64,000 nucleotides of DNA, from NCBI RefSeq assembly GCF_003334305.1, contig NZ_QOWS01000026.1; one strand, written 5' to 3'. A program made the position numbers and the translations under genes. The notes under the pieces were generated by a model. The model saw nothing but the letters and a program-made list of their open reading frames with translations. It did no database searches and was not told where the DNA came from. This document shows, one piece after another, positions 1 to 64,000 of the stretch; positions within the stretch are counted from its first letter, which is position 1, and every line of letters begins with the position of its first letter. The stretch comes from Escherichia coli (GTDB taxonomy: Bacteria > Pseudomonadota > Gammaproteobacteria > Enterobacterales > Enterobacteriaceae).

Positions 1-639
1 CTTGCCGCTCAGTCGGCGCTTTTGCATCGTCCGCGTCCAGCTTTTCGATAACCCGGCGGCGGAGAGTAAACGGTGATATTGATCGTCATCAAACGGCATA
101 TGCCATGCGATGGCGGCAGCCTCCTGCACGGTCACATCGCTGACACGGGAAACCAACTCCAGCGGCGCGTCCGCAGACACTTTCCCTGGCGCTATCACGC
201 TATACAACCACCCCACCTTACCTGTGTTTTGCATCAACTGCGCTATATCGCTGATATCAAAATGGTAATTGAGTTTATAGCAAGGCGAGCGCGGCTGGCT
301 GACCTGAATTAATGCCTCTCCCCAGCGGAAAATATCGCCCATATAAACATTACTTTCCGTGAGACCGTCGGTTGAGAGATTTTCGCCAAACGCAGGCGCA
401 ACAAACAACTCCGCCTGTTCCGGAAATTCCCGCGCCCAGTAGAGATAATGCTCACGAGGATAATGACACAGCGCTCTGTCTGGTCCGCCGTGAACCTTTT
501 TCTCCGCCTGCTCGTCACCTTCCAGCCCCAGCTCCGTCAGCATCAACTCACCATCAACCTGGATTTTGGCAATTGCGCTGGGTTTGCCTTCGGGATAAGC
601 CTGAATCTTGCCTGTGTATACATCAACCGGATATCGCAT
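1..639 (-). CDS. yiiM: MOSC-domain protein YiiM, 5' part only (runs off window start)
   Basis: Minus-strand frame from ATG at 639 is open to position 1; translation begins MRYPVDVYTGKIQAYPEGKP, recognised as YiiM. Not in ORF track because it has no stop in window. Confidence 0.85.
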   Translation of the reverse strand, partial: MRYPVDVYTGKIQAYPEGKPSAIAKIQVDGELMLTELGLEGDEQAEKKVHGGPDRALCHYPREHYLYWAREFPEQAELFVAPAFGENLSTDGLTESNVYMGDIFRWGEALIQVSQPRSPCYKLNYHFDISDIAQLMQNTGKVGWLYSVIAPGKVSADAPLELVSRVSDVTVQEAAAIAWHMPFDDDQYHRLLSAAGLSKSWTRTMQKRRLSGK

Positions 640-730
640 CTGTTCCCTCTCCACGAGAAATTTCCCCATTAGACCATATTTATTTTATGTCAGGCGTGCT
701 GTTTTCGCGGTAAGTATCCAGGCAGGAACT

Positions 731-764
731 CAATAGCAAACCGGACGAACGTTAGTTCATCCGG
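731..764 (-). terminator. Possible kdgT terminator hairpin
   Basis: Imperfect inverted repeat ccggacgaac/gttcatccgg just downstream of kdgT stop, followed on minus strand by a T-rich tract. Confidence 0.35.
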
Positions 765-787
765 CTGTGGGGATTAAGGAAGCAGGT

Positions 788-1771
788 TTATTTCACCGTA
801 CCTAAAATTTCGATTTTCGCTGCTCTGGCTTTGACTTTACGTGACCAGATAGAGGTAAGAATTGGCACCAGAATCGAAGTCACAATGACCGCCGTCGCTA
901 CCAGCGAAGTTGCTGCCGGAGCCATCGGTTTAAACGCAGGCACCATTTCTGCAATCAGCACAGGTGTCGCTACCGCGGCCCCTGCGGAACTGGAAGCGGC
1001 AATTCCGGCAGTGCCATCGCCACCGCCAATCAATTTATCGGCGATAATCAACGGAATACCGGTCACGATAATTACTGCCACACCCAACAGGATCCCCAGC
1101 AAACCAGTCTGGGCAATCACAGTCAAATCAATGGTATTGCCCAGCGCGAAGGCAAAGAATGGAATCAGCGTTTGCACCGCTTTGCTGAAAAATTCTCGTA
1201 ATTCAGGGTCAAGGTTCCCCAGGGCAAAGCCCACCAGGAACGGTAATACTGCGCCGACGAAAACATGCGGTTCAAACGAGGCAATCCCTGCAGTGCCCAG
1301 AATAATCATCGTCATGAGCGGCCCGGACTCCAACGACATCAACACAAATGCCCCAGCTTCTTCTTTTGTGCCGTACTGCTGCATGATGGAAGCGTAAAGT
1401 CCGCCATTGGTCATATCCATCGCCGCCACCAGCGCCAGCGTTGAAAGTCCGGCAAAGAATCCAACTTCAACACCATGTTCCGGAATAATGCGCGAGGCAA
1501 TTGCCGCAACCACCCACGCGACGGCAATTTTTGTTACCACCAGCGTACCGGATTTACGCAATACCGTTCCCGTCGCGCTTAATTTTATTGACGCCCCCAT
1601 GCAAAAAAACCACACCGCCAGAATGGGCACCGTACCGGTAATCATCCCGTTGGTGAATGATCCAAAATATTTCCCCGCCCCCGGCGAGAAGGTGTGGCAC
1701 AGTGCGCCAAGGAATAGCGGGACGAGCATCATCCCCCCCGGGATTTTCTCAATCGAGCGTTTTATCTGCAT
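788..1771 (-). CDS. kdgT: 2-keto-3-deoxygluconate permease
   Basis: ORF 788..1813; protein from internal Met [13 protein letters not shown] (327 aa) matches KdgT; polytopic membrane protein. Confidence 0.93.
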
Positions 1772-1890
1772 TTCCATCACCTGTCGGCATATTTTTAAGG
1801 GCTGATGCGTCATTCCTCAATGGAGCATCAGTGTTGATGGAAACGAAGATAGACATTCATTTAATCAATAAAAGTGATCAAAACCACATC

Positions 1891-1910
1891 AATTGAAACA
1901 CTGTTTTATT
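1891..1910. promoter_or_regulatory. KdgR operator-like site upstream of kdgT
   Basis: aattgaaacactgttttatt resembles the KdgR box (TGAAACA-N-TGTTTCA), about 120 bp upstream of kdgT start. Confidence 0.5.
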
Positions 1911-1947
1911 TTTATCGGATCATTGTTTTTATTTTGAAATTGATCAC

Positions 1948-1983
1948 AAAAAAACCACCGCCGTTGGCGATGGTTCATTTTTT
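1948..1983 (-). terminator. sodA rho-independent terminator (bidirectional hairpin)
   Basis: Stem ccaccgcc/ggcgatgg with gtt loop, flanked by A-run and T-run; downstream of sodA stop. Confidence 0.6.
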
Positions 1984-2030
1984 AAGCTGATATGCGGCCT
2001 ATACGCCTCATTGCAGCAGGCGGCAAATGA

Positions 2031-2651
2031 TTATTTTTTCGCCGCAAAACGTGCCGCTGCTTCGTCCCAGTTCACCACGTTCCAGAACTCTTTAATGTAG
2101 TCCGGACGGCGGTTCTGGAATTTCAGGTAGTAAGCATGTTCCCACACATCCAGGCCCAGAATCGGGAAGCCGGAAGCGCCAGAAATAGCTTCACCCATCA
2201 GCGGAGAATCCTGGTTAGCAGTAGAAACCACCGCCAGTTTATCGCCTTTCAGCACCAGCCATGCCCAGCCGGAACCAAAGCGGGAAGCTGCCGCTTTTTC
2301 AAATTCTGCTTTGAAGTTATCAACGGAGCCGAAGTCACGTTCGATAGCCGCTTTCAGGTCACCCTGCAGGGTGGTGCCTTTTTTCAGACCTTTCCAGAAC
2401 AGGCTGTGGTTAGCGTGACCGCCAGCGTTGTTGCGCAGTACGGTTTTCTTGTCTGCTGGCAGCTGGTCCAGTTTGGTGATCAGCTCTTCAACCGGCAGGT
2501 TGGCAAATTCTGGCAGGCTTTCCAGCGCCGCGTTGGCGTTGTTTACGTAGGTCTGATGGTGTTTGGTGTGGTGGATTTCCATGGTCTGCTTATCGAAGTG
2601 CGGTTCCAGGGCATCGTAAGCATACGGCAGGGATGGCAGGGTATAGCTCAT
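2031..2651 (-). CDS. sodA: Mn superoxide dismutase
   Basis: Translation [36 protein letters not shown]..., 206 aa from second in-frame ATG. Confidence 0.96.
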
Positions 2652-2721
2652 ATTCATCTCCAGTATTGTCGGGCGGCCGATTGTTAATGCCGCGTAAGCA
2701 GTTGGTTCATTATAGTTAATT

Positions 2722-2746
2722 AAATGATATTGAAAATGATTATCAA
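2722..2746. promoter_or_regulatory. Fur-box-like site in sodA promoter
   Basis: aatgatattgaaaatgattatcaatg resembles the GATAATGATAATCATTATC consensus, about 70-95 bp upstream of sodA. Confidence 0.45.
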
Positions 2747-2935
2747 TGCCGTACTTTTCGTAAGGGTATGGTTTTGCAGGAAAATGCCCGAGATGTGAAG
2801 CAAATCACCCACTTAATGCCGTGATTGCCAGTAAATCGACAACGGCGGCAACAGGCGAAAGGTTAATCGACAGCACGATTTTTACACTCATCTCGTCGGA
2901 GATGTGAAGCGACGAAAAATGATGAGGATAAGAAG

Positions 2936-3970
2936 ATGAGTAACGCGATTACGATGGGGATATTTTGGCATTTGATCGGCGCGGCCAGTGCAGCCTGTTT
3001 TTACGCTCCGTTCAAAAAAGTAAAAAAATGGTCATGGGAAACCATGTGGTCAGTCGGTGGGATTGTTTCGTGGATTATTCTGCCGTGGGCCATCAGCGCC
3101 CTGTTACTACCGAATTTCTGGGCGTATTACAGCTCGTTTAGTCTCTCTACGCTGCTGCCTGTTTTTCTGTTCGGCGCTATGTGGGGGATCGGTAATATCA
3201 ACTATGGCCTGACCATGCGTTATCTCGGCATGTCGATGGGAATTGGCATCGCCATTGGCATTACGTTGATTGTCGGTACGCTGATGACGCCAATTATCAA
3301 CGGCAATTTCGATGTGCTGATTAACACCGAAGGCGGACGCATGACGTTGCTCGGCGTTCTGGTGGCGCTGATTGGCGTAGGGATTGTAACTCGAGCCGGG
3401 CAGTTGAAAGAGCGCAAGATGGGCATTAAAGCCGAAGAGTTCAATCTGAAAAAAGGGCTGGTGCTGGCGGTGATGTGCGGCATTTTCTCTGCCGGGATGT
3501 CCTTTGCGATGAACGCCGCAAAACCGATGCATGAAGCCGCTGCCGCACTAGGCGTCGATCCACTGTATGTCGCTCTGCCAAGCTATGTCATCATCATGGG
3601 CGGCGGCGCGATCATCAACCTCGGTTTCTGTTTTATTCGTCTGGCAAAAGTGAAGGATTTGTCGCTAAAAGCCGACTTCTCGCTGGCAAAACCGCTGATC
3701 ACTCACAATGTGTTACTCTCAGCACTGGGCGGGTTGATGTGGTATCTGCAATTCTTTTTCTATGCCTGGGGCCACGCCCGCATTCCGGCGCAATATGACT
3801 ACATCAGTTGGATGCTGCATATGAGCTTCTATGTATTGTGCGGCGGTATCGTCGGGCTGGTGCTGAAAGAGTGGAACAATGCAGGACGCCGTCCGGTAAC
3901 GGTGTTGAGCCTCGGTTGTGTGGTGATTATTGTCGCCGCTAACATCGTCGGCATCGGCATGGCGAATTAA
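2936..3970 (+). CDS. rhaT: L-rhamnose:proton symporter
   Basis: 344 aa [29 protein letters not shown]..., recognised as RhaT; GAGG Shine-Dalgarno 8 nt upstream. Confidence 0.96.
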
Positions 3971-4815
3971 TCTTTCTGCGAATTGAGATGACGCCACTGG
4001 CTGGGCGTCATCCCGGTTTCCCGGGTAAACACCACCGAAAAATAGTTACTATCTTCAAAGCCACATTCGGTAGAAATATCACTGATTAACAGGCGGCTAT
4101 GCTGGAGAAGATATTGCGCATGACACACTCTGACCTGTCGCAGATATTGATTGATGGTCATTCCAGTCTGCTGGCGAAATTGCTGACGCAAAACGCGCTC
4201 ACTGCACGATGCCTCATCACAAAATTTATCCAGCGCAAAGGGACTTTTCAGGCTAGCCGCCAGCCGGGTAATCAGCTTATCCAGCAACGTTTCGCTGGAT
4301 GTTGGCGGCAACGAATCACTGGTGTAACGATGGCGATTCAGCAACATCACCAACTGCCCGAACAGCAACTCAGCCATTTCGTTAGCAAACGGCACATGCT
4401 GACTACTTTCATGCTCAAGCTGACCGATAACCTGCCGCGCCTGCGCCATCCCCACGCTACCTAAGCGCCAGTGTGGTTGCCCTGCGCTGGCGCTAAATCC
4501 CGGAATCGCCCCCTGCCAGTCAAGATTCAGCTTCAGACGCTCCGGGCAATAAATAATATTCTGCAAAACCAGATCGTTAACGGAAGCGTAGGAGTGTTTA
4601 TCGTCAGCATGAATGTAAAAGAGATCGCCACGGGTAATGCGATAAGGGCGATCGTTGAGTACATGCAGGCCATTACCGCGCCAGACAATCACCAGCTCAC
4701 AAAAATCATGTGTATGTTCAGCAAAGACATCTTGCGGATAACGGTCAGCCACAGCGACTGCCTGCTGGTCGCTGGCAAAAAAATCATCTTTGAGAAGTTT
4801 TAACTGATGCGCCAC
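3967..4815 (-). CDS. rhaR: AraC-family rhamnose regulator RhaR
   Basis: ORF track gives 3967..4989; the 282-aa form starts at GTG 4815 (..[12 protein letters not shown]..) with GAGG SD; AraC-type HTH at C-terminus. Confidence 0.9.
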
Positions 4816-4888
4816 CGTGGCTACCTCGGCCAGAGAACGAAGTTGATTATTCGCAATATGGCGTACAAATACGTTGAGAAGATTCGCG

Positions 4889-5725
4889 TTATTGCAGAAA
4901 ACCATCCCGTCCCTGACGAATATCACGCGGTGACCAGTTAAACTCTCGGCGAAAAAGCGTCGAAAAGTGGTTACTGTCGCTGAATCCACAGCGATAGGCG
5001 ATGTCAGTAACGCTGGCCTCGCTGTGGCGTAGCAGATGTCGGGCTTTCATCAGTCGCAGGCGGTTCAGGTATCGCTGAGGCGTCAGTCCCGTTTGCTGCT
5101 TAAGCTGCCGATGTAGCGTACGCAGTGAAAGAGAAAATTGATCCGCCACGGCATCCCAATTCACCTCATCGGCAAAATGGTCCTCCAGCCAGGCCAGAAG
5201 CAAGTTGAGACGTGATGCGCTGTTTTCCAGGTTCTCCTGCAAACTGCTTTTACGCAGCAAGAGCAGTAATTGCATAAACAAGATCTCGCGACTGGCGGTC
5301 GAGGGTAAATCATTTTCCCCTTCCTGCTGTTCCATCTGTGCAACCAGCTGTCGCACCTGCTGCAATACGCTGTGGTTAACGCGCCAGTGAGACGGATACT
5401 GCCCATCCAGCTCTTGTGGCAGCAACTGATTCAGCCCGGCGAGAAACTGAAATCGATCCGGCGAGCGATACAGCACATTGGTCAGACACAGATTATCGGT
5501 ATGTTCATACAGATGCCGATCATGATCGCGTACGAAACAGACCGTGCCACCGGTGATGGTATAGGGCTGCCCATTAAACACATGAATACCCGTGCCATGT
5601 TCGACAATCACAATTTCATGAAAATCATGATGATGTTCAGGAAAATCCGCCTGCGGGAGCCGGGGTTCTATCGCCACGGACGCGTTACCAGACGGAAAGA
5701 AATCCACACTATGTAATACGGTCAT
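4889..5725 (-). CDS. rhaS: AraC-family rhamnose regulator RhaS
   Basis: 278 aa [44 protein letters not shown]..., recognised as RhaS. Confidence 0.95.
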
Positions 5726-8738
<3,013 letters not shown>

Positions 8739-8743
8739 ACACT

Positions 8744-8869
8744 GCCGGATGCGGCGCGAGCGCCTTATCCGGCCTACAGGTCGGCAACAGTTGTAGGCCT
8801 GATAAGACGCGACAGCGTCGCATCAGGCATTGATTGCCGGATGCGGCACGAGCGCCTTATCCGGCCTAC
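8744..8869. repeat. REP/BIME cluster (three REP units)
   Basis: gccggatgcggcgcgagcgccttatccggcctac at 8744..8777, an inverted copy at 8793..8828, and a third at 8836..8869. Confidence 0.85.
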
Positions 8870-8912
8870 GGGTCGTGCATCTGACAACACCGAATTTACA
8901 GGAACACAGAAC

Positions 8913-9737
8913 ATGCAAAACATTACCCAGTCCTGGTTTGTCCAGGGAATGATCAAAGCCACCACCGATGCCTGGCTGAAAGGCTGGGACGAGCGCAACG
9001 GCGGCAACCTGACGCTGCGCCTGGATGACGCCGATATCGCGCCTTATAAAGACAACTTCCATGCACAACCGCGCTATATCCCGCTCAGCCAGCCCATGCC
9101 TTTACTGGCAAATACACCGTTTATTGTCACCGGCTCCGGCAAATTCTTCCGTAACGTCCAGCTTGATCCTGCAGCTAACTTAGGCGTCGTAAAAGTCGAC
9201 AGCGACGGCGCGGGCTACCATATTCTCTGGGGGTTAACCAACGAAGCCGTTCCAACTTCTGAACTTCCGGCTCACTTTCTCTCCCACTGCGAGCGCATTA
9301 AAGCCACCAACGGTAAAGATCGGGTGATCATGCACTGCCACGCCACCAACCTGATCGCCCTCACCTATGTACTGGAAAACGACACCGCGGTCTTTACTCG
9401 CCAACTGTGGGAAGGCAGCACCGAGTGTCTGGTGGTATTCCCGGATGGCGTTGGCATTCTGCCGTGGATGGTGCCCGGCACGGACGAAATCGGCCAGGCG
9501 ACCGCACAAGAGATGCAAAAACATTCGCTGGTGTTGTGGCCCTTCCACGGCGTCTTCGGCAGCGGGTCGACGTTGGATGAAACATTCGGTTTAATCGACA
9601 CCGCAGAAAAATCAGCACAAGTATTAGTGAAGGTTTATTCGATGGGCGGCATGAAACAGACCATCAGCCGTGAAGAGTTGATAGCGCTCGGCAAGCGCTT
9701 CGGCGTTACACCACTAGCCAGTGCGCTGGCGCTGTAA
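8913..9737 (+). CDS. rhaD: Rhamnulose-1-phosphate aldolase
   Basis: 274 aa from ATG 8913 ([33 protein letters not shown]...); track ORF starts upstream inside the REP cluster. Confidence 0.95.
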
Positions 9738-9746
9738 GGAGCAAAC

Positions 9747-10061
9747 ATGATCCGCAAAGCCTTTGTCATGCAGGTTAACCCCGACGCTCACGAAGAGTAT
9801 CAGCGTCGGCATAACCCCATCTGGCCGGAACTGGAAGCAGTGTTGAAATCTCACGGTGCGCATAACTACGCCATTTACCTCGACAAAGCGCGTAATCTGC
9901 TGTTTGCCACGGTAGAGATTGAATCTGAAGAGCGCTGGAATGCGGTTGCCAGTACTGATGTTTGCCAACGTTGGTGGAAATATATGACCGACGTCATGCC
10001 CGCGAACCCGGATAACAGCCCGGTGAGTAGCGAACTGCAAGAAGTGTTTTACCTGCCGTAA
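9747..10061 (+). CDS. rhaM: L-rhamnose mutarotase
   Basis: 104 aa [33 protein letters not shown]..., recognised as RhaM (YiiL). Confidence 0.93.
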
Positions 10062-10068
10062 TTGCCTA

Positions 10069-10104
10069 ATGTGCCGGAGACGCCTCCGGCACAATATTTT
10101 TAAT
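10069..10104 (+). terminator. rhaBADM operon terminator
   Basis: Perfect stem gtgccggag/ctccggcac followed by aatattttta. Confidence 0.7.
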
Positions 10105-10373
10105 TTCGATTTGAAAAATAAACATATTACACCTTCAGTTAATATATCCCGGTAACTTATATTTCCCCGATGCATTGTGAGTAAATCACAAAAATAATGA
10201 ATAACTCATTAATGATTCATGTGGTTTATTTAAATAACCATTATGTGCATTACTCCGCAAATCTGACCTTTCACTCTGTCTCAAATTGTCATTGTTTACC
10301 GACATATCGCCTCTCATCACTTAATCGCTCCACCATTACAATTGATTAAAATATATTTCATGGAGTCCGATTA

Positions 10374-10820
10374 ATGGCAGCTCTTACTGCAAGCTGTATT
10401 GACCTGAATATTCAGGGCAATGGCGCTTATTCCATTCTGAAGCAGTTGGCGACAATGGCGTTACAAAACGGTTTTATCACCGACTCACACCAGTTCCTGC
10501 AAACCCTGCTGCTGCGCGAAAAAATGCACTCTACTGGATTTGGTTCCGGCATCGCCGTGCCGCACGGTAAAAGCGCCTGCGTTAAACAACCGTTCGTGTT
10601 ATTCGCCCGCAAAGCGCAGGCTATTGACTGGAAAGCCAGCGATGGCGAAGACGTCAATTGCTGGATCTGCCTCGGCGTGCCGCAAAGCGGCGAAGAGGAT
10701 CAGGTCAAAATCATCGGTACACTGTGTCGCAAAATTATCCACCAGGATTTTATTCACCAACTGCGACGAGGCGACGCCGACCAGGTGTTTGCCTTGTTAA
10801 ATCAAACCCTCAGCTCATAA
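10374..10820 (+). CDS. frvA: PTS fructose-like IIA component
   Basis: 148 aa ORF MAALTASCIDLNIQGNGAYSILKQLA...; PTS EIIA fold with His in GSGIAVPHGK. Confidence 0.92.
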   Translation: MAALTASCIDLNIQGNGAYSILKQLATMALQNGFITDSHQFLQTLLLREKMHSTGFGSGIAVPHGKSACVKQPFVLFARKAQAIDWKASDGEDVNCWICLGVPQSGEEDQVKIIGTLCRKIIHQDFIHQLRRGDADQVFALLNQTLSS

Positions 10821-10830
10821 GGAAGTGGCG

Positions 10831-12282
10831 ATGGAGTCATCCTTACGTATTGTCGCGATCACCAACTGCCCCGCCGGGATCGCTCACACCTACATGGTGG
10901 CGGAAGCCCTGGAACAGAAAGCCCGTTCTCTCGGCCATACCATAAAAGTGGAAACTCAAGGGTCCAGTGGCGTTGAAAACCGCTTATCCAGCGAAGAGAT
11001 TGCCGCTGCCGATTACGTCATTCTCGCTACCGGGCGTGGCCTGAGCGGCGATGACCGGGCGCGGTTTGCCGGGAAGAAGGTTTATGAGATTGCCATCTCC
11101 CAGGCGTTGAAAAATATCGACCAGATTTTCAGTGAATTACCAACAAACTCGCAGCTTTTTGCCGCAGATAGCGGCGTGAAGCTCGGCAAACAGGAAGTAC
11201 AAAGCGGCAGCGTAATGAGCCACCTGATGGCGGGCGTCTCTGCGGCGCTGCCGTTTGTTATCGGTGGCGGTATCCTGGTGGCGCTTGCCAACATGCTGGT
11301 GCAGTTCGGCCTGCCGTATACCGATATGTCGAAAGGCGCGCCGTCGTTTACCTGGGTGGTTGAATCCATCGGTTATCTCGGCTTCACCTTTATGATCCCC
11401 ATCATGGGCGCTTATATTGCCTCGTCGATTGCCGATAAACCCGCTTTCGCTCCGGCGTTTCTGGTTTGCTATCTGGCGAATGACAAAGCCCTGCTCGGCA
11501 CCCAGTCAGGTGCGGGATTCCTCGGCGCGGTGGTGCTGGGGCTGGCGATTGGCTATTTCGTCTTCTGGTTCCGTAAAGTGCGCCTTGGCAAAGCATTACA
11601 ACCGCTGCTCGGTTCAATGCTGATCCCGTTCGTTACTCTGCTGGTTTTCGGCGTGCTCACTTACTACGTTATCGGACCGGTAATGTCCGACCTCATGGGC
11701 GGGTTGCTGCACTTCCTGAACACCATTCCTCCATCAATGAAATTTGCGGCAGCGTTTCTGGTCGGTGCGATGCTGGCGTTCGATATGGGCGGCCCCATCA
11801 ATAAAACCGCCTGGTTCTTCTGCTTCTCACTGCTGGAAAAACACATTTATGACTGGTACGCCATCGTCGGCGTTGTCGCGCTGATGCCGCCCGTCGCGGC
11901 GGGTCTTGCGACGTTCATTGCGCCCAAACTGTTTACCCGACAGGAAAAAGAGGCTGCCAGTAGTGCCATTGTGGTCGGTGCCACAGTCGCAACCGAACCG
12001 GCTATACCTTACGCTCTGGCAGCTCCGTTGCCGATGATTACCGCCAATACGCTGGCGGGTGGCATTACCGGCGTGCTGGTGATCGCTTTCGGAATCAAAC
12101 GTCTGGCACCTGGTTTGGGTATCTTTGACCCGCTGATCGGCCTGATGTCGCCGGTGGGTTCGTTTTATCTGGTGCTGGCGATTGGCCTCGCGCTGAACAT
12201 TTCATTCATTATCGTCCTGAAAGGATTGTGGTTACGCCGCAAAGCGAAAGCCGCGCAACAGGAGCTTGTCCATGAACATTGA
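10831..12282 (+). CDS. frvB: PTS fructose-like IIBC component
   Basis: 483 aa from ATG 10831 (MESSLRIVAITNCPAGIAHTYMVAEALE...); IIB Cys motif then polytopic IIC domain. Confidence 0.92.
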   Translation: MESSLRIVAITNCPAGIAHTYMVAEALEQKARSLGHTIKVETQGSSGVENRLSSEEIAAADYVILATGRGLSGDDRARFAGKKVYEIAISQALKNIDQIFSELPTNSQLFAADSGVKLGKQEVQSGSVMSHLMAGVSAALPFVIGGGILVALANMLVQFGLPYTDMSKGAPSFTWVVESIGYLGFTFMIPIMGAYIASSIADKPAFAPAFLVCYLANDKALLGTQSGAGFLGAVVLGLAIGYFVFWFRKVRLGKALQPLLGSMLIPFVTLLVFGVLTYYVIGPVMSDLMGGLLHFLNTIPPSMKFAAAFLVGAMLAFDMGGPINKTAWFFCFSLLEKHIYDWYAIVGVVALMPPVAAGLATFIAPKLFTRQEKEAASSAIVVGATVATEPAIPYALAAPLPMITANTLAGGITGVLVIAFGIKRLAPGLGIFDPLIGLMSPVGSFYLVLAIGLALNISFIIVLKGLWLRRKAKAAQQELVHEH

Positions 12283-13342
12283 GTTACTGCAACAGTTGTG
12301 CGAAGCCAGCGCCGTCAGCGGCGATGAACAGGAAGTTCGCGACATTCTGATAAACACGCTGGAACCTTGCGTTAATGAAATCACCTTTGATGGTCTGGGC
12401 AGCTTTGTTGCCCGTAAGGGGAATAAAGGTCCAAAAGTTGCCGTTGTCGGGCATATGGATGAAGTCGGCTTTATGGTCACCCACATCGACGAGAGCGGTT
12501 TTCTGCGCTTCACCACCATTGGCGGCTGGTGGAATCAGTCGATGCTCAACCACCGGGTAACCATACGCACACACAAGGGATTTAAAATCCCTGGTGTGAT
12601 TGGTTCCGTCGCGCCTCATGCGTTAACGGAAAAGCAAAAGCAACAACCGCTGTCATTTGATGAGATGTTCATTGATATTGGCGCGAACAGTCGCGAAGAA
12701 GCGGAAAAGCGCGGCGTTGAAATTGGCGATTTTATTAGCCCGGAAGCCAATTTTGCCTGCTGGGGCGAAGATAAAGTAGTCGGAAAGGCGCTGGATAACC
12801 GCATCGGCTGCGCGATGATGGCGGAGCTACTACAGACAGTAAATAACCCAGAAATTACGCTGTACGGCGTTGGCAGTGTGGAAGAAGAAGTTGGGCTACG
12901 CGGGGCACAAACCTCGGCGGAACACATTAAACCGGATGTGGTGATTGTGCTGGATACCGCTGTCGCAGGTGATGTTCCGGGCATTGATAACATTAAATAC
13001 CCGCTGAAACTGGGCCAGGGGCCGGGGCTGATGCTGTTTGACAAGCGCTACTTCCCCAACCAGAAACTGGTAGCAGCGTTTAAAAACTGTGCCACGCAGA
13101 ATGATTTACCGCTGCAATTTTCCACCATGAAAACCGGAGCGACGGATGGCGGGCGCTACAACGTGATGGGCGGCGGGCGTCCGGTTGTCGCGCTGTGTCT
13201 GCCAACTCGTTATCTGCACGCCAACAGCGGTATGATTTCAAAAGCCGATTACGATGCTCTGCTCACGCTGATACGGGGTTTTCTGACCACCTTAACTGCG
13301 GAGAAAGTCAACGCGTTTAGCCAGTTCCGTCAGGTGGATTAA
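12272..13342 (+). CDS. frvX: M42-family peptidase/endoglucanase-like FrvX
   Basis: 356 aa from ATG 12272 (MNIELLQQLCEASAVSGDEQEVRDIL...), overlapping frvB stop by 11 nt. Confidence 0.92.
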   Translation: MNIELLQQLCEASAVSGDEQEVRDILINTLEPCVNEITFDGLGSFVARKGNKGPKVAVVGHMDEVGFMVTHIDESGFLRFTTIGGWWNQSMLNHRVTIRTHKGFKIPGVIGSVAPHALTEKQKQQPLSFDEMFIDIGANSREEAEKRGVEIGDFISPEANFACWGEDKVVGKALDNRIGCAMMAELLQTVNNPEITLYGVGSVEEEVGLRGAQTSAEHIKPDVVIVLDTAVAGDVPGIDNIKYPLKLGQGPGLMLFDKRYFPNQKLVAAFKNCATQNDLPLQFSTMKTGATDGGRYNVMGGGRPVVALCLPTRYLHANSGMISKADYDALLTLIRGFLTTLTAEKVNAFSQFRQVD

Positions 13343-15090
13343 TGCTAAACGAACGCCAGTTAAAGATTGTCGATCTGCTGGAGCAACAGCCGCGCACGCC
13401 TGGTGAGCTGGCGCAACAGACTGGCGTTTCAGGCAGGACCATCCTGCGTGATATTGACTATCTCAACTTTACCCTTAACGGCAAAGCCCGCATTTCCGCC
13501 AGTGGTAGTGCGGGCTATCAGCTGGAAATCTTCGAGCGCCGCAGCTTTTTTCAGTTGCTGCAAAAGCACGATAACGACGATCGGCTGCTGGCACTGTTAT
13601 TACTGAATACCTTTACTCCCCGTGCGCAACTCGCCTCGGCGCTTAATTTGCCAGAAACGTGGGTCGCAGAGCGTCTGCCCCGGTTAAAACAGCGTTATGA
13701 ACGCGCTTGTTGCCTGGCCAGCCGCCCCGGTTTGGGCCATTTCATTGATGAGACAGAAGAGAAGCGCGTTATCTTGCTGGCGAACTTGCTGCGCAAAGAT
13801 CCGTTTTTAATTCCGCTGGCGGGCGTAACACGAGACAACCTTCAGCATTTATCCACGGCCTGCGACAACCAACACCGCTGGCCGCTCATGCAGGGTGATT
13901 ATCTCTCCAGCCTGATTCTGGCGATTTACGCCCTGCGTAATCAACTGACCGATGAGTGGCCGCAATATCCCGGTGACGAGATAAAACAAATCGTTGAACA
14001 TAGCGGTCTGTTTCTTGGTGATAACGCTGTAAGAACCCTGACAGGTTTGATAGAGAAACAGCATCAGCAAGCGCAGATAATTTCTGCCGATAATGTGCAG
14101 CGGTTGCTGCAAAGGGTGCCGGGCATCGCGTCATTGAATATTATTGATACGCAGCTGGTTGAGAACATTACCGGGCATTTATTACGTTGCCTTGCCGCAC
14201 CGGTGTGGATTGCTGAGCACCGCCAAAGCAGCATGAATAACCTGAAAGCCGCCTGGCCTGCGGCCTTTGATATGAGTCTGCACTTTATTACGCTACTGCG
14301 TGAACAGCTCGATATTCCCCTTTTCGACAGCGATCTGATCGGTTTGTATTTTGCCTGTGCGCTGGAACGGCATCAAAACGAACGCCAGCCGATCATTTTG
14401 CTCTCGGACCAGAACGCGATTGCCACTATTAATCAGCTCGCCATTGAGCGCGATGTTTTACATTGTCGGGTGATTATTGCCCGTAGCTTAAGCGAACTTG
14501 TTGCCATTCGCGAAGAGATTGAGCCGTTATTGATCATTAACAACAGCCATTATTTACTGGATGACGCGGTAAATAATTACATCACCGTAAAAAATATCAT
14601 TACGGCTGCCGGTATCGAACAAATAAAACATTTTCTGGCGACGGCATTTATTCGCCAACAGCCGGAGCGTTTTTTCTCTGCCCCCGGAAGTTTTCATTAT
14701 TCGAATGTACGCGGTGAAAGCTGGCAACATATTACCCGGCAAATTTGTGCGCAATTAGTCGCACAACACCATATTACCGCCGATGAAGCACAACGCATCA
14801 TCGCCCGCGAAGGCGAAGGTGAAAACCTGATTGTTAATCGCCTCGCCATCCCACATTGCTGGAGCGAACAGGAGCGACGTTTTCGTGGATTTTTTATTAC
14901 CCTCGCCCAACCAGTTGAGGTGAATAACGAAGTCATTAACCATGTCTTGATCGCCTGCGCCGCCGCCGATGCGCGTCATGAGCTAAAAATATTTAGCTAT
15001 CTGGCAAGCGTATTGTGTCAGCATCCGGCAGAGGTTATTGCCGGGTTAACAGGATATGAGGCATTTATGGAGTTACTTCACAAGGGGTGA
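13342..15090 (+). CDS. frvR: frv operon transcriptional regulator
   Basis: 582 aa ORF MLNERQLKIVDLLEQQPRTPGELAQQTGVSGRTILRDIDYL..., N-terminal HTH; start overlaps frvX stop (TAATG). Confidence 0.92.
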   Translation: MLNERQLKIVDLLEQQPRTPGELAQQTGVSGRTILRDIDYLNFTLNGKARISASGSAGYQLEIFERRSFFQLLQKHDNDDRLLALLLLNTFTPRAQLASALNLPETWVAERLPRLKQRYERACCLASRPGLGHFIDETEEKRVILLANLLRKDPFLIPLAGVTRDNLQHLSTACDNQHRWPLMQGDYLSSLILAIYALRNQLTDEWPQYPGDEIKQIVEHSGLFLGDNAVRTLTGLIEKQHQQAQIISADNVQRLLQRVPGIASLNIIDTQLVENITGHLLRCLAAPVWIAEHRQSSMNNLKAAWPAAFDMSLHFITLLREQLDIPLFDSDLIGLYFACALERHQNERQPIILLSDQNAIATINQLAIERDVLHCRVIIARSLSELVAIREEIEPLLIINNSHYLLDDAVNNYITVKNIITAAGIEQIKHFLATAFIRQQPERFFSAPGSFHYSNVRGESWQHITRQICAQLVAQHHITADEAQRIIAREGEGENLIVNRLAIPHCWSEQERRFRGFFITLAQPVEVNNEVINHVLIACAAADARHELKIFSYLASVLCQHPAEVIAGLTGYEAFMELLHKG

Positions 15091-15091
15091 A

Positions 15092-15120
15092 CTGTGTCGG
15101 ATGCGCCGCATCCGACACTG
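15092..15120. terminator. Bidirectional terminator hairpin between convergent frvR and yiiG
   Basis: Perfect inverted repeat gtgtcggatgcg/cgcatccgacac immediately after frvR stop and before yiiG stop. Confidence 0.6.
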
Positions 15121-15139
15121 CATTTATCATCAAAAACGT

Positions 15140-16180
15140 TTAACGCAGGCTATTATAGTCATCAACCATTTCGTTGTACTCGCGTAATGCTCTCGGGAAA
15201 GAGTCGTCGACCATCCAGCTTGAGTTTGCGTCCTGCAGTTGCTCTTTATCCCAGTCAGAGTACGGGACTTTATCTCTGACGCGGCGAACGTATTTTTTAG
15301 CCTCGAGTTGATACTGGCCTGCCGAATTAATAAACGAGAAATTCATGCCGCCTTTATCCGCTTCTTTGGCCTGCGCCACCAGCGTTTCCAGTTCAGACAC
15401 TTTCTTCATTGCCGCTTCTGCATCAAACTTATCTTGCGATATCAGGTTATTAATTTGTTTCGCTGAAATCATGACTGCCAGAGAGTAATAGTGGAATGTT
15501 TTCCCTTCTCTTTCTTCAATATTTTTCAGTTCCGCAAGCTGGCGCTTATCGTTAATTTCCTGAATCGCCGCATGATAAGATTCTGCTACAGGTTCAAAGG
15601 CTTCCAGATTTTTTAAGAATGTCTGGTGCAGCGTTTTCCCTTTCGCAAACGCATCGTCTTTATAATTTTCCTGGGTGTAATATTTATCCATTTCGTTAAT
15701 GGTATTACCCAACGCCACGGCAGCATCGATATAACTCACCGCCACGCCATCAATTGGTTGCAGCGCAGGCGTTAACGCCACAGCACTTTTTACGCCTTTT
15801 TCACACTCAGCGAGGTTGGATTCACTAATGCCGTAGATGCCATAAACAGTACGCTCTTCACCGGTAGGCCCCTGTTTAAAATCTTTCAGCCAGTCAGCAT
15901 AACGCGCCAGACTGCTCTGTACAGGGATCTGTAACTTGTTATAGCACTTGATATAGACATCCATTTTTTCGTCGAAAACCGCTTGTTCATCGACCACCGG
16001 TTGCGCAGGTGTTTCAGGTTTAGCTTCTGCTTTTGCAACGGGAGCTTCAGGAGCTGGTGCGGCAGGTTGACTATTGGCAGGCGGGGGCGTTTCTGTTTCG
16101 GCTTTTTTATCATCACAACCCGTCAGACCGAGGGCCATGATGGCGACTATAATAGCGGAAGATAATAAATTCCTTTTCAT
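15140..16180 (-). CDS. yiiG: DUF3829-type lipoprotein YiiG
   Basis: 346 aa ORF MKRNLLSSAIIVAIMALGLTGCDDKK...; lipobox LTGC, then a Pro/Ala-rich linker. Confidence 0.9.
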   Translation of the reverse strand: MKRNLLSSAIIVAIMALGLTGCDDKKAETETPPPANSQPAAPAPEAPVAKAEAKPETPAQPVVDEQAVFDEKMDVYIKCYNKLQIPVQSSLARYADWLKDFKQGPTGEERTVYGIYGISESNLAECEKGVKSAVALTPALQPIDGVAVSYIDAAVALGNTINEMDKYYTQENYKDDAFAKGKTLHQTFLKNLEAFEPVAESYHAAIQEINDKRQLAELKNIEEREGKTFHYYSLAVMISAKQINNLISQDKFDAEAAMKKVSELETLVAQAKEADKGGMNFSFINSAGQYQLEAKKYVRRVRDKVPYSDWDKEQLQDANSSWMVDDSFPRALREYNEMVDDYNSLR

Positions 16181-16288
16181 TTAATTGCCTTATAAATATA
16201 TAGATAAGAGAATGAACATAATAAATGAAAAAAGAAAACACCACTACACGCGTTTTATTTATAAATAAAATAATAAAATTCACGAAAT

Positions 16289-16332
16289 GAATAAGTCCTG
16301 CAATTTAATATATATCGCAGGACTTATTTTAA
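16289..16332 (-). terminator. fdhD terminator hairpin
   Basis: Inverted repeat aataagtcctgc/gcaggacttatt with AT-rich flanks directly downstream of fdhD stop. Confidence 0.5.
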
Positions 16333-17166
16333 TTAATTGCTCAAACGCTGCGGATGGGTATAAACCGTTGCCCGACCCGGTTTACAAAAACCTACCAGTG
16401 TCAGATTACAGCGCTCAGCCACTTCTACAGCAAGCGTGGTCGCGGCAGACACCGCAAACAAAATCTCTACGCCGCACATCGCCGACTTTTGCACCATTTC
16501 ATAACTGGCACGACTGGAAACCAGTACCGCACCTTGCTGCCAGCTTTCCCCTTCTTGTGACCGGCGGCCTAACAGTTTGTCCAGCGCCACATGGCGACCC
16601 ACATCTTCATGCCCGCCGACCAGTTCGCCAGATGGCAACATCCAGGCAGCGGCGTGAGTACAACCAGTCAGTTGCCCCACTGGCTGAAAATCGTTGAGAT
16701 GACGTAATGCATCATCCAGTTTGTTGAGATCAAACGTCTGGGTGAACGGTAGCGGCTGCACCGGTTTTCCGATGTCATTAAGTTGCTCCACGCCGCATAC
16801 GCCACAGCCCGTACGTCCCGCCAGCGCCCGGCGGCGCTCCTTCAACCCCATAAAGCGGCGGCTGGAAAGCTCAATTTGTACTTCAAGACCATTACAGGAA
16901 GGAACGACATCCATGCCGAAGATATCGCGCGGACTTTCTATTATCCCCTCGGAAAGCGAAAAACCGAGCGCAAAGTACTCAAGGTCTTTGGGCGACGCCA
17001 TCATCACCACATGCGAAATGCCGTTGTAGACCAGCGCAACGGGAACTTCTTCCGCGACCTCATCTAACCGTGGGTGTTGTAAATCATCACGCCGCCATAA
17101 CTCAATTTGACGAACACCTGTGATATTTGTCACATTTTCGATTTCTTTTCGCTGTGTTTTTTTCAC
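16333..17166 (-). CDS. fdhD: Formate dehydrogenase accessory sulfurtransferase
   Basis: 277 aa [31 protein letters not shown]..., recognised as FdhD. Confidence 0.95.
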
Positions 17167-17359
17167 TTTCTCTTAACCGGATAAGAACACACACACCAAC
17201 ATTATAGTATTCTGTTACAAACCCTTCCTGGATGGAGGGAAATTGAGCCAATTCTGGACCTTTGCGGCCCCTTCCGCAAAGAAAAATAACTCCCACTCCC
17301 TGCACACGCAGCAAGCGAATGTAAATGGGACGTGACAATGTCGAAACAAGGAGCAATCC

Positions 17360-20300
17360 ATGCAGGTCAGCAGAAGGCAGTTCTTTAAGATCTGCGCTGG
17401 CGGTATGGCAGGCACCACGGCAGCGGCACTGGGTTTTGCACCCAGCGTAGCGCTCGCGGAAACCCGGCAGTATAAACTGCTGCGCACCCGCGAAACCCGT
17501 AATACCTGCACCTATTGTTCCGTAGGCTGTGGGCTGTTGATGTACAGCCTCGGTGACGGAGCAAAAAACGCCAAAGCATCTATCTTCCATATCGAAGGCG
17601 ATCCGGATCACCCGGTCAACCGCGGTGCACTTTGTCCGAAAGGCGCTGGCCTGGTGGATTTCATCCACTCCGAAAGCCGTCTGAAGTTTCCGGAATACCG
17701 TGCGCCAGGTTCTGATAAATGGCAGCAAATCAGTTGGGAAGAGGCGTTTGATCGCATCGCCAAACTGATGAAAGAAGACCGCGATGCTAACTACATTGCG
17801 CAAAACGCCGAAGGCGTGACTGTTAACCGCTGGCTCTCCACCGGGATGCTGTGTGCTTCCGCGTCGAGTAACGAAACCGGCTATTTAACGCAAAAATTCT
17901 CCCGCGCGCTGGGTATGCTCGCGGTCGACAACCAGGCGCGTGTCTGACACGGACCAACGGTAGCAAGTCTTGCTCCAACATTTGGTCGCGGTGCGATGAC
18001 CAACCACTGGGTCGACATCAAGAACGCCAACCTCGTCGTGGTGATGGGCGGTAACGCCGCTGAAGCTCACCCGGTCGGGTTCCGCTGGGCGATGGAAGCC
18101 AAAATTCACAACGGCGCGAAGCTGATTGTGATCGATCCTCGCTTTACGCGTACGGCGGCGGTAGCTGACTACTATGCCCCTATTCGTTCCGGTACTGACA
18201 TTGCTTTCCTGTCAGGCGTATTGCTGTACCTGCTGAACAATGAAAAATTCAACCGCGAATACACCGAAGCCTATACCAACGCAAGCCTGATAGTGCGTGA
18301 GGATTACGGCTTTGAAGATGGCCTGTTCACCGGCTACGACGCGGAAAAACGCAAGTACGATAAATCCTCCTGGACTTATGAACTGGACGAAAACGGCTTC
18401 GCCAAACGCGATACCACGCTGCAACATCCGCGCTGCGTGTGGAACTTGCTGAAACAGCACGTTTCCCGCTACACGCCAGATGTGGTTGAAAACATCTGTG
18501 GTACGCCAAAAGACGCGTTCCTGAAAGTCTGCGAATACATCGCAGAAACCAGTGCTCACGATAAAACTGCCTCGTTCCTCTATGCCCTCGGCTGGACGCA
18601 ACACTCCGTTGGTGCGCAAAACATTCGTACGATGGCGATGATCCAGCTGCTGCTCGGCAATATGGGGATGGCCGGCGGCGGCGTTAACGCCCTGCGCGGT
18701 CACTCCAATATTCAGGGGCTGACGGACCTGGGGCTGCTGTCGCAGAGTCTGCCAGGTTACATGACGCTGCCAAGCGAGAAGCAGACCGATCTGCAAACCT
18801 ACCTTACCGCCAACACGCCAAAACCGCTGCTGGAAGGCCAGGTAAACTACTGGGGCAACTACCCGAAATTCTTCGTCTCTATGATGAAGGCCTTCTTTGG
18901 TGATAAAGCGACGGCGGAAAATAGCTGGGGCTTTGACTGGTTGCCGAAGTGGGATAAAGGCTACGACGTCCTGCAATACTTCGAGATGATGAAAGAAGGC
19001 AAGGTCAATGGCTATATCTGCCAGGGCTTTAACCCTGTTGCCTCATTCCCGAACAAAAACAAAGTGATCGGTTGTCTGTCGAAACTGAAGTTCCTCGTCA
19101 CCATCGACCCGCTGAACACTGAAACCTCTAACTTCTGGCAGAACCACGGTGAGCTGAACGAAGTTGACTCGTCGAAGATCCAGACCGAAGTGTTCCGTCT
19201 GCCATCGACCTGCTTCGCAGAAGAGAACGGTTCAATCGTTAACTCAGGTCGCTGGTTGCAGTGGCACTGGAAAGGTGCGGACGCCCCGGGGATTGCGCTG
19301 ACTGATGGCGAGATCCTCTCCGGTATCTTCCTGCGCTTGCGCAAGATGTATGCCGAACAGGGTGGCGCGAACCCGGACCAGGTGCTGAACATGACCTGGA
19401 ACTACGCCATTCCGCATGAGCCGAAGTCGGAAGAAGTAGCGATGGAGAGCAACGGTAAGGCGCTGGCCGATATTACCGATCCGGCAACCGGTGCGGTTAT
19501 CGTCAAGAAAGGCCAACAACTTAGCTCGTTCGCCCAATTGCGCGATGACGGTACAACCTCCTGTGGCTGCTGGATTTTCGCCGGTAGCTGGACGCCGGAA
19601 GGCAACCAGATGGCGCGTCGTGATAACGCCGATCCGTCTGGCCTCGGTAACACGCTGGGCTGGGCATGGGCATGGCCGCTTAACCGCCGCATTCTGTATA
19701 ACCGCGCCTCCGCAGATCCGCAGGGTAACCCGTGGGATCCGAAGCGTCAGTTGCTGAAATGGGACGGCACTAAGTGGACCGGCTGGGATATTCCGGACTA
19801 CAGCGCAGCGCCTCCGGGTAGCGGCGTCGGGCCGTTTATCATGCAGCAGGAAGGCATGGGGCGTCTGTTTGCCCTCGATAAGATGGCGGAAGGTCCGTTC
19901 CCGGAACACTACGAGCCGTTTGAAACGCCGCTGGGAACTAACCCGCTGCATCCAAACGTTATCTCGAACCCGGCTGCACGTATCTTTAAAGACGACGCCG
20001 AAGCATTGGGTAAAGCCGATAAGTTCCCGTATGTCGGAACCACCTATCGTCTGACCGAGCATTTCCACTACTGGACCAAACACGCGCTGTTGAACGCGAT
20101 TTTGCAACCAGAGCAGTTTGTGGAAATCGGGGAGTCGCTGGCGAATAAACTTGGCATTGCCCAGGGCGATACCGTGAAAGTCTCCTCCAACCGTGGCTAT
20201 ATCAAGGCCAAAGCGGTGGTGACCAAACGTATTCGTACACTGAAAGTGAACGGCAAAGATATCGATACCATCGGTATTCCGATTCACTGGGGCTATGAAG

Positions 20301-20410
20301 GCGTAGCTAAAAAAGGCTTTATTGCCAATACGTTAACGCCATTCGTTGGTGATGCGAACACGCAGACGCCGGAGTTTAAGTCCTTCCTTGTGAATGTGGA
20401 AAAGGTGTAA
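17360..20410 (+). CDS. fdoG: Formate dehydrogenase-O catalytic subunit (selenoprotein; in-frame UGA at 17945..17947 read as Sec)
   Basis: ORF track shows 17360..17947 and 17996..20410 in the same frame, split only by TGA; flanking residues ..VDNQARV-U-HGPTVASLAPTFGRG.. match the Sec site of FdoG; twin-arginine signal SRRQFFK at N-terminus. Confidence 0.95.
17945..17990 (+). other. UGA-Sec codon and putative SECIS hairpin
   Basis: In-frame TGA followed by a short hairpin (gcaag/cttgc) within the ~40 nt window where bacterial SECIS elements lie. Confidence 0.65.
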
Positions 20411-20422
20411 CGGAGACGACAT

Positions 20423-21325
20423 ATGGCTTATCAATCTCAAGATATCATTCGTCGTTCCGCGACTAACGGTCTGACCCCCGCGCCTCAGGCGCGGGACTTC
20501 CAGGAAGAAGTGGCGAAACTCATCGACGTCACCACCTGTATCGGCTGTAAAGCCTGTCAGGTGGCGTGTTCAGAGTGGAACGACATTCGCGATACCGTCG
20601 GCAATAACATTGGGGTGTACGACAACCCCAATGATTTAAGCGCCAAATCGTGGACGGTAATGCGCTTCTCGGAAGTGGAGCAGAACGACAAACTGGAATG
20701 GCTGATCCGCAAAGACGGCTGTATGCACTGTTCCGATCCAGGCTGCCTGAAAGCGTGCCCGGCGGAAGGTGCAATTATTCAGTATGCCAACGGTATCGTC
20801 GACTTCCAGTCCGAGCAGTGCATTGGCTGCGGTTATTGCATTGCGGGCTGTCCGTTCGACATTCCGCGCCTCAACCCGGAAGACAACCGCGTCTACAAAT
20901 GTACGCTGTGCGTTGACCGCGTGGTGGTTGGGCAAGAACCAGCCTGCGTGAAGACCTGCCCAACGGGCGCGATTCACTTCGGTACGAAAGAGTCGATGAA
21001 AACGCTGGCGAGCGAGCGCGTTGCTGAGCTGAAAACCCGCGGTTACGACAATGCGGGTCTGTACGATCCGGCAGGCGTCGGTGGTACACACGTCATGTAC
21101 GTGCTGCACCATGCTGACAAGCCAAATCTGTATCATGGCTTGCCGGAGAACCCGGAAATCAGCGAAACCGTGAAATTCTGGAAAGGCATCTGGAAACCGC
21201 TCGCGGCTGTTGGCTTTGCGGCTACCTTTGCGGCCAGTATCTTCCACTACGTGGGTGTCGGTCCGAACCGTGCGGATGAGGAAGAGAATAATCTGCACGA
21301 AGAGAAAGACGAGGAGCGCAAATGA
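20423..21325 (+). CDS. fdoH: Formate dehydrogenase-O iron-sulfur subunit
   Basis: 300 aa ORF with multiple CxxCxxCxxxCP ferredoxin motifs and a C-terminal TM anchor. Confidence 0.95.
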
Positions 21326-21957
21326 AACGACGTGACACCATCGTGCGCTACACCGCGCCGGAACGTATCAACCACTGGATCACCGCCTTCTGCTTCATCC
21401 TGGCGGCGGTGAGCGGGCTGGGCTTTTTGTTCCCGTCCTTCAACTGGTTGATGCAAATCATGGGCACACCGCAGCTGGCGCGAATTCTGCACCCGTTTGT
21501 CGGCGTGGTTATGTTTGCCTCGTTCATCATCATGTTTTTCCGTTACTGGCATCACAACCTAATCAATCGGGATGATATCTTTTGGGCGAAGAATATTCGT
21601 AAGATCGTCGTCAACGAGGAAGTAGGTGACACCGGGCGTTATAACTTCGGTCAGAAATGCGTTTTCTGGGCGGCGATTATTTTCCTGGTTCTGCTGCTGG
21701 TGAGCGGCGTGATTATCTGGCGTCCTTATTTTGCGCCTGCTTTCTCAATCCCGGTGATCCGATTCGCGTTAATGCTGCATTCATTTGCCGCAGTGGCGTT
21801 AATTGTGGTTATCATGGTGCATATCTACGCCGCCCTTTGGGTGAAAGGCACGATTACCGCCATGGTGGAAGGATGGGTTACCAGCGCCTGGGCGAAGAAA
21901 CATCACCCGCGCTGGTACCGTGAGGTCCGCAAGACAACGGAAAAGAAAGCTGAATGA
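21322..21957 (+). CDS. fdoI: Formate dehydrogenase-O cytochrome b556 subunit
   Basis: 211 aa polytopic membrane [26 protein letters not shown]...; ATGA overlap with fdoH. Confidence 0.95.
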
Positions 21958-22883
21958 GTATTCGCATAATCCCGCAAGATGAGCTGGGTTCAAGCGAGAA
22001 ACGTACGGCGGATATGATTCCGCCGTTATTGTTCCCTCGGCTCAAGAATTTATACAACCGCCGCGCCGAGCGTCTGCGCGAGCTGGCAGAAAATAATCCG
22101 CTGGGTGATTACCTGCGCTTTGCTGCGCTTATCGCCCACGCCCAGGAAGTGGTGCTGTACGACCATCCGCTGGAGATGGATCTGACCGCGCGCATTAAAG
22201 AAGCCAGCGCACAGGGCAAGCCCCCGCTGGATATTCACGTTCTGCCGCGTGATAAGCACTGGCAAAAGCTGCTGATGGCGCTGATTGCTGAGCTGAAACC
22301 TGAAATGAGCGGCCCGGCGCTGGCAGTGATTGAGAATCTGGAGAAGGCATCGACTCAGGAGCTGGAAGATATGGCCAGCGCACTGTTTGCCTCTGATTTC
22401 TCATCCGTCAGCAGCGATAAAGCGCCGTTTATCTGGGCTGCACTGTCGCTCTACTGGGCGCAGATGGCCAATCTGATCCCCGGCAAAGCCCGCGCTGAAT
22501 ACGGCGAGCAACGTCAATATTGCCCGGTTTGTGGTTCTATGCCGGTGTCCAGCATGGTGCAAATTGGCACCACTCAGGGTCTGCGTTACCTGCACTGCAA
22601 CCTGTGTGAAACCGAATGGCACGTAGTGCGCGTAAAATGCAGCAACTGCGAGCAGAGCGGCAAACTGCATTACTGGTCGCTGGATGACGAACAGGCCGCG
22701 ATTAAAGCCGAAAGCTGCGATGACTGTGGCACTTACCTGAAGATTCTTTATCAGGAAAAAGAACCGAAAGTTGAAGCCGTGGCAGATGACCTCGCTTCTC
22801 TGGTACTGGACGCGCGAATGGAGCAAGAAGGCTATGCCCGCAGTTCCATCAACCCGTTCCTGTTTCCGGGTGAAGGGGAGTAA
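21954..22883 (+). CDS. fdhE: Formate dehydrogenase formation protein FdhE
   Basis: 309 aa ORF with paired CxxC motifs; ATGA overlap with fdoI. Confidence 0.95.
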
Positions 22884-23127
22884 TCTCTGACGTTTTCCGG
22901 GTGGCGCTGGTCGCCCGGATTACAGCTCATAGGGTGTGACGACACCATCTCTCGTATTCCGCGTTACCCATTCAAGATCATGCCGCAATTGTCTGTTTGC
23001 CTCGTTCTTCCCTCCAACACATCGATAAGGTTATGGGTATGTCACTGATGACAAGCGTATGATTGCCTGATGCGCTGCGCTTATCAGCCCTACCAATAAA
23101 CTTCAATATATTGAATTTGCATGACTT

Positions 23128-23161
23128 TGTAGGCCGGATAAGGCGTTCACGCCGCATCCGG
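23128..23161. repeat. REP element
   Basis: gtaggccggataaggcgttcacgccgcatccggc, between convergent fdhE and yiiF. Confidence 0.75.
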
Positions 23162-23212
23162 CATGAACAACGCGCACGTTGTCAGCAATCTGATTGACAT
23201 CATTTTTTCCCA

Positions 23213-23431
23213 TTACCATTCCTCGCGCAGCTTACGCTGATATTCGACACCATCTTCCTCACACCCTTGCCAGATGCCAGGAACACTGGTTCTTGCTGTT
23301 TGCGATTGATTTATCAGGTATTGATCTACCGCTTCCCTTAATAGGTCCGCACGAGGAAGATTACGCTGCACCTCGAGATCATCAAGTTGCTTAATCACCT
23401 CATTCGATAAATCGAGTAAAATTCTGCCCAT
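23213..23431 (-). CDS. yiiF: Ribbon-helix-helix (CopG-like) small protein YiiF
   Basis: 72 aa from ATG 23431 ([39 protein letters not shown]...); the in-frame ATG at 23455 is an alternative start. Confidence 0.8.
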
Positions 23432-23540
23432 ATCTATACCTGCCAGAGAGTTCATAAATATCTCGCCAATATCATTTTTGAATCTATGGAGAGAAAAGTA
23501 CCCTTGCCGAATCTTTAAAGAAAGCTCATTTACGCATCAT

Positions 23541-23590
23541 TTTTTATTTTTGCGAGGCGTTTTCCAGATACGATGTAACAGTTGCAGTTA
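23541..23590 (-). repeat. Conserved upstream element, copy 1 (before yiiF)
   Basis: Core tttgcgaggcgttttccaga at 23549..23568 (plus strand); shares an extended ~45 bp match with copy 2, including gttgcagtt. Confidence 0.6.
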
Positions 23591-23673
23591 TTATAAGTTC
23601 AAGTAAAACAGCCTTGTATTAATACCAGAATAAGGGCATCTGTTTTTTTATATTCAAGAATGAAAAATTTTTT

Positions 23674-23892
23674 TCATTCCTTATGCTCCTTACACTGATC
23701 ATCAACACCAACTGTCTCACCCCTTTGCCTGCCTCTCTTTGCTTTACGCACCGGAAATTGCTGCCGCTCCAGATATTGCTCAACCGCTTCGCGTAAAATT
23801 GCAGATCGTGAAACCTTACGCCAGCCCCGAAGCTTGTTCAGCCGTTTAATTGCCTCTTCTGATAAATGAAGAAAAACCGTATTCATCGCCAT
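23674..23892 (-). CDS. yiiE: Ribbon-helix-helix (CopG-like) small protein YiiE
   Basis: 72 aa from ATG 23892 (MAMNTVFLHLSEEAIKRLNKLRGWRKVSRSAILREAVEQYL...) with AAGGTGG SD 5 nt upstream. Confidence 0.85.
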   Translation of the reverse strand: MAMNTVFLHLSEEAIKRLNKLRGWRKVSRSAILREAVEQYLERQQFPVRKAKRGRQRGETVGVDDQCKEHKE

Positions 23893-23979
23893 TACCACCA
23901 CCTTACATATATTACTCATTAATGTATGTGCGAAAATTACGCCGGAAAATCATTTAAAAAAAGCGGATTTTTGCATGTT

Positions 23980-24029
23980 GTTTTGTTTTTGCGAGGTGTT
24001 TTCCAGAAATAATAAGAGTGTTGCAGTTG
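23980..24029 (-). repeat. Conserved upstream element, copy 2 (before yiiE)
   Basis: Core tttgcgaggtgttttccaga at 23988..24007, then gttgcagtt at 24020..24028. Confidence 0.6.
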
Positions 24030-24318
24030 TTTCATTTATTACTCAAAAATGGTTTAGTTATCGCCCAGGATGAGTTATGGATGCTATGAATATATTATAT
24101 TCAGGGATGTTTATTTTTTGATTGGATCTTTATTTGCATAATCTGAATGGTGTACCCGAAAAATGTCAGCATCCTAACAGCACCCGGATTTAAGGTGAAA
24201 TTAATCATCCATCACAGACCGGTCAGTACTGCCACCAACCGGTCTTTACTTGTTCATCGTTATAATTTTGTTGGTAACAGTTCGGGAAACAAGGAATTCC
24301 TTCCGGAACCCCCCGGTA

Positions 24319-24411
24319 TCATCCGATAGCATTGACGTCAATCATCAGCGCGACGATGAGTTTTTTTAATCGCATCATAGGGTGGCGACGTTCAGCACGA
24401 TTACGGGTCAT
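24319..24411 (-). CDS. Hypothetical 30-aa ORF downstream of antitoxin gene
   Basis: ATG at 24411 preceded by CAGGAG with a 7-nt spacer; translation MTRNRAERRHPMMRLKKLIVALMIDVNAIG. Below the ORF-track size cutoff; no homology assessed. Confidence 0.25.
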   Translation of the reverse strand: MTRNRAERRHPMMRLKKLIVALMIDVNAIG

Positions 24412-24496
24412 AGCAAAACTCCTGGGCAGGCGACCACTATGCCGCTTTCACAGGAGTTCTGAATGCTAGTGCTTTCTGTATGGCATAACCATGCCT

Positions 24497-24787
24497 CTAA
24501 CGGTTAAGTGCTTGCAGCACATGTTGCGGATCATTGGCAATCGCTCGCAGCAAAGCCTTTGCAGGCCCGGTCGGTGAACGTCGCCCCTGCTCCCAGTTAC
24601 GCAACGTGTCTACGCTTACAGAAATAAGATCGGCAAATTTAGATTGTGACAACCCTGAAGCGCGGCGTATTTCTTTGATTTTCATAGCATCAACTTCAAA
24701 AGTCCGCGAAGGCTGTCGCGTTCCTTCAATAATTTCATTCATCTGGGCCATGCTGTGAGTCAACCGCTCAAAAAGTGCCTTATCCAT
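24497..24787 (-). CDS. XRE-family HTH antitoxin-like protein (HigA-like)
   Basis: 96 aa ORF; ..IKEIRRASGLSQSKFADLISVSVDTLRNWEQGRRSPTGPAKALLRAI.. is a typical XRE helix-turn-helix; start directly abuts the toxin ORF stop. Confidence 0.75.
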   Translation of the reverse strand: MDKALFERLTHSMAQMNEIIEGTRQPSRTFEVDAMKIKEIRRASGLSQSKFADLISVSVDTLRNWEQGRRSPTGPAKALLRAIANDPQHVLQALNR

Positions 24788-25099
24788 TTACCACCTCGTA
24801 TTTAACAACCGGAGCATTGCTTTTTCCTGGGGAGACAGATCATCTTTAATACCCTTACGATAAATAAGCAGTAATCTGATCTCATAATGTTTAACCTGAT
24901 GAAAGTAAATAACCCTGACACCAGCACGTTTCCCCTTTCCTCCTGAAACCCATCGAACCTTTCTTAACCCACCAGTTTCAGGTATTACCTCACCATAGTC
25001 AGGATTCAAGGCCAGGAAAAACTGAAAACGACTGAATTCATCGTCGGTCAGCAGTTTTTGAACATCTTCAGTAAAAATTTCCGTTTCGATGAAGAGCAT
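24788..25099 (-). CDS. RelE/ParE-superfamily (HigB-like) toxin-like protein
   Basis: 103 aa ORF MLFIETEIFTEDVQKLL...GGLRKVRWVSGGKGKRAGVRVIYFHQ...LLLIYRKGIKDDLSPQEK...; motif pattern matches RelE-like toxins that pair with a downstream HTH antitoxin. Confidence 0.7.
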   Translation of the reverse strand: MLFIETEIFTEDVQKLLTDDEFSRFQFFLALNPDYGEVIPETGGLRKVRWVSGGKGKRAGVRVIYFHQVKHYEIRLLLIYRKGIKDDLSPQEKAMLRLLNTRW

Positions 25100-25136
25100 A
25101 ATTATACGCCATTGGCTTAGAGTAACAATCCTTTTT

Positions 25137-25153
25137 GTACGTCATTGACGTAC
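25137..25153. promoter_or_regulatory. Perfect palindrome, candidate operator of the toxin-antitoxin operon
   Basis: gtacgtcaTtgacgtac (8-bp arms) 38 bp upstream of the toxin start codon. Confidence 0.4.
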
Positions 25154-25215
25154 CCTTGAAACCACTAGCTTACTGATAGTGCTCCAGCAAAACCACGTCT
25201 CTGCCGGGTTTGTCT

Positions 25216-25240
25216 TTAGATTTGCGAGGCGCTTTCCAGA
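25216..25240 (-). repeat. Conserved upstream element, copy 3 (before toxin gene)
   Basis: Core tttgcgaggcgctttccaga at 25221..25240, about 120 bp upstream of the toxin ATG, in the divergent intergenic region shared with the esterase gene. Confidence 0.55.
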
Positions 25241-25327
25241 TTTTTCACGCCCGTGAATTTCCCTGTATCCATCCAGCAAAAACGGGTGTATAAGACTGTA
25301 CATTCATACAGCAAAATAAGTTCTACT

Positions 25328-26236
25328 ATGGCACTGGAAAAAGGAATTGCAGAGTTAGTCGAAAAGTTTATCGCTGCGGGTCGCCCCTCATCGCGTCAAC
25401 AAAGTATTGCGCAGCGCAGGGAGGGCTATATCGCCAGCGCTGTCCTTGCGGGTGAGACAGAAACGCGGGTAGATATTCAGACTATCGAACTTGAAGGGAT
25501 GACCTTACGAATAGTGTCGCCGCTGAATGCCCCGACATTACTCCCGACGATAATTTATTACTACGGTGGCTGTTTTGTTAGCGGCGGGTTCGCAACTCAC
25601 GACAACCAGCTGCGCCAGTTAGCCTATTACGGGCAATGTCGGGTTATTGCCGTCCAGTATCGGCTGGCACCGGAACATACTTTCCCCGCCGCCCATGATG
25701 ATGCGCAACGAGGTGCAGAAATAGTCTGGCAACACGCCGAACGACTCGGCGTTGATAAACAACGTATAACTCTTGCCGGTGACAGTGCGGGCGGACATCT
25801 GGCGCTGGTAACTGCTTTGCGATTAAAGCGTGCTGGCGAGTGGCAACCGGCACAACTCATCTTAATTTATCCTATGCTTGATGCGACTGCGCATTTCGAA
25901 AGCTACATACGCAATGGTCACGATTACATCATCACACGCGACACTTTACTGAGCGGCTTTGAGATGTATCTGCCAGGCATTGAACGCAGGCATCCTGAAG
26001 CCAGCCCTCTTTGGCGCGATGATTTCAATGGCTTGCCACCTGTACATATCATTACCGCTGAATACGACCCACTTTGCGATGAAGGTGAAGCGTTGTATCA
26101 CCGCATGACAGGGCAAGGAGTGCAATGCACCTGCCAACGCTACCTTGGCGTTATCCACGGATTTTTTCAGTTAGGTGGTATCAGCGAGGCCGCGCGATCG
26201 GCACTACGGGATGTTGCCTGGAGAGCGGGAAGGTAA
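25328..26236 (+). CDS. Alpha/beta-hydrolase fold esterase/lipase (HSL-like family)
   Basis: ORF track 25253..26236 (GTG); first ATG at 25328 (MALEKGIAELV...). Contains GDSAGG nucleophile elbow, acidic residue in EYDPL and His in GVIHGF; oxyanion-hole region reads YYGGCF rather than HGGG. Confidence 0.7.
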   Translation: MALEKGIAELVEKFIAAGRPSSRQQSIAQRREGYIASAVLAGETETRVDIQTIELEGMTLRIVSPLNAPTLLPTIIYYYGGCFVSGGFATHDNQLRQLAYYGQCRVIAVQYRLAPEHTFPAAHDDAQRGAEIVWQHAERLGVDKQRITLAGDSAGGHLALVTALRLKRAGEWQPAQLILIYPMLDATAHFESYIRNGHDYIITRDTLLSGFEMYLPGIERRHPEASPLWRDDFNGLPPVHIITAEYDPLCDEGEALYHRMTGQGVQCTCQRYLGVIHGFFQLGGISEAARSALRDVAWRAGR

Positions 26237-26251
26237 CTTCGGACCTGGGCC

Positions 26252-26284
26252 CTGAAAAGGTTTTCAGATTGAAAACCTTTTCAG
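26252..26284. terminator. Strong inverted repeat between convergent esterase gene and yiiD
   Basis: 12-bp perfect arms gaaaaggttttc / gaaaaccttttc with loop agatt; no clear U-tract on either strand. Confidence 0.35.
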
Positions 26285-26299
26285 TCAAGTAAAACGCCC

Positions 26300-27289
26300 C
26301 TACTCTTCTTCGTTCCCGCCCTCTTCATACGGGCCAAATGGCTTCGCGGGCAGAACGATATACGTGCCTTCAAACACTGCACCCGGCGTCTCGTCGCCAA
26401 AGATTTCAACTTGCATCTGCACCCGTGCTTTTCGTCCGCGCGCCAGACGGTCGAGATCGCCGCTTAAGGCACCAAGGTCGGCTATCGCATGAGGTTTACC
26501 GCTAATCGGCTTGCTGTAGCGGATATGCGCATCCGCCAGAATAATCGTTCCGCCGAGATGGCGTTCGCGCAGCATCAGCCAGATAAGCCCCCAACCGGTG
26601 AGCGTCGCCAGCGAGAATAAACTCCCGGCAAACAGCGTATGGTGCGGATTCTGATTGCCGGTTTCCGGCATGGTGGTGATAAATTTTTGCCCGGTATATT
26701 GTTGAATGCGCACGCCCATTTTTTCGCTTAATGGAATGTGTTCATACCACGCCTGTTGCAGCTGGGCGCACCAGTCACCGCGATGCAGAATATCATCCAG
26801 AGTGGCAACGGGTTTAATCATCAAAAAATGGCGAATCGGCGTGGTAGTTGGGGTGGTGATCTCCCCCTGATTAATGAATCCCAGCTTGGCGAAAAACTCC
26901 ACCGCGTCTTCACGGGCGCTACAGGTCACGCGCTTAACGCCTTCCTGACGCGCCACCGACTCCAGGGTCATCGCCATCAGCGTTCCTAACCCTTTGTCCT
27001 GCACGTCGGGATGAACGGCCATAAAGCGAATGGACGCTTCATTGTCGGCATTAATATACAATCGGCCTACCGCCACCAGATTACCCTGCTCGTCGACGAC
27101 CATCTGGTGATGCGCCATCGCATCCCACGCGTCGCGTTCCGAACCTTTTGGTTGATGCAGGGGCTTACGCAACATTTCCCAGCGAAACTGATAGTAACGC
27201 TCTAATTCTTCTTCTGTTTGTGGAACCCGAAGGTGATACATAGCGATACTCTCTCTTGTTTCCCGTGACAACCCTGGAAGCTGGCTCAT
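26300..27289 (-). CDS. yiiD: GNAT acetyltransferase / thioesterase fusion protein YiiD (FabY)
   Basis: 329 aa [43 protein letters not shown]..., recognised as YiiD. Confidence 0.92.
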
Positions 27290-27723
27290 ACCTGCAACCA
27301 GAATGTCACGGGGCCATCATTGACCAGCGATACCTGCATATCGGCAGCGAAGCGTCCTGTTTGCGTGTTCATCTCTTGCTGGCGGCAGCGTTCGACGAAA
27401 TAGTCATATAACGCCTCTGCGCGATCCGGTGATGCGCCTTTGGAGAAACTTGGGCGCATCCCTCGTTCGGTATCTGCGGCGAGGGTAAACTGGGAAACCA
27501 CCAGTACACTGCCGCCCGCCTGTTGCACGTTGAGATTCATCTTGCCTTCGGCATCGCTAAAGATGCGGTAGCCGAGCACACGCTCGCACAGACGGTTTGC
27601 TTTCTGTTCGTCGTCATCCTTTTCGACACCCAATAACACCAAAAGTCCCGCGCCAATTTCGCCCGTCACTTCTCCCTCCACGGTGACGCTGGCACGGGTT
27701 ACGCGTTGAATTAATGCAATCAT
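27286..27723 (-). CDS. dtd: D-aminoacyl-tRNA deacylase
   Basis: 145 aa [40 protein letters not shown]...; 4-nt overlap with yiiD. Confidence 0.95.
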
Positions 27724-28592
27724 GGTTCGTCGTCTTCTTCTTGTTCAGCTGCTTGTTTTAGTTTGCGGTATTCCCCGAGAGTGACAGTAATTTCCGCGCC
27801 AAGCAAGACGATACACCATGTCCAGTAGACCCAAACAAAGAGAATGGGGATCACCGCCAGCACGCCGTAAATGAGCTGATATGACGGGAACATGGTGATA
27901 TAAAGCGCGAAACCTTTCTTTCCTGCTTCGAACAGGAGTGCAGCGACAAACGCGCCGACAATCGCGTCGCGGTTAGGTACGCGGATGGTAGGAACAATGC
28001 TGTACAGCAACCAGAAGGAGATCCACGACAACAGCAGCGGAAAAATACGCAGCACGTTGTCGATGACAGTATTGAGATCGCTCGCCCAGCGCAGGGAGAG
28101 CAAATAGGAACTGATCGCCAGACTGGCCCCTGCCAGCAGCGGCCCCAGCGTTAAAATCATCCAGTACACGGCAAACGAGTAAATTTTTGGTCGCGCTCGT
28201 TTACTGCGCCAGATGGTATTCAACGCGCTATCGATGGAGTACATCAACAATAATGCGGTGACGATCAGCCCGCACGCGCCAACGGCGGTCATCTTGTTGG
28301 AATTGGCAACAAATTGTTCGATATACCGCTGAATAACATCGCCAGTAGCAGGCAGAAAGTTGGCAAAAATAAAGTGACGCAACTGAATGCTGACGTCGGA
28401 AAACATGGGAAAAGCGGCGAAAAGCGCAAAAACAACGGCAACCAGCGGCACTAATGAGAGCAAAGACACATAGGCAAGGTTACCTGCCAGGGTTGTCATG
28501 TTGTCCTCATCAATACGTTGCCAGAGTAGTTTTAGCCAGGCCCATAGTGGACGAGTACGGTGCCTGGCTTTGTCCTGAATGGTTTTTAGCAT
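27720..28592 (-). CDS. yihY: YihY/BrkB-family inner membrane protein
   Basis: 290 aa polytopic membrane ORF; overlaps dtd start by 4 nt. Confidence 0.9.
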
Positions 28593-29185
28593 AACACCTT
28601 CGCGAAATAGTCCGGGATGGTGGTTTTATCTTTCACCAGAATACTGGTAATGCCCAGCTGATTGGCTCCTTCTATATTATCGGCGTTATCGTCGAAAAAG
28701 ACCGTATCGCTGGGTGAAAAACCTTCCGCCTGCAAAACATGCTGGTAAATTCGTGCTTCAGGTTTGCGCATCCCCAGATCTTGCGACAGATAGATATGGT
28801 CAGCAGCATCACGAATTTCCGGGTATTCTTCCGGCCAGAAGGTGGTATGCAGGCGGTTGGTATTGGAAAGCACCACCACGCGATGCCCCTGCTCACGCAG
28901 TTTATGCATGATGGCGATCACTTCCGGGCGCAGCGCAACAAACACCGCCTGCCAGCCGTGAGAGAACTGCTCGTAGCTTAGCGGTAGAGCCATCTCATGA
29001 CACAGCGCCTCTGCGAACGCTTCGTCGCTAATTTCCCCACGCTCATGCTGATGAAACGCCTCCCCCATATGAAAACTCTTCTTAAGCGATGCCAGCGGAA
29101 TACGCGTTAAATCGCTCCAGGCTCCCAGCACACGGTTAAAGTCGATATCGACAATCACATTACCTAAATCAAAGATATAGAGCAT
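28586..29185 (-). CDS. yihX: HAD-family alpha-D-glucose-1-phosphate phosphatase
   Basis: 199 aa from ATG 29185 ([19 protein letters not shown]...) with GGAGG SD; HAD motif DxGxV at N-terminus. Confidence 0.92.
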
Positions 29186-29283
29186 TTTTGCCTCCTTTCG
29201 CGCCACAAGAAATTAACTGTAGCGGGAAAGGATGGGTTTGGCTATGTGGCAAGGTATGAAGCCAGGTTAACGGTCACAAAAAT

Positions 29284-30069
29284 CTACGCGTCTTCCTGGG
29301 GAAGAATGATTTCAATTTGGCTGTCTTGTAAGCGTGATTTTAGCGCAGCGGGCGGCAGCTCGTCGGTAAAGAGCGCAGTGACCTGTGCCACGTTACCAAT
29401 TTCAACCGCCGCCGAAGCATGATACTTAGTGTGATCGGCGACCAGCAGAATATTTCTCGCGTGCGCCATCATCGTTTTCACCACGTTAGCTTCGTTTACA
29501 TCAAACTCCATCAACGCGCCATCGCTCTCAATCGCCCCAACGCTTGTTACCAGATAATCAGCACGAAAATCAGCCACAAAGGACGCCGCTGAAGGGCCAA
29601 TGATCCCGCTATTATGAGAGCGCAACGTACCGCCGGGCACCATCACTTCAAAGCGCGGGTTGTGGTAAAGAATATGCGCCACACGCAGGCTGTTGGTGAT
29701 TATCCGCAAATGATTATGGTTAAGTAACGCCCGGGCAACATGCTCAACAGTCGTACCAATGGTGATAAATATTGTTGAACCATCAGGAATATAGTCTGCC
29801 ACCGCTTCGGCAATCGCTTTTTTTTCCTCGGTTTGCGAAACCTCACGCTGCTCGAACGCCGTATTAACGACGCTGGAAGCCCGACCCGCGCCACCGTGAT
29901 GGCGCGTAATCAGGCCTTGCTCGCTTAATTTACGAATATCCCGGCGGACCGTCTGCGTGGAGACATCCAGCAGATTTGCCAGCTCATCAATATTCATATA
30001 CCCACGCTCGGCGATCAGCATGAGGAGTTGGTCGTGCCGCGGGTTACCGGTTAGTTCGGTAAGGCTCAT
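29284..30069 (-). CDS. csqR: DeoR-family repressor of sulfoquinovose catabolism
   Basis: 261 aa from ATG 30069 (MSLTELTGNPRHDQLLMLIAERGYMNIDELA...); DeoR HTH plus sugar-binding domain; K-12 yihW. Confidence 0.92.
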   Translation of the reverse strand: MSLTELTGNPRHDQLLMLIAERGYMNIDELANLLDVSTQTVRRDIRKLSEQGLITRHHGGAGRASSVVNTAFEQREVSQTEEKKAIAEAVADYIPDGSTIFITIGTTVEHVARALLNHNHLRIITNSLRVAHILYHNPRFEVMVPGGTLRSHNSGIIGPSAASFVADFRADYLVTSVGAIESDGALMEFDVNEANVVKTMMAHARNILLVADHTKYHASAAVEIGNVAQVTALFTDELPPAALKSRLQDSQIEIILPQEDA

Positions 30070-30102
30070 GAAAATTCCTCGAAAAACCATCACCCTGGCA
30101 TT

Positions 30103-30999
30103 TTATACAAAAAGTGACAAAAAAGATCGGGTTTGATCACAGTCAGGGATCCCGGCTCGTCCACCGGGACGTGTGCATTTTAACGCCGCTACACCGCTGG
30201 CGAAGCGGACTGACTCCGCTAAATCCCCACTTGTTGCCAGCGCCACCGCCAAAGCGCCGTGAAAAACATCACCCGCACCTGTGGTATCTACCACATCAAC
30301 TTTGAAGGCCGGTTGATGCTGACGCCCACCATTTTCCAGCCAGTCGCAGCCTGCGCTACCCTGGGTCACATAGACATGACCATTTGTGAGCGTTTGTGCC
30401 TGTTTTAGCGCACTGGCCATCTCTTTCACGCCCGTTAAGCGCGCCAGACCCGGTTCTGAAAAGGCCGCGTGATCGCTTAATGCCACCAGCTCACTGATAT
30501 CCTGCGGCGTAATGTCCCCGTCCAGAACGGTCATCACACCCGCCTGACGGGCCAGGGTGAAGGCTTTTTTAGCGCCGTCGTGCCAGCGTACATCTGCCAG
30601 CACAACATCCCACTGAGAGAAATCAATTTCCTCCAACCACTCTGCGTCAGGCAGCAGATCCGGGCTGGGGTAGTTAATGATTATCCGCTCGCCTTTGGTA
30701 TCCACCATGATGGCGGATTGCGAAGATTTCGCCTGGTTATACCGTTTGGTGTAACGGGTGTTAACGCCCCAGGATTCCAGCTCTGCCAGCAGGCTGTTGC
30801 CCGTGTCGTCATCACCTACGCGACCAATAAAATCGACCTGCGCCCCCAGCCTTGCCGCCGCAACCGCTGCCGTCGCCGCTGGCCCGCCACCAACTTCCGT
30901 ATAATTTCTCGCCACGTATTTACCGCTCTCCGTCGGTAACCCTTCCACGTAATAGATGCGATCCATCACGGTTATACCTACACAAGCAACACGAATCAT
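30103..30999 (-). CDS. yihV: 6-deoxy-6-sulfofructose kinase
   Basis: 298 aa from ATG 30999 (MIRVACVGITVMDRIYYVEG...), PfkB-family kinase. Confidence 0.93.
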   Translation of the reverse strand: MIRVACVGITVMDRIYYVEGLPTESGKYVARNYTEVGGGPAATAAVAAARLGAQVDFIGRVGDDDTGNSLLAELESWGVNTRYTKRYNQAKSSQSAIMVDTKGERIIINYPSPDLLPDAEWLEEIDFSQWDVVLADVRWHDGAKKAFTLARQAGVMTVLDGDITPQDISELVALSDHAAFSEPGLARLTGVKEMASALKQAQTLTNGHVYVTQGSAGCDWLENGGRQHQPAFKVDVVDTTGAGDVFHGALAVALATSGDLAESVRFASGVAALKCTRPGGRAGIPDCDQTRSFLSLFV

Positions 31000-31052
31000 G
31001 GTCATTCCTTAAACATTTTGGGATGCGTTCATTTTAATTTCACCAATTGTTT

Positions 31053-31147
31053 AAAAAGTGACGGCTGTCAATTTTTTGACGATAAATTACAAATACGATC
31101 AAAAACAGACAAGCAAAGCATGTCATAAATGACAAAAAGTGACATCA
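31053..31147. promoter_or_regulatory. Repeated AAAAAGTGAC-type palindromic motifs in yihV/yihU divergent region
   Basis: aaaaagtgacggctgtcaatttttt at 31053..31077 and tgtcataaatgacaaaaagtgacatca at 31121..31147; a third copy at about 30108..30125 upstream of csqR. Confidence 0.5.
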
Positions 31148-31166
31148 CTGTATTCAGGAGAGGGTT

Positions 31167-32063
31167 ATGGCAGCAATCGCGTTTATCGGTTTAGGACAAA
31201 TGGGTTCGCCAATGGCGAGCAATTTATTGCAGCAAGGGCATCAACTTCGCGTCTTTGATGTGAACGCCGAAGCTGTGCGGCATCTGGTAGACAAAGGTGC
31301 GACTCCCGCCGCCAACCCAGCGCAGGCCGCTAAAGATGCCGAATTTATCATTACCATGTTGCCGAATGGCGATCTGGTGCGCAACGTGTTGTTCGGTGAA
31401 AACGGCGTTTGCGAAGGCTTATCTACCGATGCGCTGGTCATTGATATGTCCACCATCCATCCGCTGCAAACCGATAAATTGATTGCCGATATGCAAGCCA
31501 AAGGCTTCAGCATGATGGATGTTCCGGTAGGCCGTACTTCTGCAAATGCCATTACCGGTACTCTGTTACTGCTGGCTGGCGGCACCGCTGAACAAGTTGA
31601 ACGTGCCACACCGATCCTGATGGCGATGGGCAGTGAGTTGATCAACTCTGGCGGTCCGGGCATGGGGATCCGCGTTAAGCTCATCAACAACTACATGAGC
31701 ATCGCGCTCAATGCGCTTTCGGCAGAAGCCGCCGTTTTGTGCGAAGCCCTGAATCTTCCCTTCGATGTTGCCGTCAAAGTGATGAGCGGTACCGCCGCCG
31801 GTAAAGGTCACTTCACCACTTCCTGGCCAAACAAAGTCCTCAGCGGAGATCTTTCTCCCGCCTTCATGATCGATCTTGCCCATAAGGATCTTGGCATCGC
31901 CCTTGATGTCGCCAACCAGCTGCATGTGCCAATGCCGCTGGGGGCCGCCTCACGGGAGGTTTATAGCCAGGCGCGCGCAGCGGGTCGCGGTCGCCAGGAC
32001 TGGTCCGCCATTCTGGAACAGGTCCGTGTCAGTGCCGGGATGACTGCCAAAGTAAAAATGTAA
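31167..32063 (+). CDS. yihU: 3-sulfolactaldehyde reductase
   Basis: 298 aa [36 protein letters not shown]..., NAD-binding Rossmann motif GLGQMG. Confidence 0.95.
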
Positions 32064-32086
32064 CGACTGGATAAAGGAATAAATGA

Positions 32087-32965
32087 ATGAATAAGTACAC
32101 CATCAACGACATTACGCGCGCATCGGGCGGTTTTGCCATGCTGGCGGTCGATCAGCGCGAAGCCATGCGCATGATGTTTGCCGCGGCTGGGGCACCCGCT
32201 CCGGTAGCCGATAGCGTTTTAACTGATTTCAAAGTTAACGCTGCAAAGGCCCTCTCGCCTTATGCCTCGGCGATTCTGGTAGATCAACAATTCTGCTACC
32301 GCCAGGTGGTTGAGCAAAACGCGATTGCCAAAAGTTGCGCCATGATTGTCGCCGCCGATGAGTTCATTCCTGGCAACGGTATTCCGGTCGATAGCGTGGT
32401 TATTGACCGCAAAATCAATCCGCTACAGATCAAACAAGACGGTGGCAAAGCCTTAAAACTGCTGGTGCTGTGGCGTAGTGATGAAGATGCGCAGCAACGT
32501 CTGGATATGGTGAAAGAGTTCAACGAACTGTGCCACTCACACGGTCTGGTAAGCATCATTGAGCCAGTCGTCCGCCCACCGCGTCGTGGCGATAAATTCG
32601 ATCGCGAACAAGCGATCATCGATGCCGCCAAAGAGCTGGGCGACAGTGGCGCTGACCTCTACAAAGTTGAAATGCCGCTTTATGGCAAAGGTCCGCAACA
32701 AGAGCTTCTCTGTGCTTCACAACGTCTGAATGACCATATCAATATGCCATGGGTGATCCTCTCTTCCGGTGTCGACGAAAAACTGTTCCCGCGTGCCGTA
32801 CGCGTGGCAATGACGGCGGGCGCATCGGGATTCCTGGCAGGCCGTGCAGTCTGGGCATCGGTCGTCGGTTTACCAGACAACGAGCTGATGCTGCGTGACG
32901 TTTGCGCACCGAAATTACAACAACTTGGCGATATCGTCGACGAAATGATGGCTAAACGCCGCTAA
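32087..32965 (+). CDS. yihT: 6-deoxy-6-sulfofructose-1-phosphate aldolase
   Basis: 292 aa ORF, class I aldolase family, recognised as YihT. Confidence 0.93.
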
Positions 32966-32981
32966 GATGAGGATAAAAGGA

Positions 32982-34223
32982 ATGAAATGGTTTAACACCC
33001 TAAGCCACAACCGTTGGCTGGAACAGGAAACCGACCGCATCTTTGATTTTGGTAAAAATTCCGTAGTGCCGACTGGTTTTGGCTGGTTAGGCAATAAAGG
33101 GCAAATCAAAGAAGAGATGGGCACCCATCTGTGGATCACCGCTCGTATGTTGCACGTTTATTCCGTTGCTGCGGCGATGGGTCGACCTGGCGCTTACTCG
33201 TTGGTTGATCACGGTATCAAAGCCATGAACGGCGCACTGCGTGATAAAAAATATGGCGGCTGGTATGCCTGCGTGAATGACGAGGGCGTGGTGGATGCCT
33301 CCAAACAGGGCTATCAACACTTCTTTGCTCTGCTGGGTGCCGCCAGCGCCGTCACAACGGGTCACCCGGAAGCGCGCAAGCTGCTCGATTACACCATTGA
33401 AATTATCGAGAAATATTTCTGGAGCGAAGAAGAGCAGATGTGCCTGGAATCCTGGGACGAAGCCTTCAGCAAAACCGAAGAGTACCGCGGCGGCAATGCC
33501 AATATGCACGCGGTGGAAGCTTTCTTGATTGTTTATGACGTCACTCACGACAAAAAATGGCTGGATCGCGCGATTCGCGTGGCTTCCGTGATTATCCACG
33601 ACGTCGCCAGAAATAATCATTATCGCGTTAACGAACACTTCGATACCCAGTGGAATCCGCTGCCGGATTACAACAAAGATAACCCGGCGCATCGCTTCCG
33701 CGCGTTTGGAGGTACACCAGGCCACTGGATCGAATGGGGCCGTTTAATGCTGCACATCCATGCTGCCCTGGAAGCCCGTTGCGAACAACCACCAGCATGG
33801 CTGCTAGAAGATGCCAAAGGTCTGTTTAACGCCACCGTGCGCGATGCCTGGGCACCCGATGGCGCGGACGGGATTGTTTATACCGTTGACTGGGAAGGAA
33901 AACCGGTGGTCCGCGAACGTGTACGTTGGCCTATCGTCGAAGCAATGGGTACGGCCTACGCGCTCTACACCGTCACTGGCGATCGCCAGTATGAAACCTG
34001 GTATCAAACATGGTGGGAGTACTGCATTAAGTACCTGATGGACTATGAAAATGGTTCCTGGTGGCAGGAGCTGGATGCGGACAATAAGGTCACCACCAAA
34101 GTCTGGGACGGCAAACAGGATATTTATCACCTGCTGCATTGCCTGGTGATCCCGCGTATCCCGTTAGCGCCCGGCATGGCTCCAGCGGTTGCAGCGGGTC
34201 TGCTGGATATTAATGCGAAATAA
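32982..34223 (+). CDS. yihS: Sulfoquinovose isomerase
   Basis: 413 aa from ATG 32982 ([21 protein letters not shown]...), AGE-family fold. Confidence 0.93.
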
Positions 34224-34261
34224 CTGATCTGAAAATAGGGTGCGGGTTTTCCCCTCACCCT

Positions 34262-34310
34262 AACCCTCTCCCCAAAGGGGCGAGGGGACCGTCCGGTGCA
34301 GTTTTTGGGT
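34262..34310 (+). terminator. GC-rich inverted repeat after yihS
   Basis: ccctctcccc-aaa-ggggcgagggg at 34265..34288, then a T-run at about 34303..34307. Confidence 0.4.
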
Positions 34311-34336
34311 TTGACATCAGCCTCACGGGAGGCTGT

Positions 34337-35263
34337 ATGTCGTTAATTAAGGTGCCTTGTATGCAAATCACCAATATGCATTGCAGTGGACAGACCGTTT
34401 CACTTGCCGCGGGGGATTATCACGCGACCATTGTGACCGTCGGTGCTGGTCTGGCTGAATTAACCTTTCAGGGTTGTCATTTAGTCATCCCGCACAAACC
34501 CGAAGAGATGCCGCTGGCGCATCTGGGTAAAGTGCTTATTCCGTGGCCGAACCGGATCGCCAACGGCTGTTACCGCTATCAGGGGCAGGAATATCAGTTA
34601 CCCATTAATGAACATAGTTCAAAAGCCGCTATTCACGGGCTGCTTGCCTGGCGAGACTGGCAAATTAGTGAATTAACCGCCACCAGCGTTACCCTGACAG
34701 CTTTTCTGCCGCCCAGTTACGGCTATCCGTTTATGCTGGCTTCACAAGTTGTTTATTCGCTCAACGCACACACGGGTCTTTCCGTTGAGATCGCAAGCCA
34801 GAATATCGGCACTGTCGCAGCGCCTTATGGCGTGGGTATTCATACTTATTTAACCTGCAACTTAACATCTGTTGATGAATATCTGTTCCAGCTTCCGGCA
34901 AACCAGGTTTATGCCGTTGATGAACACGTAAATCCGACAACGCTTCACCACGTTGATGAGCTGGATTTAAATTTCACGCAGGCGAAAACAATAGCCGCGA
35001 CAAAAATCGACCACACCTTTAAAACCGCTAATGATCTGTGGGAAATAACCATTACCCATCCACAACAGGCGCTTTCGGTTAGCCTTTGTTGCGATCAACC
35101 CTGGGTACAAATTTATAGCGGTGAAAAATTACAGCGTCAGGGACTGGCAGTTGAACCTATGAGTTGCCCGCCTAACGCCTTTAATTCAGGTATCGACTTA
35201 TTATTACTGGAACCAGGAAAACCGCACCGCCTGTTTTTTAACATTTACGGACAGAGAAAATAA
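34337..35263 (+). CDS. yihR: Aldose-1-epimerase family mutarotase
   Basis: 308 aa ORF MSLIKVPCMQITNMHCSGQTVSLAAGDYHATIV...; GGGAGG SD upstream. Confidence 0.93.
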   Translation: MSLIKVPCMQITNMHCSGQTVSLAAGDYHATIVTVGAGLAELTFQGCHLVIPHKPEEMPLAHLGKVLIPWPNRIANGCYRYQGQEYQLPINEHSSKAAIHGLLAWRDWQISELTATSVTLTAFLPPSYGYPFMLASQVVYSLNAHTGLSVEIASQNIGTVAAPYGVGIHTYLTCNLTSVDEYLFQLPANQVYAVDEHVNPTTLHHVDELDLNFTQAKTIAATKIDHTFKTANDLWEITITHPQQALSVSLCCDQPWVQIYSGEKLQRQGLAVEPMSCPPNAFNSGIDLLLLEPGKPHRLFFNIYGQRK

Positions 35264-35461
35264 CTTGTATTGATTAGCAGTCAAAATCATTGAAGAACAT
35301 TTCACTCGCTAAAGGCAACATTATGTATCTTCAATTTATTAAGTTAAAAACAGCTCAGCTTCTGTAAAGTTTTTATATATCAGTTTTATGAGAATCATTT
35401 TACATAAGCCTGTAATAACAGGAAGGCAACAATCTCGTTCTCAACTCTATGGAGATTAGTT

Positions 35462-37498
35462 ATGGATACGCCACGTCCACAGTTATTAGATTTTCAATTT
35501 CATCAGAATAACGACAGTTTTACCCTACATTTTCAACAACGTCTTATTTTAACCCATAGCAAAGATAATCCTTGTTTATGGATTGGCTCAGGTATAGCGG
35601 ATATCGATATGTTCCGCGGTAATTTCAGCATTAAAGATAAACTACAGGAGAAAATTGCGCTTACCGACGCCATCGTCAGCCAGTCACCGGATGGTTGGTT
35701 AATTCATTTCAGCCGTGGTTCTGACATTAGCGCCACGCTGAATATCTCTGCCGACGATCAGGGCCGTTTATTGCTGGAACTACAAAACGACAACCTTAAC
35801 CACAACCGTATCTGGCTGCGCCTTGCCGCTCAACCAGAGGACCATATCTACGGCTGCGGCGAACAGTTTTCCTACTTCGATCTGCGTGGCAAACCGTTCC
35901 CGCTATGGACCAGTGAACAAGGCGTTGGTCGCAACAAACAAACCTATGTCACCTGGCAGGCCGACTGCAAAGAAAATGCGGGCGGCGACTATTACTGGAC
36001 TTTCTTCCCACAGCCTACGTTTGTCAGCACGCAGAAGTATTACTGCCATGTTGATAACAGTTGCTATATGAACTTCGACTTTAGTGCCCCGGAATACCAT
36101 GAACTGGCGCTGTGGGAAGACAAAGCAACGCTGCGTTTTGAATGTGCTGACACATACATTTCCCTGCTGGAAAAATTAACCGCCCTGCTGGGACGCCAGC
36201 CAGAACTGCCCGACTGGATTTATGACGGAGTAACGCTCGGCATTCAGGGCGGGACGGAAGTGTGCCAGAAGAAACTGGACACCATGCGTAACGCGGGCGT
36301 GAAGGTCAACGGCATCTGGGCGCAGGACTGGTCCGGTATTCGTATGACCTCTTTTGGCAAACGCGTGATGTGGAACTGGAAGTGGAACAGCGAAAACTAC
36401 CCGCAACTGGATTCACGCATTAAGCAGTGGAATCAGGAGGGCGTGCAGTTCCTGGCCTATATCAACCCGTATGTTGCCAGCGATAAAGATCTCTGCGAAG
36501 AAGCGGCACAACACGGCTATCTGGCAAAAGATGCCTCTGGCGGTGACTATCTGGTGGAGTTTGGCGAGTTTTACGGCGGCGTTGTCGATCTCACTAATCC
36601 AGAAGCCTACGCCTGGTTCAAGGAAGTGATCAAAAAGAACATGATTGAACTCGGCTGCGGCGGCTGGATGGCTGACTTCGGCGAGTATCTGCCCACCGAC
36701 ACTTACCTGCATAACGGCATCAGCGCCGAAATTATGCATAACGCCTGGCCCGCGCTGTGGGCGAAATGTAACTACGAAGCCCTTGAAGAAACGGGCAAGC
36801 TCGGCGAGATCCTTTTCTTTATGCGCGCCGGTTCTACCGGTAGCCAGAAATACTCCACCATGATGTGGGCGGGCGACCAGAACGTCGACTGGAGTCTCGA
36901 CGATGGCCTGGCGTCGGTTGTCCCGGCGGCGCTGTCGCTGGCAATGACCGGACATGGCCTGCACCACAGCGACATTGGCGGTTACACCACCCTGTTTGAG
37001 ATGAAGCGCAGCAAAGAGCTGCTGCTGCGCTGGTGCGATTTCAGCGCCTTCACGCCGATGATGCGCACCCACGAAGGTAACCGTCCTGGCGACAACTGGC
37101 AGTTTGACGGCGACGCAGAAACTATCGCCCATTTTGCCCGTATGACCTCCGTCTTCACCACCCTGAAACCTTACCTGAAAGAGGCTGTCGCGCTGAATGC
37201 GAAGTCCGGCCTGCCGGTTATGCGCCCGCTGTTCCTGCATTACGAAGACGATGCGCACACTTACACCCTGAAATATCAGTACCTGTTAGGTCGCGACATT
37301 CTGGTCGCTCCGGTGCATGAAGAAGGCCGTAGCGACTGGACGCTCTATCTGCCGGAGGATAACTGGGTCCACGCCTGGACGGGTGAAGCGTTCCGGGGCG
37401 GGGAAGTTACCGTTAATGCGCCCATCGGCAAGCCGCCGGTCTTTTATCGCGCCGATAGCGAATGGGCGGCACTGTTCGCGTCGTTAAAAAGCATCTAA
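35462..37498 (+). CDS. yihQ: Sulfoquinovosidase (GH31 alpha-glycosidase)
   Basis: 678 aa ORF MDTPRPQLLDFQFHQNNDSFTLHF..., GH31 catalytic region WxDxGE. Confidence 0.95.
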   Translation: MDTPRPQLLDFQFHQNNDSFTLHFQQRLILTHSKDNPCLWIGSGIADIDMFRGNFSIKDKLQEKIALTDAIVSQSPDGWLIHFSRGSDISATLNISADDQGRLLLELQNDNLNHNRIWLRLAAQPEDHIYGCGEQFSYFDLRGKPFPLWTSEQGVGRNKQTYVTWQADCKENAGGDYYWTFFPQPTFVSTQKYYCHVDNSCYMNFDFSAPEYHELALWEDKATLRFECADTYISLLEKLTALLGRQPELPDWIYDGVTLGIQGGTEVCQKKLDTMRNAGVKVNGIWAQDWSGIRMTSFGKRVMWNWKWNSENYPQLDSRIKQWNQEGVQFLAYINPYVASDKDLCEEAAQHGYLAKDASGGDYLVEFGEFYGGVVDLTNPEAYAWFKEVIKKNMIELGCGGWMADFGEYLPTDTYLHNGISAEIMHNAWPALWAKCNYEALEETGKLGEILFFMRAGSTGSQKYSTMMWAGDQNVDWSLDDGLASVVPAALSLAMTGHGLHHSDIGGYTTLFEMKRSKELLLRWCDFSAFTPMMRTHEGNRPGDNWQFDGDAETIAHFARMTSVFTTLKPYLKEAVALNAKSGLPVMRPLFLHYEDDAHTYTLKYQYLLGRDILVAPVHEEGRSDWTLYLPEDNWVHAWTGEAFRGGEVTVNAPIGKPPVFYRADSEWAALFASLKSI

Positions 37499-37543
37499 TC
37501 ACATCCGCCCGTGGGGAAACTCATGGGCAAAGGGAGAACATCG

Positions 37544-38929
37544 ATGAGTCACATCACAACGGAAGATCCAGCAACTTTACGCCTGCCCTTTAAAGAGAAA
37601 CTCTCTTACGGTATTGGCGACCTGGCCTCTAACATCCTGCTGGATATCGGTACGCTTTATCTTTTGAAGTTTTATACCGACGTTCTGGGGCTGCCAGGCA
37701 CCTATGGCGGCATTATCTTTTTGATTTCAAAATTCTTTACTGCGTTTACCGATATGGGTACCGGCATTATGTTGGATTCCCGACGCAAGATCGGTCCAAA
37801 AGGTAAGTTCCGTCCTTTTATTCTGTATGCGTCATTCCCGGTCACCTTACTGGCGATCGCCAACTTTGTCGGCACACCGTTTGATGTCACCGGTAAAACG
37901 GTGATGGCCACTATTCTGTTTATGCTTTACGGACTGTTTTTCAGCATGATGAACTGCTCCTACGGCGCAATGGTTCCCGCTATCACCAAAAACCCCAACG
38001 AACGCGCCTCACTGGCGGCATGGCGTCAGGGCGGCGCTACGCTGGGCCTGCTGCTGTGCACGGTGGGATTCGTGCCAGTGATGAATCTTATCGAGGGTAA
38101 TCAGCAACTTGGCTATATCTTCGCCGCCACGCTGTTTTCACTGTTCGGCCTGCTGTTTATGTGGATCTGCTACTCAGGCGTGAAAGAGCGTTATGTCGAA
38201 ACCCAACCAACCAATCCGGCGCAAAAGCCTGGCCTGTTGCAATCTTTCCGCGCAATTGCCGGTAACCGCCCACTGTTCATTCTGTGTATTGCCAACCTCT
38301 GCACCTTAGGGGCGTTTAACGTCAAGCTCGCCATTCAGGTCTATTACACCCAGTACGTACTTAACGATCCCATCCTGTTGTCGTATATGGGATTTTTCAG
38401 CATGGGCTGTATTTTCATCGGCGTGTTCCTGATGCCTGGCGCAGTCAGACGTTTTGGTAAGAAGAAGGTCTATATCGGCGGCCTGCTGATTTGGGTGCTG
38501 GGCGATCTGCTCAACTATTTCTTCGGCGGCGGCTCGGTCAGCTTTGTGGCGTTCTCCTGCCTGGCGTTCTTCGGCTCAGCGTTTGTTAACAGCCTGAACT
38601 GGGCGCTGGTTTCCGACACCGTCGAGTACGGCGAGTGGCGCACCGGCGTGCGTTCGGAAGGAACGGTCTACACCGGTTTTACCTTCTTTCGCAAAGTGTC
38701 TCAGGCGCTGGCTGGTTTCTTCCCCGGCTGGATGCTGACGCAAATTGGCTATGTGCCGAACGTCGCACAGGCTGACCACACCATTGAAGGGTTACGCCAG
38801 TTGATCTTCATCTACCCAAGCGCACTGGCGGTAGTCACCATTGTGGCGATGGGTTGCTTCTACAGCCTGAACGAGAAGATGTATGTCCGCATTGTGGAAG
38901 AGATAGAAGCCCGTAAACGCACGGCGTAA
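37544..38929 (+). CDS. yihP: GPH-family sugar:cation symporter
   Basis: 461 aa from ATG 37544 (MSHITTEDPATLRLPFKEKLSYGIGDLASN...) with AGGGAG SD; track ORF starts at upstream GTG 37511. Confidence 0.88.
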   Translation: MSHITTEDPATLRLPFKEKLSYGIGDLASNILLDIGTLYLLKFYTDVLGLPGTYGGIIFLISKFFTAFTDMGTGIMLDSRRKIGPKGKFRPFILYASFPVTLLAIANFVGTPFDVTGKTVMATILFMLYGLFFSMMNCSYGAMVPAITKNPNERASLAAWRQGGATLGLLLCTVGFVPVMNLIEGNQQLGYIFAATLFSLFGLLFMWICYSGVKERYVETQPTNPAQKPGLLQSFRAIAGNRPLFILCIANLCTLGAFNVKLAIQVYYTQYVLNDPILLSYMGFFSMGCIFIGVFLMPGAVRRFGKKKVYIGGLLIWVLGDLLNYFFGGGSVSFVAFSCLAFFGSAFVNSLNWALVSDTVEYGEWRTGVRSEGTVYTGFTFFRKVSQALAGFFPGWMLTQIGYVPNVAQADHTIEGLRQLIFIYPSALAVVTIVAMGCFYSLNEKMYVRIVEEIEARKRTA

Positions 38930-38971
38930 TAATAATAAACGACGCCCTGCGGGGCGTTATAAGGAGTGATT

Positions 38972-40375
38972 ATGTCTGACCATAATCCACTGACATTAAA
39001 ACTGAATCTGCGGGAAAAAATCGCCTATGGTATGGGCGACGTCGGTTCGAATTTAATGCTCTGCATCGGTACTCTGTATCTCCTCAAATTTTATACCGAT
39101 GAATTAGGGATGCCTGCTTACTATGGCGGGATTATCTTTCTGGTGGCGAAGTTTTTTACCGCGTTTACCGATATGCTCACCGGATTTTTACTCGACTCGC
39201 GGAAAAATATTGGGCCTAAAGGCAAATTTCGTCCCTTTATTTTATATGCAGCGGTTCCGGCGGCGTTAATTGCAACGCTCCAGTTTATCGCCACCACCTT
39301 TTGTTTGCCGGTTAAAACGACGATTGCCACCGCGCTGTTTATGATGTTTGGACTTTCATACAGTCTGATGAACTGCTCGTATGGTGCGATGATCCCGGCA
39401 ATTACCAAAAACCCGAATGAGCGCGCGCAGCTCGCGGCTTACCGCCAGGGTGGTGCAACCATAGGGCTATTGATTTGTACCGTGGCGTTTATTCCGTTGC
39501 AGTCGCTTTTTTCTGACTCAACCGTCGGTTATGCCTGTGCGGCACTTATGTTCTCCATTGGCGGCTTTATTTTTATGATGCTGTGCTACAGAGGCGTCAA
39601 AGAGCATTATGTGGACACAGCGCCAACCGGACATAAAGCCAGTATTCTCAAATCTTTTTGCGCGATATTTCGTAATCCACCATTGCTGGTTTTATGCATT
39701 GCTAACCTGTGTACTCTGGCGGCATTTAATATCAAACTGGCGATTCAGGTCTATTACACCCAGTATGTGCTGAATGATATTAATTTATTGTCGTGGATGG
39801 GATTCTTCAGTATGGGATGCATCCTCGTCGGCGTATTACTGGTGCCAGTAACTGTAAAATGTTTTGGTAAAAAACAGGTTTATTTAGCTGGCATGGTGCT
39901 ATGGGCGGTGGGTGATATCCTGAATTATTTCTGGGGAAGTAACTCTTTCACTTTCGTCATGTTCTCTTGTGTCGCCTTTTTTGGCACGGCCTTTGTAAAC
40001 AGCCTGAACTGGGCACTGGTACCAGATACCGTAGATTACGGTGAATGGAAAACCGGTATTCGTGCCGAAGGTTCTGTTTATACCGGTTATACCTTCTTTC
40101 GTAAAATTTCTGCCGCACTTGCTGGCTTCTTGCCAGGCATTATGCTGACGCAAATTGGTTATGTTCCCAACATCGCGCAAAGCGATGCGACATTACAGGG
40201 TTTGCGTCAGCTCATTTTTATCTGGCCTTGTGCACTGGCAATTATTGCTGCATTGACGATGGGATTCTTTTACACACTCAATGAAAAACGGTTTGCATTG
40301 ATTATTGAGGAAATCAACCAACGCAAAAATAAAGAGATGGCGACAGAAGAAAAAACGGCTTCCGTAACGTTATAA
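38972..40375 (+). CDS. yihO: GPH-family sulfoquinovose transporter
   Basis: 467 aa from ATG 38972 (MSDHNPLTLKLNLREKIAYGMGDVGSN...) with AAGGAG SD; paralog of the adjacent yihP. Confidence 0.9.
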   Translation: MSDHNPLTLKLNLREKIAYGMGDVGSNLMLCIGTLYLLKFYTDELGMPAYYGGIIFLVAKFFTAFTDMLTGFLLDSRKNIGPKGKFRPFILYAAVPAALIATLQFIATTFCLPVKTTIATALFMMFGLSYSLMNCSYGAMIPAITKNPNERAQLAAYRQGGATIGLLICTVAFIPLQSLFSDSTVGYACAALMFSIGGFIFMMLCYRGVKEHYVDTAPTGHKASILKSFCAIFRNPPLLVLCIANLCTLAAFNIKLAIQVYYTQYVLNDINLLSWMGFFSMGCILVGVLLVPVTVKCFGKKQVYLAGMVLWAVGDILNYFWGSNSFTFVMFSCVAFFGTAFVNSLNWALVPDTVDYGEWKTGIRAEGSVYTGYTFFRKISAALAGFLPGIMLTQIGYVPNIAQSDATLQGLRQLIFIWPCALAIIAALTMGFFYTLNEKRFALIIEEINQRKNKEMATEEKTASVTL

Positions 40376-40442
40376 ATGTCAATAGCCGCTATTTCCATCC
40401 TGGTGGGTGGCGGCCTCCCTACGTTTAAAAAATGGACTTATT

Positions 40443-41135
40443 ATGAAAAAGATTAATGCAATAATTTTATTATCTTCTCTGACCTCTGCCTCGGTATTTG
40501 CTGGCGCATACGTCGAAAACAGGGAGGCATATAATCTTGCCTCCGATCAGGGCGAGGTTATGCTACGTGTGGGTTATAACTTCGATATGGGCGCGGGTAT
40601 TATGTTAACCAATACCTACACCTTTCAGCGAGAAGATGAACTAAAACATGGCTATAATGAAATTGAAGGTTGGTATCCTTTATTCAAACCAACCGATAAA
40701 TTAACCATCCAGCCCGGTGGCTTAATTAATGATAAGAGTATCGGTTCGGGTGGTGCAGTGTATCTGGACGTCAACTATAAATTTGTACCATGGTTTAATC
40801 TGACAGTACGAAATCGCTATAACCATAATAACTATAGTTCAACAGATTTGAGCGGGGAACTGGATAATAATGACACCTATGAAATTGGCACCTACTGGAA
40901 TTTTAAAATCACCGATAAATTTTCCTATACATTTGAGCCACATTACTTCATGCGAGTGAATGACTTTAATAGTAGCAACGGGAAAGATCATCATTGGGAA
41001 ATCACTAACACCTTCCGTTACCGTATTAATGAACACTGGCTCCCTTATTTCGAATTGCGCTGGTTAGACCGCAACGTCGAACCGTACCACCGCGAGCAAA
41101 ACCAGATCCGTATCGGGACGAAGTATTTCTTCTGA
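40443..41135 (+). CDS. ompL: Outer membrane porin L
   Basis: 230 aa from ATG 40443 (MKKINAIILLSSLTSASVFAGAYVEN...), signal peptide, C-terminal ..YFF typical of beta-barrel OMPs. Confidence 0.9.
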   Translation: MKKINAIILLSSLTSASVFAGAYVENREAYNLASDQGEVMLRVGYNFDMGAGIMLTNTYTFQREDELKHGYNEIEGWYPLFKPTDKLTIQPGGLINDKSIGSGGAVYLDVNYKFVPWFNLTVRNRYNHNNYSSTDLSGELDNNDTYEIGTYWNFKITDKFSYTFEPHYFMRVNDFNSSNGKDHHWEITNTFRYRINEHWLPYFELRWLDRNVEPYHREQNQIRIGTKYFF

Positions 41136-41144
41136 TGTGAAACT

Positions 41145-41222
<78 letters not shown>

Positions 41223-41225
41223 TAA

Positions 41226-42491
41226 TTAAGCTTCAGCCGCCAGCATCTCTTTCTTACGTTGGCTAATACGCTTAACCAGCATTACGGAAACCACCGCACC
41301 ACAGAATGCGAAGCAGGCCATAATGCCAAACACGATTTTGTAGCCAATAATCCCCGGATTTAAATCCAGAATGTAGCCATACAGACTGAAGCAGAACATC
41401 GCCGGGGCGTAACCAATAAAGCTACCCAACGCCATCGCCGCGCCTGTTTTATTTTCAGCAATTTTTGCTTCGCCGATAGGTGCAAAAAATACGGCTCGCT
41501 GTGTAAAGACTATCGCGCCAAAGCCCAGCGTACATGCCATCCCTAAATAGACCGGCATACTTTCGTGCGGCAGCATAATCAACAGTACGAGCGCAGCGGT
41601 ACTGATGATAAAGGTGTAGCATAGATATTTACTCGGCGATTTCAGGATCTTATCTGAAATCATGCCACCAATCGGTCCACCAATCATTTTCAGACAGTAT
41701 TGGTTAATGATGCCGTAAGCCCCCACCAGCGCAACGGGCAATAGATAGATGTTTTTCAGGAATGGAATGAAGAATGTCAGGCCACAGTAAACCGCGTAAA
41801 CGAAGAAGACGTTAAAAGCGATAAGCCAGATGGTTTTGTCTCTCAGCACCGAGGTCATACTGGTGTTTTGCGATGCTCCGTCTTCTTTTTTCACCTCAAC
41901 GGACGGTGCCTCTTCTTTGTCATTCAGGACAAAGAAAATAATAATGCCTACGGCAATCACAATAAGGGAATAGAACCAGATGCCTGCTTTAAAACCCAAT
42001 AAGCCACTGCCAAACCAGGTAAATACTGCCAACGCAGAAAATGCCACCACGGTATCGACAATGCCACGCCCTGTTTCGAAGAAGCCAAACAACCGACCTT
42101 GTTGTTCGCTATTGCCCAATCGACTTACCGACTTGAGCAAGACCGGCCAGTTCATCATGTCGCAAGTAACGCCAAATAGCGCCCAGACAAAGAGGATGCC
42201 CCAATACCCCGGCATTGTCGTCAAATAAACACCCAGTAATCCTGTCGCAATGAGTGAGAATGACATGGTGTATCTGCGCGGTAGTTTATCGGCAAAATAA
42301 ATAGACAGAAAAAAACCCACTGTCGTGACAAATGAGTTTACCGACATAGCATTACCAATTTGACCATTGGTCAAATGGAAATATTCCTGCATCGGGATAT
42401 AAAACGCATCTTTCAGCGACGGTAATTTATAAATTGTACCGCCACACAATGTTAATAGACTAAATAACGCCCATTTCTTTTTCGTGAGCAT
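41226..42491 (-). CDS. yihN: MFS-family transporter
   Basis: 421 aa ORF, 12-TM profile, recognised as YihN. Confidence 0.9.
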   Translation of the reverse strand: MLTKKKWALFSLLTLCGGTIYKLPSLKDAFYIPMQEYFHLTNGQIGNAMSVNSFVTTVGFFLSIYFADKLPRRYTMSFSLIATGLLGVYLTTMPGYWGILFVWALFGVTCDMMNWPVLLKSVSRLGNSEQQGRLFGFFETGRGIVDTVVAFSALAVFTWFGSGLLGFKAGIWFYSLIVIAVGIIIFFVLNDKEEAPSVEVKKEDGASQNTSMTSVLRDKTIWLIAFNVFFVYAVYCGLTFFIPFLKNIYLLPVALVGAYGIINQYCLKMIGGPIGGMISDKILKSPSKYLCYTFIISTAALVLLIMLPHESMPVYLGMACTLGFGAIVFTQRAVFFAPIGEAKIAENKTGAAMALGSFIGYAPAMFCFSLYGYILDLNPGIIGYKIVFGIMACFAFCGAVVSVMLVKRISQRKKEMLAAEA

Positions 42492-42592
42492 AACATCCCC
42501 TAAGCGATTTTTAAAATCACTGTTTTAAAGGCAATAAGATACCGACCATTCATATGGAATGGTTTTATTAACTGCGTATGAGTTAAAACTTA

Positions 42593-43573
42593 TTAGTGGT
42601 TCAGAAGATGGTTTGCCTCTTGTTTGATTTGTTGTAGTACGTTACGCACATGATTTATCTGATTAATTGCATCTTCTTTTTCTTTACGTAACCGCGCATC
42701 CAGTAAATGATTTTCTGGCAATGGTGTTTCACTCATCTGGCGATAAGGGATCCACGGATTATCATCTTCGTCTTCAAAGCGGAACGCCGGCGCATAGTAA
42801 TCAACCTCTTCTTCCAGGCCATATGCCGTCACCTGCGGCTCATCATCACCCAGGCATATAAGGTGCGTTAATAACGCTTTGAACGGCATATCACCCTGAC
42901 CTGAAATACAGGCTTTATGACCCAGGCCACCCGGTTCTTTAACGATCAAGGCATCTTTGATATGGACCTGGGTAATATGCGGCGCCATCGTTTTTAAAGC
43001 GTCGATGGGATGCTCATTTGCATTGATCATGTTCGCAAAATCAAACAGTAAGGAAAGAGATTCCATCTCACTTTCTTTGACCAGCGACACCAGCTCATGG
43101 CTTTTTAAATCTTCATGCTGTTCGATCGTAAAAGTCAGGCCGCTGTCCTGATACGTTTCCCGTACATAGGCAATGTCGTTAGCGATGATCGATAATACGT
43201 CGCGCAAATTACCTTCATAACGTGGATAAAAACGTACGGACGATGCCCCAGTTTTCAACGCAATGGCGACGGCTTCGTCAATAGATGCCTTATCTGAGGC
43301 GCTGGTTTCAATATGAATATCAAGGTTCAGACGGCGGGCTTTATCTCCAAAGGCAGAGAGTTCTTTATCGTCCATATTACCAAGAGAAAAACGCTCGCCA
43401 TCCAGAACATGGATTTTGACGCCACGTAGATTATTTTCACTTGCGATATCAAGTAAATCAGCAGGCAACACTCTTTCCAGCCGCATATTTAAATGAAAGG
43501 CATAAGCATGTAAATAAAGAGGAAGAGTGTCGACACGTTGTAGAATCTTTCTTGCGTTATTTATTGTCACCAT
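42593..43573 (-). CDS. yihM: Sugar-phosphate isomerase/epimerase (TIM-barrel) family protein
   Basis: 326 aa ORF MVTINNARKILQRVDTLPLYLHAYAFHLNMR..., recognised as YihM. Confidence 0.9.
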   Translation of the reverse strand: MVTINNARKILQRVDTLPLYLHAYAFHLNMRLERVLPADLLDIASENNLRGVKIHVLDGERFSLGNMDDKELSAFGDKARRLNLDIHIETSASDKASIDEAVAIALKTGASSVRFYPRYEGNLRDVLSIIANDIAYVRETYQDSGLTFTIEQHEDLKSHELVSLVKESEMESLSLLFDFANMINANEHPIDALKTMAPHITQVHIKDALIVKEPGGLGHKACISGQGDMPFKALLTHLICLGDDEPQVTAYGLEEEVDYYAPAFRFEDEDDNPWIPYRQMSETPLPENHLLDARLRKEKEDAINQINHVRNVLQQIKQEANHLLNH

Positions 43574-43580
43574 AAAACAC

Positions 43581-44291
43581 CTACAGATTAATGATGAGGT
43601 CTACGGCCTCAAATCGCCAATATTCAATATCTATCTGGACAATATTGCCTTGCTGGTCGGCGCGATGCTTTTCAATTAAGATCGCTGGCATACCCGCAGA
43701 ACCGCCAAGATACTTGCTGATATCGCCCGGCATTCTGACGGGTTTGAAAATCAATTTTTTTACTACCGTCTCTTTTTGGTAGCACTTTTCCCAGACTGCA
43801 GAAAATGAGTGGTTTTCAAGTTGTTCAATAAAACCCGGAGCAACTTCAGGATTAATATATGTTTCGTGATAGAAAACTTTATGTCCTTCCAGCGCCCCCC
43901 AGCCGGTGATGCGATAGAGTTCAGTTGATGGTGTCACTGCAATCAGTGGCGCGAGCGTCTTGGGAATATCGCTGGTACGGTTTTTCTCGGTAAACCCCCA
44001 GGAAGGCTCTCGTCCTTGCTCAATTGCGGCCCGCTGAAAGCTCGCCGACAACTCCGGACTGTAATTAAATCGCGGCTGGGTCACGAACCACCCCTTACGA
44101 TCCTTACGGAAGATTTTGGATTCTGCCTCGAGGTTCAACAACGCCTGGCGCAGCGTCATACGTTTAATGCCCAGCAGTTCTCCCAGCTCTCTTTCTGAAG
44201 GGAGTTTTCCACCCGGCGTGGTGATGCCATCTTTCAACCACCGATCCAGTTTCTCTTTTGCATTTTCTACGGTGGATTGATTCTCCGCCAT
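43581..44291 (-). CDS. yihL: GntR-family transcriptional regulator
   Basis: 236 aa ORF with N-terminal wHTH (..ERELGELLGIKRMTLRQAL..) and UTRA-like C-terminal domain. Confidence 0.9.
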   Translation of the reverse strand: MAENQSTVENAKEKLDRWLKDGITTPGGKLPSERELGELLGIKRMTLRQALLNLEAESKIFRKDRKGWFVTQPRFNYSPELSASFQRAAIEQGREPSWGFTEKNRTSDIPKTLAPLIAVTPSTELYRITGWGALEGHKVFYHETYINPEVAPGFIEQLENHSFSAVWEKCYQKETVVKKLIFKPVRMPGDISKYLGGSAGMPAILIEKHRADQQGNIVQIDIEYWRFEAVDLIINL

Positions 44292-44455
44292 TGTTTAATC
44301 CTTTTGGTTTAAACCAGATGAAGCATCTTACGCTTACGCCAAAAAAGAAAGCAATTAACGGCGTATGACTTTGCAGATAATTGTGACAAAGCTCTCTATT
44401 GACGTAATCCCAGACTTATAAGGGAGATACTCGCATTGGTGTGCGCTCACGACAG

Positions 44456-44492
44456 GTAAAAAAAAACCTGCCAGCGATGGCAGGTTTTTTAT
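44456..44492 (-). terminator. typA (bipA) rho-independent terminator
   Basis: Stem cctgccagcgatggcagg flanked by A- and T-runs, 16 bp downstream of typA stop. Confidence 0.7.
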
Positions 44493-44507
44493 AACTAAAA
44501 AACGAAA

Positions 44508-46331
44508 TTAATCGTCTTTCGGTGCGCGGTTGGCGCGGCGACGATCGTTTTCCGTCAGGTGACGTTTACGAATACGGATAGAGGTCGGAGTCACTTCTAC
44601 TAGTTCGTCATCATCGATGAACTCCAGAGCTTGTTCCAGAGTCATGCGGATAGGCGGAACCAGAACAACGGCTTCGTCAGTACCGGAAGCACGCATGTTG
44701 GTCAGTTTCTTACCGGTCAGGCAGTTTACCGTCAGGTCGTTAGAGCGGCTATGAATACCGATAATCTGACCTTCGTAAACTTCTGCACCGTGACCGAGGA
44801 ACAGCTTACCGCGATCCTGCAGACCGAACAGCGCGAACGCGACCGCTTTACCCTGACCGTTAGAGATCAGTACGCCGTTCTGACGCTGACCCACTTCACC
44901 CGGACGTACGTCGTCGTAGTGGCTGAAGGTGGAGTACAGCAGACCAGTACCGGAAGTCATGGTCATGAACTCAGAACGGAAGCCAATCAGACCACGGCTT
45001 GGGATCACGTAGTCGAGACGTACGCGGCCTTTACCGTCTGGATTCATGTTTTTCAGGTCGCCTTTACGTTCGCCCAGCGCCTGCATTACAGAACCCTGAT
45101 GCTGTTCTTCAACGTCCAGAGTCACGTTTTCATATGGCTCTTGTTTACGACCGTCGATTTCACGGAAGATAACTTTCGGACGGGATACCGCCAGTTCGAA
45201 ACCTTCACGACGCATGTTTTCGATCAGAACAGACAGGTGTAGTTCGCCACGACCAGAAACGCGGAACGCATCAGCGTCTTCGGTTTCTTCTACGCGCAGC
45301 GCAACGTTGTGTACCAGTTCTTTGTTCAGACGATCCAGGATCTGACGAGACGTTACGAACTTACCTTCTTTACCGCAGAACGGCGAGGTGTTAACGCAGA
45401 AGAACATAGAAACGGTCGGCTCATCAACGGAGAGTGCCGGCAGCGCTTCAACGTTTTGCGTGTCGCAAACGGTGTCAGAAATGTTCAGTTCGCCAAGGCC
45501 CGTGATCGCAACGATATCGCCAGCTTCCGCCAGGTCGGTTTCGATACGTTCCAGACCGAGGTGGCCCAGCACTTTACCGACTTTCGCGTTGCGGGTTTTG
45601 CCTTCGCTATCGATGATAGTGACCTGCTGGTTCGGCTTCACTTTACCGCGCTTGATGCGGCCAATGCCGATAACGCCAACATAGCTGTTGTAATCGAGCT
45701 GAGAAATCTGCATCTGGAACGGACCGTCAAGGTCAACGTCCGGCGCAGGAACGTGGTCAACAATCGCCTGGTACAGCGGGGTCATGTCTTCCGCCATATC
45801 TTCGTGGTCCAGACCCGCGATACCGTTCAGCGCAGAAGCGTAAACGATCGGGAAGTCCAACTGCTCGTCGGTCGCGTCGAGGTTAACGAACAGATCGAAT
45901 ACCTGATCCACAACCCAATCAGGACGCGCGCCAGGGCGGTCAACTTTGTTGATAACAACAATCGGCTTCAGGCCGTAAGCAAACGCTTTTTTGGTTACGA
46001 AGCGCGTTTGCGGCATCGGGCCGTCAAATGCGTCAACCACCAGCAGCACTGAGTCTACCATGGACATTACACGTTCAACTTCACCACCGAAGTCGGCGTG
46101 CCCCGGGGTATCAACGATGTTGATACGGTAATCATTCCATTTGATAGCGGTGTTTTTCGCGAGGATGGTAATCCCACGCTCTTTCTCCAAATCGTTGGAG
46201 TCCATCACGCGCTCTTGGGTTTCGGCACGAGAGTCGAACGTACCGGATTGTTGGAGCAGCTTGTCTACCAGGGTGGTTTTACCATGGTCTACGTGCGCGA
46301 TGATGGCGATATTACGCAATTTTTCGATCAC
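44508..46331 (-). CDS. typA: Ribosome-associated translational GTPase BipA/TypA
   Basis: 607 aa ORF (M)[25 protein letters not shown]...; first codon is GTG at 46331. Confidence 0.96.
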
Positions 46332-46482
46332 AACTTTGCCTCAGGCATTAGAAATAGCGCGTTATTGTACACGGATTAATCGCACTACAAAACAGGATCA
46401 CAAACATCCTCCGCAAACAAGTATTGCAGAGTCCCTTTGTGATCGCTTTCACGGAGCATAAAAAGGGTTATCCAAAGGTCAT

Positions 46483-46573
46483 TGCACCAACATGGTGCTT
46501 AATGTTTCCATTGAAGCACTATATTGGTGCAACATTCACATCGTGGTGCAGCCCTTTTGCACGATGGTGCGCA
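46483..46573. promoter_or_regulatory. NtrC enhancer-like sites upstream of glnA
   Basis: Repeated TGCACCA/TGGTGCA dyads: tgcaccaacatggtgc (46483..46498), gcactatattggtgca (46516..46531), tggtgcagcccttttgcacgatggtgcgca (46544..46573). Confidence 0.6.
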
Positions 46574-46602
46574 TGATAACGCCTTTTAGGGGCAATTTAA
46601 AA

Positions 46603-46620
46603 GTTGGCACAGATTTCGCT
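46603..46620 (+). promoter_or_regulatory. sigma-54 promoter glnAp2
   Basis: TTGGCACAGATTTCGCT: GG and GC dinucleotides at the -24/-12 spacing, about 85 bp upstream of glnA ATG. Confidence 0.8.
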
Positions 46621-46703
46621 TTATCTTTTTTACGGCGACACGGCCAAAATAATTGCAGATTTCGTTACCACGACGACCATGACCAATCCAGGAGAGTTAA
46701 AGT

Positions 46704-48113
46704 ATGTCCGCTGAACACGTACTGACGATGCTGAACGAGCACGAAGTGAAGTTTGTTGATTTGCGCTTCACCGATACTAAAGGTAAAGAACAGCACGTCA
46801 CTATCCCTGCTCATCAGGTGAATGCTGAATTCTTCGAAGAAGGCAAAATGTTTGACGGCTCCTCGATTGGCGGCTGGAAAGGCATTAACGAGTCCGACAT
46901 GGTGCTGATGCCAGACGCATCCACCGCAGTGATTGACCCGTTCTTCGCCGACTCCACCCTGATTATCCGTTGCGACATCCTTGAACCTGGCACCCTGCAA
47001 GGCTATGACCGTGACCCGCGCTCCATTGCGAAGCGCGCCGAAGATTACCTGCGTTCCACTGGCATTGCCGACACCGTACTGTTCGGGCCAGAACCTGAAT
47101 TCTTCCTGTTCGATGACATCCGTTTCGGATCATCTATCTCCGGTTCCCACGTTGCTATCGACGATATCGAAGGCGCATGGAACTCCTCCACCCAATACGA
47201 AGGTGGTAACAAAGGTCACCGTCCGGCAGTGAAAGGCGGTTACTTCCCGGTTCCACCGGTAGACTCGGCTCAGGATATTCGTTCTGAAATGTGTCTGGTG
47301 ATGGAACAGATGGGTCTGGTGGTTGAAGCCCATCACCACGAAGTAGCGACTGCTGGTCAGAACGAAGTGGCTACCCGCTTCAATACCATGACCAAAAAAG
47401 CTGACGAAATTCAGATCTACAAATATGTTGTGCACAACGTAGCGCACCGCTTCGGTAAAACCGCGACCTTTATGCCAAAACCGATGTTCGGTGATAACGG
47501 CTCCGGTATGCACTGCCACATGTCTCTGTCTAAAAACGGCGTTAACCTGTTCGCAGGCGACAAATACGCAGGTCTGTCTGAGCAGGCGCTGTACTACATT
47601 GGCGGCGTAATCAAACACGCTAAAGCGATTAACGCCCTGGCAAACCCGACCACCAACTCTTATAAGCGTCTGGTCCCGGGCTATGAAGCACCGGTAATGC
47701 TGGCTTACTCTGCGCGTAACCGTTCTGCGTCTATCCGTATTCCGGTGGTTTCTTCTCCGAAAGCACGTCGTATCGAAGTACGTTTCCCGGATCCGGCAGC
47801 TAACCCGTACCTGTGCTTTGCTGCCCTGCTGATGGCCGGTCTTGATGGTATCAAGAACAAGATCCATCCGGGCGAAGCCATGGACAAAAACCTGTATGAC
47901 CTGCCGCCAGAAGAAGCGAAAGAGATCCCACAGGTTGCAGGCTCTCTGGAAGAAGCACTGAACGAACTGGATCTGGACCGCGAGTTCCTGAAAGCCGGTG
48001 GCGTGTTCACTGACGAAGCAATTGATGCGTACATCGCTCTGCGTCGCGAAGAAGATGACCGCGTGCGTATGACTCCGCATCCGGTAGAGTTTGAGCTGTA
48101 CTACAGCGTCTAA
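46704..48113 (+). CDS. glnA: Glutamine synthetase
   Basis: 469 aa [42 protein letters not shown]...; GGAGAG SD. Confidence 0.97.
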
Positions 48114-48346
48114 TAGTTGAAGTTGTACTACCCGGCGCAACAACGCCGGAGGTTCAAACCAGGCCCATCTGGCGTAATTGTTGCAGCCAGTTTGAACACG
48201 GACAGCGCGCAGAACCCGGAGCGTACACTGGTACGTGAGGAGTTCGAGCACTGCCCAGGTTCAAAATGGCAAATAAAATAGCCTGATGGGACTGGTTTTT
48301 AGTTGCCGTGGAAATTTCAGCCCATCTCTGCATGGGCTTTTTTCTC
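48114..48346 (+). ncRNA. glnZ: glnA 3'UTR; probable GlnZ 3'UTR-derived sRNA
   Basis: About 230 nt between glnA stop and its intrinsic terminator; assignment rests on the published location of GlnZ, not on a recognised sequence. Confidence 0.45.
48317..48346 (+). terminator. glnA terminator
   Basis: Stem agcccat / atgggct followed by tttttt. Confidence 0.7.
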
Positions 48347-48431
48347 CGTCAATTCTCTGATGCTTCGCGCTTTTTATCCGTAAAAAGCTATAATGCACTA
48401 AAATGGTGCAACCTGTTCAGGAGACTGCTTT

Positions 48432-49481
48432 ATGGCAACAGGCACGCAGCCCGATGCTGGGCAGATCCTCAACTCGCTGATTAACAGTATTTTGTTAATC
48501 GATGACAACCTGGCGATCCATTACGCCAACCCTGCCGCGCAACAACTGCTCGCCCAAAGCTCCCGCAAATTGTTTGGTACACCGTTACCGGAACTGTTGA
48601 GCTACTTCTCATTAAATATCGAGCTGATGCAAGAAAGTCTGGAGGCGGGGCAAGGTTTTACCGATAACGAAGTGACGCTGGTCATCGACGGGCGCTCGCA
48701 TATCCTTTCTGTGACGGCCCAGCGTATGCCGGACGGCATGATCCTGCTGGAGATGGCTCCGATGGATAACCAGCGCCGCTTAAGTCAGGAACAGCTACAG
48801 CACGCCCAGCAGGTTGCTGCCCGTGATTTAGTGCGCGGCCTGGCACATGAGATTAAAAATCCGCTTGGCGGTTTACGTGGCGCGGCGCAGCTGCTCAGCA
48901 AAGCGTTACCTGACCCATCACTACTCGAATATACCAAAGTGATTATCGAACAGGCGGACCGGCTGCGAAATCTGGTCGACCGTCTGTTGGGGCCGCAGCT
49001 GCCCGGTACGCGCGTTACCGAAAGTATTCACAAAGTGGCTGAACGCGTGGTAACGCTGGTGTCGATGGAACTGCCGGACAACGTGCGGTTGATTCGTGAT
49101 TACGATCCCAGCCTGCCGGAACTGGCGCACGACCCGGATCAAATTGAACAGGTCTTGCTGAATATTGTGCGCAATGCGCTACAGGCGCTGGGGCCGGAAG
49201 GCGGTGAAATCATTCTGCGTACCCGCACCGCGTTTCAACTGACCTTACACGGCGAGCGCTACCGGCTGGCGGCGCGGATTGATGTGGAAGATAACGGGCC
49301 GGGCATTCCGCCTCATTTGCAGGATACGCTGTTTTACCCGATGGTCAGCGGCCGCGAAGGTGGCACCGGGCTTGGCTTATCCATCGCTCGTAATTTGATT
49401 GATCAGCATTCAGGCAAAATTGAATTTACCAGTTGGCCAGGGCATACCGAGTTCTCGGTTTACCTGCCTATCAGGAAATAA
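48432..49481 (+). CDS. glnL: Nitrogen regulation sensor kinase NtrB
   Basis: 349 aa ORF with H-box (..[11 protein letters not shown]..) and G-box ATPase motifs. Confidence 0.96.
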
Positions 49482-49492
49482 AGGTGACGTTT

Positions 49493-50902
49493 ATGCAACG
49501 AGGGATAGTCTGGGTAGTCGATGACGATAGTTCCATCCGTTGGGTGCTTGAACGTGCGCTCGCTGGAGCGGGTTTAACCTGTACGACATTTGAGAACGGC
49601 GCGGAAGTACTGGAGGCGCTGGCGAGCAAAACGCCGGATGTGCTGCTTTCAGATATCCGTATGCCGGGAATGGACGGGCTGGCGCTGCTCAAGCAGATTA
49701 AACAGCGCCATCCAATGCTTCCGGTCATCATTATGACCGCACATTCCGATCTGGATGCTGCCGTCAGCGCCTATCAACAAGGTGCGTTTGATTATCTGCC
49801 CAAACCGTTTGATATCGACGAAGCAGTGGCGCTGGTTGAGCGCGCTATCAGTCATTACCAGGAACAGCAGCAGCCGCGTAATATTCAGCTTAACGGCCCA
49901 ACGACCGATATCATCGGCGAAGCGCCAGCCATGCAGGACGTGTTCCGTATTATCGGTCGGCTTTCGCGTTCTTCTATTAGCGTGCTGATTAACGGCGAAT
50001 CCGGCACCGGTAAAGAACTGGTCGCTCATGCCCTGCATCGCCACAGTCCGCGCGCCAAAGCGCCGTTTATCGCGCTGAATATGGCAGCTATCCCAAAAGA
50101 TTTGATCGAATCAGAACTGTTTGGCCACGAGAAAGGCGCGTTTACTGGCGCGAATACCATTCGTCAGGGGCGTTTTGAACAGGCCGATGGCGGTACATTA
50201 TTCCTCGACGAAATTGGTGATATGCCGCTGGATGTGCAGACGCGTTTGCTGCGCGTGCTGGCAGACGGTCAGTTTTACCGCGTTGGCGGCTATGCGCCGG
50301 TGAAAGTGGATGTGCGGATTATCGCTGCCACTCACCAGAATCTCGAACAGCGAGTGCAGGAAGGTAAGTTCCGTGAGGATCTGTTCCACCGCCTGAACGT
50401 TATCCGCGTTCATCTGCCGCCGCTGCGCGAACGTCGGGAAGATATTCCCCGTCTGGCGCGCCATTTTTTACAGGTTGCCGCGCGCGAACTGGGCGTAGAA
50501 GCGAAGTTACTGCATCCGGAAACCGAAGCTGCTCTGACGCGTCTGGCGTGGCCAGGCAACGTGCGCCAGCTGGAAAACACCTGCCGCTGGCTAACGGTGA
50601 TGGCCGCCGGGCAGGAAGTGTTGATTCAGGATTTGCCCGGCGAACTGTTTGAATCAACGGTTGCGGAGAGTACTTCGCAAATGCAACCGGACAGCTGGGC
50701 GACGCTTCTTGCGCAGTGGGCAGACAGAGCGCTGCGTTCCGGTCATCAAAATCTGCTTTCCGAAGCGCAGCCAGAGCTGGAGCGGACGTTACTGACGACC
50801 GCGTTGCGACATACGCAGGGGCATAAACAGGAAGCGGCGCGGCTACTCGGCTGGGGCCGCAACACCCTGACGCGTAAGTTAAAAGAGCTGGGGATGGAGT
50901 GA
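49493..50902 (+). CDS. glnG: Nitrogen regulation response regulator NtrC
   Basis: 469 aa from ATG 49493 ([25 protein letters not shown]...); receiver domain, AAA+ GESGTGKE and GAFTGA motifs, C-terminal HTH. Confidence 0.96.
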
Positions 50903-51013
50903 TTCACAGCTTGTGTGTAAAGATTGATTATTGAGCGCAAATTGCTGGTATTTTACGCTTTACTGTTCCGATAAGTTCAGTATGATCTTGCCCGGAAAAC
51001 GGGGAGAGTCATT

Positions 51014-51124
51014 ATGCTGGAATCAATAATTAATCTGGTATCGAGTGGCGCAGTTGACAGCCACACACCGCAAACTGCCGTTGCTGCCGTGCTGTGTGCC
51101 GCAATGATTGGGCTGTTTAGTTGA
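51014..51124 (+). CDS. yshB: Small membrane protein YshB (36 aa)
   Basis: MLESIINLVSSGAVDSHTPQTAVAAVLCAAMIGLFS preceded by GGGGAGAG SD; matches the small ORF annotated between glnG and hemN in K-12. Confidence 0.7.
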   Translation: MLESIINLVSSGAVDSHTPQTAVAAVLCAAMIGLFS

Positions 51125-51158
51125 GTTTCAGATTGCTGATGAAGTGCTCTTTGTTCAT

Positions 51159-51246
51159 GCCGGATGCGGCGTGAACGCCTTATCCGGCCTACAAAAGCAA
51201 TATTTTCAACAGGTTTTGTAGGCCTGATAAGCGTAGCGCATCAGGC
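51159..51246. repeat. REP/BIME (two inverted REP units)
   Basis: gccggatgcggcgtgaacgccttatccggcctac and gtaggcctgataagcgtagcgcatcaggc. Confidence 0.85.
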
Positions 51247-51313
51247 AATCTTGTTCTCAGCACATTGATGGCGCTTTCGTTTTCTACTTTGTAAACGAAG
51301 CGCCATTCACTAT

Positions 51314-52687
51314 TTAAATCACCCGTGAGAACTGCTGCATCCGCGCTTTCTGGCGCAGATAGGTATCAAAGCACATGCAAATGTTGCGGATCAGCAAGCG
51401 ACCTTTCGCCGTCACCTGTATTCCCTTCTCATCCACATCCACCAGCCCATCTTTTGCTAACGGGGCGAGCAGCTTGAGATCTTCCGCAAAGTAATCAGCG
51501 AAGTGCAAATCCCACTGTTTCTCAATAGGGGCGTAATCCAGACGGAAGTTGCAGATGAGCGACTTAATCACATCGCGGCGAATACAGTCATCACGCGTTA
51601 GCGCAATACCACGCCACAGCGCATTGCCTTGTTCATCCACTTGCTGATAGTACTGCTTCAACTCTTTCTGGTTCTGCGCGTAGCAGTCGCCAATCATGCT
51701 GATGGCGGAAACGCCCATCCCCAGCAGATCGGTATCGCCCTGAGTGGTGTAGCCCTGGAAGTTACGATGCAGCACGCCTTCACGCTGGGCCACCGCCAGC
51801 TCGTCATCCGGACGGGCAAAGTGATCCATACCGATAAACTGATAGCCCGATTGCGTCAGGAAGGCGATGGTTTCCTGCAGGATATCGAGTTTTTGCTGCG
51901 GACTCGGCAGGTCAGCATCTTTGATTTTGCGCTGAGCAGCAAAAATGGTCGGCAGATGCGCGTAGTTAAAGACACTCAGACGATCGGGGTTCAGCTCCGC
52001 CACACGTTTCAGGGTAAAGGCGAAACTCTCCGGCGTCTGTTTCGGCAGGCCGTAAATCAGGTCGATGTTGGTGGAGGTAAAACCAATCTCACGCGCATGG
52101 TTAAGCAGTGCAAAGATGAACTCTTCATCCTGCTCGCGGTTAACCAGACGTTGCACTTCTTTGTTGAAGTCCTGCACGCCCATGCTCAGGCGATTAAAGC
52201 CTTCGGCGCGTAAATGATCGAGTACATCCAGTTCGATTTCCCGCGGATCGACTTCGATCGAAATCTCCGCATCGGCATTGAACTGGAAGTTTTCGCGCAG
52301 CAGCTTCATCAGGCGGCTGATTTGCGCTTTATTCAGATACGTCGGCGTTCCGCCGCCCCAGTGCAATTGGCTGACGTGACGCCCGGCGAACAGCGGTGCA
52401 CGATGGACGATTTCTTGCTCCAGCGCGTCCAGATACTGATCGGCCTTGTGCTGCTGGCGAGTAACAATCTTATTGCAACCGCAGAAGTAACAAAGCTTAT
52501 GGCAGAACGGGATATGTACGTAGAGAGATAATGGACGCTCAGGATAGCGCGCCACGGCTTGTAAAAACGCCTGTTCGCCGAAGTCTTCTGAAAACTCCAG
52601 CGCGGTCGGGTACGAGGTGTATCGTGGCCCGGAATAGTTATATTTCTGGATCAGGGCCAGATCCCAGTCGATTTGCTGTACAGACAT
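51314..52687 (-). CDS. hemN: Oxygen-independent coproporphyrinogen III oxidase (radical SAM)
   Basis: 457 aa from ATG 52687 (MSVQQIDWDLALIQKYNYSGPRYTSYPTALEF...), radical-SAM CxxxCxxC (..FCHKLCYFCGC..). Confidence 0.95.
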   Translation of the reverse strand: MSVQQIDWDLALIQKYNYSGPRYTSYPTALEFSEDFGEQAFLQAVARYPERPLSLYVHIPFCHKLCYFCGCNKIVTRQQHKADQYLDALEQEIVHRAPLFAGRHVSQLHWGGGTPTYLNKAQISRLMKLLRENFQFNADAEISIEVDPREIELDVLDHLRAEGFNRLSMGVQDFNKEVQRLVNREQDEEFIFALLNHAREIGFTSTNIDLIYGLPKQTPESFAFTLKRVAELNPDRLSVFNYAHLPTIFAAQRKIKDADLPSPQQKLDILQETIAFLTQSGYQFIGMDHFARPDDELAVAQREGVLHRNFQGYTTQGDTDLLGMGVSAISMIGDCYAQNQKELKQYYQQVDEQGNALWRGIALTRDDCIRRDVIKSLICNFRLDYAPIEKQWDLHFADYFAEDLKLLAPLAKDGLVDVDEKGIQVTAKGRLLIRNICMCFDTYLRQKARMQQFSRVI

Positions 52688-52875
52688 GCTCACTCCTTCC
52701 GATGGCGTCTCTGGCGGCTACGGCGTACCGGCGGATGCCCGTTTCGGGTCATCAGCCGGTTGCGCAGCCACTTTTGTCGCCGCGACAACCGCTGTAGTTT
52801 AACGAATAACCACACCAGATAACATATAACCGGAAGGGTTATCAGCAGAACGGGAAGGCCCACGGCGGCAATCCG

Positions 52876-53385
52876 TTAGTTGCCCCGCAGCAGACGCATC
52901 ATGTCTTCTTGCTTCTCGTCTTCTTCCTCTTCTTCGTCATCGTCATAAGAGAGGCCGAGTTTCTGCATCAACTCATCAATACGATCCAGTTTAGCATCCA
53001 CCCAGGATTGCTCTTCGGCACTCAGGGTTTCGCCTGCTTCCAGACGTTCCAGCAGCGCATCCAGACGCTCATCCGTTTCCAGTAATTCCAACTCCGCCTG
53101 CGGTGAAAGCATAGGTTTCTCACTCTTCGGTTTGTGCTGTTTGGTGACTTTTTCAGTCACGCCCAATGGAATAGGGGTTTTACTGCCAATACGTGGATCT
53201 TTTGGTGCGTTCTGGCCTTTGCTGCCTGACGTGGTGTTTCCGCCCGCTGCGCGGCTGCCCGGCGCATGACCACGACGTTTTTTCTGACGCTTGCGATCAC
53301 GAGCTTCCTGATCCAGCTCCTCGCGTGTTTTTCGACGCGCTTTTGCATGACCTTTGCTGCGTGAGTTTGAAGATGATGGTTTCAT
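52876..53385 (-). CDS. yihI: Der GTPase-activating protein YihI
   Basis: 169 aa from ATG 53385 ([27 protein letters not shown]...), basic N-terminus and acidic C-terminus. Confidence 0.9.
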
Positions 53386-53451
53386 AATGGTTCGTCTTTT
53401 AGCCGTTTTATTCAGTATAGATTTGCGGCGGAATCTAACAGAAAGCAAGCA

Positions 53452-53696
53452 AAGAAAAAAGGCGACAGATTACTCTGTCGCCTTTTTTCCTGACTCATAA
53501 CCCTTAACGGGTCTTACAATCCTTGCAGGCCGCCAACACACCCTGTTTTTCCTTTAGCCGGAACAATCCGTGTTGATTCCATTTCCGTTTAATTACGTCT
53601 CCGGACGTTTGTCTTCCTGACAATCCTCTGTCTTCGCCTCCTGGCGCTCCTGACCCTCATCCTGAGTCATTGTTCCTGTTAGCGTCCTCGCTCTAT
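53452..53696 (-). ncRNA. csrC: CsrC small RNA (CsrA-sequestering)
   Basis: Minus-strand region dense in GGA/AGGA motifs ending in the hairpin ggcgacagagtaatctgtcgcc plus U-tract, 67 bp upstream of yihI; ends are approximate. Confidence 0.75.
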
Positions 53697-53966
53697 GGGT
53701 GCTACTTTACGCCTTTGCTTTAAACAAACAATCAACCGCCATCAGTATTTGCACATTTTCAGAGTTTTATATAAAAGCAATTCACTGATTTATATAGCTT
53801 ATTTGACATGCATCGCAGAATTTTCTCTGCTATTTCGCATAAAGACTATCGGCAATGTCTCACAAAGCGTATGGCTTTTACTTACAACGCTCACGCCGAA
53901 AAATCCGCCTTTTATTATGGTTCAGGTATAATCGCCACAAAGCTTTGACTGACGGAGACGACCGCT

Positions 53967-54599
53967 TTGACTAATTTGAATTATCAACAGACGCATTTTG
54001 TGATGAGTGCGCCTGATATTCGCCACCTACCTTCCGATACCGGAATTGAAGTGGCTTTTGCAGGCCGTTCCAACGCAGGTAAATCCAGCGCGCTGAACAC
54101 GCTGACTAACCAGAAAAGCCTGGCTCGTACCTCAAAAACCCCAGGGCGCACCCAGCTTATCAACCTGTTTGAAGTGGCTGACGGCAAGCGTCTGGTTGAC
54201 TTGCCTGGGTACGGTTATGCGGAAGTCCCGGAAGAGATGAAGCGCAAATGGCAGCGTGCGCTCGGCGAATACCTCGAAAAACGTCAGAGCCTGCAAGGTC
54301 TGGTGGTGCTAATGGATATTCGCCATCCGCTGAAAGATTTGGATCAGCAGATGATTGAGTGGGCGGTAGACAGCAATATCGCCGTTCTGGTGCTGCTGAC
54401 CAAAGCGGACAAACTGGCAAGCGGCGCACGTAAAGCGCAATTGAATATGGTGCGTGAAGCTGTACTGGCGTTTAACGGTGATGTGCAGGTTGAAACGTTT
54501 TCTTCGTTGAAGAAACAAGGCGTGGACAAGCTGCGGCAGAAACTGGATACCTGGTTTAGCGAGATGCAGCCTGTAGAAGAAACGCAGGACGGCGAATAA
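53967..54599 (+). CDS. engB: Ribosome biogenesis GTPase EngB (YihA)
   Basis: 210 aa ORF (M)[21 protein letters not shown]...GRSNAGKSS...; first codon is TTG at 53967 with GGAG 8 nt upstream; the ATG at 54003 is an alternative. Confidence 0.9.
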
Positions 54600-54620
54600 T
54601 TTTCTTGCCTTAATGCTTGT

Positions 54621-54699
54621 GCCGGATGTGGCGTATCCGGCCCGTAAATTCAATAGATTACAATTCTACCGTTGGCCTGATAAACATAGCGCATCAGGC
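54621..54699. repeat. REP-like palindromic units
   Basis: gccggatgtggcgtatccggc and ggcctgataaacatagcgcatcaggc. Confidence 0.5.
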
Positions 54700-54724
54700 A
54701 TTACGGATCTTTTCTTTCGCCCAA

Positions 54725-54833
54725 TAAAAAACGCCCCAGTCATTACTGACTGGGGCGGCTAAAATATTCAGCCAAATCCGATTACGTGAAGTAAAAGGTC
54801 TGAAAGATAGAACATCTTACCTCTGTACCCTAC
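54725..54833 (-). ncRNA. spf: Spot 42 small RNA
   Basis: Minus-strand sequence GTAGGGTACAGAGGTAAGATGTTCTATCTTTCAGACC...GCCGCCCCAGTCAGTAATGACTGGGGCGTTTTTTATT matches Spot 42 including its terminator; lies between engB and polA as in K-12. Confidence 0.88.
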
Positions 54834-54980
54834 GCGACTAACTTTACTCTTTTTTGTTCAGTTCAGAAAGCACTTTTTGTAATTTTTTTTCAGTTGTTGC
54901 ATAGGAATTTCTAATAGCCATCACAAAACGTGACAGCTTATGTTGCTTACTTACGAAAAAAGGGCATGTTCAGGCGAATC

Positions 54981-57767
54981 TTAGTGCGCCTGATCCCAGT
55001 TTTCGCCACTCCCCACTTCCACCAGCAACGGCACATCCAGACGGGTACAGTTTTCCATCAGTTGATGAATCTGCTTCGCGACGGCATCAACATCATCTTT
55101 ATGAACTTCAAATACCAGTTCATCGTGTACCTGCATGATCATACGTACACGCGGTTGCTCAGCCTGTAACCACGCATCAACGGCAATCATCGCCCGTTTG
55201 ATAATGTCGGCGGCGGTTCCCTGCATTGGCGCGTTAATGGCTGCACGTTCAGCCGCTGCACGACGAGCACCATTGCTGGATTTGATATCCGGCAGATACA
55301 GACGGCGTCCGTCCAGCGTTTCAACGTAGCCCTGCTCTTTCGCCTGAGCACGGGTGCGTTCCATATACTCCAGCACGCCAGGGTAGCGTTCGAAGTAAAG
55401 GTCCATGTACTTCTGCGCTTCTTTACGTGGAATGTTCAATTGCCGCGCCAGACCGAAAGCACTCATGCCATAAATCAGACCAAAGTTGATCGCTTTCGCG
55501 CTACGGCGTTGCTCGCTGGTGACGGTTTCCAGTGGCAAACCAAACACTTCTGCCGCCGTTGCCCGGTGGATATCTTTTCCTTCCGCGAATGCGGTCAGCA
55601 AGCCTTTGTCACGCGAGAGATGCGCCATAATGCGCAGTTCAATCTGCGAGTAGTCCGCTGAGACAATCACATAATCCTCTGGCGCAATAAACGCCTGGCG
55701 GATACGACGACCTTCTTCATTACGCACCGGAATGTTTTGCAGGTTAGGATCGGTTGACGATAAACGTCCCGTTGCAGTTACTGCCTGGTGATAAGAGGTA
55801 TGCACACGCCCGGTTTTCGGGTTGATCATCAGCGGCAGCTTGTCGGTGTAAGTCGACTTTAGCTTCGCCAGACCACGATACTCCAGAATCACTTTTGGCA
55901 ACGGATAGTCCAGCGCCAGTTCTTCCAGTACCTCTTCCGACGTTGACGGCGCGCCACCCGGCGTTTTCTTCAGCGGTTTAATGCCCTGTTTTTCAAACAG
56001 AATGGTTTGTAACTGCTTGGTGGAAGAAAGGTTAAATTCCTCACCTGCAATTTCATGCGCTTTCTTTTCCAGCTCAGCCAGACGAAGGGTGAGCTCTTCA
56101 GAATGATTGTGCAGCACTTTCGGATCGATCTTCACACCGTTACGTTCAATGCGTGAAAGCACCGGCACCAGCGGCATTTCGATATTCTCGAAGACGTTCA
56201 ACGGCCCTTTGTGTTTTTGCAGATCTGGCCACATTTTCAGATGCAACTGCAAGGTGACATCTGCATCTTCGGCGGCGTAACGTCCGGCTTCTTCGAGGGC
56301 AATCTGGTTAAAGGTCAGTTGATTTTTGCCTTTACCCGCAATCTCTTCAAAAGTGATGGTTTTGTGCTTCAACCAACGTTCCGCGAGGCTGTCCATATCG
56401 TGACGCCCGGCAACGCTATTGAGAATGTAGGACTCCAGCATGGTATCAAACGCAATCCCACGCAGCTCAATGCCGTAATTCGCCAGAATACCGCGATCGT
56501 ATTTCAGGTTTTGCCCGACCTTCAGCGCCTTTTCATCTTCCAGCAGCGGTTTTAGCAACTCGAGTGCACGCTCGCGAGAGATTTGATCGGGCGCGTCAAG
56601 ATAATCATGAGCAACCGGAATATATGCCGCTACGCCTGGCTCGATAGCAAAAGAAAGCCCGACCAGGTTAGCAGAGATGTTATCAAGGCTGTCGGTTTCG
56701 GTATCAAATGCAAATACCGGCGCTTTTTCCAGCTTCGCAATCCACGCTTTCAGTGTTTCTTCATCAAGGATGGTGACGTAGTTGTCATAAGAAATCACCG
56801 TTGCCGTCACTTCTGGTGCTTCGTCTGCAACACTGGTTTCCTGTGGCTTCGCGGCTGGTTTTGCCCCTTTGGCCTGTAACCATTTGCCCGCTTCGACATC
56901 AGCAGTCCAGCGTTTGAACTCATACTTTTTGAACAGCCCCAACAACTCTTCCGCTGCCGGTTGCTGCACTTCCAGTTGTTCACAGGTCAGCTCCAGTTCA
57001 ACGTCGGTTTTAATCGTCGCCAGCTGGTATGAGAGATAAGCAACTTCTTTGTTTTGCTCGAGCTTCGCTGCCATTGTTTTCGCGCCACGGAAGCTCAACC
57101 CAGCAATTTTTTCTGGCTCGGCATACAGCGTATCCAGCCCGCCCAGACCTTGCAGCAATGCCTGCGCGGTTTTTTCACCGACGCCCGGTACGCCAGGAAT
57201 GTTATCGGAGGAGTCACCCATCAGCGCCAGGAAATCGATGATCAGTTCTGGCGGCACGCCGTACTTATTCACCACCTCTTCCGGTCCGAGGATGGTATTC
57301 GTCATGGTATTGATAAGCGTAATATTTGGCGTCACCAGCTGCGCCATATCTTTATCGCCAGTGCTGATCAGCACCGGACGCCCGGCTTTTTCGGCTTCGC
57401 GCGCCAGAGTACCGATAACGTCGTCCGCTTCTACGCCAGAAACCGCCAGCAGCGGCAGTCCCATCGCTTTAACCATCGCGTGCAGGGGTTCGATTTGTGC
57501 TCGCAGATCGTTCGGCATTGGCGGGCGATGTGATTTGTAATGTTCAAACAGTTCATCACGAAAGGTTTTTCCCTTGGCGTCAAAGACCACCGCTGCATGC
57601 GTCGGTTTATATTGCATGATCAGACTGCGCAGCATGTTGAGGACACCATACATCGCACCGGTCGGCTCGCCTGCGCTGTTAGTCAGCGGGGGAAACGCGT
57701 GATATGCGCGATAAAGATAAGATGAACCATCTACAAGGATAAGTGGATTTTGGGGGATCTGAACCAT
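54981..57767 (-). CDS. polA: DNA polymerase I
   Basis: 928 aa [45 protein letters not shown]... Confidence 0.98.
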
Positions 57768-57890
57768 AATGTCCGTGCCTGTTTATCAGATTATGGGTAA
57801 AGGATGCCACAGACAGGATGAAAACATGAGTTTTTCACCGCTTTTCGTGAAAATCTTTTGTAGATCTTCTGGATCGCTCGCAAATCGTCA

Positions 57891-57899
57891 TGTGGATAA
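57891..57899. promoter_or_regulatory. DnaA box in polA promoter region
   Basis: tgtggataa is an exact match to the DnaA box consensus TTATCCACA on the other strand; a second near-match tgtggatag at 58032..58040. Confidence 0.55.
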
Positions 57900-58130
57900 C
57901 TTTGTGCATAAATTATTTACATCGCTTTTAATTTATTATCATGCTTTTTACAGCATGATGTTTGTCTTTGTTTTTCATGCAGTTAAAAATAAAGCCATCC
58001 CTAATAATTGAGATAATGGGATTTTTTCTAATGTGGATAGATATGAATTATTTTTCTCCTTAAGGATCATCCGTTATTTGGGTCGTTTTCTGCTAAAATC
58101 TGCGCCTTGCGCTTCTTTAGCGCACTGTCT

Positions 58131-59063
58131 ATGGCTAACCTTTTGAATAAATTCATTATGACGAGAATACTCGCTGCGATAACCCTTTTGCTGAGTATCG
58201 TATTGACCATTTTGGTCACTATTTTTTGTTCCGTCCCGATCATCATTGCCGGGATTGTAAAACTATTGCTACCTGTGCCAGTCATTTGGCGAAAGGTTTC
58301 GCGTTTTTGTGATTTTATGATGTATTGCTGGTGTGAAGGTCTGGCGGTATTACTGCATCTGAACCCACACCTGCAATGGGAAGTTCACGGGCTGGAAGGG
58401 TTAAGTAAGAAGAACTGGTATCTGCTTATTTGTAACCACCGTAGTTGGGCAGATATTGTCGTACTATGCGTGCTGTTTCGTAAGCACATTCCGATGAATA
58501 AATATTTCCTCAAGCAACAGCTGGCCTGGGTGCCATTTCTTGGCCTGGCGTGCTGGGCGCTGGATATGCCGTTTATGAAGCGTTATTCCCGCGCTTATTT
58601 ATTACGTCATCCGGAGCGACGTGGTAAAGATGTTGAAACCACTCGGCGTTCTTGTGAAAAGTTTCGCCTGCATCCCACCACCATTGTCAATTTCGTTGAA
58701 GGCTCCCGTTTCACGCAAGAAAAACATCAGCAAACCCACTCCACTTTTCAAAACTTGTTGCCACCAAAGGCGGCAGGCATTGCGATGGCGCTAAATGTAC
58801 TGGGTAAACAATTCGATAAACTGCTTAATGTTACGCTGTGTTATCCGGACAATAACCGTCAGCCGTTCTTCGATATGTTAAGCGGTAAACTGACGCGAAT
58901 TGTCGTTCATGTGGATTTACAGCCTATTGCCGATGAGTTACATGGCGACTACATCAATGACAAAAGCTTTAAGCGCCATTTTCAGCAATGGCTGAACTCA
59001 CTGTGGCAGGAAAAAGACCGACTTCTGACGTCGTTGATGTCATCACAGCGGCAGGACAAGTAA
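58131..59063 (+). CDS. yihG: PlsC-like acyltransferase YihG
   Basis: 310 aa from ATG 58131 ([21 protein letters not shown]...), acyltransferase motif ..[12 protein letters not shown].. Confidence 0.9.
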
Positions 59064-59067
59064 ATTT

Positions 59068-59097
59068 TGCTCGCCTCTGAATGAGCAGAGGCGAGTG
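59068..59097. terminator. Bidirectional terminator hairpin between convergent yihG and yihF
   Basis: Inverted repeat ctcgcctctg / cagaggcgag with AT-rich flanks. Confidence 0.55.
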
Positions 59098-59103
59098 AGT
59101 ATT

Positions 59104-60534
59104 TTAATGAACAAAACGTCCGGCACGAGACATAAATTCTTCTTCGCTCATCTCCTGTCCGTTAAAAACAACTTTACCCGGTGTATAACGCAGTTGCAGC
59201 GAGGCGGTATTGTTGTCAATCGTGATTAACTGAAACATCTGACCTAAGGTCATCATCCCGCTGATTTGTTTATCAGCCCGCTTTTGCGCTTTTTCCGCAT
59301 CCATTCCTTCAGATAAATTAAGCTGTTTTGCGGTTTCTGTGGCGACATTAAGCGGTAACTTCACATCAAAATTGAGCGATTTAATATCTTTGTTTGTGGA
59401 TGATGAAGATTTGGCTGGGTCGGCAATACTGATATCCAGATTGGCATTTAGTTCGCCGAGTGCGTTCTTCCATTTTACCGGTTGTTTAATGGTCGGCTCA
59501 CTTTTTTGTAATAACGGTAAATACTCTTTGAACAATGCAGCATTCACTTCTTGCAGAGCAACTTCATCGTTTGCTAACTCAGGGTGTGCAGCAAGCTGCT
59601 TCTGCATTGCAATGTTATACTGGATGATAAATTGGCGCACCGCTGAGGGATCAATAGATTCAGCAATCAATGACCACTCACCACTACCGAGTTGCTGATT
59701 CCCTTTTGTTAACTTATCAAGTTCGTAGGTCAGATTGACATTGATATAATCTTTGTCTTTAACGCGATCCAGCCTGGTTTTTGCAACGAAAGCATCGATT
59801 TGGGCAACGTCTTCCCCGTGATTGATAATGTTAATCTGATTAAATTTCGACTCGCTTTCACCAACCGGAAATTTCTTTTCTTCTAATCGCGCCAGAGAAT
59901 CAATGGTAAAACTTTTTGCCGTTACTTTGTTCATTGGTGATAATTGCAGAACAATATCTTCGACTTTGCCTTCAATATCCAGGTTAGACAATGAACTACC
60001 ATCACCATTAAAAGTAAACTGGCCCTCACCAAAAGAAAACTTTCCATACTCTGCAGGGGCAACATCTAATGTCGTAGAGAATGAGCCACCAAACGCGAAT
60101 CGCAATGTCGCTTCCACGGGCGATTTATTTTTCGCGGCGATAAATAGCGGTTGTGTCAGTTCATTATTCACTAAGTTCACTTTTGCCGCTGCCAGTGCTG
60201 GGATGACATTACCATGCATTAACATTGTGATGGGCAACGGACCGTGCTCAACATCCACATCAAATACAACTTTCTGGCCTGGCTTGATATTGAGATCGGG
60301 TGCACCGTTATCGAATGTCATTTGCATTTGAAAACGGGAATTAAAAAAGCCTTTGTCAAAATTTTGATAACTTAACGTCATATCGTAGGCATGTTCACCT
60401 TTCTTTTTAGCATCGTTAAAATCTTTAATAAATTTTTCGACACCAGGCTGAATTTGTGTACCTGTGTACCATGTGCCACCACCCCAGATTACGGCTAACG
60501 CAACAATAACACCTGTAGCTGACTTACGTATCAT
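59104..60534 (-). CDS. yihF: DUF945-family protein YihF
   Basis: 476 aa from ATG 60534 (MIRKSATGVIVALAVIWGGGTWYTG...), N-terminal signal/anchor. Confidence 0.88.
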   Translation of the reverse strand: MIRKSATGVIVALAVIWGGGTWYTGTQIQPGVEKFIKDFNDAKKKGEHAYDMTLSYQNFDKGFFNSRFQMQMTFDNGAPDLNIKPGQKVVFDVDVEHGPLPITMLMHGNVIPALAAAKVNLVNNELTQPLFIAAKNKSPVEATLRFAFGGSFSTTLDVAPAEYGKFSFGEGQFTFNGDGSSLSNLDIEGKVEDIVLQLSPMNKVTAKSFTIDSLARLEEKKFPVGESESKFNQINIINHGEDVAQIDAFVAKTRLDRVKDKDYINVNLTYELDKLTKGNQQLGSGEWSLIAESIDPSAVRQFIIQYNIAMQKQLAAHPELANDEVALQEVNAALFKEYLPLLQKSEPTIKQPVKWKNALGELNANLDISIADPAKSSSSTNKDIKSLNFDVKLPLNVATETAKQLNLSEGMDAEKAQKRADKQISGMMTLGQMFQLITIDNNTASLQLRYTPGKVVFNGQEMSEEEFMSRAGRFVH

Positions 60535-60639
60535 ATAAATATTCCCTGATAAAACAGCAAAACTTTGAATATCCACTTATGCTGAAATAATGTCCAGCGG
60601 CAGGATGCATTATCAGAATGTATTTATATTTATTAAATA

Positions 60640-60670
60640 ATAAAAAAAGCCCGTGAATATTCACGGGCTT
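60640..60670 (-). terminator. dsbA terminator
   Basis: Stem agcccgtgaatattcacgggct followed on minus strand by a T-run, just downstream of dsbA stop. Confidence 0.7.
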
Positions 60671-60688
60671 TATGTAATTTACATTTAA

Positions 60689-61315
60689 TTATTTTTTCTC
60701 GGACAGATATTTCACTGTATCAGCATACTGCTGAACAAAAACATCCATATTGCTGGTATCCATGCCCTGCGGATTCAGCTGATATTTACCGTTAACAAAC
60801 ATCGCCGGAACACCACGCAATTGCACGTCAGCTGCAGCTTTTTCCTGCTGAGCGACCAGAGATTTCACCACGAAGCTGTTCCACGCCGCGTCGTACTCTT
60901 CACCTTTAATACCTGCGTTGATAAATACATCGCGGATATCAGATGCTGAACGAATGGTCTGGGTTTTCTGTACGCCTTCAAACAGCGGAACAGTCACTTT
61001 GTCTTCCACGCCCAGCGCCATCGCCACAGCCCATGCCTGAGTCAGATCTTTGCCCAGGTCACCACCCATGAAGTTGACGTGGTATTTAGTCATCTTCACG
61101 CCTTCCGGCAGTTTTTTCTTCACATTATCAGAAATATGCAGAACTTCTTCAAACTGATAGCAGTGCGGACAGAAGAAAGAGAAAAACTCCAGCACTTGCG
61201 GCGCGCCAGCTACCGGTTTTTCCAGGGTAGTGTACTGTTTACCATCTTCATACTGCGCCGCCGATGCGCTAAACGCTAAAACTAAACCAGCCAGCGCCAG
61301 CCAAATCTTTTTCAT
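60689..61315 (-). CDS. dsbA: Periplasmic thiol:disulfide oxidoreductase
   Basis: 208 aa ORF with signal peptide and active site CPHC. Confidence 0.97.
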
Positions 61316-61331
61316 GATCTACTCTCTCCGA

Positions 61332-62318
61332 TTAATACATAGGTGTTAATTGTAAAGGGGGTTCTTGTAGAACTTTTGCCTGTTCTATAAAAGTCGCCGT
61401 TTGTCGCAGCCAGTAATCTTCCCCGGTTAACCACGGGAAATTTTTCGGGAACGCGGGATCAGCCCAACGCCGCATTAGCCAGGCAAGATAATAAACCAAA
61501 CGCATGGCGCGTAAAGGTTCAATCAGTCCGATTTCAGCGGTGTCGAACTCGCTAAATTCTTCATAAGCTTCAATAATAGTTTCCAGTTGCATCCGCTGCT
61601 CGGCTTTATCGCCATTGAGCAACATCCACAAATCCTGAATAGCTGGACCATTACGTGCATCATCCAGATCAACAAACATTGGACCATCGCGCCAGAGAAT
61701 ATTCCCGGCGTGGCAGTCTCCATGTAGCCGCAGAACGGTGAAGTCTTCCCGCCAGTGTGCTGTAACGGCGGCGATCAGCTCATCTGTCGCTTTCAGGAAT
61801 GCCGCTTTCAACCCGGAAGGCATCAGTGTAGCGTCCTCAAACAGCTTGCGTGGCTCAATGAGATATTCATTCAGACCGATGGTCGGGCGATGGATAAAAA
61901 GCTGTTTGCGCCCCGTCTGGTGCATACGCCCTAAATAACGCCCAACCGCTTCCATCTGATCGATATTATCAGCTTCGAACTGGCGACCACCGACGCTTGG
62001 AAAAACAGCGAAATAAAATCCCTGATGATTCAATAAAGTCTGACCGTTAAAGGCCACAGGTGCTGCGACCGGAACTTCATCATTTACCAACTGCAACGCA
62101 AATTGATGTTCTTCGAGGATTTGATCGGCTGTCCAACGTTCAGGGCGATAAAATTTGACGACAAAACGTCGACGATCTTCGTCCTGAAATTGATAGACAC
62201 GGTTTTCATAGCTGTTAAGCGGGGTAAGACCGGAATCCACCCGGATCCCTTGCTCAAATAGAGCATCCATGATGGTATCCGGGTGTAGTGTCTGGAAAGT
62301 AAAAGCGCTGTTGTTCAT
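61332..62318 (-). CDS. srkA: Stress response Ser/Thr kinase SrkA (YihE)
   Basis: 328 aa ORF MNNSAFTFQTLHPDTIMDALFEQGIRVDSG..., kinase catalytic motif HGDCHAGN. Confidence 0.93.
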   Translation of the reverse strand: MNNSAFTFQTLHPDTIMDALFEQGIRVDSGLTPLNSYENRVYQFQDEDRRRFVVKFYRPERWTADQILEEHQFALQLVNDEVPVAAPVAFNGQTLLNHQGFYFAVFPSVGGRQFEADNIDQMEAVGRYLGRMHQTGRKQLFIHRPTIGLNEYLIEPRKLFEDATLMPSGLKAAFLKATDELIAAVTAHWREDFTVLRLHGDCHAGNILWRDGPMFVDLDDARNGPAIQDLWMLLNGDKAEQRMQLETIIEAYEEFSEFDTAEIGLIEPLRAMRLVYYLAWLMRRWADPAFPKNFPWLTGEDYWLRQTATFIEQAKVLQEPPLQLTPMY

Positions 62319-62394
62319 CCCATCATCCGGAAAACATTACGAATGATGAAGGATATCATTTCACGATGATTTTGGTGGCACCGCTTACAAGCTT

Positions 62395-62664
62395 TTACTC
62401 TTTAATTACGCCACGAGCGCGTAACAGCGCCGTTTTGAAGTCTTCTTCATAATCTTTCTGCAAACCCGGGATCACCGCATCTTTCGCGGAATCACGCATT
62501 TTCAGGTGATAGATCAGAATGTCATCCGTCAAATCCGCCAGTTCGCCGTCAAAACCTGACTCTTTCGCCAGTTTCTGCAAAAATTGCAACAGGTTAAGGT
62601 CTGGCTCTTTTTGCCAGGCTGGCTGGAGGAGTTCAATAACTTCATTCAGACGTTTACATTTCAT
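62395..62664 (-). CDS. yihD: Small protein YihD (DUF1040)
   Basis: 89 aa from ATG 62664 ([29 protein letters not shown]...) with AAGGAG SD. Confidence 0.88.
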
Positions 62665-62733
62665 AGTAATGCTCCTTACTCTTGAGACAGACACGTTAGC
62701 AGGGTCAATCCCACAATAAAAGAGGCGATATCG

Positions 62734-63318
62734 GTGAATCTGATGACGACGATAACAGGCGTTGTGCTGGCAGGCGGTAAAGCCAGACGAATGGGCGGCG
62801 TAGATAAAGGATTGCTTGAATTAAACGGCAAACCATTATGGCAACATGTCGCTGACGCGCTTATGACGCAGCTCTCTCACGTCGTGGTTAATGCCAATCG
62901 CCATCAGGAAATCTATCAGGCAAGCGGTCTGAAAGTGATTGAAGATTCACTGGCGGATTACCCAGGCCCTCTGGCAGGAATGCTTTCAGTAATGCAGCAG
63001 GAAGCAGGCGAGTGGTTTTTGTTTTGTCCGTGCGATACTCCTTATATTCCCGAGGATTTAGCAGCCCGGCTTAATCATCAGCGCAAAGATGCGCCTGTCG
63101 TGTGGGTCCACGACGGTGAACGCGATCACCCGACTATTGCTCTGGTAAACCGCGCAATTGAGCCTTTATTACTGGAATATCTGCAAGCAGGAGAACGCCG
63201 GGTAATGGCATTTATGCGTCTGGCTGGCGGTCATGCGGTTGATTTCAGCGATAATAAAGATGCATTTATTAACGTGAATACGCCAGAGGAGCTTGCCCGA
63301 TGGCAGGAAAAACGATGA
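62734..63318 (+). CDS. mobA: Molybdenum cofactor guanylyltransferase
   Basis: 194 aa ORF (M)[27 protein letters not shown]...; first codon is GTG with AGAGG SD. Confidence 0.93.
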
Positions 63319-63827
63319 TACCGTTACTCGCCTTTGCCGCGTGGAGTGGTACCGGAAAAACTACGCTTTTGAAACAACTGATCCCGGCATTATGCGCCAG
63401 AGGGATCCGTCCAGGGCTGATTAAGCATACGCACCATGATATGGATGTTGATAAGCCAGGCAAAGATAGCTATGAGCTGCGCAAGGCTGGCGCGGCACAA
63501 ACCATCGTTGCCAGCCAGCAACGATGGGCCTTGATGACGGAAACACCAGACGAAGAAGAGCTGGATCTACAGTTTCTCGCAAGTCGAATGGATACCTCAA
63601 AGCTGGATTTGATTCTGGTCGAAGGGTTTAAGCATGAAGAGATCGCAAAGATTGTGCTGTTTCGCGATGGAGCCGGACATCGACCTGAAGAATTAGTGAT
63701 AGACAGGCATGTTATTGCTGTAGCCAGTGATGTGCCGCTTAATCTTGATGTCGCATTACTGGATATTAATGATGTTGAGGGGCTGGCTGATTTTGTGGTG
63801 GAGTGGATGCAAAAGCAGAACGGATAA
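63300..63827 (+). CDS. mobB: Molybdopterin-guanine dinucleotide biosynthesis adapter protein
   Basis: 175 aa ORF with P-loop GTGKTT; overlaps mobA end. Confidence 0.92.
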
Positions 63828-63830
63828 GCA

Positions 63831-63870
63831 AGAGTAGGCTGGATAAGACGCGCCAGCGTCGCATCCGGCA
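63831..63870. repeat. REP-like palindrome
   Basis: aggctggataagacgcgccagcgtcgcatccggc. Confidence 0.55.
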
Positions 63871-63889
63871 TTTTTTTCTGCGCCAATGC

Positions 63890-63916
63890 AAAAAGGCCAT
63901 CCTGACGGATGGCCTT
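63890..63916 (-). terminator. rRNA operon terminator
   Basis: Stem ggccatcctgacggatggcc followed on minus strand by a T-run, directly 3' of the 5S rRNA gene. Confidence 0.7.
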
Positions 63917-63928
63917 CTGCTTAATTTG

Positions 63929-64000
63929 ATGCCTGGCAGTTCCCTACTCTCGCATGGGGAGACCCCACACTACCATCGGCGCTACGGCGTTTCACTTCTG
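63929..64000 (-). rRNA. rrf: 5S ribosomal RNA, 3' portion (runs off window end)
   Basis: Plus strand atgcctggcagttccctactctcgcatggggagaccccacactaccatcggcgctacggcgtttcacttctg is the reverse complement of the 5S rRNA 3' region. Confidence 0.9.

Follow-up and report, generated by a model that had tools for sequence, protein, structure and literature searches.

What are two small antitoxin-type genes, yiiF and yiiE, doing side by side on the Escherichia coli chromosome with no intact toxin gene after either, and what is the conserved element that precedes each of them? Both were long left uncharacterised in E. coli K-12, and one review table places YiiF in the AraC family (PMC4797297). From the analysis of 64 kb of E. 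coli DNA surrounding them (the window), we consider it likely that yiiF is the surviving VapB of a decayed vapBC module, that yiiE is its tail-less tandem duplicate, and that the cores of their upstream elements are predicted CRP-S sites.

The initial annotation described both genes as encoding ribbon-helix-helix (RHH) proteins of about 72 amino acids. Both ORFs are present on the minus strand, yiiF at 23213..23455 and yiiE at 23674..23892. That size fits the K-12 form of yiiF, which uses an alternative start at 23431, whereas the PGAP annotation ("protein YiiF") gives this VapB-type RHH antitoxin 80 amino acids. Their kinship as small, antitoxin-type RHH paralogues was borne out by BLASTP (41% identity, E=3e-12). 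The Pfam profile RHH_1 gives E=1.6e-11 for YiiE and a weak match (E=0.0072) for YiiF, and NCBIfam profiles returned only matches far below threshold for the two proteins. The N-terminal RHH domain of YiiF is established by its sequence identity to PDB 2K5J, an NMR structure, and by its 65% identity to the crystallised VapB chain 7BY2_A, an alignment that covers the full length and includes the C-terminal tail. YiiE also matches 7BY2_A (E=2e-7).

A conserved element was likewise found upstream of each gene, as first annotated. It forms a 100-nt repeat with 71% identity (23493-23592 and 23932-24031, spacing 439), and its 20-nt core, TTTGCGAGGYGYTTTCCAGA, also precedes the neighbouring toxin-first gene pair. 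Similarity between the two DNA segments runs on through the coding regions and beyond the yiiE stop codon. An entire promoter-plus-gene unit of about 440 bp has thus been duplicated.

A probable decayed vapBC module between fabY and fdhE

The survey of homologous gene neighbourhoods proposed at the outset located the toxin. In Citrobacter tructae, C. freundii and Salmonella enterica diarizonae, the yiiF orthologue overlaps an intact PIN-domain vapC between fabY and fdhE. An RHH and PIN pair occupies this locus in Enterobacter as well, and such pairs are seen in many Enterobacteriaceae. Within E. coli, strain SX4 carries a yiiF allele overlapped by an intact vapC, and full-length vapC occurs in 57 of 5,426 genomes (~1%). 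Homologues of yiiF therefore do adjoin a toxin gene, at the equivalent chromosomal locus. The SX4 VapC matches the VapC of the Klebsiella pneumoniae complex 7BY2/7BY3 with E=9e-63. We take these PDB entries to be those of Kang et al. 2020 (J Med Chem 63:13669). Kang et al. 2020 is cited in PMC11117207. The K. pneumoniae system resembles the E. coli genes in the sequence of its antitoxin, the similarity to YiiF including the tail GxWQxCEEDGxEYQRxLRxEW, and in the overlap of an RHH antitoxin gene with a PIN toxin gene, as at the SX4 locus. It differs in that the toxin of the window is a relic, the antitoxin is duplicated, and the tail of yiiE has been lost.

The first description stated that no toxin gene follows either ORF. 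This is correct for an intact gene, and no intact PIN-domain gene lies directly 3' of yiiF in the window; what does lie there is a 294-bp vapC pseudogene relic (22920..23213, minus strand), situated between yiiF and fdhE and defined by alignments, tblastn and blastn breakpoints. Its ATG (23213-23211) shares 1 nt with the yiiF stop codon and is followed by a REP-type insert of ~170 nt, by nucleotides 26-89 of intact vapC, by an internal deletion of ~213 nt, and by nucleotides 305-375. This last segment has lost another 15 nt, and the stop codon is at 22920-22922; tblastn aligns the end as ...LEWVTRNTRD-----GVVTPYEL* (E=1e-6). REP/BIME-type repeats could be read from the sequence at 23050..23195, inside the 5' part of the relic. 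At 23086-23168, Rfam gave sub-threshold matches to the REP-derived families naRNA4 and ES036, and such matches were all that a search of the intergenic regions for known RNA families returned. The REP insert is absent from the R3-type vapC relic. The vapC deletion is common to E. fergusonii and hence is old.

YiiF has kept its C-terminal tail, which aligns with the tails of orthologues whose genes overlap PIN-domain genes. The DNA encoding the YiiE tail, GRQRGETVGVDDQCKEHKE, is homologous to that of the yiiF tail, with the hydrophobic I/W/Y/L and terminal W positions replaced or deleted; measured against RHH-class VapB proteins, YiiE is without the toxin-binding tail. Its RHH domain is intact and invariant. 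The outward-facing beta-strand residues nevertheless all differ between the two proteins, T-F-H in YiiE versus R-L-D in YiiF. Natural chimeras that join a YiiE N-terminus to a VapB tail are paired with intact VapC, and the locus often varies by deletion, fusion or insertion.

These features can be brought together if the fabY–fdhE interval represents a decayed and rearranged vapBC type II toxin-antitoxin (TA) module. In the ancestor, a single promoter would have driven vapB, encoding an N-terminal RHH domain and a VapC-binding C-terminal tail, followed by an overlapping vapC encoding a PIN-domain RNase; this arrangement would persist in Citrobacter, Salmonella diarizonae, Enterobacter and ~1% of E. 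coli. The promoter and vapB, as a unit of ~440 bp, would then have been duplicated in tandem in Escherichia. The upstream copy would have become yiiE, keeping its RHH domain while the outward-facing strand residues changed and the hydrophobic tail residues were lost, and the downstream copy, yiiF, would have remained a complete VapB. Inactivation of vapC by the ~213-nt internal deletion would have come next, with the REP insertion and the 15-nt deletion arriving later.

Selection on yiiE and yiiF

Ratios of non-synonymous to synonymous polymorphism (pN/pS) were obtained from 8 distinct alleles per gene in related strains, with fdhE as a control (pN/pS 0.04). Purifying selection appears to act on both genes. 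All 8 variable sites in the yiiE RHH domain are synonymous and none is non-synonymous (pN/pS 0), compared with 0.55 in the yiiE tail. For yiiF, the C-terminal motif has a pN/pS of 0.12-0.14, even among alleles without an intact vapC, and the linker has 1.3. Since ~24% of sites in the yiiE RHH domain are synonymous, the probability of finding no non-synonymous change among 8 under neutrality is ~1e-5 by our own calculation. In the collection of 5,426 genomes, yiiE is intact in 5,388 (99%) and yiiF in 4,735 (87%).

Alternatively, yiiE and yiiF might be functionless leftovers of a dead TA module, their reading frames surviving merely through shortness and a recent date of decay, with the core inherited and not selected. 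Much about the locus has this appearance. The toxin gene is clearly decaying, change is rapid in the yiiE tail and in the yiiF linker, and rearrangements are frequent. In addition, all sampled Escherichia alleles that lack vapC have only a degenerate version of the strong vapB ribosome-binding site, GGAGG, in front of yiiF, which suggests relaxed expression, and the yiiE/yiiF region has been reported to be H-NS-bound and SlyA-responsive, so that it may be largely silent. We nonetheless regard functionless leftovers as unlikely. The vapC deletion is old enough to be found in E. fergusonii, yet both genes remain intact in most E. coli genomes; the absence of non-synonymous change in the yiiE RHH domain is hard to reconcile with neutrality, the yiiF tail is constrained, and the core has stayed the same from genus to genus, although the sequence on either side has diverged.

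Retention of yiiF as a VapB without its VapC raises the matter of its present use. Solitary antitoxins can serve as anti-addiction factors or stand-alone regulators, as exemplified by the chromosomal ccd of Erwinia chrysanthemi against the ccd of the F plasmid. With no cognate toxin gene, yet apparently held by purifying selection, yiiF is reminiscent of such orphans. Unlike them, YiiF has no evident incoming plasmid toxin to oppose: a tblastn search of 72,556 plasmid records revealed no close enterobacterial plasmid homologue of YiiF, and a role against a plasmid-borne vapBC was set aside on this basis. The plasmid matches of high identity are megabase- or chromosome-sized records filed as plasmids, and the rest, at 31-40% identity, are remote RHH/VapC pairs from Burkholderia, Rhizobium and Megaira. 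The tail of YiiF may have a role today, or it could persist without a present function through recent or recurrent loss of vapC, or through recombination with alleles that bear it.

The shared core as a predicted CRP-S site

Even with 3 mismatches allowed, exactly 3 copies of the 20-nt core are present in the 64 kb, where 0.05 would be expected; they precede yiiF, yiiE and the neighbouring toxin-first pair. Each copy lies within a 22-bp CRP-S-type site on the minus strand. Site 1 (23548..23569) contains TGCGA-N6-TTCCA on the plus strand at 23551-23566, with the TGCGA half-site facing yiiF, and its core ends 93 nt upstream of the start codon of the 80-amino-acid form. Site 2 (23987..24008) lies upstream of yiiE, its core ending 95 nt before the start codon. 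Site 3 (25220..25241) belongs to a recurrence, at 25215-25241, of a 27-nt core of the yiiF/yiiE upstream repeat. It is intergenic, 87 nt from the start of an alpha/beta hydrolase gene and 121 nt from the start of the RelE-like/NadS operon that constitutes the toxin-first pair. The position of site 3 relative to the hydrolase gene is the same in Citrobacter and Salmonella, and in Enterobacter the RelE-like/NadS operon has a core of its own at a matching distance of 121-122 nt. Site 3 could be a fragment of the vapB promoter that has been displaced; its distance from the hydrolase gene is ancestral, yet the Enterobacter operon possesses its own core.

The E. coli CRP-S consensus of Sinha et al. 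2009, as quoted in PMC6728893, is TGCGA-N6-TTCCA. Exact matches to the consensus in this quoted form number 3 in the window, against 0.2 expected by chance, and all are the core copies. The validated site of the K-12 sxy promoter, TGCGAggctctTTCCG, agrees with the core at 16 of 18 positions, and K-12 carries both the yiiE and the yiiF core. A comparison of 37 distinct upstream regions from several genera shows the core unchanged 92-93 nt ahead of vapB, between flanks that have diverged. In three Pantoea species an identical 20-mer lies ahead of sxy/tfoX, whose product matches Pfam TfoX_N and TfoX_C; the 20-mer likewise precedes radC in Chimaeribacter, as well as Gp49/HTH and RelB/RelE pairs. 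At least four TA families (vapBC, RelE-like/NadS, Gp49/HTH and RelBE) have the identical 20-nt site. The 20-mer also turns up elsewhere, for instance before sugar-transporter genes, so that a part of its copies may be CRP-like sites of the ordinary kind or without function. Conversely, the K-12 hicA and relB promoters contain no match to the motif within 2 mismatches, indicating that the motif misses some Sxy-responsive TA promoters.

The initial annotation saw in the three units a small array of related regulatory cassettes. In a model of this kind the element would be the operator bound by the RHH proteins, through which the two yii genes and the TA pair beside them would be cross-regulated. 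One element is indeed common to the three units, autorepression is normal for RHH antitoxins, and the core, read from the sequence, is weakly dyad-symmetric. In our reading, yiiF is an orphaned VapB and yiiE a secondary, tail-less duplicate. Against an RHH operator, the 20-mer precedes operons that lack an RHH gene (RelE-like/NadS-HTH, Gp49/HTH, sxy and radC), and it has remained unchanged while all three outward-facing beta-strand residues came to differ between YiiE and YiiF. It also stands ~70 nt upstream of a -10-like block, which is unusual for the operator of a repressor. An exact match to the CRP-S consensus as quoted, together with the occurrence of the 20-mer before sxy, radC and unrelated TA families, makes the site of a global activator likelier than an operator of YiiE and YiiF. 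The shared core is therefore probably a site for CRP and Sxy, as predicted from these comparisons, and the proposed RHH operator is improbable.

Should these cores be true CRP-S sites, yiiE, yiiF and RelE-like/NadS are predicted to require, for their transcription, cAMP-CRP and the competence co-activator Sxy acting from about -71.5. This position derives from a conserved -10-like block found 47-48 nt downstream of the core in the 37 upstream regions. By footprint alignment, the candidate -10 hexamer of yiiF is TACTTT (23495..23500, minus strand), within the conserved block G.GTA..TT and 48 nt after the 22-bp site, and that of yiiE is TAATTT (23934..23939, minus strand), equally far from its own CRP-S-type site. 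With transcription predicted to begin ~60 nt beyond the 22-bp site, the sites would be centred near -71.5 and have class I geometry. A simple sigma-70 scan showed no convincing promoter for either gene. Autorepression by YiiE and YiiF probably works at a different operator, close to the transcription start and the ribosome-binding site; a candidate is the conserved TGATATAC...TATAT block that surrounds the latter.

On the gene strand, the core also reads TGGAAA-N5-CTCGCA with GG-N10-GC spacing, and its conserved length fits the -26 to -9 region of a sigma-54 promoter; the spacing and the TCGC -12 element presumably resemble those of glnAp2. This reading can be dismissed as very improbable, given that the motif departs from the consensus at -23, -21 and -14 and that K-12, which has both cores, shows no occupancy at yiiE or yiiF in a sigma-54 ChIP-seq list, where a site inside fdoI is recorded (PMC4591121), or in an RpoN gSELEX list (PMC8743547).

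Relation to known regulons and neighbouring genes

Like the CRP-S sites described for E. coli, such as that of the autoregulated sxy promoter (Jaskolska & Gerdes 2015; Sondberg et al. 2019, PMC6728893), the predicted sites are asymmetric, following TGCGA-N6-TTCCA/G as that consensus is quoted, and have the conserved half-site proximal to the promoter. They differ in preceding TA-type genes and not genes for DNA uptake. Control of TA operons by CRP-S and Sxy has been described for hicAB P1, higBA and chpSB in E. coli and for toxTA in Haemophilus influenzae (PMC11951105; bioRxiv 10.1101/633164). The units of the window share with hicAB P1 (Turnbull & Gerdes 2017) and toxTA (Findlay Black et al. 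2020) a type II TA character and an upstream CRP-S site, predicted in our case, and the toxin-first order of these operons recurs in the RelE-like/NadS pair. By comparison, the vapBC/yiiEF units are antitoxin-first and are toxin-less in the strain of the window, and the window sites differ from the K-12 hicA promoter, which the motif does not match within 2 mismatches. Within a set of papers that did not include the Sxy-induced list of Sinha et al. 2009, we found none naming yiiE or yiiF together with Sxy, and no report of their expression or binding under Sxy induction.

Reading yiiF as a VapB relic and yiiE as a tail-less duplicate gives each gene a concrete origin and a biochemical activity that can be tested. 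The locus is a clear natural example of TA decay, in which the toxin would have been lost first and the antitoxin kept under selection and duplicated, with one copy reduced to a plain DNA-binding protein. If the CRP-S assignment is true, three transcription units would be added to the poorly understood Sxy regulon of E. coli. The still unexplained link between competence and TA systems, which has so far rested on hicAB, higBA, chpSB and toxTA, would also be strengthened. A more speculative extension, which we offer without favouring it, is that the Sxy/CRP-S regulon of Enterobacteriaceae systematically recruits type II TA modules. YiiE might then be a neofunctionalised, Sxy-induced RHH repressor with targets of its own, and YiiF a Sxy-induced solo antitoxin, retained against VapC made from DNA or alleles that came from other strains.

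The pair next to yiiE was initially called a bona fide TA module; its standing as a putative TA module derives from sequence similarity, not from experiment. The first gene encodes a putative RelE/ParE-like toxin of 103 amino acids (24788..25099, minus strand) that matches Pfam RelE only at E=0.0062, has no match in NCBIfam, and is named "RelE/ParE family toxin" by PGAP in some genomes. The start codon of the second gene abuts the first; its product, a NadS-family HTH protein and putative antitoxin of 96 amino acids (24497..24787, minus strand), reaches 60.7 bits against the NCBIfam NadS cut-off of 60 and also has MqsA/HipB-type HTH matches. Immediately downstream, at 24120..24496 on the minus strand, sequence comparison reveals the deleted remnant of two small genes, of 73 and 92 amino acids, which are intact in other Escherichia genomes.

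The yiiF locus and the decayed vapC gene

The window is chromosomal E. coli DNA and shows 100% identity with strain 503025 across the 3.4 kb tested. By gene order, fdoH, fdoI and fdhE on the plus strand (fdhE ending at 22883) are followed by two minus-strand genes identified from ORFs and annotation, yiiF (23213-23455) and yiiE (23674-23892). Beyond these lie a NadS-family HTH gene (24497-24787) and a RelE-like gene of 103 aa (24788-25099), both on the minus strand, then a divergent alpha/beta-hydrolase gene (25328-26236) and fabY/yiiD (26300-27289). On sequence evidence, yiiF is a VapB antitoxin gene left over from a decayed vapC, yiiE is a tail-less duplicate of yiiF under strong constraint, and a perfect predicted CRP-S (Sxy-dependent CRP) site lies before each of them and before the neighbouring toxin-first pair. 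The genes and the fold were known already, and orphan antitoxin, CRP-S site and decayed toxin are each of a known kind; it is the combination of an orphan VapB, a tail-less duplicate and three such sites that appears to be new relative to the accessible literature.

Many architectures of the yiiF locus were seen among the E. coli genomes searched. Strain SX4 has a 124-aa "VapC family toxin" gene that shares one base with the stop codon of its yiiF allele, and 57 of 5,426 complete E. coli genomes carry full-length vapC here. Citrobacter tructae, C. freundii and Salmonella enterica subsp. diarizonae carry a single RHH gene of 80-82 aa in the fabY-fdhE interval, 72-76% identical to YiiF and overlapping a 124-aa PIN-domain gene; the RHH and PIN pair was also found in Enterobacter, Leclercia, Superficieibacter and further Citrobacter species among the listed matches of a genome-wide motif scan. 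A gene-neighbourhood survey, as proposed in the initial annotation, thus does place YiiF homologues beside vapC toxin genes. Distant homologues on plasmids of Burkholderia, Rhizobium and others are likewise annotated as RHH genes overlapping VapC genes. The crystallised VapB of the VapB-VapC complex 7BY2/7BY3 is 65% identical to the YiiF of the window, and its VapC matches the SX4 toxin with E=9e-63. This identity, together with the RHH/PIN neighbours at the same locus, makes YiiF an orthologue of a structurally characterised VapB.

The initial annotation had stated that no toxin gene follows yiiE or yiiF, which is correct for intact genes but overlooks a decayed vapC relic 3' of yiiF. The 329 bp between fdhE and yiiF are the residue of vapC. 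The relic ATG overlaps the yiiF stop codon (TAATG) and is followed by ~170 nt of REP-type sequence, where Rfam naRNA4/ES036 matches are sub-threshold. Downstream of the REP DNA are stretches matching nt 26-89 and 305-375 of intact vapC; the second lacks a further 15 nt and keeps the reading ...LEWVTRNTRD-----GVVTPYEL-stop. An internal deletion of ~213 nt, joining vapC nt 89-91 to nt 299-312, has removed approximately codons 31-101. The same or nearly the same breakpoints are found in the B2-type E. coli R3 and CB8671 (whose relics are without the REP insertion), O157:H7, the K-12-like PK5086 and E. fergusonii. Since these breakpoints are shared, E. fergusonii included, inactivation of vapC is old, with further decay afterwards.

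In Klebsiella oxytoca (L076) the upstream core element lies right before a 3' fragment of vapC (...KLPDAIVLATAQIDRYELVTRK...), which looks like another path of decay with loss of vapB and the 5' part of vapC; loci L044 and L054 are grouped with this case. Short contigs assigned to the unrelated taxa "Robinsoniella" (L047), "Bacillus coahuilensis" (L062) and "Chryseobacterium sp." (L083) hardly differ from the window at the yiiF locus, which in them is that of E. coli or of enterobacteria; they are probably assembly contamination. One YiiF allele (P0004) bears the UniRef name "Thymol sensitivity protein". In Salmonella diarizonae (L009, 2036-2790) a HigB_toxin/HTH_3 pair, differing in position and orientation from the E. 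coli RelE-like/NadS pair, lies between fabY and an uncalled stretch resembling a hydrolase pseudogene. TA modules appear to have inserted repeatedly between fabY and fdhE.

Duplication, recombination and retention of yiiE and yiiF

The initial annotation described yiiE and yiiF as paralogous RHH genes, each preceded, like the neighbouring TA pair, by a conserved element, and both points hold. The proteins are 41% identical (E=3e-12); Pfam RHH_1 matches YiiE with E=1.6e-11 and YiiF weakly (E=0.0072), and the sequence of the NMR structure PDB 2K5J is identical to YiiF. The 20-mer TTTGCGAGGYGYTTTCCAGA has three matches with at most 3 mismatches in the 64 kb, where 0.05 would be expected. A 100-nt direct repeat (71% identity, period 439 bp) lies upstream of both genes, and its 27-nt core is present again upstream of the RelE-like gene. 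DNA similarity also extends through the 3' ends of both genes, past the yiiE stop codon, indicating that the duplicated unit was promoter plus gene, ~440 bp.

The search for YiiE homologues found them in Escherichia and Shigella only, with a single vapB in other genera, which makes yiiE the derived copy. The DNA of its tail is homologous to that of the yiiF tail and is read in frame with it; yet in the C-terminal motif of YiiF, the putative toxin-binding tail of VapB, the residues I, W, Y, L and the terminal W have become R, a gap, D, H and stop. The outward-facing beta-strand residues, read from the alternation in TVFLHL and RILLDL, are T-F-H in YiiE versus R-L-D in YiiF, which suggests that the DNA specificity of YiiE has changed. 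In L011 (3468-4093) a YiiE N-terminal RHH domain is fused to a VapB/YiiF tail in a gene whose end overlaps that of an intact vapC, one fused gene is present in some E. coli (the set also includes proteins P0221, P0222, P0207, P0209 and P0158), and one E. fergusonii YiiE retains a 15-residue end. These chimeras, fusions and the retained end point to unequal crossing-over or gene conversion between yiiE and yiiF. In B2-type E. coli (L003, 2218-3831; L016; L018) two genes on the opposite strand, for a DUF6708 protein and a hypothetical protein, are inserted between yiiF and yiiE, and the insert starts ~25 nt before the CRP-S core of yiiF.

We compared 8 distinct alleles of each gene from E. coli and E. 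fergusonii, a small sample of related alleles at a recombining locus. In the yiiE RHH domain (codons 1-42) all 8 variable sites are synonymous (pN/pS 0, pS 0.12); with ~24% synonymous sites, this has P ~1e-5 under neutrality by our own calculation. The yiiE tail gave 0.55, the yiiF RHH domain 0.26-0.30, its linker 1.3 and its C-terminal motif 0.12-0.14, a range that holds for the alleles lacking intact vapC as well; the control, fdhE, gave 0.04. Full-length yiiE is present in 5,388 and full-length yiiF in 4,735 of 5,426 genomes, while the adjacent vapC decays. Low pN/pS and full-length genes beside a decaying vapC argue that function has been retained, and the case is clearest for YiiE as a DNA-binding protein.

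A conserved upstream element matching CRP-S sites

Citrobacter and Salmonella also have the conserved core between the hydrolase gene and vapB. A scan for TYTGGAAARYRSCTCGCAAA in one genome per species (GTDB set) gave 99 stretches; contexts come from 80 of the 99 loci, ~55 of these 80 in Enterobacterales. Among the matches listed, the core lies 92-93 nt upstream of vapB-vapC in at least ~22 genomes with diverged flanks. In others of these matches it precedes the RelE-like/NadS pair of two Enterobacter species by 121-122 nt, is upstream of toxin/HTH pairs of the Gp49 family (Pfam Gp49, E=1.7e-22) or stands beside RelB/DinJ-RelE pairs (E. coli, E. whittamii and Kosakonia). In three Pantoea species sxy/tfoX (Pfam TfoX_N, TfoX_C) begins 119-122 nt downstream of the core, and in Chimaeribacter radC begins 75 nt downstream. 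Two of these genes, sxy and radC, are classic CRP-S regulon members.

A sigma-54 promoter, considered from the GG-N10-GC spacing of the core, was dropped: K-12 carries both cores, yet neither yiiE nor yiiF has a site in its sigma-54 ChIP-seq (PMC4591121) or gSELEX (PMC8743547) lists. The E. coli CRP-S motif of Sinha et al. 2009, in the form quoted by Sondberg et al. 2019 (PMC6728893), is T4G5C6G7A8-N6-T15T16C17C18A19. All three plus-strand cores of the window (TGCGAggcgttTTCCA, TGCGAggtgttTTCCA and TGCGAggcgctTTCCA) match the quoted motif exactly and are its only matches there, with 0.2 expected by chance. The experimentally validated site of the K-12 sxy promoter, TGCGAggctctTTCCG, agrees with the core in 16 of 18 positions and is oriented alike, the TGCGA half-site being the one nearer the promoter. 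The weaker half-site of the window cores, TGGAA, fits the description by Cameron and Redfield 2006 that Enterobacteriaceae CRP-S half-sites without C6 have G6.

In Enterobacteriaceae RIT691 (L040) and Buttiauxella izardii (L050) the core lies 75-95 nt upstream of a Gp49/HTH pair that is toxin-first, like H. influenzae toxTA. A second chromosomal locus with the core occurs in E. coli (L042, L059), E. whittamii (L063), a Proteobacteria MAG (L027) and Kosakonia (L073, L087). A GCATTACAT-type direct repeat immediately precedes this core in all but L087. At L027, L042, L059, L063 and L073 the core is beside a RelB/DinJ-family antitoxin gene (the L059 protein scoring above the NCBIfam cut-off), followed at L027, L059 and L073 by a RelE/StbE-like ORF.

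Predicted promoter regions and neighbouring signals

Alignment of 37 distinct vapB/yiiF/yiiE upstream regions showed three conserved blocks. The first is the predicted CRP-S site. The second, G.GTA..TT (TATGTT, TAAATT, TACTTT or TAATTT), lies 47-48 nt downstream and fits a -10 hexamer, which would center the CRP-S site near -71.5, a class I position. The third, TGATATAC...TATAT around the ribosome-binding site, is a candidate RHH operator or mRNA hairpin. Where vapB has the ribosome-binding site GGAGG, vapC-less Escherichia alleles have a degenerate form (GGCGAG, GGTTAA or GGTCAA); the vapC-bearing SX4 allele retains GGAGG. The degeneration suggests that there is no longer a need for high antitoxin output.

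Sxy-dependent TA precedents are hicAB P1, higBA, chpSB and hokD in E. coli and toxTA in H. influenzae (PMC11951105; bioRxiv 10.1101/633164). The accessible literature on yiiE and yiiF, which excludes Sinha et al. 2009, is thin and yielded nothing on their expression or binding under Sxy; their CRP-S assignment may already be listed in that paper. In this literature YiiF figures among the uncharacterised transcription factors. YiiE is among the SlyA SELEX targets, and yiiE is up 2.5-fold upon SlyA overexpression and lies within H-NS-bound DNA; a weak RpoS-holoenzyme SELEX peak falls between yiiD and yiiE.

Several further signals were noted in the window. Inside fdoI, upstream of fdhE, an exact CTGGCGCGAATTCTGCA (21475-21491, plus strand) is the intragenic sigma-54 site IS47 of Bonocora et al. 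2015. A strong sigma-70 consensus match, TTGTTA-16-TATAAT (10/12; 25101-25128, minus strand), ends 2 nt before the RelE-like ATG; any transcript would begin within that ORF, resembling the two-promoter arrangement of hicAB. An AT-rich perfect hairpin, GAATGAAAAA...TTTTTCATTC (23655-23680, minus strand), starts within the last two codons and stop codon of yiiE and could be a weak terminator or protein-binding dyad between the yiiE and yiiF units. A minus-strand remnant of two small genes (24120-24496) includes the ORF MTRNRAERRHPMMRLKK..., which is cut off in the window; L011, L003, L012 and L013 have in this position 70- to 73-aa ORFs and a 92-aa ORF of unassigned function, the 73-aa ORF of L011 being hydrophobic in appearance.

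Follow-up and report, generated by a model that had tools for sequence, protein, structure and literature searches.

The interval between yiiE and fabY (yiiD) very probably holds an intact, old enterobacterial locus that is ancestral and was lost by K-12. The locus comprises two divergent units: a toxin–antitoxin pair of the HigBA-2 type and an esterase gene preceded by a LexA box. It lies in a 64-kb stretch of Escherichia coli DNA (contig NZ_QOWS01000026.1), to which we refer as the window. The locus is real, ordinary, and essentially already known. Direct evidence comes from sequence homology, catalytic residues, motifs, synteny, population counts, and breakpoints. The original prediction had described the interval as a small accessory islet of genes not recognized from K-12. 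These genes are already annotated in thousands of RefSeq genomes, however, and published work covers the Salmonella orthologues. The annotation of E. coli H15, which contains an identical 3.3-kb stretch, gives the same CDS boundaries as the ORFs of the window (Table 1).

Table 1. Features of the locus and its flanks (positions are those of the window).
Feature	Position	Strand	Remarks
yiiE	23674..23892	-	ribbon-helix-helix, CopG family; left flank; PGAP annotation of the identical H15 sequence
Pseudogene remnant	24262..24355	-	what is left (the C-terminal third) of a 92-aa hypothetical gene; traced by tblastn with the E597 protein
Repeat R1, about 105 bp	24417..24522		last 26 nt of higA2 and downstream hairpin
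higA2-type antitoxin, 96 aa	24497..24787	-	C-terminal XRE helix-turn-helix
higB2-type toxin, 103 aa	24788..25099	-	RelE fold; upstream of and abutting the antitoxin gene
Perfect palindrome GTACGTCAtTGACGTAC, 17 bp	25137..25153		predicted operator for HigA2, at 38-54 nt before the higB2 ATG
Conserved box TTTGCGAGGCGCTTTCCAGA, 20 nt	25221..25240	+	3 matches in the window vs 0.05 expected
Esterase promoter core	25289..25313	+	-10 TATAAG (25289-25294), then LexA/SOS box GACTGTACATTCATACAGCA (25294-25313), 14 nt before the ATG
Esterase, 302 aa	25328..26236	+	hormone-sensitive-lipase family (family IV, Abhydrolase_3)
Perfect hairpin, 15 bp	26252..26284		between esterase and fabY, which converge
fabY (yiiD)	26300..27289	-	right flank; K-12 homology resumes exactly at the fabY stop codon

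Much of the original description holds. The three ORFs lie where they had been placed, and sequence matches to PDB entries bear out the RelE/HigB-like toxin, the XRE-HTH antitoxin, and the alpha/beta-hydrolase esterase, the latter two with profile matches as well. The esterase was given the right place, but its length of 303 aa included the stop codon. It is also true that the segment is missing from K-12: in MG1655 the gap between fabY and yiiE measures 852 bp and contains no annotated gene, and the interval is not found there. Of the window region 23400-26700, only the flanks match in K-12 EMG2 and J53. The flanking gene yiiE itself is present in K-12 (the proteins are 96% identical) and is a paralogue of yiiF (23213-23455), with about 40% identity. 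Strain variability within E. coli was correctly anticipated as well. Among 5,426 complete E. coli genomes, 2,637 carry the pair and 2,640 the esterase, nearly identical numbers, in single copy and on the chromosome. The carriers, about 49% of these genomes, include ST131, O104:H4, and Nissle.

The polarity of the change, by contrast, has to be reversed, because the esterase is syntenic in other genera and K-12 has a deletion scar. The gene order fdhE-(yiiF)-esterase-fabY-dtd-yihY is found in at least 20 species of seven genera, and also in Salmonella; the genera with the esterase in this context include Citrobacter, Klebsiella, Kosakonia, Enterobacter, Lelliottia, Franconibacter, and Salmonella. 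Salmonella and Klebsiella spallanzanii share the divergent arrangement of higBA-2 and esterase here, and a UBA5654 genome contains a higA2 remnant. Most other genera that have the esterase lack the toxin–antitoxin pair, so that we are less sure of how old the pair is at this site than we are for the esterase.

One could still argue that an accessory islet of 2.4 kb was acquired horizontally and inserted, in the lineage of this strain, into an otherwise K-12-like yiiE-yiiD spacer. We consider this very unlikely. It would account for the absence of the segment from K-12 and about half of all E. coli genomes, and HigB-2 family toxins are indeed common on plasmids (893 plasmid records). Yet identity to these plasmid homologues does not exceed about 47% once apparent chromosomal misassemblies are set aside. 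The comparison of G+C content comes out in two ways: higB2 has 40.7%, which is lower than its neighbors and would suit an acquired gene, but the esterase has 52.7%, which is typical of the genome. Synonymous divergence of the HigBA-2 pair among E. coli alleles (dS 0.015–0.06) is below that of fabY (0.15–0.20). Such low divergence would also be expected of an islet, but it could reflect spread of the pair by recombination. For the esterase, acquisition is contradicted by the seven other genera, plus Salmonella, that have it in the same place; the pair, too, occupies this site in Salmonella and K. spallanzanii. Nor is the K-12 site empty. Furthermore, no integrase, IS, tRNA, or flanking direct repeat marks the borders. 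The original prediction had already noted that integrase, IS, and tRNA are missing; indeed, there is no IS or integrase ORF, and we find no tRNA in 22000-28000. Under the reading that we prefer, in which the unit would be ancestral and not inserted, their absence is expected, because nothing was inserted.

The breakpoints can be placed exactly. K-12 homology ends on the left at 24289/24290 and resumes on the right at 26299/26300, and between these junctions K-12 has about 473 bp of unrelated DNA. This scar is a fragment of a longer haplotype: it represents the N-terminal part of a 296-aa gene, which O157:H7 has in intact form and E597 for the most part retains. In our reading, K-12 lost the unit by an illegitimate deletion that left the 473-bp scar. 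The same deletion also took a later insertion consisting of a 304-aa "transposase" and the 296-aa hypothetical gene. The left breakpoint falls inside the pseudogene remnant of Table 1. ST131, E597, and K. spallanzanii have the intact version of the gene from which it derives; in the window, tblastn recovers two pieces that differ in frame and include an in-frame stop, and about 394 bp are missing relative to E597.

The loss in O157:H7 took a different form. Repeat R1, which in the window includes the end of higA2, is 85% identical (blastn) to L005 8287-8390. A second copy of the repeat, R2, lies downstream of the esterase in E597, and R1 has a partner only in this longer E597 haplotype. O157:H7 has a single hybrid R1/R2 copy, and pair and esterase were therefore deleted there by recombination between R1 and R2, two direct repeats of about 105 bp. 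The two units have been deleted jointly at least twice. In E. whittamii only fragments of the esterase are retained.

Two stretches can fold into hairpins. The R1 hairpin (about 24415-24460 on the minus strand, -31.5 kcal/mol, z = -2.5) is followed by UUUUG and looks like an intrinsic terminator. The 15-bp hairpin where esterase and fabY converge folds on both strands (-22.5 kcal/mol on the plus and -24.2 kcal/mol on the minus strand, z about -4); it may act as a terminator, although it has no clear U-tract.

The first unit, higB2-higA2, would be a type II toxin–antitoxin operon of the V. cholerae HigBA-2 kind (Pfam PF06296 "RelE"), with the toxin gene first and the antitoxin gene following directly on the minus strand. 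The toxin matches the structures of V. cholerae HigB-2 (phmmer against the PDB, E 1.5e-19, residues 2–99). As for family models, the match to PF06296 is partial and below significance (i-Evalue 0.0062, 17.2 bits), there is no NCBIfam match, and in most genomes PGAP names the toxin "hypothetical protein." R49, R62, Y80, and K82 align with R51, R64, Y82, and K84 of VcHigB2, so that all four are conserved, and alanine at any of these positions in VcHigB2 lowers activity 170- to 3000-fold (PMC5416850). By homology, HigB2 would be a RelE-fold, ribosome-dependent mRNase that cleaves mRNA in the ribosomal A site; this is also the basis on which we infer its toxicity.

The antitoxin matches Pfam HTH_3 (3e-9) and MqsA_antitoxin (2.6e-4), and in the PDB V. 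cholerae HigA-2 (E 1.8e-8, residues 31–89). It passes the NCBIfam model NF041265 NadS by a narrow margin (60.7 bits against a cut-off of 60; the model spans residues 5–89), and NadS is also the name given to it by PGAP. Residues 1–30 do not align to VcHigA2. Neutralization of HigB2 would fall to the N-terminal part of HigA2, whereas the XRE helix-turn-helix of a HigA2 dimer would repress the operon by binding the 17-bp palindrome upstream of higB2.

This putative operator stands out. GTACGTCATTGACGTAC is the sole occurrence of GTACG-N7-CGTAC in the 64-kb window, where 0.01 would be expected, and in both half-site and spacing it agrees with the V. cholerae HigA2 operator known from footprinting, TGTACGC-N5-GCGTACA (PMC11006873). 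At the corresponding place, the sequence in K. spallanzanii and Salmonella is ATACG-N7-CGTAT, a symmetric change that affects both arms. Two of the four VcHigA2 residues that contact bases (contacts from PMC11006873) differ in the E. coli protein (R68 is D and E71 is R). The higB2 gene has no Shine-Dalgarno sequence, and the best sigma-70-like site in our scan ends 1 nt before the ATG, which is incompatible with that start, so that this site does not define the promoter. A further conserved element is the 20-nt box TTTGCGAGGCGCTTTCCAGA between the two units, copies of which also lie upstream of yiiF (23549-23568) and yiiE (23988-24007). In most other genera the box occupies positions -107 to -88 of the esterase ATG. 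The literature yielded no E. coli expression, toxicity, or binding data for the locus.

The second divergent unit is predicted to encode a cytoplasmic carboxylesterase of the hormone-sensitive-lipase family. The match to Pfam PF07859 is almost complete (5.3e-69, residues 75–280, model positions 1–209 of 210), and the solved family IV esterases Est8, PestE, and EST2 are found with E values of 1e-51 to 1e-43. Alignment to Est8 (4YPV) identifies the triad S153/D247/H277, where S153 belongs to a GDSAG motif that starts at residue 151, D247 lies within DPLCDEG, and H277 within VIHGF. Three NCBIfam equivalogs score below their cut-offs (LipP1 239.2 vs 350; CHL_hydrolase 163.5 vs 500; PRK10162 (Aes) 138.6 vs 389), and no named equivalog, be it LipP1, chloramphenicol hydrolase, or Aes, can therefore be assigned.

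One catalytic motif deviates. Instead of the HGG(G) oxyanion motif, all three E. coli alleles examined (window, ST131, and E597) have YGGCF with a tyrosine at position 79, whereas HGGCF is found in all 15 orthologues from other genera and in the Salmonella orthologue. Judging from the sequence, tyrosine in place of the conserved histidine might impair catalysis. It is conceivable, then, that the E. coli esterase has been crippled or neofunctionalized by this substitution and that the locus is decaying, which would also explain its frequent loss: the unit has disappeared at least twice independently, and E. whittamii is left with fragments of the esterase. We find this scenario doubtful. The dN/dS ratio among the three E. 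coli alleles is 0.13–0.15, which indicates purifying selection, and 2,637 E. coli genomes contain the gene in full length with at least 95% identity. In addition, the catalytic triad and GDSAG are intact, and the promoter with its LexA box is conserved.

The LexA box lies in the esterase promoter. Its core, CTGT-N8-ACAG at 25296-25311, ends 17 nt before the esterase ATG, and the box is identical to the K-12 sulA operator at 17 of 20 positions. The core occurs once in the 64-kb window, but 0.62 copies are expected by chance, so it is not rare on its own. The case for a LexA box is based on position, similarity to sulA, and conservation instead. CTG[T/G]-N8-ACAG is present at the corresponding position in all 24 orthologous loci scanned, plus Salmonella, and no other part of the intergenic region is as conserved as the box: of the 20 invariant columns in an alignment of 23 upstream sequences, 10 fall within it. 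A strong LexA box follows directly after the -10 element TATAAG, from which we predict repression of the esterase by LexA and induction upon DNA damage. For the Salmonella nlhH and higB-2 orthologues SOS induction has been demonstrated (PMC8072944). In E. coli, where we infer LexA control, LexA would repress the esterase promoter and DNA damage would relieve the repression; the esterase is probably SOS-inducible in the strains that carry it.

What the esterase might do for these strains is a matter of speculation. If it is induced by DNA damage, about half of all E. coli, although not K-12, could carry two additional LexA-controlled functions, the HigB2 mRNase toxin and the esterase with its E. 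coli-specific tyrosine. The conservation of SOS control of the esterase across Enterobacteriaceae could then hint at an unrecognized enzymatic arm of the DNA-damage response. We regard this as an unlikely proposition. Were it true, the enzyme could, for example, hydrolyze a genotoxic ester or lactone or remodel an acylated metabolite. Such an arm would have been overlooked because the SOS regulon was defined in K-12.

The physiological role of the toxin–antitoxin pair can be seen differently as well. Instead of regulating growth under SOS or other stress, it could mainly serve as an anti-phage abortive-infection (defense) module or stabilize the adjacent DNA. RelE/ParE-superfamily toxins, including PF06296 members, have been discussed as defense toxins (bioRxiv 10.1101/2025.01.28.635273), and in ST131, Nissle, and O157 this variable hotspot contains other cargo. 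A stabilizing effect would also fit the near-identical genome counts of pair and esterase. Against it speaks the fact that pair and esterase have been deleted together at least twice. As for defense, PADLOC returns no model match for the toxin and only generic helix-turn-helix matches for the antitoxin. Altogether, a role of this kind seems improbable to us. It concerns the physiological role and not the molecular mechanism, and it is compatible with the explanation that we favor, an ancestral HigBA-2 and esterase locus.

Seen from K-12, the segment is "extra." Our results indicate that it is the ancestral state and that K-12 is the deletion mutant. K-12 thus under-represents E. coli as a species, and K-12-based catalogues of SOS genes and toxin–antitoxin systems omit both units. 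In practice this has modest consequences, but it could matter for studies of persistence, the response to fluoroquinolones, and variation between strains.

Among known systems, V. cholerae HigB-2/HigA-2 (VCA0468/0469; PDB 5JA8, 5JAA, 5J9I, 8A0X) is the closest counterpart of the pair outside the orthologous loci. The operon is toxin-first in both species. Of the 103 toxin residues 98 align, and the four catalytic residues are shared; for the antitoxin, homology lies in the C-terminal XRE helix-turn-helix, and overall identity is modest. The operators share the GTACG half-site and the N7 spacing; of the four residues in contact with DNA, two are different. In V. cholerae the pair is a superintegron cassette, whereas the E. 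coli copy is a fixed chromosomal locus beside an esterase and a predicted LexA box.

The orthologous locus is that of Salmonella enterica, where nlhH (STM4032 / STM14_4846) and higB-2/higA-2 (STM4032.2N-STM4033 / STM14_4847) lie divergently between fabY and fdhE. Identity to the E. coli proteins is 76% for the esterase, 71% for HigB2, and 87% for HigA2 (STM4033). The same LexA box is found 15 nt before the esterase ATG, and the operator position and the conserved blocks are the same. There are also differences. Salmonella has neither yiiE nor yiiF here, and a second pair, STM4030/4031, lies between the esterase and fabY. The esterase has HGG where E. coli has YGG, and the operator half-site is ATACG instead of GTACG. 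Unlike Salmonella, E. coli is polymorphic for the locus. The Salmonella higB-2/higA-2 genes were named sehCD in a paper that has been retracted.

The esterase compares with the family IV enzymes Est8 (4YPV), PestE (2YH2), EST2 (1EVQ), and E. coli Aes (4KRX), with E values from 1e-51 to 1e-29. It shares with them the Abhydrolase_3 domain, the GDSAG nucleophile elbow, and the Ser/Asp/His triad, and differs in having YGG for HGG. Its predicted LexA box departs from the sulA operator at one base of the CTGT-N8-ACAG core and adjoins the -10 element, as is the case in typical SOS promoters. Compared with the LexA-repressed SOS genes of K-12, the esterase has no obvious role in DNA repair, and its gene is one that K-12 lacks.

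Our results suggest that the interval between yiiE and fabY (yiiD) is an ancestral unit that was deleted in K-12, and not an acquired islet as the original prediction had it. This reading rests on the synteny of the esterase across genera and on K-12 being a deletion form. The predicted absence from K-12 does hold. Only the flanks match in the K-12 strains EMG2 and J53, and the 852-bp fabY-yiiE spacer of MG1655 contains no annotated gene. In the K-12 alignment, shared sequence ends on the left at 24289 and resumes on the right at 26300, precisely where fabY has its stop codon. Between these junctions lie about 473 bp in K-12 that are unrelated to the window; hence, we are looking at a replacement rather than at an empty insertion site. 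There is no tRNA in the interval, and a search of 23200-26500 against Rfam found no RNA family, only REP-like matches further left. These lie between fdhE and yiiF (23086-23168) and are sub-threshold matches to ES036 (35.9 bits, threshold 37.6) and naRNA4 (38.2, threshold 59.5).

The gene coordinates that had been predicted for toxin, antitoxin, and esterase match the ORF listing, and the gene identities agree with profile and structure-database matches. The novelty of the locus is minimal, because thousands of genomes already have it annotated and its families are well known. For example, E. coli strain H15 carries 23400-26700 (3.3 kb) at 100% identity, and PGAP names its copies of these coding sequences "hypothetical protein," "NadS family protein," and "alpha/beta hydrolase." We found no publication about these E. 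coli genes when searching the literature with protein accessions and with yiiD/yiiE.

Features of the locus (window coordinates unless a genome is named)
Feature	Position	Strand	Remark
yiiE	23674-23892	-	ORF listing; left flank
92-aa gene, remnant	24262-24355	-	broken, C-terminal
92-aa gene, intact	ST131 4259-4537; E597 5912-6190; K. spallanzanii 3526-3807		
Repeat R1	24417-24522		higA2 3' end and hairpin
Repeat R2	E597 8287-8390		just after esterase
Hybrid R1/R2 copy	O157:H7 7016-7118		
higA2 (antitoxin)	24497-24787	-	ORF listing; 96 aa; directly abuts toxin ORF
higB2 (toxin)	24788-25099	-	ORF listing; 103 aa
Predicted HigA2 operator	25137-25153		perfect palindrome GTACGTCAtTGACGTAC
20-nt box	23549-23568; 23988-24007; 25221-25240	+	TTTGCGAGGCGCTTTCCAGA / TTTGCGAGGYGYTTTCCAGA
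Esterase -10 element	25289-25294		TATAAG; conserved
LexA box	25294-25313		GACTGTACATTCATACAGCA; directly after -10, esterase ATG 14 nt further
Esterase	25328-26236	+	ORF listing; 302 aa; divergent from toxin-antitoxin pair
fabY/yiiD	26300-27289	-	ORF listing; right flank

For each species that has the esterase we scanned a single genome, which gave 23 loci, and searched the window proteins against them by tblastn. The order fdhE-(yiiF)-esterase-fabY-dtd-yihY is found in Citrobacter, Superficieibacter, Lelliottia, Klebsiella (pneumoniae, oxytoca, michiganensis, grimontii, indica, and spallanzanii), Kosakonia, Enterobacter, and Franconibacter, although in Franconibacter the recovered locus does not include the fabY-dtd-yihY side. 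The spacer between esterase and fabY is about 57-70 bp in most loci from other genera, compared to 63 bp in the window. This shared order argues that the esterase is an old, vertically syntenic gene. K. spallanzanii carries the 92-aa gene, higA2 (85%), and higB2 (72%) in the same place; UBA5654, an uncultured Enterobacteriaceae genome, retains a higA2 remnant, and E. whittamii has only esterase fragments. A Salmonella Infantis contig reads yihY-dtd-fabY-[STM4030/4031 pair]-esterase<->higB-2-higA-2-fdhE. The toxin-antitoxin pair is either at least as old as the split between Escherichia and Salmonella or has been exchanged repeatedly at this site.

The STM4031/STM4030 genes (2014-2732 of the Infantis locus) are a second, unrelated RelE/Xre pair between the Salmonella esterase and fabY, a position where E. 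coli E597 and O157 have a "transposase" and a 296-aa gene instead. A retracted paper, which we use for nomenclature only, calls the Salmonella higB-2/higA-2 pair sehCD and mentions a 72%-identical E. coli HigB (PMC3868539).

Within E. coli, the toxin-antitoxin pair is present in 2,637 and the esterase in 2,640 of 5,426 complete genomes, in these genomes always as a single chromosomal copy that is at least 95% identical. The near-identical totals indicate that pair and esterase probably go together as one unit. The 473 bp of the K-12 type occur in 3,083 genomes. Hence, at least about 290 genomes must have both this DNA and the unit. One of the strains that carry both is E597, with the order yiiE, 92-aa gene, higA2, higB2, esterase, 304-aa "transposase," most of the 296-aa hypothetical gene, fabY. 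Three derived forms can be read from pairwise blastn and the breakpoints relative to E597. First, K-12 equals E597 minus 5948-10206, with 1 nt of microhomology at the junction. The deletion leaves at least the first 22 codons of the 296-aa gene, and the 473-bp scar consists of the 5' end of this gene and its upstream DNA. Second, O157:H7 lacks the part of E597 that lies between two direct repeats of about 105 bp, R1 and R2. These repeats are 85% identical, and both include a long hairpin together with the final codons of a higA2-like gene. That a single hybrid copy is left means that recombination between R1 and R2 deleted the pair and the esterase. Third, in the type shown by the window and ST131, neither the "transposase" nor the 296-aa gene is present, and the spacer is the short ancestral one.

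One could also argue that the R1 hairpin is an attC site, since higBA-2 of V. cholerae is a superintegron cassette. On reading the sequence, we found that the bases on either side depart from the RYYYAAC/GTTRRRY consensus, and we rejected an integron cassette.

The 304-aa "transposase" (a PGAP name) and the 296-aa hypothetical gene occupy the stretch from the esterase position to fabY in E597 (8457-10271) and O157:H7 (7185-8999). The name "transposase" is not supported by any match in Pfam, NCBIfam, PHROGs, or PADLOC; the 296-aa protein has no match in NCBIfam, PHROGs, or PADLOC. Between yiiF and yiiE, ST131 (1846-3459) has a DUF6708 protein and a 246-aa hypothetical protein, and the same neighborhood of Nissle 1917 holds an ISL3-family (ISEc53) transposase and a ClbS/DfsB-family protein. 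Given this other variable cargo, the interval from fdhE to fabY is a small variability hotspot. When the alleles of the window, ST131, and E597 are compared (24497-26236 and 26300-27289), synonymous divergence is 0.015-0.06 for the toxin-antitoxin genes, 0.04-0.07 for the esterase, and 0.15-0.20 for fabY. Such low divergence, seen in three alleles only, could mean that the unit spread among phylogroups by recombination.

The esterase belongs to Abhydrolase_3 (family IV, hormone-sensitive-lipase-like; PF07859, 5e-69). Its matches to many solved esterases are at about 1e-50, and it reaches the cut-off of no named NCBIfam equivalog. The catalytic residues GDSAG (S153), D247, and H277 are present. 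Its dN/dS is 0.13-0.15 among the window, ST131, and E597 alleles, and the toxin-antitoxin genes of these alleles differ by 0-2 nonsynonymous changes; both are consistent with functional genes. At codon 79 (TAC, 25562-25564) Tyr79 replaces the histidine of the HGG oxyanion motif in all three E. coli alleles examined. This histidine is kept in 15 of 15 orthologues from other genera and in the Salmonella orthologue, which points to H79Y as a change of the E. coli lineage. In the soil metagenome-assembled genome CTSoil_132 (5001 onward), the esterase ORF lacks the usual stop and reads about 120 residues further, which may reflect fusion to the following gene or an artefact of assembly or reading frame.

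The two minus-strand genes appear to form a HigBA-2-type toxin-antitoxin operon. Toxin residues 2-99 match solved V. cholerae HigB-2 structures (E 1.5e-19). The match to Pfam PF06296 is weak (E 0.006) and there is none in NCBIfam, PADLOC, or PHROGs; hence, PGAP often labels the toxin "hypothetical protein." The antitoxin has an XRE helix-turn-helix (HTH_3, 3e-9), matches VcHigA-2 (E 1.8e-8), and barely clears the cut-off of NCBIfam NadS (60.7, cut-off 60). Downstream of higA2, ST131, E597, and K. spallanzanii (59% identity) encode a basic, Cys/His-rich hypothetical protein of 92 aa. Its gene is absent from Salmonella, and the protein has no match in NCBIfam, PADLOC, or PHROGs.

The 20-nt box occurs three times in the window (0.05 expected), about 95-120 nt upstream of yiiF, yiiE, and higB2. 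The copy closest to the esterase lies at -107 to -88 of its ATG and is conserved in most genera. On the minus strand the box reads TGG-N9-TCGCA and resembles the -24/-12 elements of a sigma-54 promoter, a reading rejected on two counts: a K-12 gSELEX study reported no RpoN site near yiiE or yiiF, and the box is kept in genomes without a downstream minus-strand gene. yiiF (23213-23455) and yiiE are paralogous ribbon-helix-helix genes (about 40% identity), and so are their 84-bp upstream regions (23510-23592 and 23948-24031; 77% identity). This paralogy indicates a tandem duplication. Both genes weakly match NCBIfam PRK11675, "LexA regulated protein" (YbfE; E about 0.003-0.005).

The divergent region between higB2 and esterase is 228 bp long. 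higB2 has no Shine-Dalgarno sequence (25097-25128 region, minus strand). The near-consensus, sigma-70-like TTGTTA-16-TATAAT (25128-25101, minus strand) was rejected as its promoter because it lies too close to the ATG, ending 1 nt before it, and lacks conservation in other genera. Just upstream, the block TA(T/C)AAGCCAATGGCGTA is conserved in Salmonella and K. spallanzanii; it may hold the real higB2 -10 element, giving a very short leader.

On the esterase side, the LexA box is identical to the K-12 sulA operator (read from MG1655) at 17 of 20 positions. The pattern CTGT-N8-ACAG occurs once in the 64 kb, which is not rare on its own (0.62 expected). Each of the 24 orthologous loci scanned, and Salmonella as well, has CTG[T/G]-N8-ACAG at this position. 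In an upstream alignment of 23 sequences, 10 of the 20 invariant columns fall within the LexA box and most others in the -10 element and start codon. The esterase is probably repressed by LexA.

Two known systems bear on these predictions. In V. cholerae, VcHigB2 activity requires R51, R64, Y82, and K84, as determined by mutagenesis (PMC5416850), and these residues align with R49, R62, Y80, and K82 of our toxin. The footprinted HigA2 operator is TGTACGC-N5-GCGTACA (PMC11006873); its GTACG half-site and spacing are both identical in our palindrome, the sole GTACG-N7-CGTAC in 64 kb (0.01 expected). K. spallanzanii and Salmonella have ATACG-N7-CGTAT at the aligned position, with both arms changed symmetrically. 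We take the palindrome to be the HigA2 operator, with binding inferred. In Salmonella Typhimurium, nlhH (STM14_4846) and the divergent higB-2 (STM14_4847) have one SOS box in common, nalidixic acid induces them 15.1-fold and 8.05-fold, and the nlhH::gfp ON subpopulation is gone in lexA(Ind-) and recA strains (PMC8072944). Salmonella Infantis shares the LexA box, operator position, and conserved blocks with the window, and its esterase, HigB2, and HigA2 proteins are 76%, 71%, and 87% identical. The window locus is the orthologue of the published Salmonella nlhH/higB-2 SOS pair.

Follow-up and report, generated by a model that had tools for sequence, protein, structure and literature searches.

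We found that two adjacent genes on the minus strand of a 64,000-nucleotide stretch of Escherichia coli DNA (here called the window) very probably form a chromosomal type II toxin-antitoxin (TA) operon of the HigBA2 family, in which the toxin would be a RelE protein (PF06296) and the antitoxin an XRE-type helix-turn-helix (HTH) protein of the NadS kind. The first gene (25099..24788, with its TAA stop codon at 24790..24788) is an open reading frame for a HigB2-like toxin of 103 amino acids, and the second (24787..24497) encodes a HigA2/NadS-type XRE-HTH antitoxin of 96 amino acids, as assigned by profile and PDB matches. An earlier inspection of the letters alone (the sequence-only reading) had proposed this toxin-first, HigBA-type order, and both reading frames, and the motifs quoted for the toxin, are indeed present. 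What is new here is an E. coli member of an already known and well-studied family, of an ordinary kind; our literature search found no study of this E. coli locus. By homology, the toxin would be a RelE-fold, ribosome-dependent mRNA endonuclease acting through R49, R62, Y80, and K82. The N-terminal segment of the antitoxin would neutralize it, the C-terminal HTH domain would dimerize the antitoxin, and the dimer would bind two operators, O1 and O2, to repress its own operon.

To place the toxin, we searched for homologs by sequence and by structure. A phmmer search against the PDB aligned residues 2 to 99 with Vibrio cholerae HigB-2 (VcHigB2) over 98 residues without a gap (E = 1.5e-19), and the best 11 Foldseek matches of an AF2 model of the toxin (pLDDT 77) were all VcHigB2 (TM, 0.74 to 0.84). 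In the gapless alignment, which has an offset of 2, toxin residues R49, R62, Y80, and K82 correspond to R51, R64, Y82, and K84 of VcHigB2, where alanine substitution reduced activity 170- to 3000-fold (PMC5416850). Across 19 toxin orthologs, R62, Y80, and K82 do not vary, and R49 is kept in at least 90%. The Pfam RelE profile PF06296 matched the E. coli toxin itself weakly (E = 0.0062, 17.2 bits), and it matched 17 of the 19 orthologs at E ≤ 0.001 (best, 1.9e-6); none of the NCBIfam models matched the toxin. Precomputed PF06296 matches are on record for several orthologs. The sequence-only reading hinged on the 103-amino-acid protein not belonging to a non-toxin family, and the HigB-2 alignment, the Foldseek matches, and the PF06296 matches of the orthologs all place it among toxins.

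Targets diverge within the RelE/ParE superfamily, and SehA, which targets RNase III and is 40% identical to E. coli HigB, has no nuclease activity (PMC12817084). The toxin might thus poison gyrase, as ParE does, or inhibit RNase III, as SehA does, instead of cleaving mRNA. We consider this very unlikely, as SehA comes from another family and has no canonical active site, whereas the E. coli toxin keeps the complete RelE-like active site of VcHigB2. We also asked whether the module is itself SehAB, which lies near fdhE in Salmonella, and rejected this identity: the numbering and key residues of SehA do not fit the Salmonella ortholog of the E. coli toxin (P0110), which lacks Y53, D61, and H88-Y98. 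In addition, SehB is a far longer protein, and it is K-12 HigB to which SehA is related. The toxin model matched K-12 HigB (PF09907; PDB codes 5IFG and 6KML) only at TM 0.23 to 0.35 and E > 0.2 in Foldseek.

The antitoxin was confirmed as an XRE-HTH protein, as the sequence-only reading had it, by matches to Pfam HTH_3 (E = 3e-9) and to the NCBIfam equivalog model NadS (NF041265; residues 5 to 89), the latter at 60.7 bits against a cutoff of 60. RefSeq names the protein nadS (WP_000356397.1), and a literature search for the paper defining NadS found none. The match to HigA-2 in the PDB (E = 1.8e-8) covers residues 31 to 89 only, and in this alignment the N terminus has no detectable similarity to the neutralizing segment of V. 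cholerae HigA2 (VcHigA2; residues 1 to 37). The N terminus is kept among orthologs. Among the four base-contact residues of VcHigA2, N72 and R77 are retained as N64 and R69, and R68 and E71 are changed to D60 and R63, respectively. In all E. coli strains examined, the antitoxin is identical (WP_000356397.1).

The two genes are joined by a junction, TAAATG (24790..24785), in which the toxin stop codon abuts the antitoxin ATG (24787..24785), as had been noticed from the letters. Translational coupling had been proposed on this basis. The arrangement is conserved across the family, with the junction lying within −4 to +2 nucleotides (nt) in 66 of 73 related loci. Coupling need not be strict, because the antitoxin has its own strong Shine-Dalgarno (SD) sequence, GAGGTGG (24797..24791, minus strand), within the last toxin codons (R-W); its duplex with the anti-SD has a predicted energy of −8.0 kcal/mol. 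An SD of −5 kcal/mol or lower precedes the antitoxin in 63 of the 73 loci (family median, −7.1 kcal/mol) when, as in the junction and all SD counts, only ATG is taken as an antitoxin start. By comparison, the 20 nt 5′ of the toxin ATG pair with the 16S 3′ end at −1.5 kcal/mol, which is not stronger than at random positions (−2.1), and a toxin SD is absent from 69 of the 73 loci; the missing toxin SD that had been reported is therefore a family-wide trait. Since the toxin lacks an SD and the antitoxin combines a strong SD with an abutting ATG, an excess of antitoxin is expected despite the toxin-first order, and antitoxin output should exceed toxin output.

Upstream of the toxin gene, a perfect 17-bp palindrome (GTACGTCA-T-TGACGTAC) had been singled out as a plausible operator. 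Its sequence, GTACGTCATTGACGTAC at 25137..25153, is as described: 8-bp arms around one central base (25145), with no strand. We refer to it as O1. Perfect palindromes of this size are not scarce in the window (9 observed versus 2.45 expected from Markov simulations), and about 0.009 would be expected in the 228-bp intergenic region; O1 stands out from chance because it is conserved and has homologs, not because its size is rare. A 15-bp core of O1 is found upstream of the toxin gene in most of 80 related loci, where relatives keep it at −46 to −62 from the toxin ATG, and the perfect stretch measures 15 to 21 bp in other E. coli strains. The VcHigA2 operator Opr17, GTACGCTTGGTGCGTAC, is a 17-bp GTACG-N7-CGTAC element that has been footprinted and crystallized (PMC11006873). 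O1 has the same GTACG-N7-CGTAC frame; its role as a candidate antitoxin-binding site is strongly supported for this reason.

We also identified a second, imperfect palindrome closer to the toxin gene, O2 (25104..25120, center 25112), which reads CTAAGCCA-A-TGGCGTAT on the minus strand. Its center is 33 bp from that of O1, and it ends 4 nt before the toxin ATG. Judged by its fit to the family consensus, from which it differs at two positions, O2 is a putative second operator copy that the first reading overlooked. When the whole window was searched for the operator motif with at most two mismatches, only O1 and O2 (25105..25119) were found. O2 occurs in most Enterobacterales relatives, at −12 to −15, and no part of the upstream alignment is better conserved than the O2 block TAnTATAAGCCAATGGCGTA. 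Both operators are retained in relatives that lack the neighboring hydrolase gene, indicating that they belong to the TA operon; for the same reason, and because a promoter scan of 24300..25400 found no plus-strand promoter, we ruled out a role for O1 in controlling the divergent alpha/beta-hydrolase gene.

Two promoter-like elements are interleaved with these operators. The minus strand immediately 5′ of the toxin start reads ...GCCAATGGCGTATAATT-ATG, and the TATAAT hexamer that the sequence-only reading placed directly 5′ of the ATG is present at 25106..25101, separated from it by a single T. At this distance it cannot, as a −10 element, give an mRNA carrying the toxin start codon; the hexamer consists mostly of the right arm of O2. 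Together with TTGTTA (25128..25123) and a 16-nt spacer, TATAAT makes up a predicted minus-strand promoter, P2 (25101..25128), with hexamers that flank O2 and a predicted start at about 25094, in toxin codon 2. This interdigitation resembles that of V. cholerae PhigBA2 (TTGCCA-17-TACACT) with its operator, and we infer that P2 could function as a promoter. Farther upstream, alignment points to a second minus-strand element, P1 (25119..25145), composed of ATGACG (25145..25140, inside O1), 15 nt, and TACTCT (25124..25119); its predicted start at about 25112 would leave a 13-nt, SD-less leader. At this position, most of 14 syntenic relatives have TTGACG-16-TAnTAT. P1 thus looks like the positional homolog of the family promoter, seemingly decayed in E. 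coli by three weakening changes, and in some E. coli strains its −10 is TGCTCT, without the −11 A. With the family promoter degenerate in E. coli, very little toxin may be expressed. The minus strand after the antitoxin gene contained no terminator in our scan, and an Rfam scan of 24000..25600 at E ≤ 1 returned no RNA family. A single terminator match lies on the plus strand, inside the toxin ORF.

One use for TATAAT would be as the −10 of a leaderless toxin mRNA, which would account for the absent SD. The V. cholerae homolog has its −10 (TACACT) 6 nt before the ATG, and several relatives with single or tandem operators have a gap of 4 to 7 nt, so leaderless mRNAs are compatible with those loci. 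The E. coli gap is 1 nt. RNA polymerase with sigma-70 starts about 7 nt (range, roughly 6 to 10) downstream of the −10. A transcript would therefore begin at about 25094 and lack the toxin AUG, and the toxin frame has no alternative in-frame start before codon 95. Taken together, these data make a leaderless toxin mRNA from TATAAT exceedingly improbable in E. coli.

A different possibility is that the module has been rewired and partly domesticated: P1 would have decayed, transcription from the near-consensus P2 would begin about 5 nt inside the toxin ORF, most mRNAs would then carry the antitoxin alone, and the main function of the antitoxin would be that of a stand-alone, autoregulated HTH regulator or of a buffer against toxin. 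A precedent exists in E. coli K-12 hicAB, where P1 serves both genes and the antitoxin-repressed P2 serves the antitoxin only, with toxin not expressible from it (PMC11594946). P2 is the only sigma-70-like match in 24300..25400 (10 of 12 positions); it is interdigitated with O2 exactly as PhigBA2 is with its operator, except that it lies 1 nt instead of 6 nt before the ATG; the E. coli P1 departs from the relatives' consensus as described above; and the toxin has been inactivated independently in several lineages that keep an intact antitoxin. On the other side, one such match is at chance level (1.4 expected), the exact TATAAT occurs in E. coli only and is half dictated by the conserved right arm of O2, and the toxin ORF is intact, with its catalytic residues kept, in about 56 of 60 sampled E. 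coli carriers. We regard this reading, taken whole, as rather unlikely.

A related and tentative scenario, which we think unlikely, is that the E. coli module is naturally muzzled, an intermediate between an active TA system and an orphan NadS regulator. The promoter hexamers would lie within the operator, with TTGAC(G/T) in the center-right part and TAnnnT in the right arm of the palindrome. The ancestor would probably have had one operator between −35 and −10 and a leaderless toxin mRNA, a layout to which the V. cholerae sequence points, and Enterobacterales would then have gained the upstream O1/P1 and shortened the distance from O2 to the ATG. In E. coli, P1 would have decayed and the promoter embedded in O2 would have come near consensus, giving an antitoxin-only mRNA from toxin codon 2 and leaving the toxin to be made solely from rare P1 transcripts.

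Returning to the TA operon that we favor, we examined its distribution and state of decay. The module is present in 2636 of 5426 complete E. coli genomes (about 49%). The fabY...fdhE site is syntenic in at least eight other genera; it was found in Citrobacter, Enterobacter, Salmonella enterica subsp. arizonae, Kluyvera, Leclercia, Lelliottia, and Klebsiella spallanzanii, and on the fdhE side in Siccibacter. The toxin comes first in 78 of 80 related loci. Within the Enterobacteriaceae, fabY...fdhE is the ancestral site of the locus, which is no recent insertion. K-12 and O157 have lost or replaced the module; no remnants of it were found in K-12, where homology ends at 24289 and picks up again at 26300, the intervening 474 bp being unrelated sequence. 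Values of dN were 0.16 to 0.24 for the toxin and 0.07 to 0.11 for the antitoxin, and omega was about 0.05 to 0.12 where calculable; dS was saturated or undefined for most pairs, so that the usable values are dN and a few omega estimates. The toxin is frameshifted (+G) in an ST131 strain, disrupted by IS1 in strain CH4797, and cut short by premature stops in C. werkmanii, K. spallanzanii, and Lelliottia, in each case beside an intact antitoxin.

The distribution also bears on what the module is for. Without any change in mechanism, the module could serve abortive infection against phage or exclude mobile elements, instead of acting in persistence or the stress response. What occupies the yiiE-fabY interval varies among strains, and one alternative is another TA pair (a SehAB-like pair in another E. 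coli strain). Homologs are common on plasmids (893 records, of which Acinetobacter plasmids are the largest group, with 307) and occur in a few phage records, and both proteins match phage protein families (phrog_5869, 5.8e-27; phrog_2104, 8.1e-26). Against such a role, PADLOC returned no matches for the toxin and only generic HTH matches (E ≥ 7e-7) for the antitoxin, and long vertical synteny across genera is unlike typical defense islands. We consider an anti-phage role quite improbable.

About half of complete E. coli genomes therefore carry a module from a family with a solved structure and a known mechanism. For 56 of 60 sampled carriers, the RefSeq label of the intact toxin is "hypothetical protein," and routine E. 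coli TA inventories consequently miss the module. Practical value is modest. Intact copies, the ST131 frameshift, the IS1 disruption, pseudogene orthologs, and lineages with the module deleted or replaced make up a natural series for studying how TA systems decay or are tamed, and the two-operator region with alternative promoters makes the idea of an antitoxin-only transcript testable by 5′-end mapping.

Several known systems come close to the E. coli pair. K-12 HigBA (YgjN/YgjM) and Salmonella SehAB are likewise toxin-first, with a RelE/ParE-superfamily toxin and an HTH antitoxin, but their toxins are of another family and their antitoxins are longer (about 138 to 151 versus 96 amino acids). 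E. coli hicAB resembles the predicted P2/O2 arrangement in being toxin-first with a downstream promoter, although HicA and HicB are unrelated to the HigBA2-type proteins and P2 is here a sequence prediction only. HigBA2 of Acinetobacter baumannii plasmid pAB120 is of the same named family and also toxin-first; its toxin is a ribonuclease neutralized by complex formation, the antitoxin represses its own operon, the complex does so more strongly, and no separate antitoxin promoter was found (PMC5906591). Unlike the chromosomal E. coli pair, it is plasmid-borne and plasmid-stabilizing, with an unmapped operator, and it is more distant (about 45 to 48% identity, from Acinetobacter plasmid and phage matches). 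V. cholerae HigBA2 (PDB codes 5JA8, 5JA9, 5JAA, 8A0W, and 8A0X) shares with the E. coli pair the toxin-first order, the toxin fold, the four catalytic residues, the XRE-HTH C-terminal domain of the antitoxin, and a 17-bp GTACG-N7-CGTAC operator lying between a −35 and a −10, the latter overlapping the right arm of the operator. The two systems differ in that toxin identity is only about 35 to 45%, the N-terminal segments of the antitoxins are not detectably similar, two of four base-contact residues have changed (D60 and R63 in E. coli), one operator is reported in V. cholerae as opposed to two 33 bp apart in E. coli, and 6 nt separate the −10 from the ATG in the former as against 1 nt in the latter. 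Finally, the V. cholerae pair sits in the superintegron, whereas the E. coli pair occupies a conserved housekeeping site.

The module lies on the E. coli chromosome in the gene order fdhE, yiiF, yiiE, module, alpha/beta-hydrolase gene, fabY (yiiD), dtd, and yihY. On the minus strand, the toxin open reading frame (ORF) (25099..24788; 103 amino acids [aa]) ends in a TAA codon at 24790..24788, and the antitoxin ORF (96 aa, ending at 24497) opens with the ATG at 24787..24785. The genes therefore abut as TAAATG, which bears out the sequence-only reading of a toxin gene directly followed by its antitoxin gene. The toxin aligned without gaps to the solved V. cholerae HigB-2 (VcHigB2) over 98 residues (E = 1.5e-19). 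When an AlphaFold2 model derived from 19 orthologues (pLDDT 77) was searched with Foldseek, the top 11 matches were all VcHigB2 chains (TM 0.74 to 0.84), and classical RelE toxins ranked next (TM about 0.5). E. coli K-12 HigB gave a TM of only 0.23 to 0.35, and membership in the K-12 HigB/SehA family was rejected. Alanine substitution of VcHigB2 residues R51, R64, Y82, and K84 reduces activity 170- to 3000-fold (PMC5416850). The aligned residues of the E. coli toxin are R49, R62, Y80, and K82, which are invariant or nearly so among its orthologues.

Pfam RelE (PF06296) matched the E. coli toxin with an E value of 0.006 and 17 of the 19 orthologues at E ≤ 0.001, and NCBIfam gave no match to the toxin. 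Because standard libraries barely detect the E. coli protein, intact toxin is named "hypothetical protein" in RefSeq for 56 of 60 sampled genomes; the others carry the name "RelE/ParE family toxin," and both such copies inspected were frameshifted pseudogenes. PGAP likewise labels intact copies (e.g., 3989..4300 in locus L001) "hypothetical protein" and the two frameshifted ones inspected "type II toxin-antitoxin system RelE/ParE family toxin." About 2,400 complete E. coli genomes are affected by this gap in annotation.

The antitoxin contains an HTH_3 domain and passes the NCBIfam NadS equivalog model (60.7 bits; cut-off, 60). Residues 31 to 89 match V. cholerae HigA-2 (VcHigA2; E = 1.8e-8), and the N-terminal 30 residues have no detectable similarity to it. 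Two of the four residues with which VcHigA2 contacts bases, N72 and R77, are kept (N64 and R69), and the other two, R68 and E71, are replaced (D60 and R63). K-12 BW25113 carries another PGAP-annotated nadS (RS26030) elsewhere in its genome, which is expressed according to a reporter-transposon screen (PMC12350097) and may be an orphan relative of the module antitoxin.

The coding strand 5' of the toxin start reads GGGTACGTCAATGACGTACAAAAAGGATTGTTACTCTAAGCCAATGGCGTATAATT-ATG and, as had been noted, offers the toxin no Shine-Dalgarno (SD) sequence (duplex energy, −1.5 kcal/mol; random background, −2.1). The antitoxin has the SD sequence GAGGTGG (24797..24791, minus strand; −8.0 kcal/mol) within the last toxin codons. 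Among 73 usable related loci, the toxin SD is missing in 69 (median, −1.5 kcal/mol), the antitoxin SD is present in 63 (median, −7.1), and in 66 the antitoxin ATG falls within −4 to +2 nt of the toxin stop codon. Weak toxin and strong antitoxin initiation therefore appear to be a conserved means to antitoxin excess, and we infer that antitoxin would be kept in excess over toxin despite the toxin-first operon. Antitoxin initiation is possibly coupled to toxin translation.

The palindrome at 25137..25153 (O1), previously proposed as an operator, is indeed perfect over 17 bp. Perfect palindromes with 8-bp arms number 9 in the window (2.45 in simulation), and the 228-bp intergenic region would be expected to hold about 0.009; they are not rare per se, so the significance of O1 comes from its conservation. 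The VcHigA2 operator, footprinted and crystallized as TGTACGC-N5-GCGTACA (crystal oligonucleotide GTACGCTTGGTGCGTAC), follows the −35 element and overlaps the −10 element (PMC11006873). Its GTACG-N7-CGTAC frame of 17 bp is that of O1 (GTACG-TCATTGA-CGTAC), and a 15-bp core, TACG(C/T)CA(T/A)TGAC(G/T)TA, precedes the toxin gene in nearly all of 80 related loci, making O1 a probable operator. Most Enterobacterales have the core twice, with a distal center at −46 to −62 and a proximal center at −12 to −15 from the ATG. Here, the predicted proximal operator is O2 (25120..25104, CTAAGCCAATGGCGTAT; 6 of 8 arm pairs matched), which is centered 33 bp from O1 and ends 4 nt before the toxin ATG; at ≤2 mismatches, the motif occurs in the 64-kb window only as O1 and O2. 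The only conserved blocks among 15 aligned syntenic upstream regions are O1 and TAnTAT-AAGCCAATGGCGTA, and the 4 to 5 nt separating O2 from the ATG vary freely. The TATAAT reported directly 5' of the toxin ATG is present (25106..25101, with a single T in between) and, given this pattern, represents the O2 right arm (GCG-TAT) plus nonconserved A/T; the exact hexamer occurs only in E. coli among these regions. Across E. coli strains, the perfect stretch of O1 is 15 to 21 bp long, the 21-bp form being TTGTACGTCA-A-TGACGTACAA from an ST131 strain, and the core was constant in strains examined. Another perfect 17-bp palindrome, TGAATATATTATATTCA (24087..24103), lies in the unannotated 577-bp gap from yiiE to the antitoxin stop codon.

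The best sigma-70-like promoter of relatives has its −35 element, TTGAC(G/T), within O1 and its −10 element 16 to 17 nt downstream, immediately 5' of O2 and 20 nt (Citrobacter/Enterobacter clade) or 29 to 33 nt (others) from the ATG. Such a promoter would yield an SD-less leader made up largely of O2. The E. coli positional homologue (P1) differs in a flipped central palindrome base (TTGACG to ATGACG), a 15-nt spacer (16 in relatives), and a −10 element of TACTCT (TGCTCT in some strains). An out-of-frame ATG (25112..25110) in the O2 center (CAATGG), near where the ancestral promoter is predicted to start transcription, would begin a 14-codon ORF that overlaps the start of the toxin gene (MAYNYALHRNGNFY; feature region 25099..25113, minus strand), which may well be chance. 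The sole promoter-like match in the E. coli region is P2, TTGTTA-16-TATAAT (10 of 12 matches), with O2 between its hexamers. Because sigma-70 RNA polymerase initiates about 7 nt downstream of the −10 element, a P2 transcript would start near 25094, within toxin codon 2, and could express antitoxin only. That P2 serves such a transcript seems doubtful to us, because 1.4 promoter-like matches are expected by chance and one was found. If real, it would work like E. coli hicAB P2, whose mRNA encodes antitoxin only (PMC11594946). The V. cholerae higBA2 promoter reads TTGCCA-17 nt-TACACT-TCCTAT-ATG (oligonucleotide Opr45 in the supplement of PMC11006873), so that the higB2 start codon begins about 7 nt past the −10 element, a spacing that is compatible with, and predicts, a leaderless toxin mRNA. 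Four related loci (L049, L062, L071, and L076) share this geometry.

Of 5426 complete E. coli genomes, 2636 carry the module. Outside E. coli, it is flanked by fabY, accompanied or not by the hydrolase gene, and fdhE in Citrobacter (5 species), Enterobacter, S. enterica subsp. arizonae, Kluyvera, Leclercia, Lelliottia, and Klebsiella spallanzanii; Siccibacter retains synteny on the fdhE side. Across syntenic relatives, identity is 90 to 98% for flanking proteins, 85 to 88% for the antitoxin, and 68 to 76% for the toxin; thus, the module is an old resident locus and no recent islet. Judged by sequence divergence (dN, 0.16 to 0.24 for toxin and 0.07 to 0.11 for antitoxin; dS saturated), purifying selection acts on both genes, with the toxin evolving about twice as fast as the antitoxin. 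More distant homologues occur often on plasmids (893 records, with Acinetobacter the leading genus) and seldom in phage records. The toxin has been inactivated independently in E. coli O25b:H4-ST131 strain 2822 through a +1 G at nt 164 (in a GGGG run within the codons for the GKGKR loop, truncating it before R62, Y80, and K82), in strain CH4797 through disruption by IS1, and in C. werkmanii, K. spallanzanii, and Lelliottia through premature stop codons, with the antitoxin intact in every case. Strain 2822 has an antitoxin identical to that of the window, an O1 perfect over 21 bp, and an altered O2 center (CCAATGG to CCAGTGG).

The yiiE-fabY interval (24290..26299), whose cargo here is the HigBA2-like pair plus the hydrolase gene, varies in content among E. 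coli strains. The module site holds 474 bp of unrelated sequence in K-12, which lacks the module; two hypothetical genes in O157:H7, where the breakpoint falls 26 nt within the 3' end of the antitoxin gene; and, in strain Z1323HEC0475, a SehAB-like pair of another HigB-family toxin and a 151-aa HTH protein. Between antitoxin and fdhE, E. coli has the paralogous CopG/ribbon-helix-helix genes yiiF (23213..23455, minus strand) and yiiE (23674..23919, minus strand), with paralogous upstream segments (23510..23592 and 23948..24031; 77% identity). Both are missing from the syntenic locus in most other genera, which suggests that they arose there by later insertion or duplication, and they could be orphan regulators resembling antitoxins.

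The HigBA-type order noted earlier, toxin before XRE-HTH antitoxin, fits the HigBA2 family, and the module shows its testable features: a homologous toxin of like fold with the active site kept, the gene order, an HTH antitoxin, and a predicted operator of matching layout. By sequence and structural model, it is a further HigBA2 member, now recognized at an E. coli locus for which our literature search found no publication. As V. cholerae TTGCCA-17-TACACT interdigitates with its operator, so does E. coli P2 with O2; however, 6 nt separate the −10 element from the ATG in V. cholerae and only 1 nt in E. coli P2. Compared with the V. cholerae prototype, the module thus differs in promoter-to-ATG geometry, and it also has two predicted operators, a diverged antitoxin N terminus, and two changed DNA-contact residues.

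Follow-up and report, generated by a model that had tools for sequence, protein, structure and literature searches.

A predicted family IV esterase of Escherichia coli with a fixed His-to-Tyr change in its oxyanion loop and a conserved, predicted LexA box ahead of its gene

The window, meaning the whole 64-kb stretch of Escherichia coli DNA that was analysed (contig NZ_QOWS01000026.1 of assembly GCF_003334305.1), contains a gene for an alpha/beta hydrolase in the interval between fdhE and fabY. The gene and the elements in and around it are the following.

25221..25242, plus strand: conserved block TTTGCGAGGCGCTTTCCAGATT, lying some 45-65 nt ahead of the -10-like element and kept in 12 of 13 aligned species
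25289..25294, plus strand: -10-like hexamer TATAAG, recognised by its conservation; putative promoter element
25294..25313, no strand assigned: predicted LexA (SOS) box GACTGTACATTCATACAGCA, of the form CTGT-N8-ACAG, ending 14 nt before the ATG; identified by pattern, matrix score and conservation
25328..26236, plus strand: esterase coding sequence, 302 amino acids and a stop codon, corresponding to RefSeq WP_001162704.1 ('alpha/beta hydrolase'); family IV/HSL (Abhydrolase_3), GDSAG subfamily
25556..25576, plus strand: oxyanion-loop motif Y77-Y78-Y79-G80-G81-C82-F83, aligned to the Y-x-H-G-G-G-F/W of the family
25562..25564, plus strand: codon TAC for Tyr79, the E. coli-specific His-to-Tyr change; CAC or CAT in orthologues
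25784..25786, plus strand: Ser153, the predicted nucleophile, in GDSAGG (residues 151-156, 25778-25795), placed by alignment
26066..26068, plus strand: Asp247, the predicted catalytic acid, in EYDPL (residues 245-249, 26060-26074); invariant column
26156..26158, plus strand: His277, the predicted catalytic base, in GVIHGF (residues 274-279, 26147-26164); invariant column
26252..26284, no strand assigned: perfect 15-bp inverted repeat CTGAAAAGGTTTTCA / TGAAAACCTTTTCAG with a 3-nt loop, between the convergent esterase gene and fabY

[quoted passage not shown] It matches the Pfam family Abhydrolase_3 (PF07859) with E = 6.7e-69 over model positions 1-209 of 210. A phmmer search finds 125 relatives in the PDB, of which Est8 and PestE score best at about 1e-50 (9e-51 for Est8, 4ypv). 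The AF2 model (pLDDT 96.7, pTM 0.95) consists of an N-terminal helical cap and an alpha/beta-hydrolase core, with helices 5-17 and 27-41 preceding the first strand, and Foldseek aligns it with HSL esterases at TM 0.89-0.95 (0.92-0.95 for LAE6 and Est8). The solved family IV enzymes Est8 (4YPV), PestE (2YH2/3ZWQ), LAE6 (5JD4), EH1AB1 (6I8D) and EST2 (1EVQ) share with the E. coli protein the capped fold, the GDSAG, DPL, HGF and YRLAPE motifs and the position of the oxyanion loop. They differ from it in carrying HGGG(F/W) rather than YGGCF in the loop and are about 33-37% identical to it by structural alignment, the best solved relative being about 35% identical by the same measure. To our knowledge, none of these five enzymes is SOS-regulated. 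A signal peptide is not evident, and the esterase is therefore presumably cytoplasmic.

The named NCBIfam equivalogs were rejected for this protein, which scores 239.2 against a cut-off of 350 for LipP1 (a Haloarcula esterase), 163.5 against 500 for the chloramphenicol hydrolase and 138.6 bits against 389 for the acetyl esterase Aes. Aes, the HSL-family enzyme of K-12, has the Pfam family and the catalytic arrangement in common with WP_001162704.1. It is distant, the two solved acetyl esterase structures giving E = 5e-29 (4KRX) and 7e-28 (3GA7), and we infer that it is a paralogue and not the orthologue.

In an alignment of 101 sequences Asp247 and His277 are invariant and Ser153 is nearly so, and the YRLAPE motif of the family is present as Y111-R-L-A-P-E116. 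A preliminary description, made from the letters of the window, had proposed an HSL-type enzyme with an intact triad that reads YYGGCF where HGGG is usual. Pfam, phmmer, the alignment and Foldseek all agree with the family assignment, the triad is retained on proper alignment and no canonical HGG occurs elsewhere in the translation. The unusual motif is genuine too: in phmmer alignments to solved HSL esterases, YGGC (residues 79-82) superposes exactly on the HGGG of Est8, PestE and EH1AB1. Compared with the HGG(G/A) signature of the family, the E. coli esterase retains both glycines and has the histidine replaced, while its orthologues outside E. coli carry the HGG part, as HGGC. By these alignments, the E. 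coli protein is a one-residue departure within an otherwise unambiguous member of family IV.

The replaced histidine is not among the residues that form the oxyanion hole in characterised relatives. The hole is made by the backbone NH groups of G90 and G91 in H88GGG91 (PMC8767022), of G129 and G130 in H127GGG130 (PMC10537300) and of G107 and A108 in HGGA (PMC3963902). Because the family thus uses the backbone NH groups at the third and fourth places of the motif, which are Gly81 and Cys82 here, the hole of the E. coli esterase is probably canonical by analogy, with the NH of Ala154 as a likely third donor. One of these enzymes also has a Tyr103-Asp173 contact (PMC3963902). The E. coli esterase has both Tyr77, at motif position -2, and Asp152, adjoining the nucleophile, and a corresponding Tyr77-Asp152 contact can be expected from that precedent.

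The start of the gene had been left ambiguous between GTG 25253 and ATG 25328. The orthologues settle the choice: all of their N-termini read MALEKGIA, beginning at the ATG equivalent to 25328, and the interval between the two codons contains frame-breaking indels between species. The extension from the GTG (25253..25327, plus strand) also has the predicted operator inside it, and the RefSeq start is the ATG. The start codon, as the comparison of species indicates, is ATG 25328, and 25253..25327 is non-coding DNA with the putative promoter, operator and 5'UTR. The weak Shine-Dalgarno (SD) sequence reported earlier is real for E. coli, which has AAATAAGTTCTACTATG in place of the AAGG/AGGA of most orthologues; the SD is weakened in E. 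coli and E. whittamii and recognisable in most other genera. The TATAA of the -10-like hexamer is nearly invariant across genera, with CAAAA in K. indica as the exception, and the conserved block farther upstream may be an activator site. A scan for consensus promoters and terminators called neither the putative promoter, whose -35 is weak, nor the hairpin after the esterase gene. The hairpin escaped the scan because no T-run follows it; it is possibly a bidirectional terminator. An Rfam scan of 23000-27500 found no RNA family near the esterase gene and gave two sub-threshold sRNA-like matches at 23086-23168.

What looks like one atypical motif is, by comparison with relatives, two unrelated things. 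The first is Cys82, which is normal for the group: it is found in all 116 aligned enterobacterial orthologues, and among 155 aligned stretches from diverse relatives, 15 (about 10%) have a Cys at the fourth motif position. The 155 stretches are the query and the domains of 150 diverse representatives of 50%-identity clusters. The second is Tyr79, which is specific to E. coli and arose by one C>T transition at 25562 (CAC>TAC). Position 79 is His in all 114 orthologues compared, and 21 further species genomes have HGGC without exception. Of the 2639 complete E. coli genomes carrying the stretch, 2633 contain an exact copy of a 61-mer with the TAC codon, and none contains an exact copy of the CAC version. 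These comparisons show H79Y to be a lineage-specific change that is fixed in E. coli. A pattern-based scan of the other Escherichia species gave a match in E. whittamii only, where the motif region is deleted; the same scan suggests that the esterase is absent from E. albertii and E. fergusonii.

Among the diverse relatives, His is nearly universal at this position (152 of 155), Tyr occurs twice, the query being one of the two, and Cys once. The other two exceptions are decayed genes. P0227, with YGGL, diverges and ends at 132 amino acids, and P0128, with CNGC, has lost the catalytic Ser and is truncated; loss of the His therefore accompanies loss of function elsewhere. A search of the literature for mutagenesis of this His, or for 'YGG' variants, found nothing. 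A natural parallel is found outside the family. The hhalign program aligns Tyr79, at 97.5% probability, with the Tyr of WIYGGGF in Torpedo acetylcholinesterase (a fragment checked against PDB 1gqr), and GDSAGG with its GESAGG. Cholinesterases are type-B carboxylesterases with a homologous alpha/beta-hydrolase loop of the GGGX type, in which Y-G-G-G-F matches Y79-G-G-C-F. Since they natively carry Tyr at this place, they show by analogy that Tyr before GG can be tolerated in a working oxyanion hole. They differ from the esterase in belonging to PF00135 and in being much larger, secreted and eukaryotic. The likeness is confined to a single position; it is convergent and no sign of membership.

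The orthologues occupy the fdhE-fabY interval in Citrobacter, Klebsiella, Enterobacter, Salmonella salamae, Kosakonia, Lelliottia, Franconibacter and other genera, where their annotations go no further than 'alpha/beta hydrolase', 'lipase' or 'acetyl esterase'; a search for a close orthologue that has been characterised found none. They resemble the E. coli protein in length (about 302 amino acids), are 70-83% identical to it and have in common with it the synteny, the MALEKGIA start, Cys82, the triad and a LexA-like box. They differ from it in having His79 (HGGC) and, mostly, an AAGG/AGGA SD, as opposed to Tyr79 and a degraded SD in E. coli. The gene is absent from K-12 and from about half of the complete E. 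coli genomes, and the 474-bp filler found at the locus in K-12 is unrelated to the esterase segment. In E. whittamii an internal deletion has left only the putative promoter, some 10 codons and the final 65 nt. The weakened Escherichia SD, the loss of the gene in about half of E. coli and the E. whittamii deletion fit a declining importance of the esterase.

Several observations bear on whether the Tyr79 enzyme still works. Of the 2640 genomes that have the gene, 2637 match 80% or more of the open reading frame, and every record listed carries a CDS annotation. The E. coli protein departs from its orthologues at two of 139 highly conserved columns, H79Y and Y211F. Synonymous divergence between alleles within E. 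coli reaches 0.068, and the polymorphic codons number 17 synonymous against 13 non-synonymous (P = 1e-4 against neutrality). Omega is about 0.19 in E. coli, compared with 0.165 in E. hormaechei and 0.37 in S. salamae. Few substitutions underlie these tests of selection (8-13 non-synonymous ones); as far as they go, they show the Tyr allele to be under purifying selection of a strength similar to that in His-bearing species. Neutral decay of a pseudogene in E. coli, which the extent of the match to the reading frame, the two of 139 columns, the omega values and the polymorphism all counter, is unsupported. Because of the purifying selection and the native Tyr of cholinesterases, the Tyr79 enzyme is probably still active.

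The main alternative is that H79Y disturbs the oxyanion loop, that the E. coli enzyme is weak or dead and that the gene is on its way to being lost from Escherichia, the apparent constraint reflecting costs of folding or toxicity, or too little elapsed time. The near-universality of the His and the pseudogene-like state of the other non-His relatives speak for this, and count against the explanation we prefer. The absence of the gene from about half of the complete E. coli genomes, K-12 included, the remnant in E. whittamii and the SD degraded in these two species point the same way, as does an omega about 10-fold above that of the neighbouring fabY and dtd. A relic of this kind is, however, hard to reconcile with reading frames matched over at least 80% of their length, with the synonymous divergence between alleles, with the departure from neutrality among polymorphic codons, with an omega equal to that of His-bearing species and with so few altered conserved columns. 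The predicted LexA box, kept in E. coli with no loss of strength (18-21 bits), and the Tyr native to cholinesterases also argue against it, and we regard it as unlikely.

The box is the second feature of interest at this locus. The pattern CTGT-N8-ACAG occurs once in the window, and this occurrence, GACTGTACATTCATACAGCA, is identical at 17 of 20 positions (three mismatches) to the verified sulA box TACTGTACATCCATACAGTA, a match not seen in any of 100 shuffles. On a matrix built from eight boxes verified in K-12, with the uvrA/ssb box left out, it scores 18.1 bits; true boxes score 13.1-27.1 in leave-one-out tests and the next-best site of the window 12.0. The exact pattern is present in all of the 15 esterase loci fetched first, and 22 further species loci have a LexA-like box of 11.4-23.8 bits 12-15 nt before the ATG. 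Every orthologous locus examined, from at least 10 genera, has such a box 12-16 nt before the ATG. Conservation across these genera peaks on the CTG/CAG and on the A/T spacer positions, and the flanks diverge. The box is retained in loci with differing toxin-antitoxin neighbours or none, and it is absent from distant homologues whose genomic surroundings differ. These comparisons show that a LexA-type box is present, is of good quality and is conserved; binding of LexA and SOS induction of the gene would follow if the box functions as its likeness predicts. It adjoins the -10-like TATAAG, so that bound LexA would cover the presumed transcription start.

It is also conceivable that the palindrome serves some other regulator or is a promoter feature conserved by chance, and that the gene lies outside the SOS regulon. 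By chance alone, a bare CTGT-N8-ACAG should turn up 0.62 times per window, several orthologue boxes have CTGG in one half-site and score as low as 11.4 bits, and the other conserved block farther upstream hints at further regulation. A literature search for a link between LexA and an enterobacterial esterase found neither a paper nor experimental data. Against this stand the match to the sulA box, a score within the range of the eight verified boxes and 6 bits above the rest of the window, and the conservation of CTG/CAG and A/T spacer at a fixed distance from the ATG. Half-sites of the CTGG type also exist in genuine K-12 boxes (CCAG in lexA2, recN1 and uvrB), and the retention of the box beside different toxin-antitoxin neighbours, or none, likewise counts against a non-LexA origin. 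We give this alternative little weight.

Taken as a whole, the observations are best explained by a still-active family IV esterase with a fixed H79Y, expressed from a LexA-repressed gene, and we hold this explanation to be reasonably probable. By family precedent, Ser153, activated by His277 and Asp247, would attack the ester carbonyl. Gly81 and Cys82, in a loop braced by the conserved Tyr77-Asp152 contact, would stabilise the tetrahedral intermediate through their backbone NH groups, probably together with that of Ala154. Ancestrally, Enterobacteriaceae carried the gene between fdhE and fabY; it has been lost several times, including from K-12-type E. coli and E. whittamii. In all orthologues, a LexA operator over the start region of the promoter would repress it and allow its induction by DNA damage. 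A single C>T transition introduced the motif Tyr, which became fixed in an enzyme that is most likely active, possibly with altered kinetics or stability.

A selected change of function, in which the Tyr79 hydroxyl alters chemistry or specificity in E. coli (as an extra hydrogen-bond donor to the oxyanion or substrate, through a changed pocket for the acyl or alcohol group, or as a promiscuous amidase or acyltransferase), would fit the fixation of Tyr79 in all E. coli alleles, deeply diverged as they are, and the second change at a conserved column, Y211F, which removes a hydroxyl from the cap-region helix 204-214, but it is improbable, as a signal of positive selection is absent, drift in an ancestor predicts fixation of a single change equally well, F211 also occurs in three His-bearing orthologues and the equivalent Tyr of cholinesterases is not known to act as an oxyanion donor. 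The same three orthologues weaken the case for H79Y and Y211F as a compensatory pair. The idea does agree with the finding that residues surrounding the oxyanion motif determine specificity in the family (PMC10099132).

The preliminary description had found neither function nor substrate evident from context; the predicted, conserved LexA box just upstream does offer a clue. Like the operators of the LexA regulon, GACTGTACATTCATACAGCA is a CTGT-N8-ACAG palindrome with an A/T-rich spacer, and it would lie over the presumed transcription start. The product is unlike the repair, mutagenesis, division or toxin functions of that regulon. Most mapping of the LexA regulon is expected to have used K-12. 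K-12 lacks the gene, which could explain why mapping based on it would have missed the esterase. A conserved, predicted LexA operator ahead of this esterase has no description in the searchable literature.

The motif change alone is a small curiosity, a natural and fixed His>Tyr in an apparently selected enzyme. The box leads us to put forward, tentatively, an unrecognised member of the SOS response in Enterobacteriaceae, a LexA-repressed HSL esterase that would hydrolyse esters or amides under genotoxic stress and has a YGG loop in its E. coli version. If this is true, its possible tasks include the inactivation of an ester-containing genotoxin and the remodelling of a metabolite or envelope component, and the YGG loop of E. 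coli would amount to a test, made by nature, of what the signature His does. SOS-inducing antibiotics and natural genotoxins are many, and an SOS-induced hydrolase would be a plausible, if speculative, candidate for the modification of drugs or toxins. If functional, the box would bring an unexpected class of enzyme into the SOS response of major pathogens; the loci that bear it include those of Klebsiella pneumoniae, Enterobacter, Citrobacter and about half of E. coli.

The esterase gene lies on the E. coli chromosome, between a toxin-antitoxin pair and fabY. The features of the locus are as follows.

Gene order: fdoGHI-fdhE-yiiF-yiiE, the higB-like/nadS toxin-antitoxin pair, the esterase, fabY-dtd-yihY-yihX
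24497-25099, minus strand: higB-like toxin (103 aa) and NadS/HTH antitoxin (96 aa), divergent from the esterase
25221-25242: TTTGCGAGGCGCTTTCCAGATT, the second conserved block of non-coding DNA, some 45-65 nt before the -10-like TATAA
25289-25294: -10-like TATAAG, directly before the LexA box
25294-25313: putative LexA box GACTGTACATTCATACAGCA, ending 14 nt before the ATG
25328-26236, plus strand: esterase CDS, an exact match to RefSeq WP_001162704.1, whose sole label is 'alpha/beta hydrolase'
26252-26284: perfect inverted repeat of 15 bp around a 3-nt loop, lying between the esterase and fabY, which are convergent

The inverted repeat is AT-rich and has no T-run, and the terminator scan made no call there. 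The toxin-antitoxin slot differs among genera: it holds a VapBC-type PIN/RHH pair in comparison locus L003 and in C. koseri and is empty in E. hormaechei, and Pseudocitrobacter has an additional HigBA downstream. Two sub-threshold Rfam matches between yiiF and fdhE, at 23086-23168 (ES036/CssrF, 35.9 vs 37.6 bits; naRNA4/CssrE, 38.2 vs 59.5 bits), are probably REP-type repeats.

The 302-aa product matches PF07859 (Abhydrolase_3) end to end (E = 6.7e-69) and 125 solved structures, every one a family IV/HSL esterase, the top matches being Est8 (4ypv) and PestE (2yh2) at about 1e-50. Its AlphaFold2 model (pLDDT 96.7) superimposes in Foldseek on LAE6, Est8, PestE and EST2 with TM scores of 0.89-0.95. 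The family triad motifs align with GDSAGG (Ser153), EYDPL (Asp247) and GVIHGF (His277), as the preliminary description had proposed. An alignment of 101 sequences shows no variation at D247 and H277 and almost none at S153, G80 and G81. Residue-level alignments to solved structures place 'lptiiyYYGGCfvsgg' of the esterase over 'lpvlvyfHGGGwvigd', and Y79-G80-G81-C82 therefore occupies the HGGG position; the protein contains no other HGG. Thus the reading of YYGGCF at the usual HGGG site is upheld, as is the main interpretation of the gene as an HSL-family esterase; neither of the results that would have overturned it, a canonical HGG at another place or a triad lost on alignment, was seen. By every test but one the protein is a GDSAG-subfamily family IV esterase with predicted activity; only the literal HGG signature is absent, owing to a single substitution. 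The protein falls below every NCBIfam equivalog cut-off, and Aes is a distant paralogue.

The choice between GTG 25253 and ATG 25328 as the start, formerly considered ambiguous, is settled for the ATG. MALEKGIA at this codon is the N-terminus of all orthologues, RefSeq starts there, and the upstream alignments contain 1-nt indels between species and a non-coding pattern of conservation, which together rule out the GTG. Most other genera have AAGG or AGGA 6-9 nt upstream of the ATG, whereas the Shine-Dalgarno sequence is degraded in Escherichia, reading AAATAAGTTCTACT before the ATG (25314-25327); E. coli and E. whittamii have AATAAG or AATGAG, the latter in B2-type E. coli alleles and in E. 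whittamii.

The unusual motif is the product of two events rather than one, as judged from sequence comparison. The comparison covered 114 full-length orthologues, 70-83% identical, drawn from Citrobacter, Enterobacter, Salmonella, Superficieibacter, Lelliottia, Leclercia and further genera. In the alignment of 116 sequences, Cys occupies position 82 throughout (116/116), and position 79 is occupied by His in 114 and by Tyr only in the two from E. coli. Scanning a single genome per species brought in 21 more orthologues, among them those of Klebsiella pneumoniae, the K. oxytoca group, Kosakonia and Franconibacter, and each of the 21 reads HGGCF. In the wider family, sampled as 155 aligned stretches from the query plus 150 cluster representatives (50% identity), Cys stands at the fourth motif position in 15 stretches; the first position holds His in 152, Tyr in two, of which the query is one, and Cys in one. 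Because of these counts HGGC is regarded as a common minority form and His79 to Tyr as the sole real oddity. Codon 79 is CAC (or CAT) in the orthologues and TAC in E. coli, so that the substitution is a single C to T transition at 25562.

Of 5426 complete E. coli genomes, 2640 carry the gene. The 61-mer centred on the TAC codon is matched at 100% identity in 2633 of 2639 genomes, and its CAC version has no exact match in the complete E. coli genomes. DNA divergence between E. coli alleles reaches 2.3% (dS up to 0.068), and TAC is found in all six alleles sampled. Rare alleles alter other conserved sites: G87V (strain 23CRST035), just past the oxyanion loop, and H117Q, adjoining the YRLAPE motif.

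Members of this family build their oxyanion hole from the backbone NH groups at the third and fourth motif positions (PMC8767022, PMC10537300, PMC3963902): G90/G91 of H88GGG91 in E53 (PMC8767022), G129/G130 in DphAN1 (PMC10537300) and G107/A108 of HGGA in LpEst1 (PMC3963902). The hole of the E. coli enzyme would be formed by the NH groups of Gly81 and Cys82, and probably of Ala154. Since these are the hole positions, H79Y leaves the hole-forming atoms unchanged, and the anomaly, though genuine, is smaller than the preliminary description implied: one lineage-specific residue with the oxyanion-hole backbone intact. The loop is braced by a contact between Tyr(-2) and the Asp preceding the nucleophile (PMC3963902), a pair that would be kept here as Tyr77-Asp152. 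At the hole positions, Gly to Ala changes leave a reduced activity: in LipN it falls 15- to 140-fold, and DphAN1 keeps about 40% (PMC10099132, PMC10537300); no mutagenesis of the motif His itself was found in the literature. Profile-profile comparison aligns the loop with that of Torpedo acetylcholinesterase (97.5% probability; fragment checked against PDB 1gqr), with Y-G-G-G-F of WIYGGGF under Y79-G-G-C-F and GESAGG under GDSAGG. By this alignment Tyr ahead of GG is native to a class of homologous enzymes whose oxyanion hole is of the same type. Taken together, these points make it moderately likely that the Tyr79 enzyme is active, perhaps with altered stability or kinetics.

Decay of the Tyr79 allele would be in keeping with the state of the other two non-His relatives, both of which are wrecked: P0227 (encoded on L015 331-729) reads YGGL, is divergent and ends at 132 aa, and P0128 is truncated, reading CNGC and DGNAGS for GDSAGG, with loss of the catalytic Ser. 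It would also fit the degraded Shine-Dalgarno sequence common to E. coli and E. whittamii, the early stop at codon 79 in Enterobacter sp. kpr-6 (L047), and the repeated loss of the gene. In K-12, positions 24290-26299, comprising the toxin-antitoxin pair and the esterase, are swapped for 474 unrelated bases (L002 2440-2913), a filler found in 3083 of 5426 complete genomes; as this number and the 2640 with the esterase together exceed 5426, about 300 genomes carry both somewhere. E. whittamii (L049 1337-1564) retains a remnant in which an internal deletion of some 820 bp has fused the promoter, the LexA box and roughly the first 10 codons to the final 65 nt. The coding sequence itself argues against decay. 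Of the 139 columns conserved in at least 97% of the other orthologues, E. coli departs at two only, H79Y and Y211F; for the remaining orthologues, leave-one-out counts of such departures are 0-5 (median 1). Polymorphic codons among the six alleles are 17 synonymous and 13 non-synonymous (P = 1e-4 against neutrality; 13 amino-acid polymorphisms), with pairwise omega of 0.13-0.24. Within-species omega is 0.19 in E. coli (13 synonymous, 8 non-synonymous) and, in the His-bearing controls, 0.165 in E. hormaechei (17 and 9) and 0.37 in S. salamae (6 and 7). In all three species the neighbouring genes fabY, dtd and fdhE have values of 0-0.06. Constraint on the esterase is thus weak in every species compared, and it is no weaker in E. 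coli.

Compared with CUVET20-PYO2 (97.7% allele), the window strain has very high synonymous divergence in the flanking core genes at 26300-28592 (dS of 0.25 in fabY, 0.17 in yihY and 0.12 in dtd, with 0-2 amino-acid changes), whereas dS is only 0.063 in the esterase and 0.015-0.046 in the toxin-antitoxin genes, which suggests different recombination histories on either side of the fabY/esterase junction.

The upstream region contains a block, TATAA..CTGTA.AT..A.ACAG, invariant in the first eight sequences aligned. No CTGT-N8-ACAG other than its LexA-like part, GACTGTACATTCATACAGCA, occurs in the 64 kb window. This part is identical to the sulA SOS box, verified in K-12, at 17 of 20 positions; none of 100 shuffles gave a comparable match. 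Scored with a weight matrix derived from eight boxes of the K-12 sequence (sulA, recA, lexA x2, umuD, recN x2 and uvrB), it reaches 18.1 bits, the top site in the window (runner-up 12.0), within the leave-one-out range of the true boxes (13.1-27.1). Exact CTGT-N8-ACAG occurs in all 15 esterase loci fetched first, and in 22 further species a LexA-like box (11.4-23.8 bits) precedes the ATG by 12-15 nt; loci with the box at 12-16 nt are L003, L011-L014, L016, L017 and L027-L048. The box is kept in at least 10 enterobacterial genera, whichever toxin-antitoxin pair, if any, adjoins, and kpr-6 retains a 23.8-bit box despite its early stop. More distant homologues (54% and 44% identical), which sit in different genomic settings, have no LexA box. 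Judged from the position of the box, LexA would repress the esterase by occluding the transcription start. The block TTTGCGAGGCGCTTTCCAGATT is kept in 12 of 13 aligned species; no regulator was matched to it, and its position suits an activator site.

With this high-quality predicted box the esterase is a candidate SOS regulon gene. Nothing was found in the literature on a LexA box or SOS control of this enterobacterial esterase, and regulon studies in K-12 could not have detected the gene because that strain does not carry it. The locus gains interest from its conserved predicted SOS operator.
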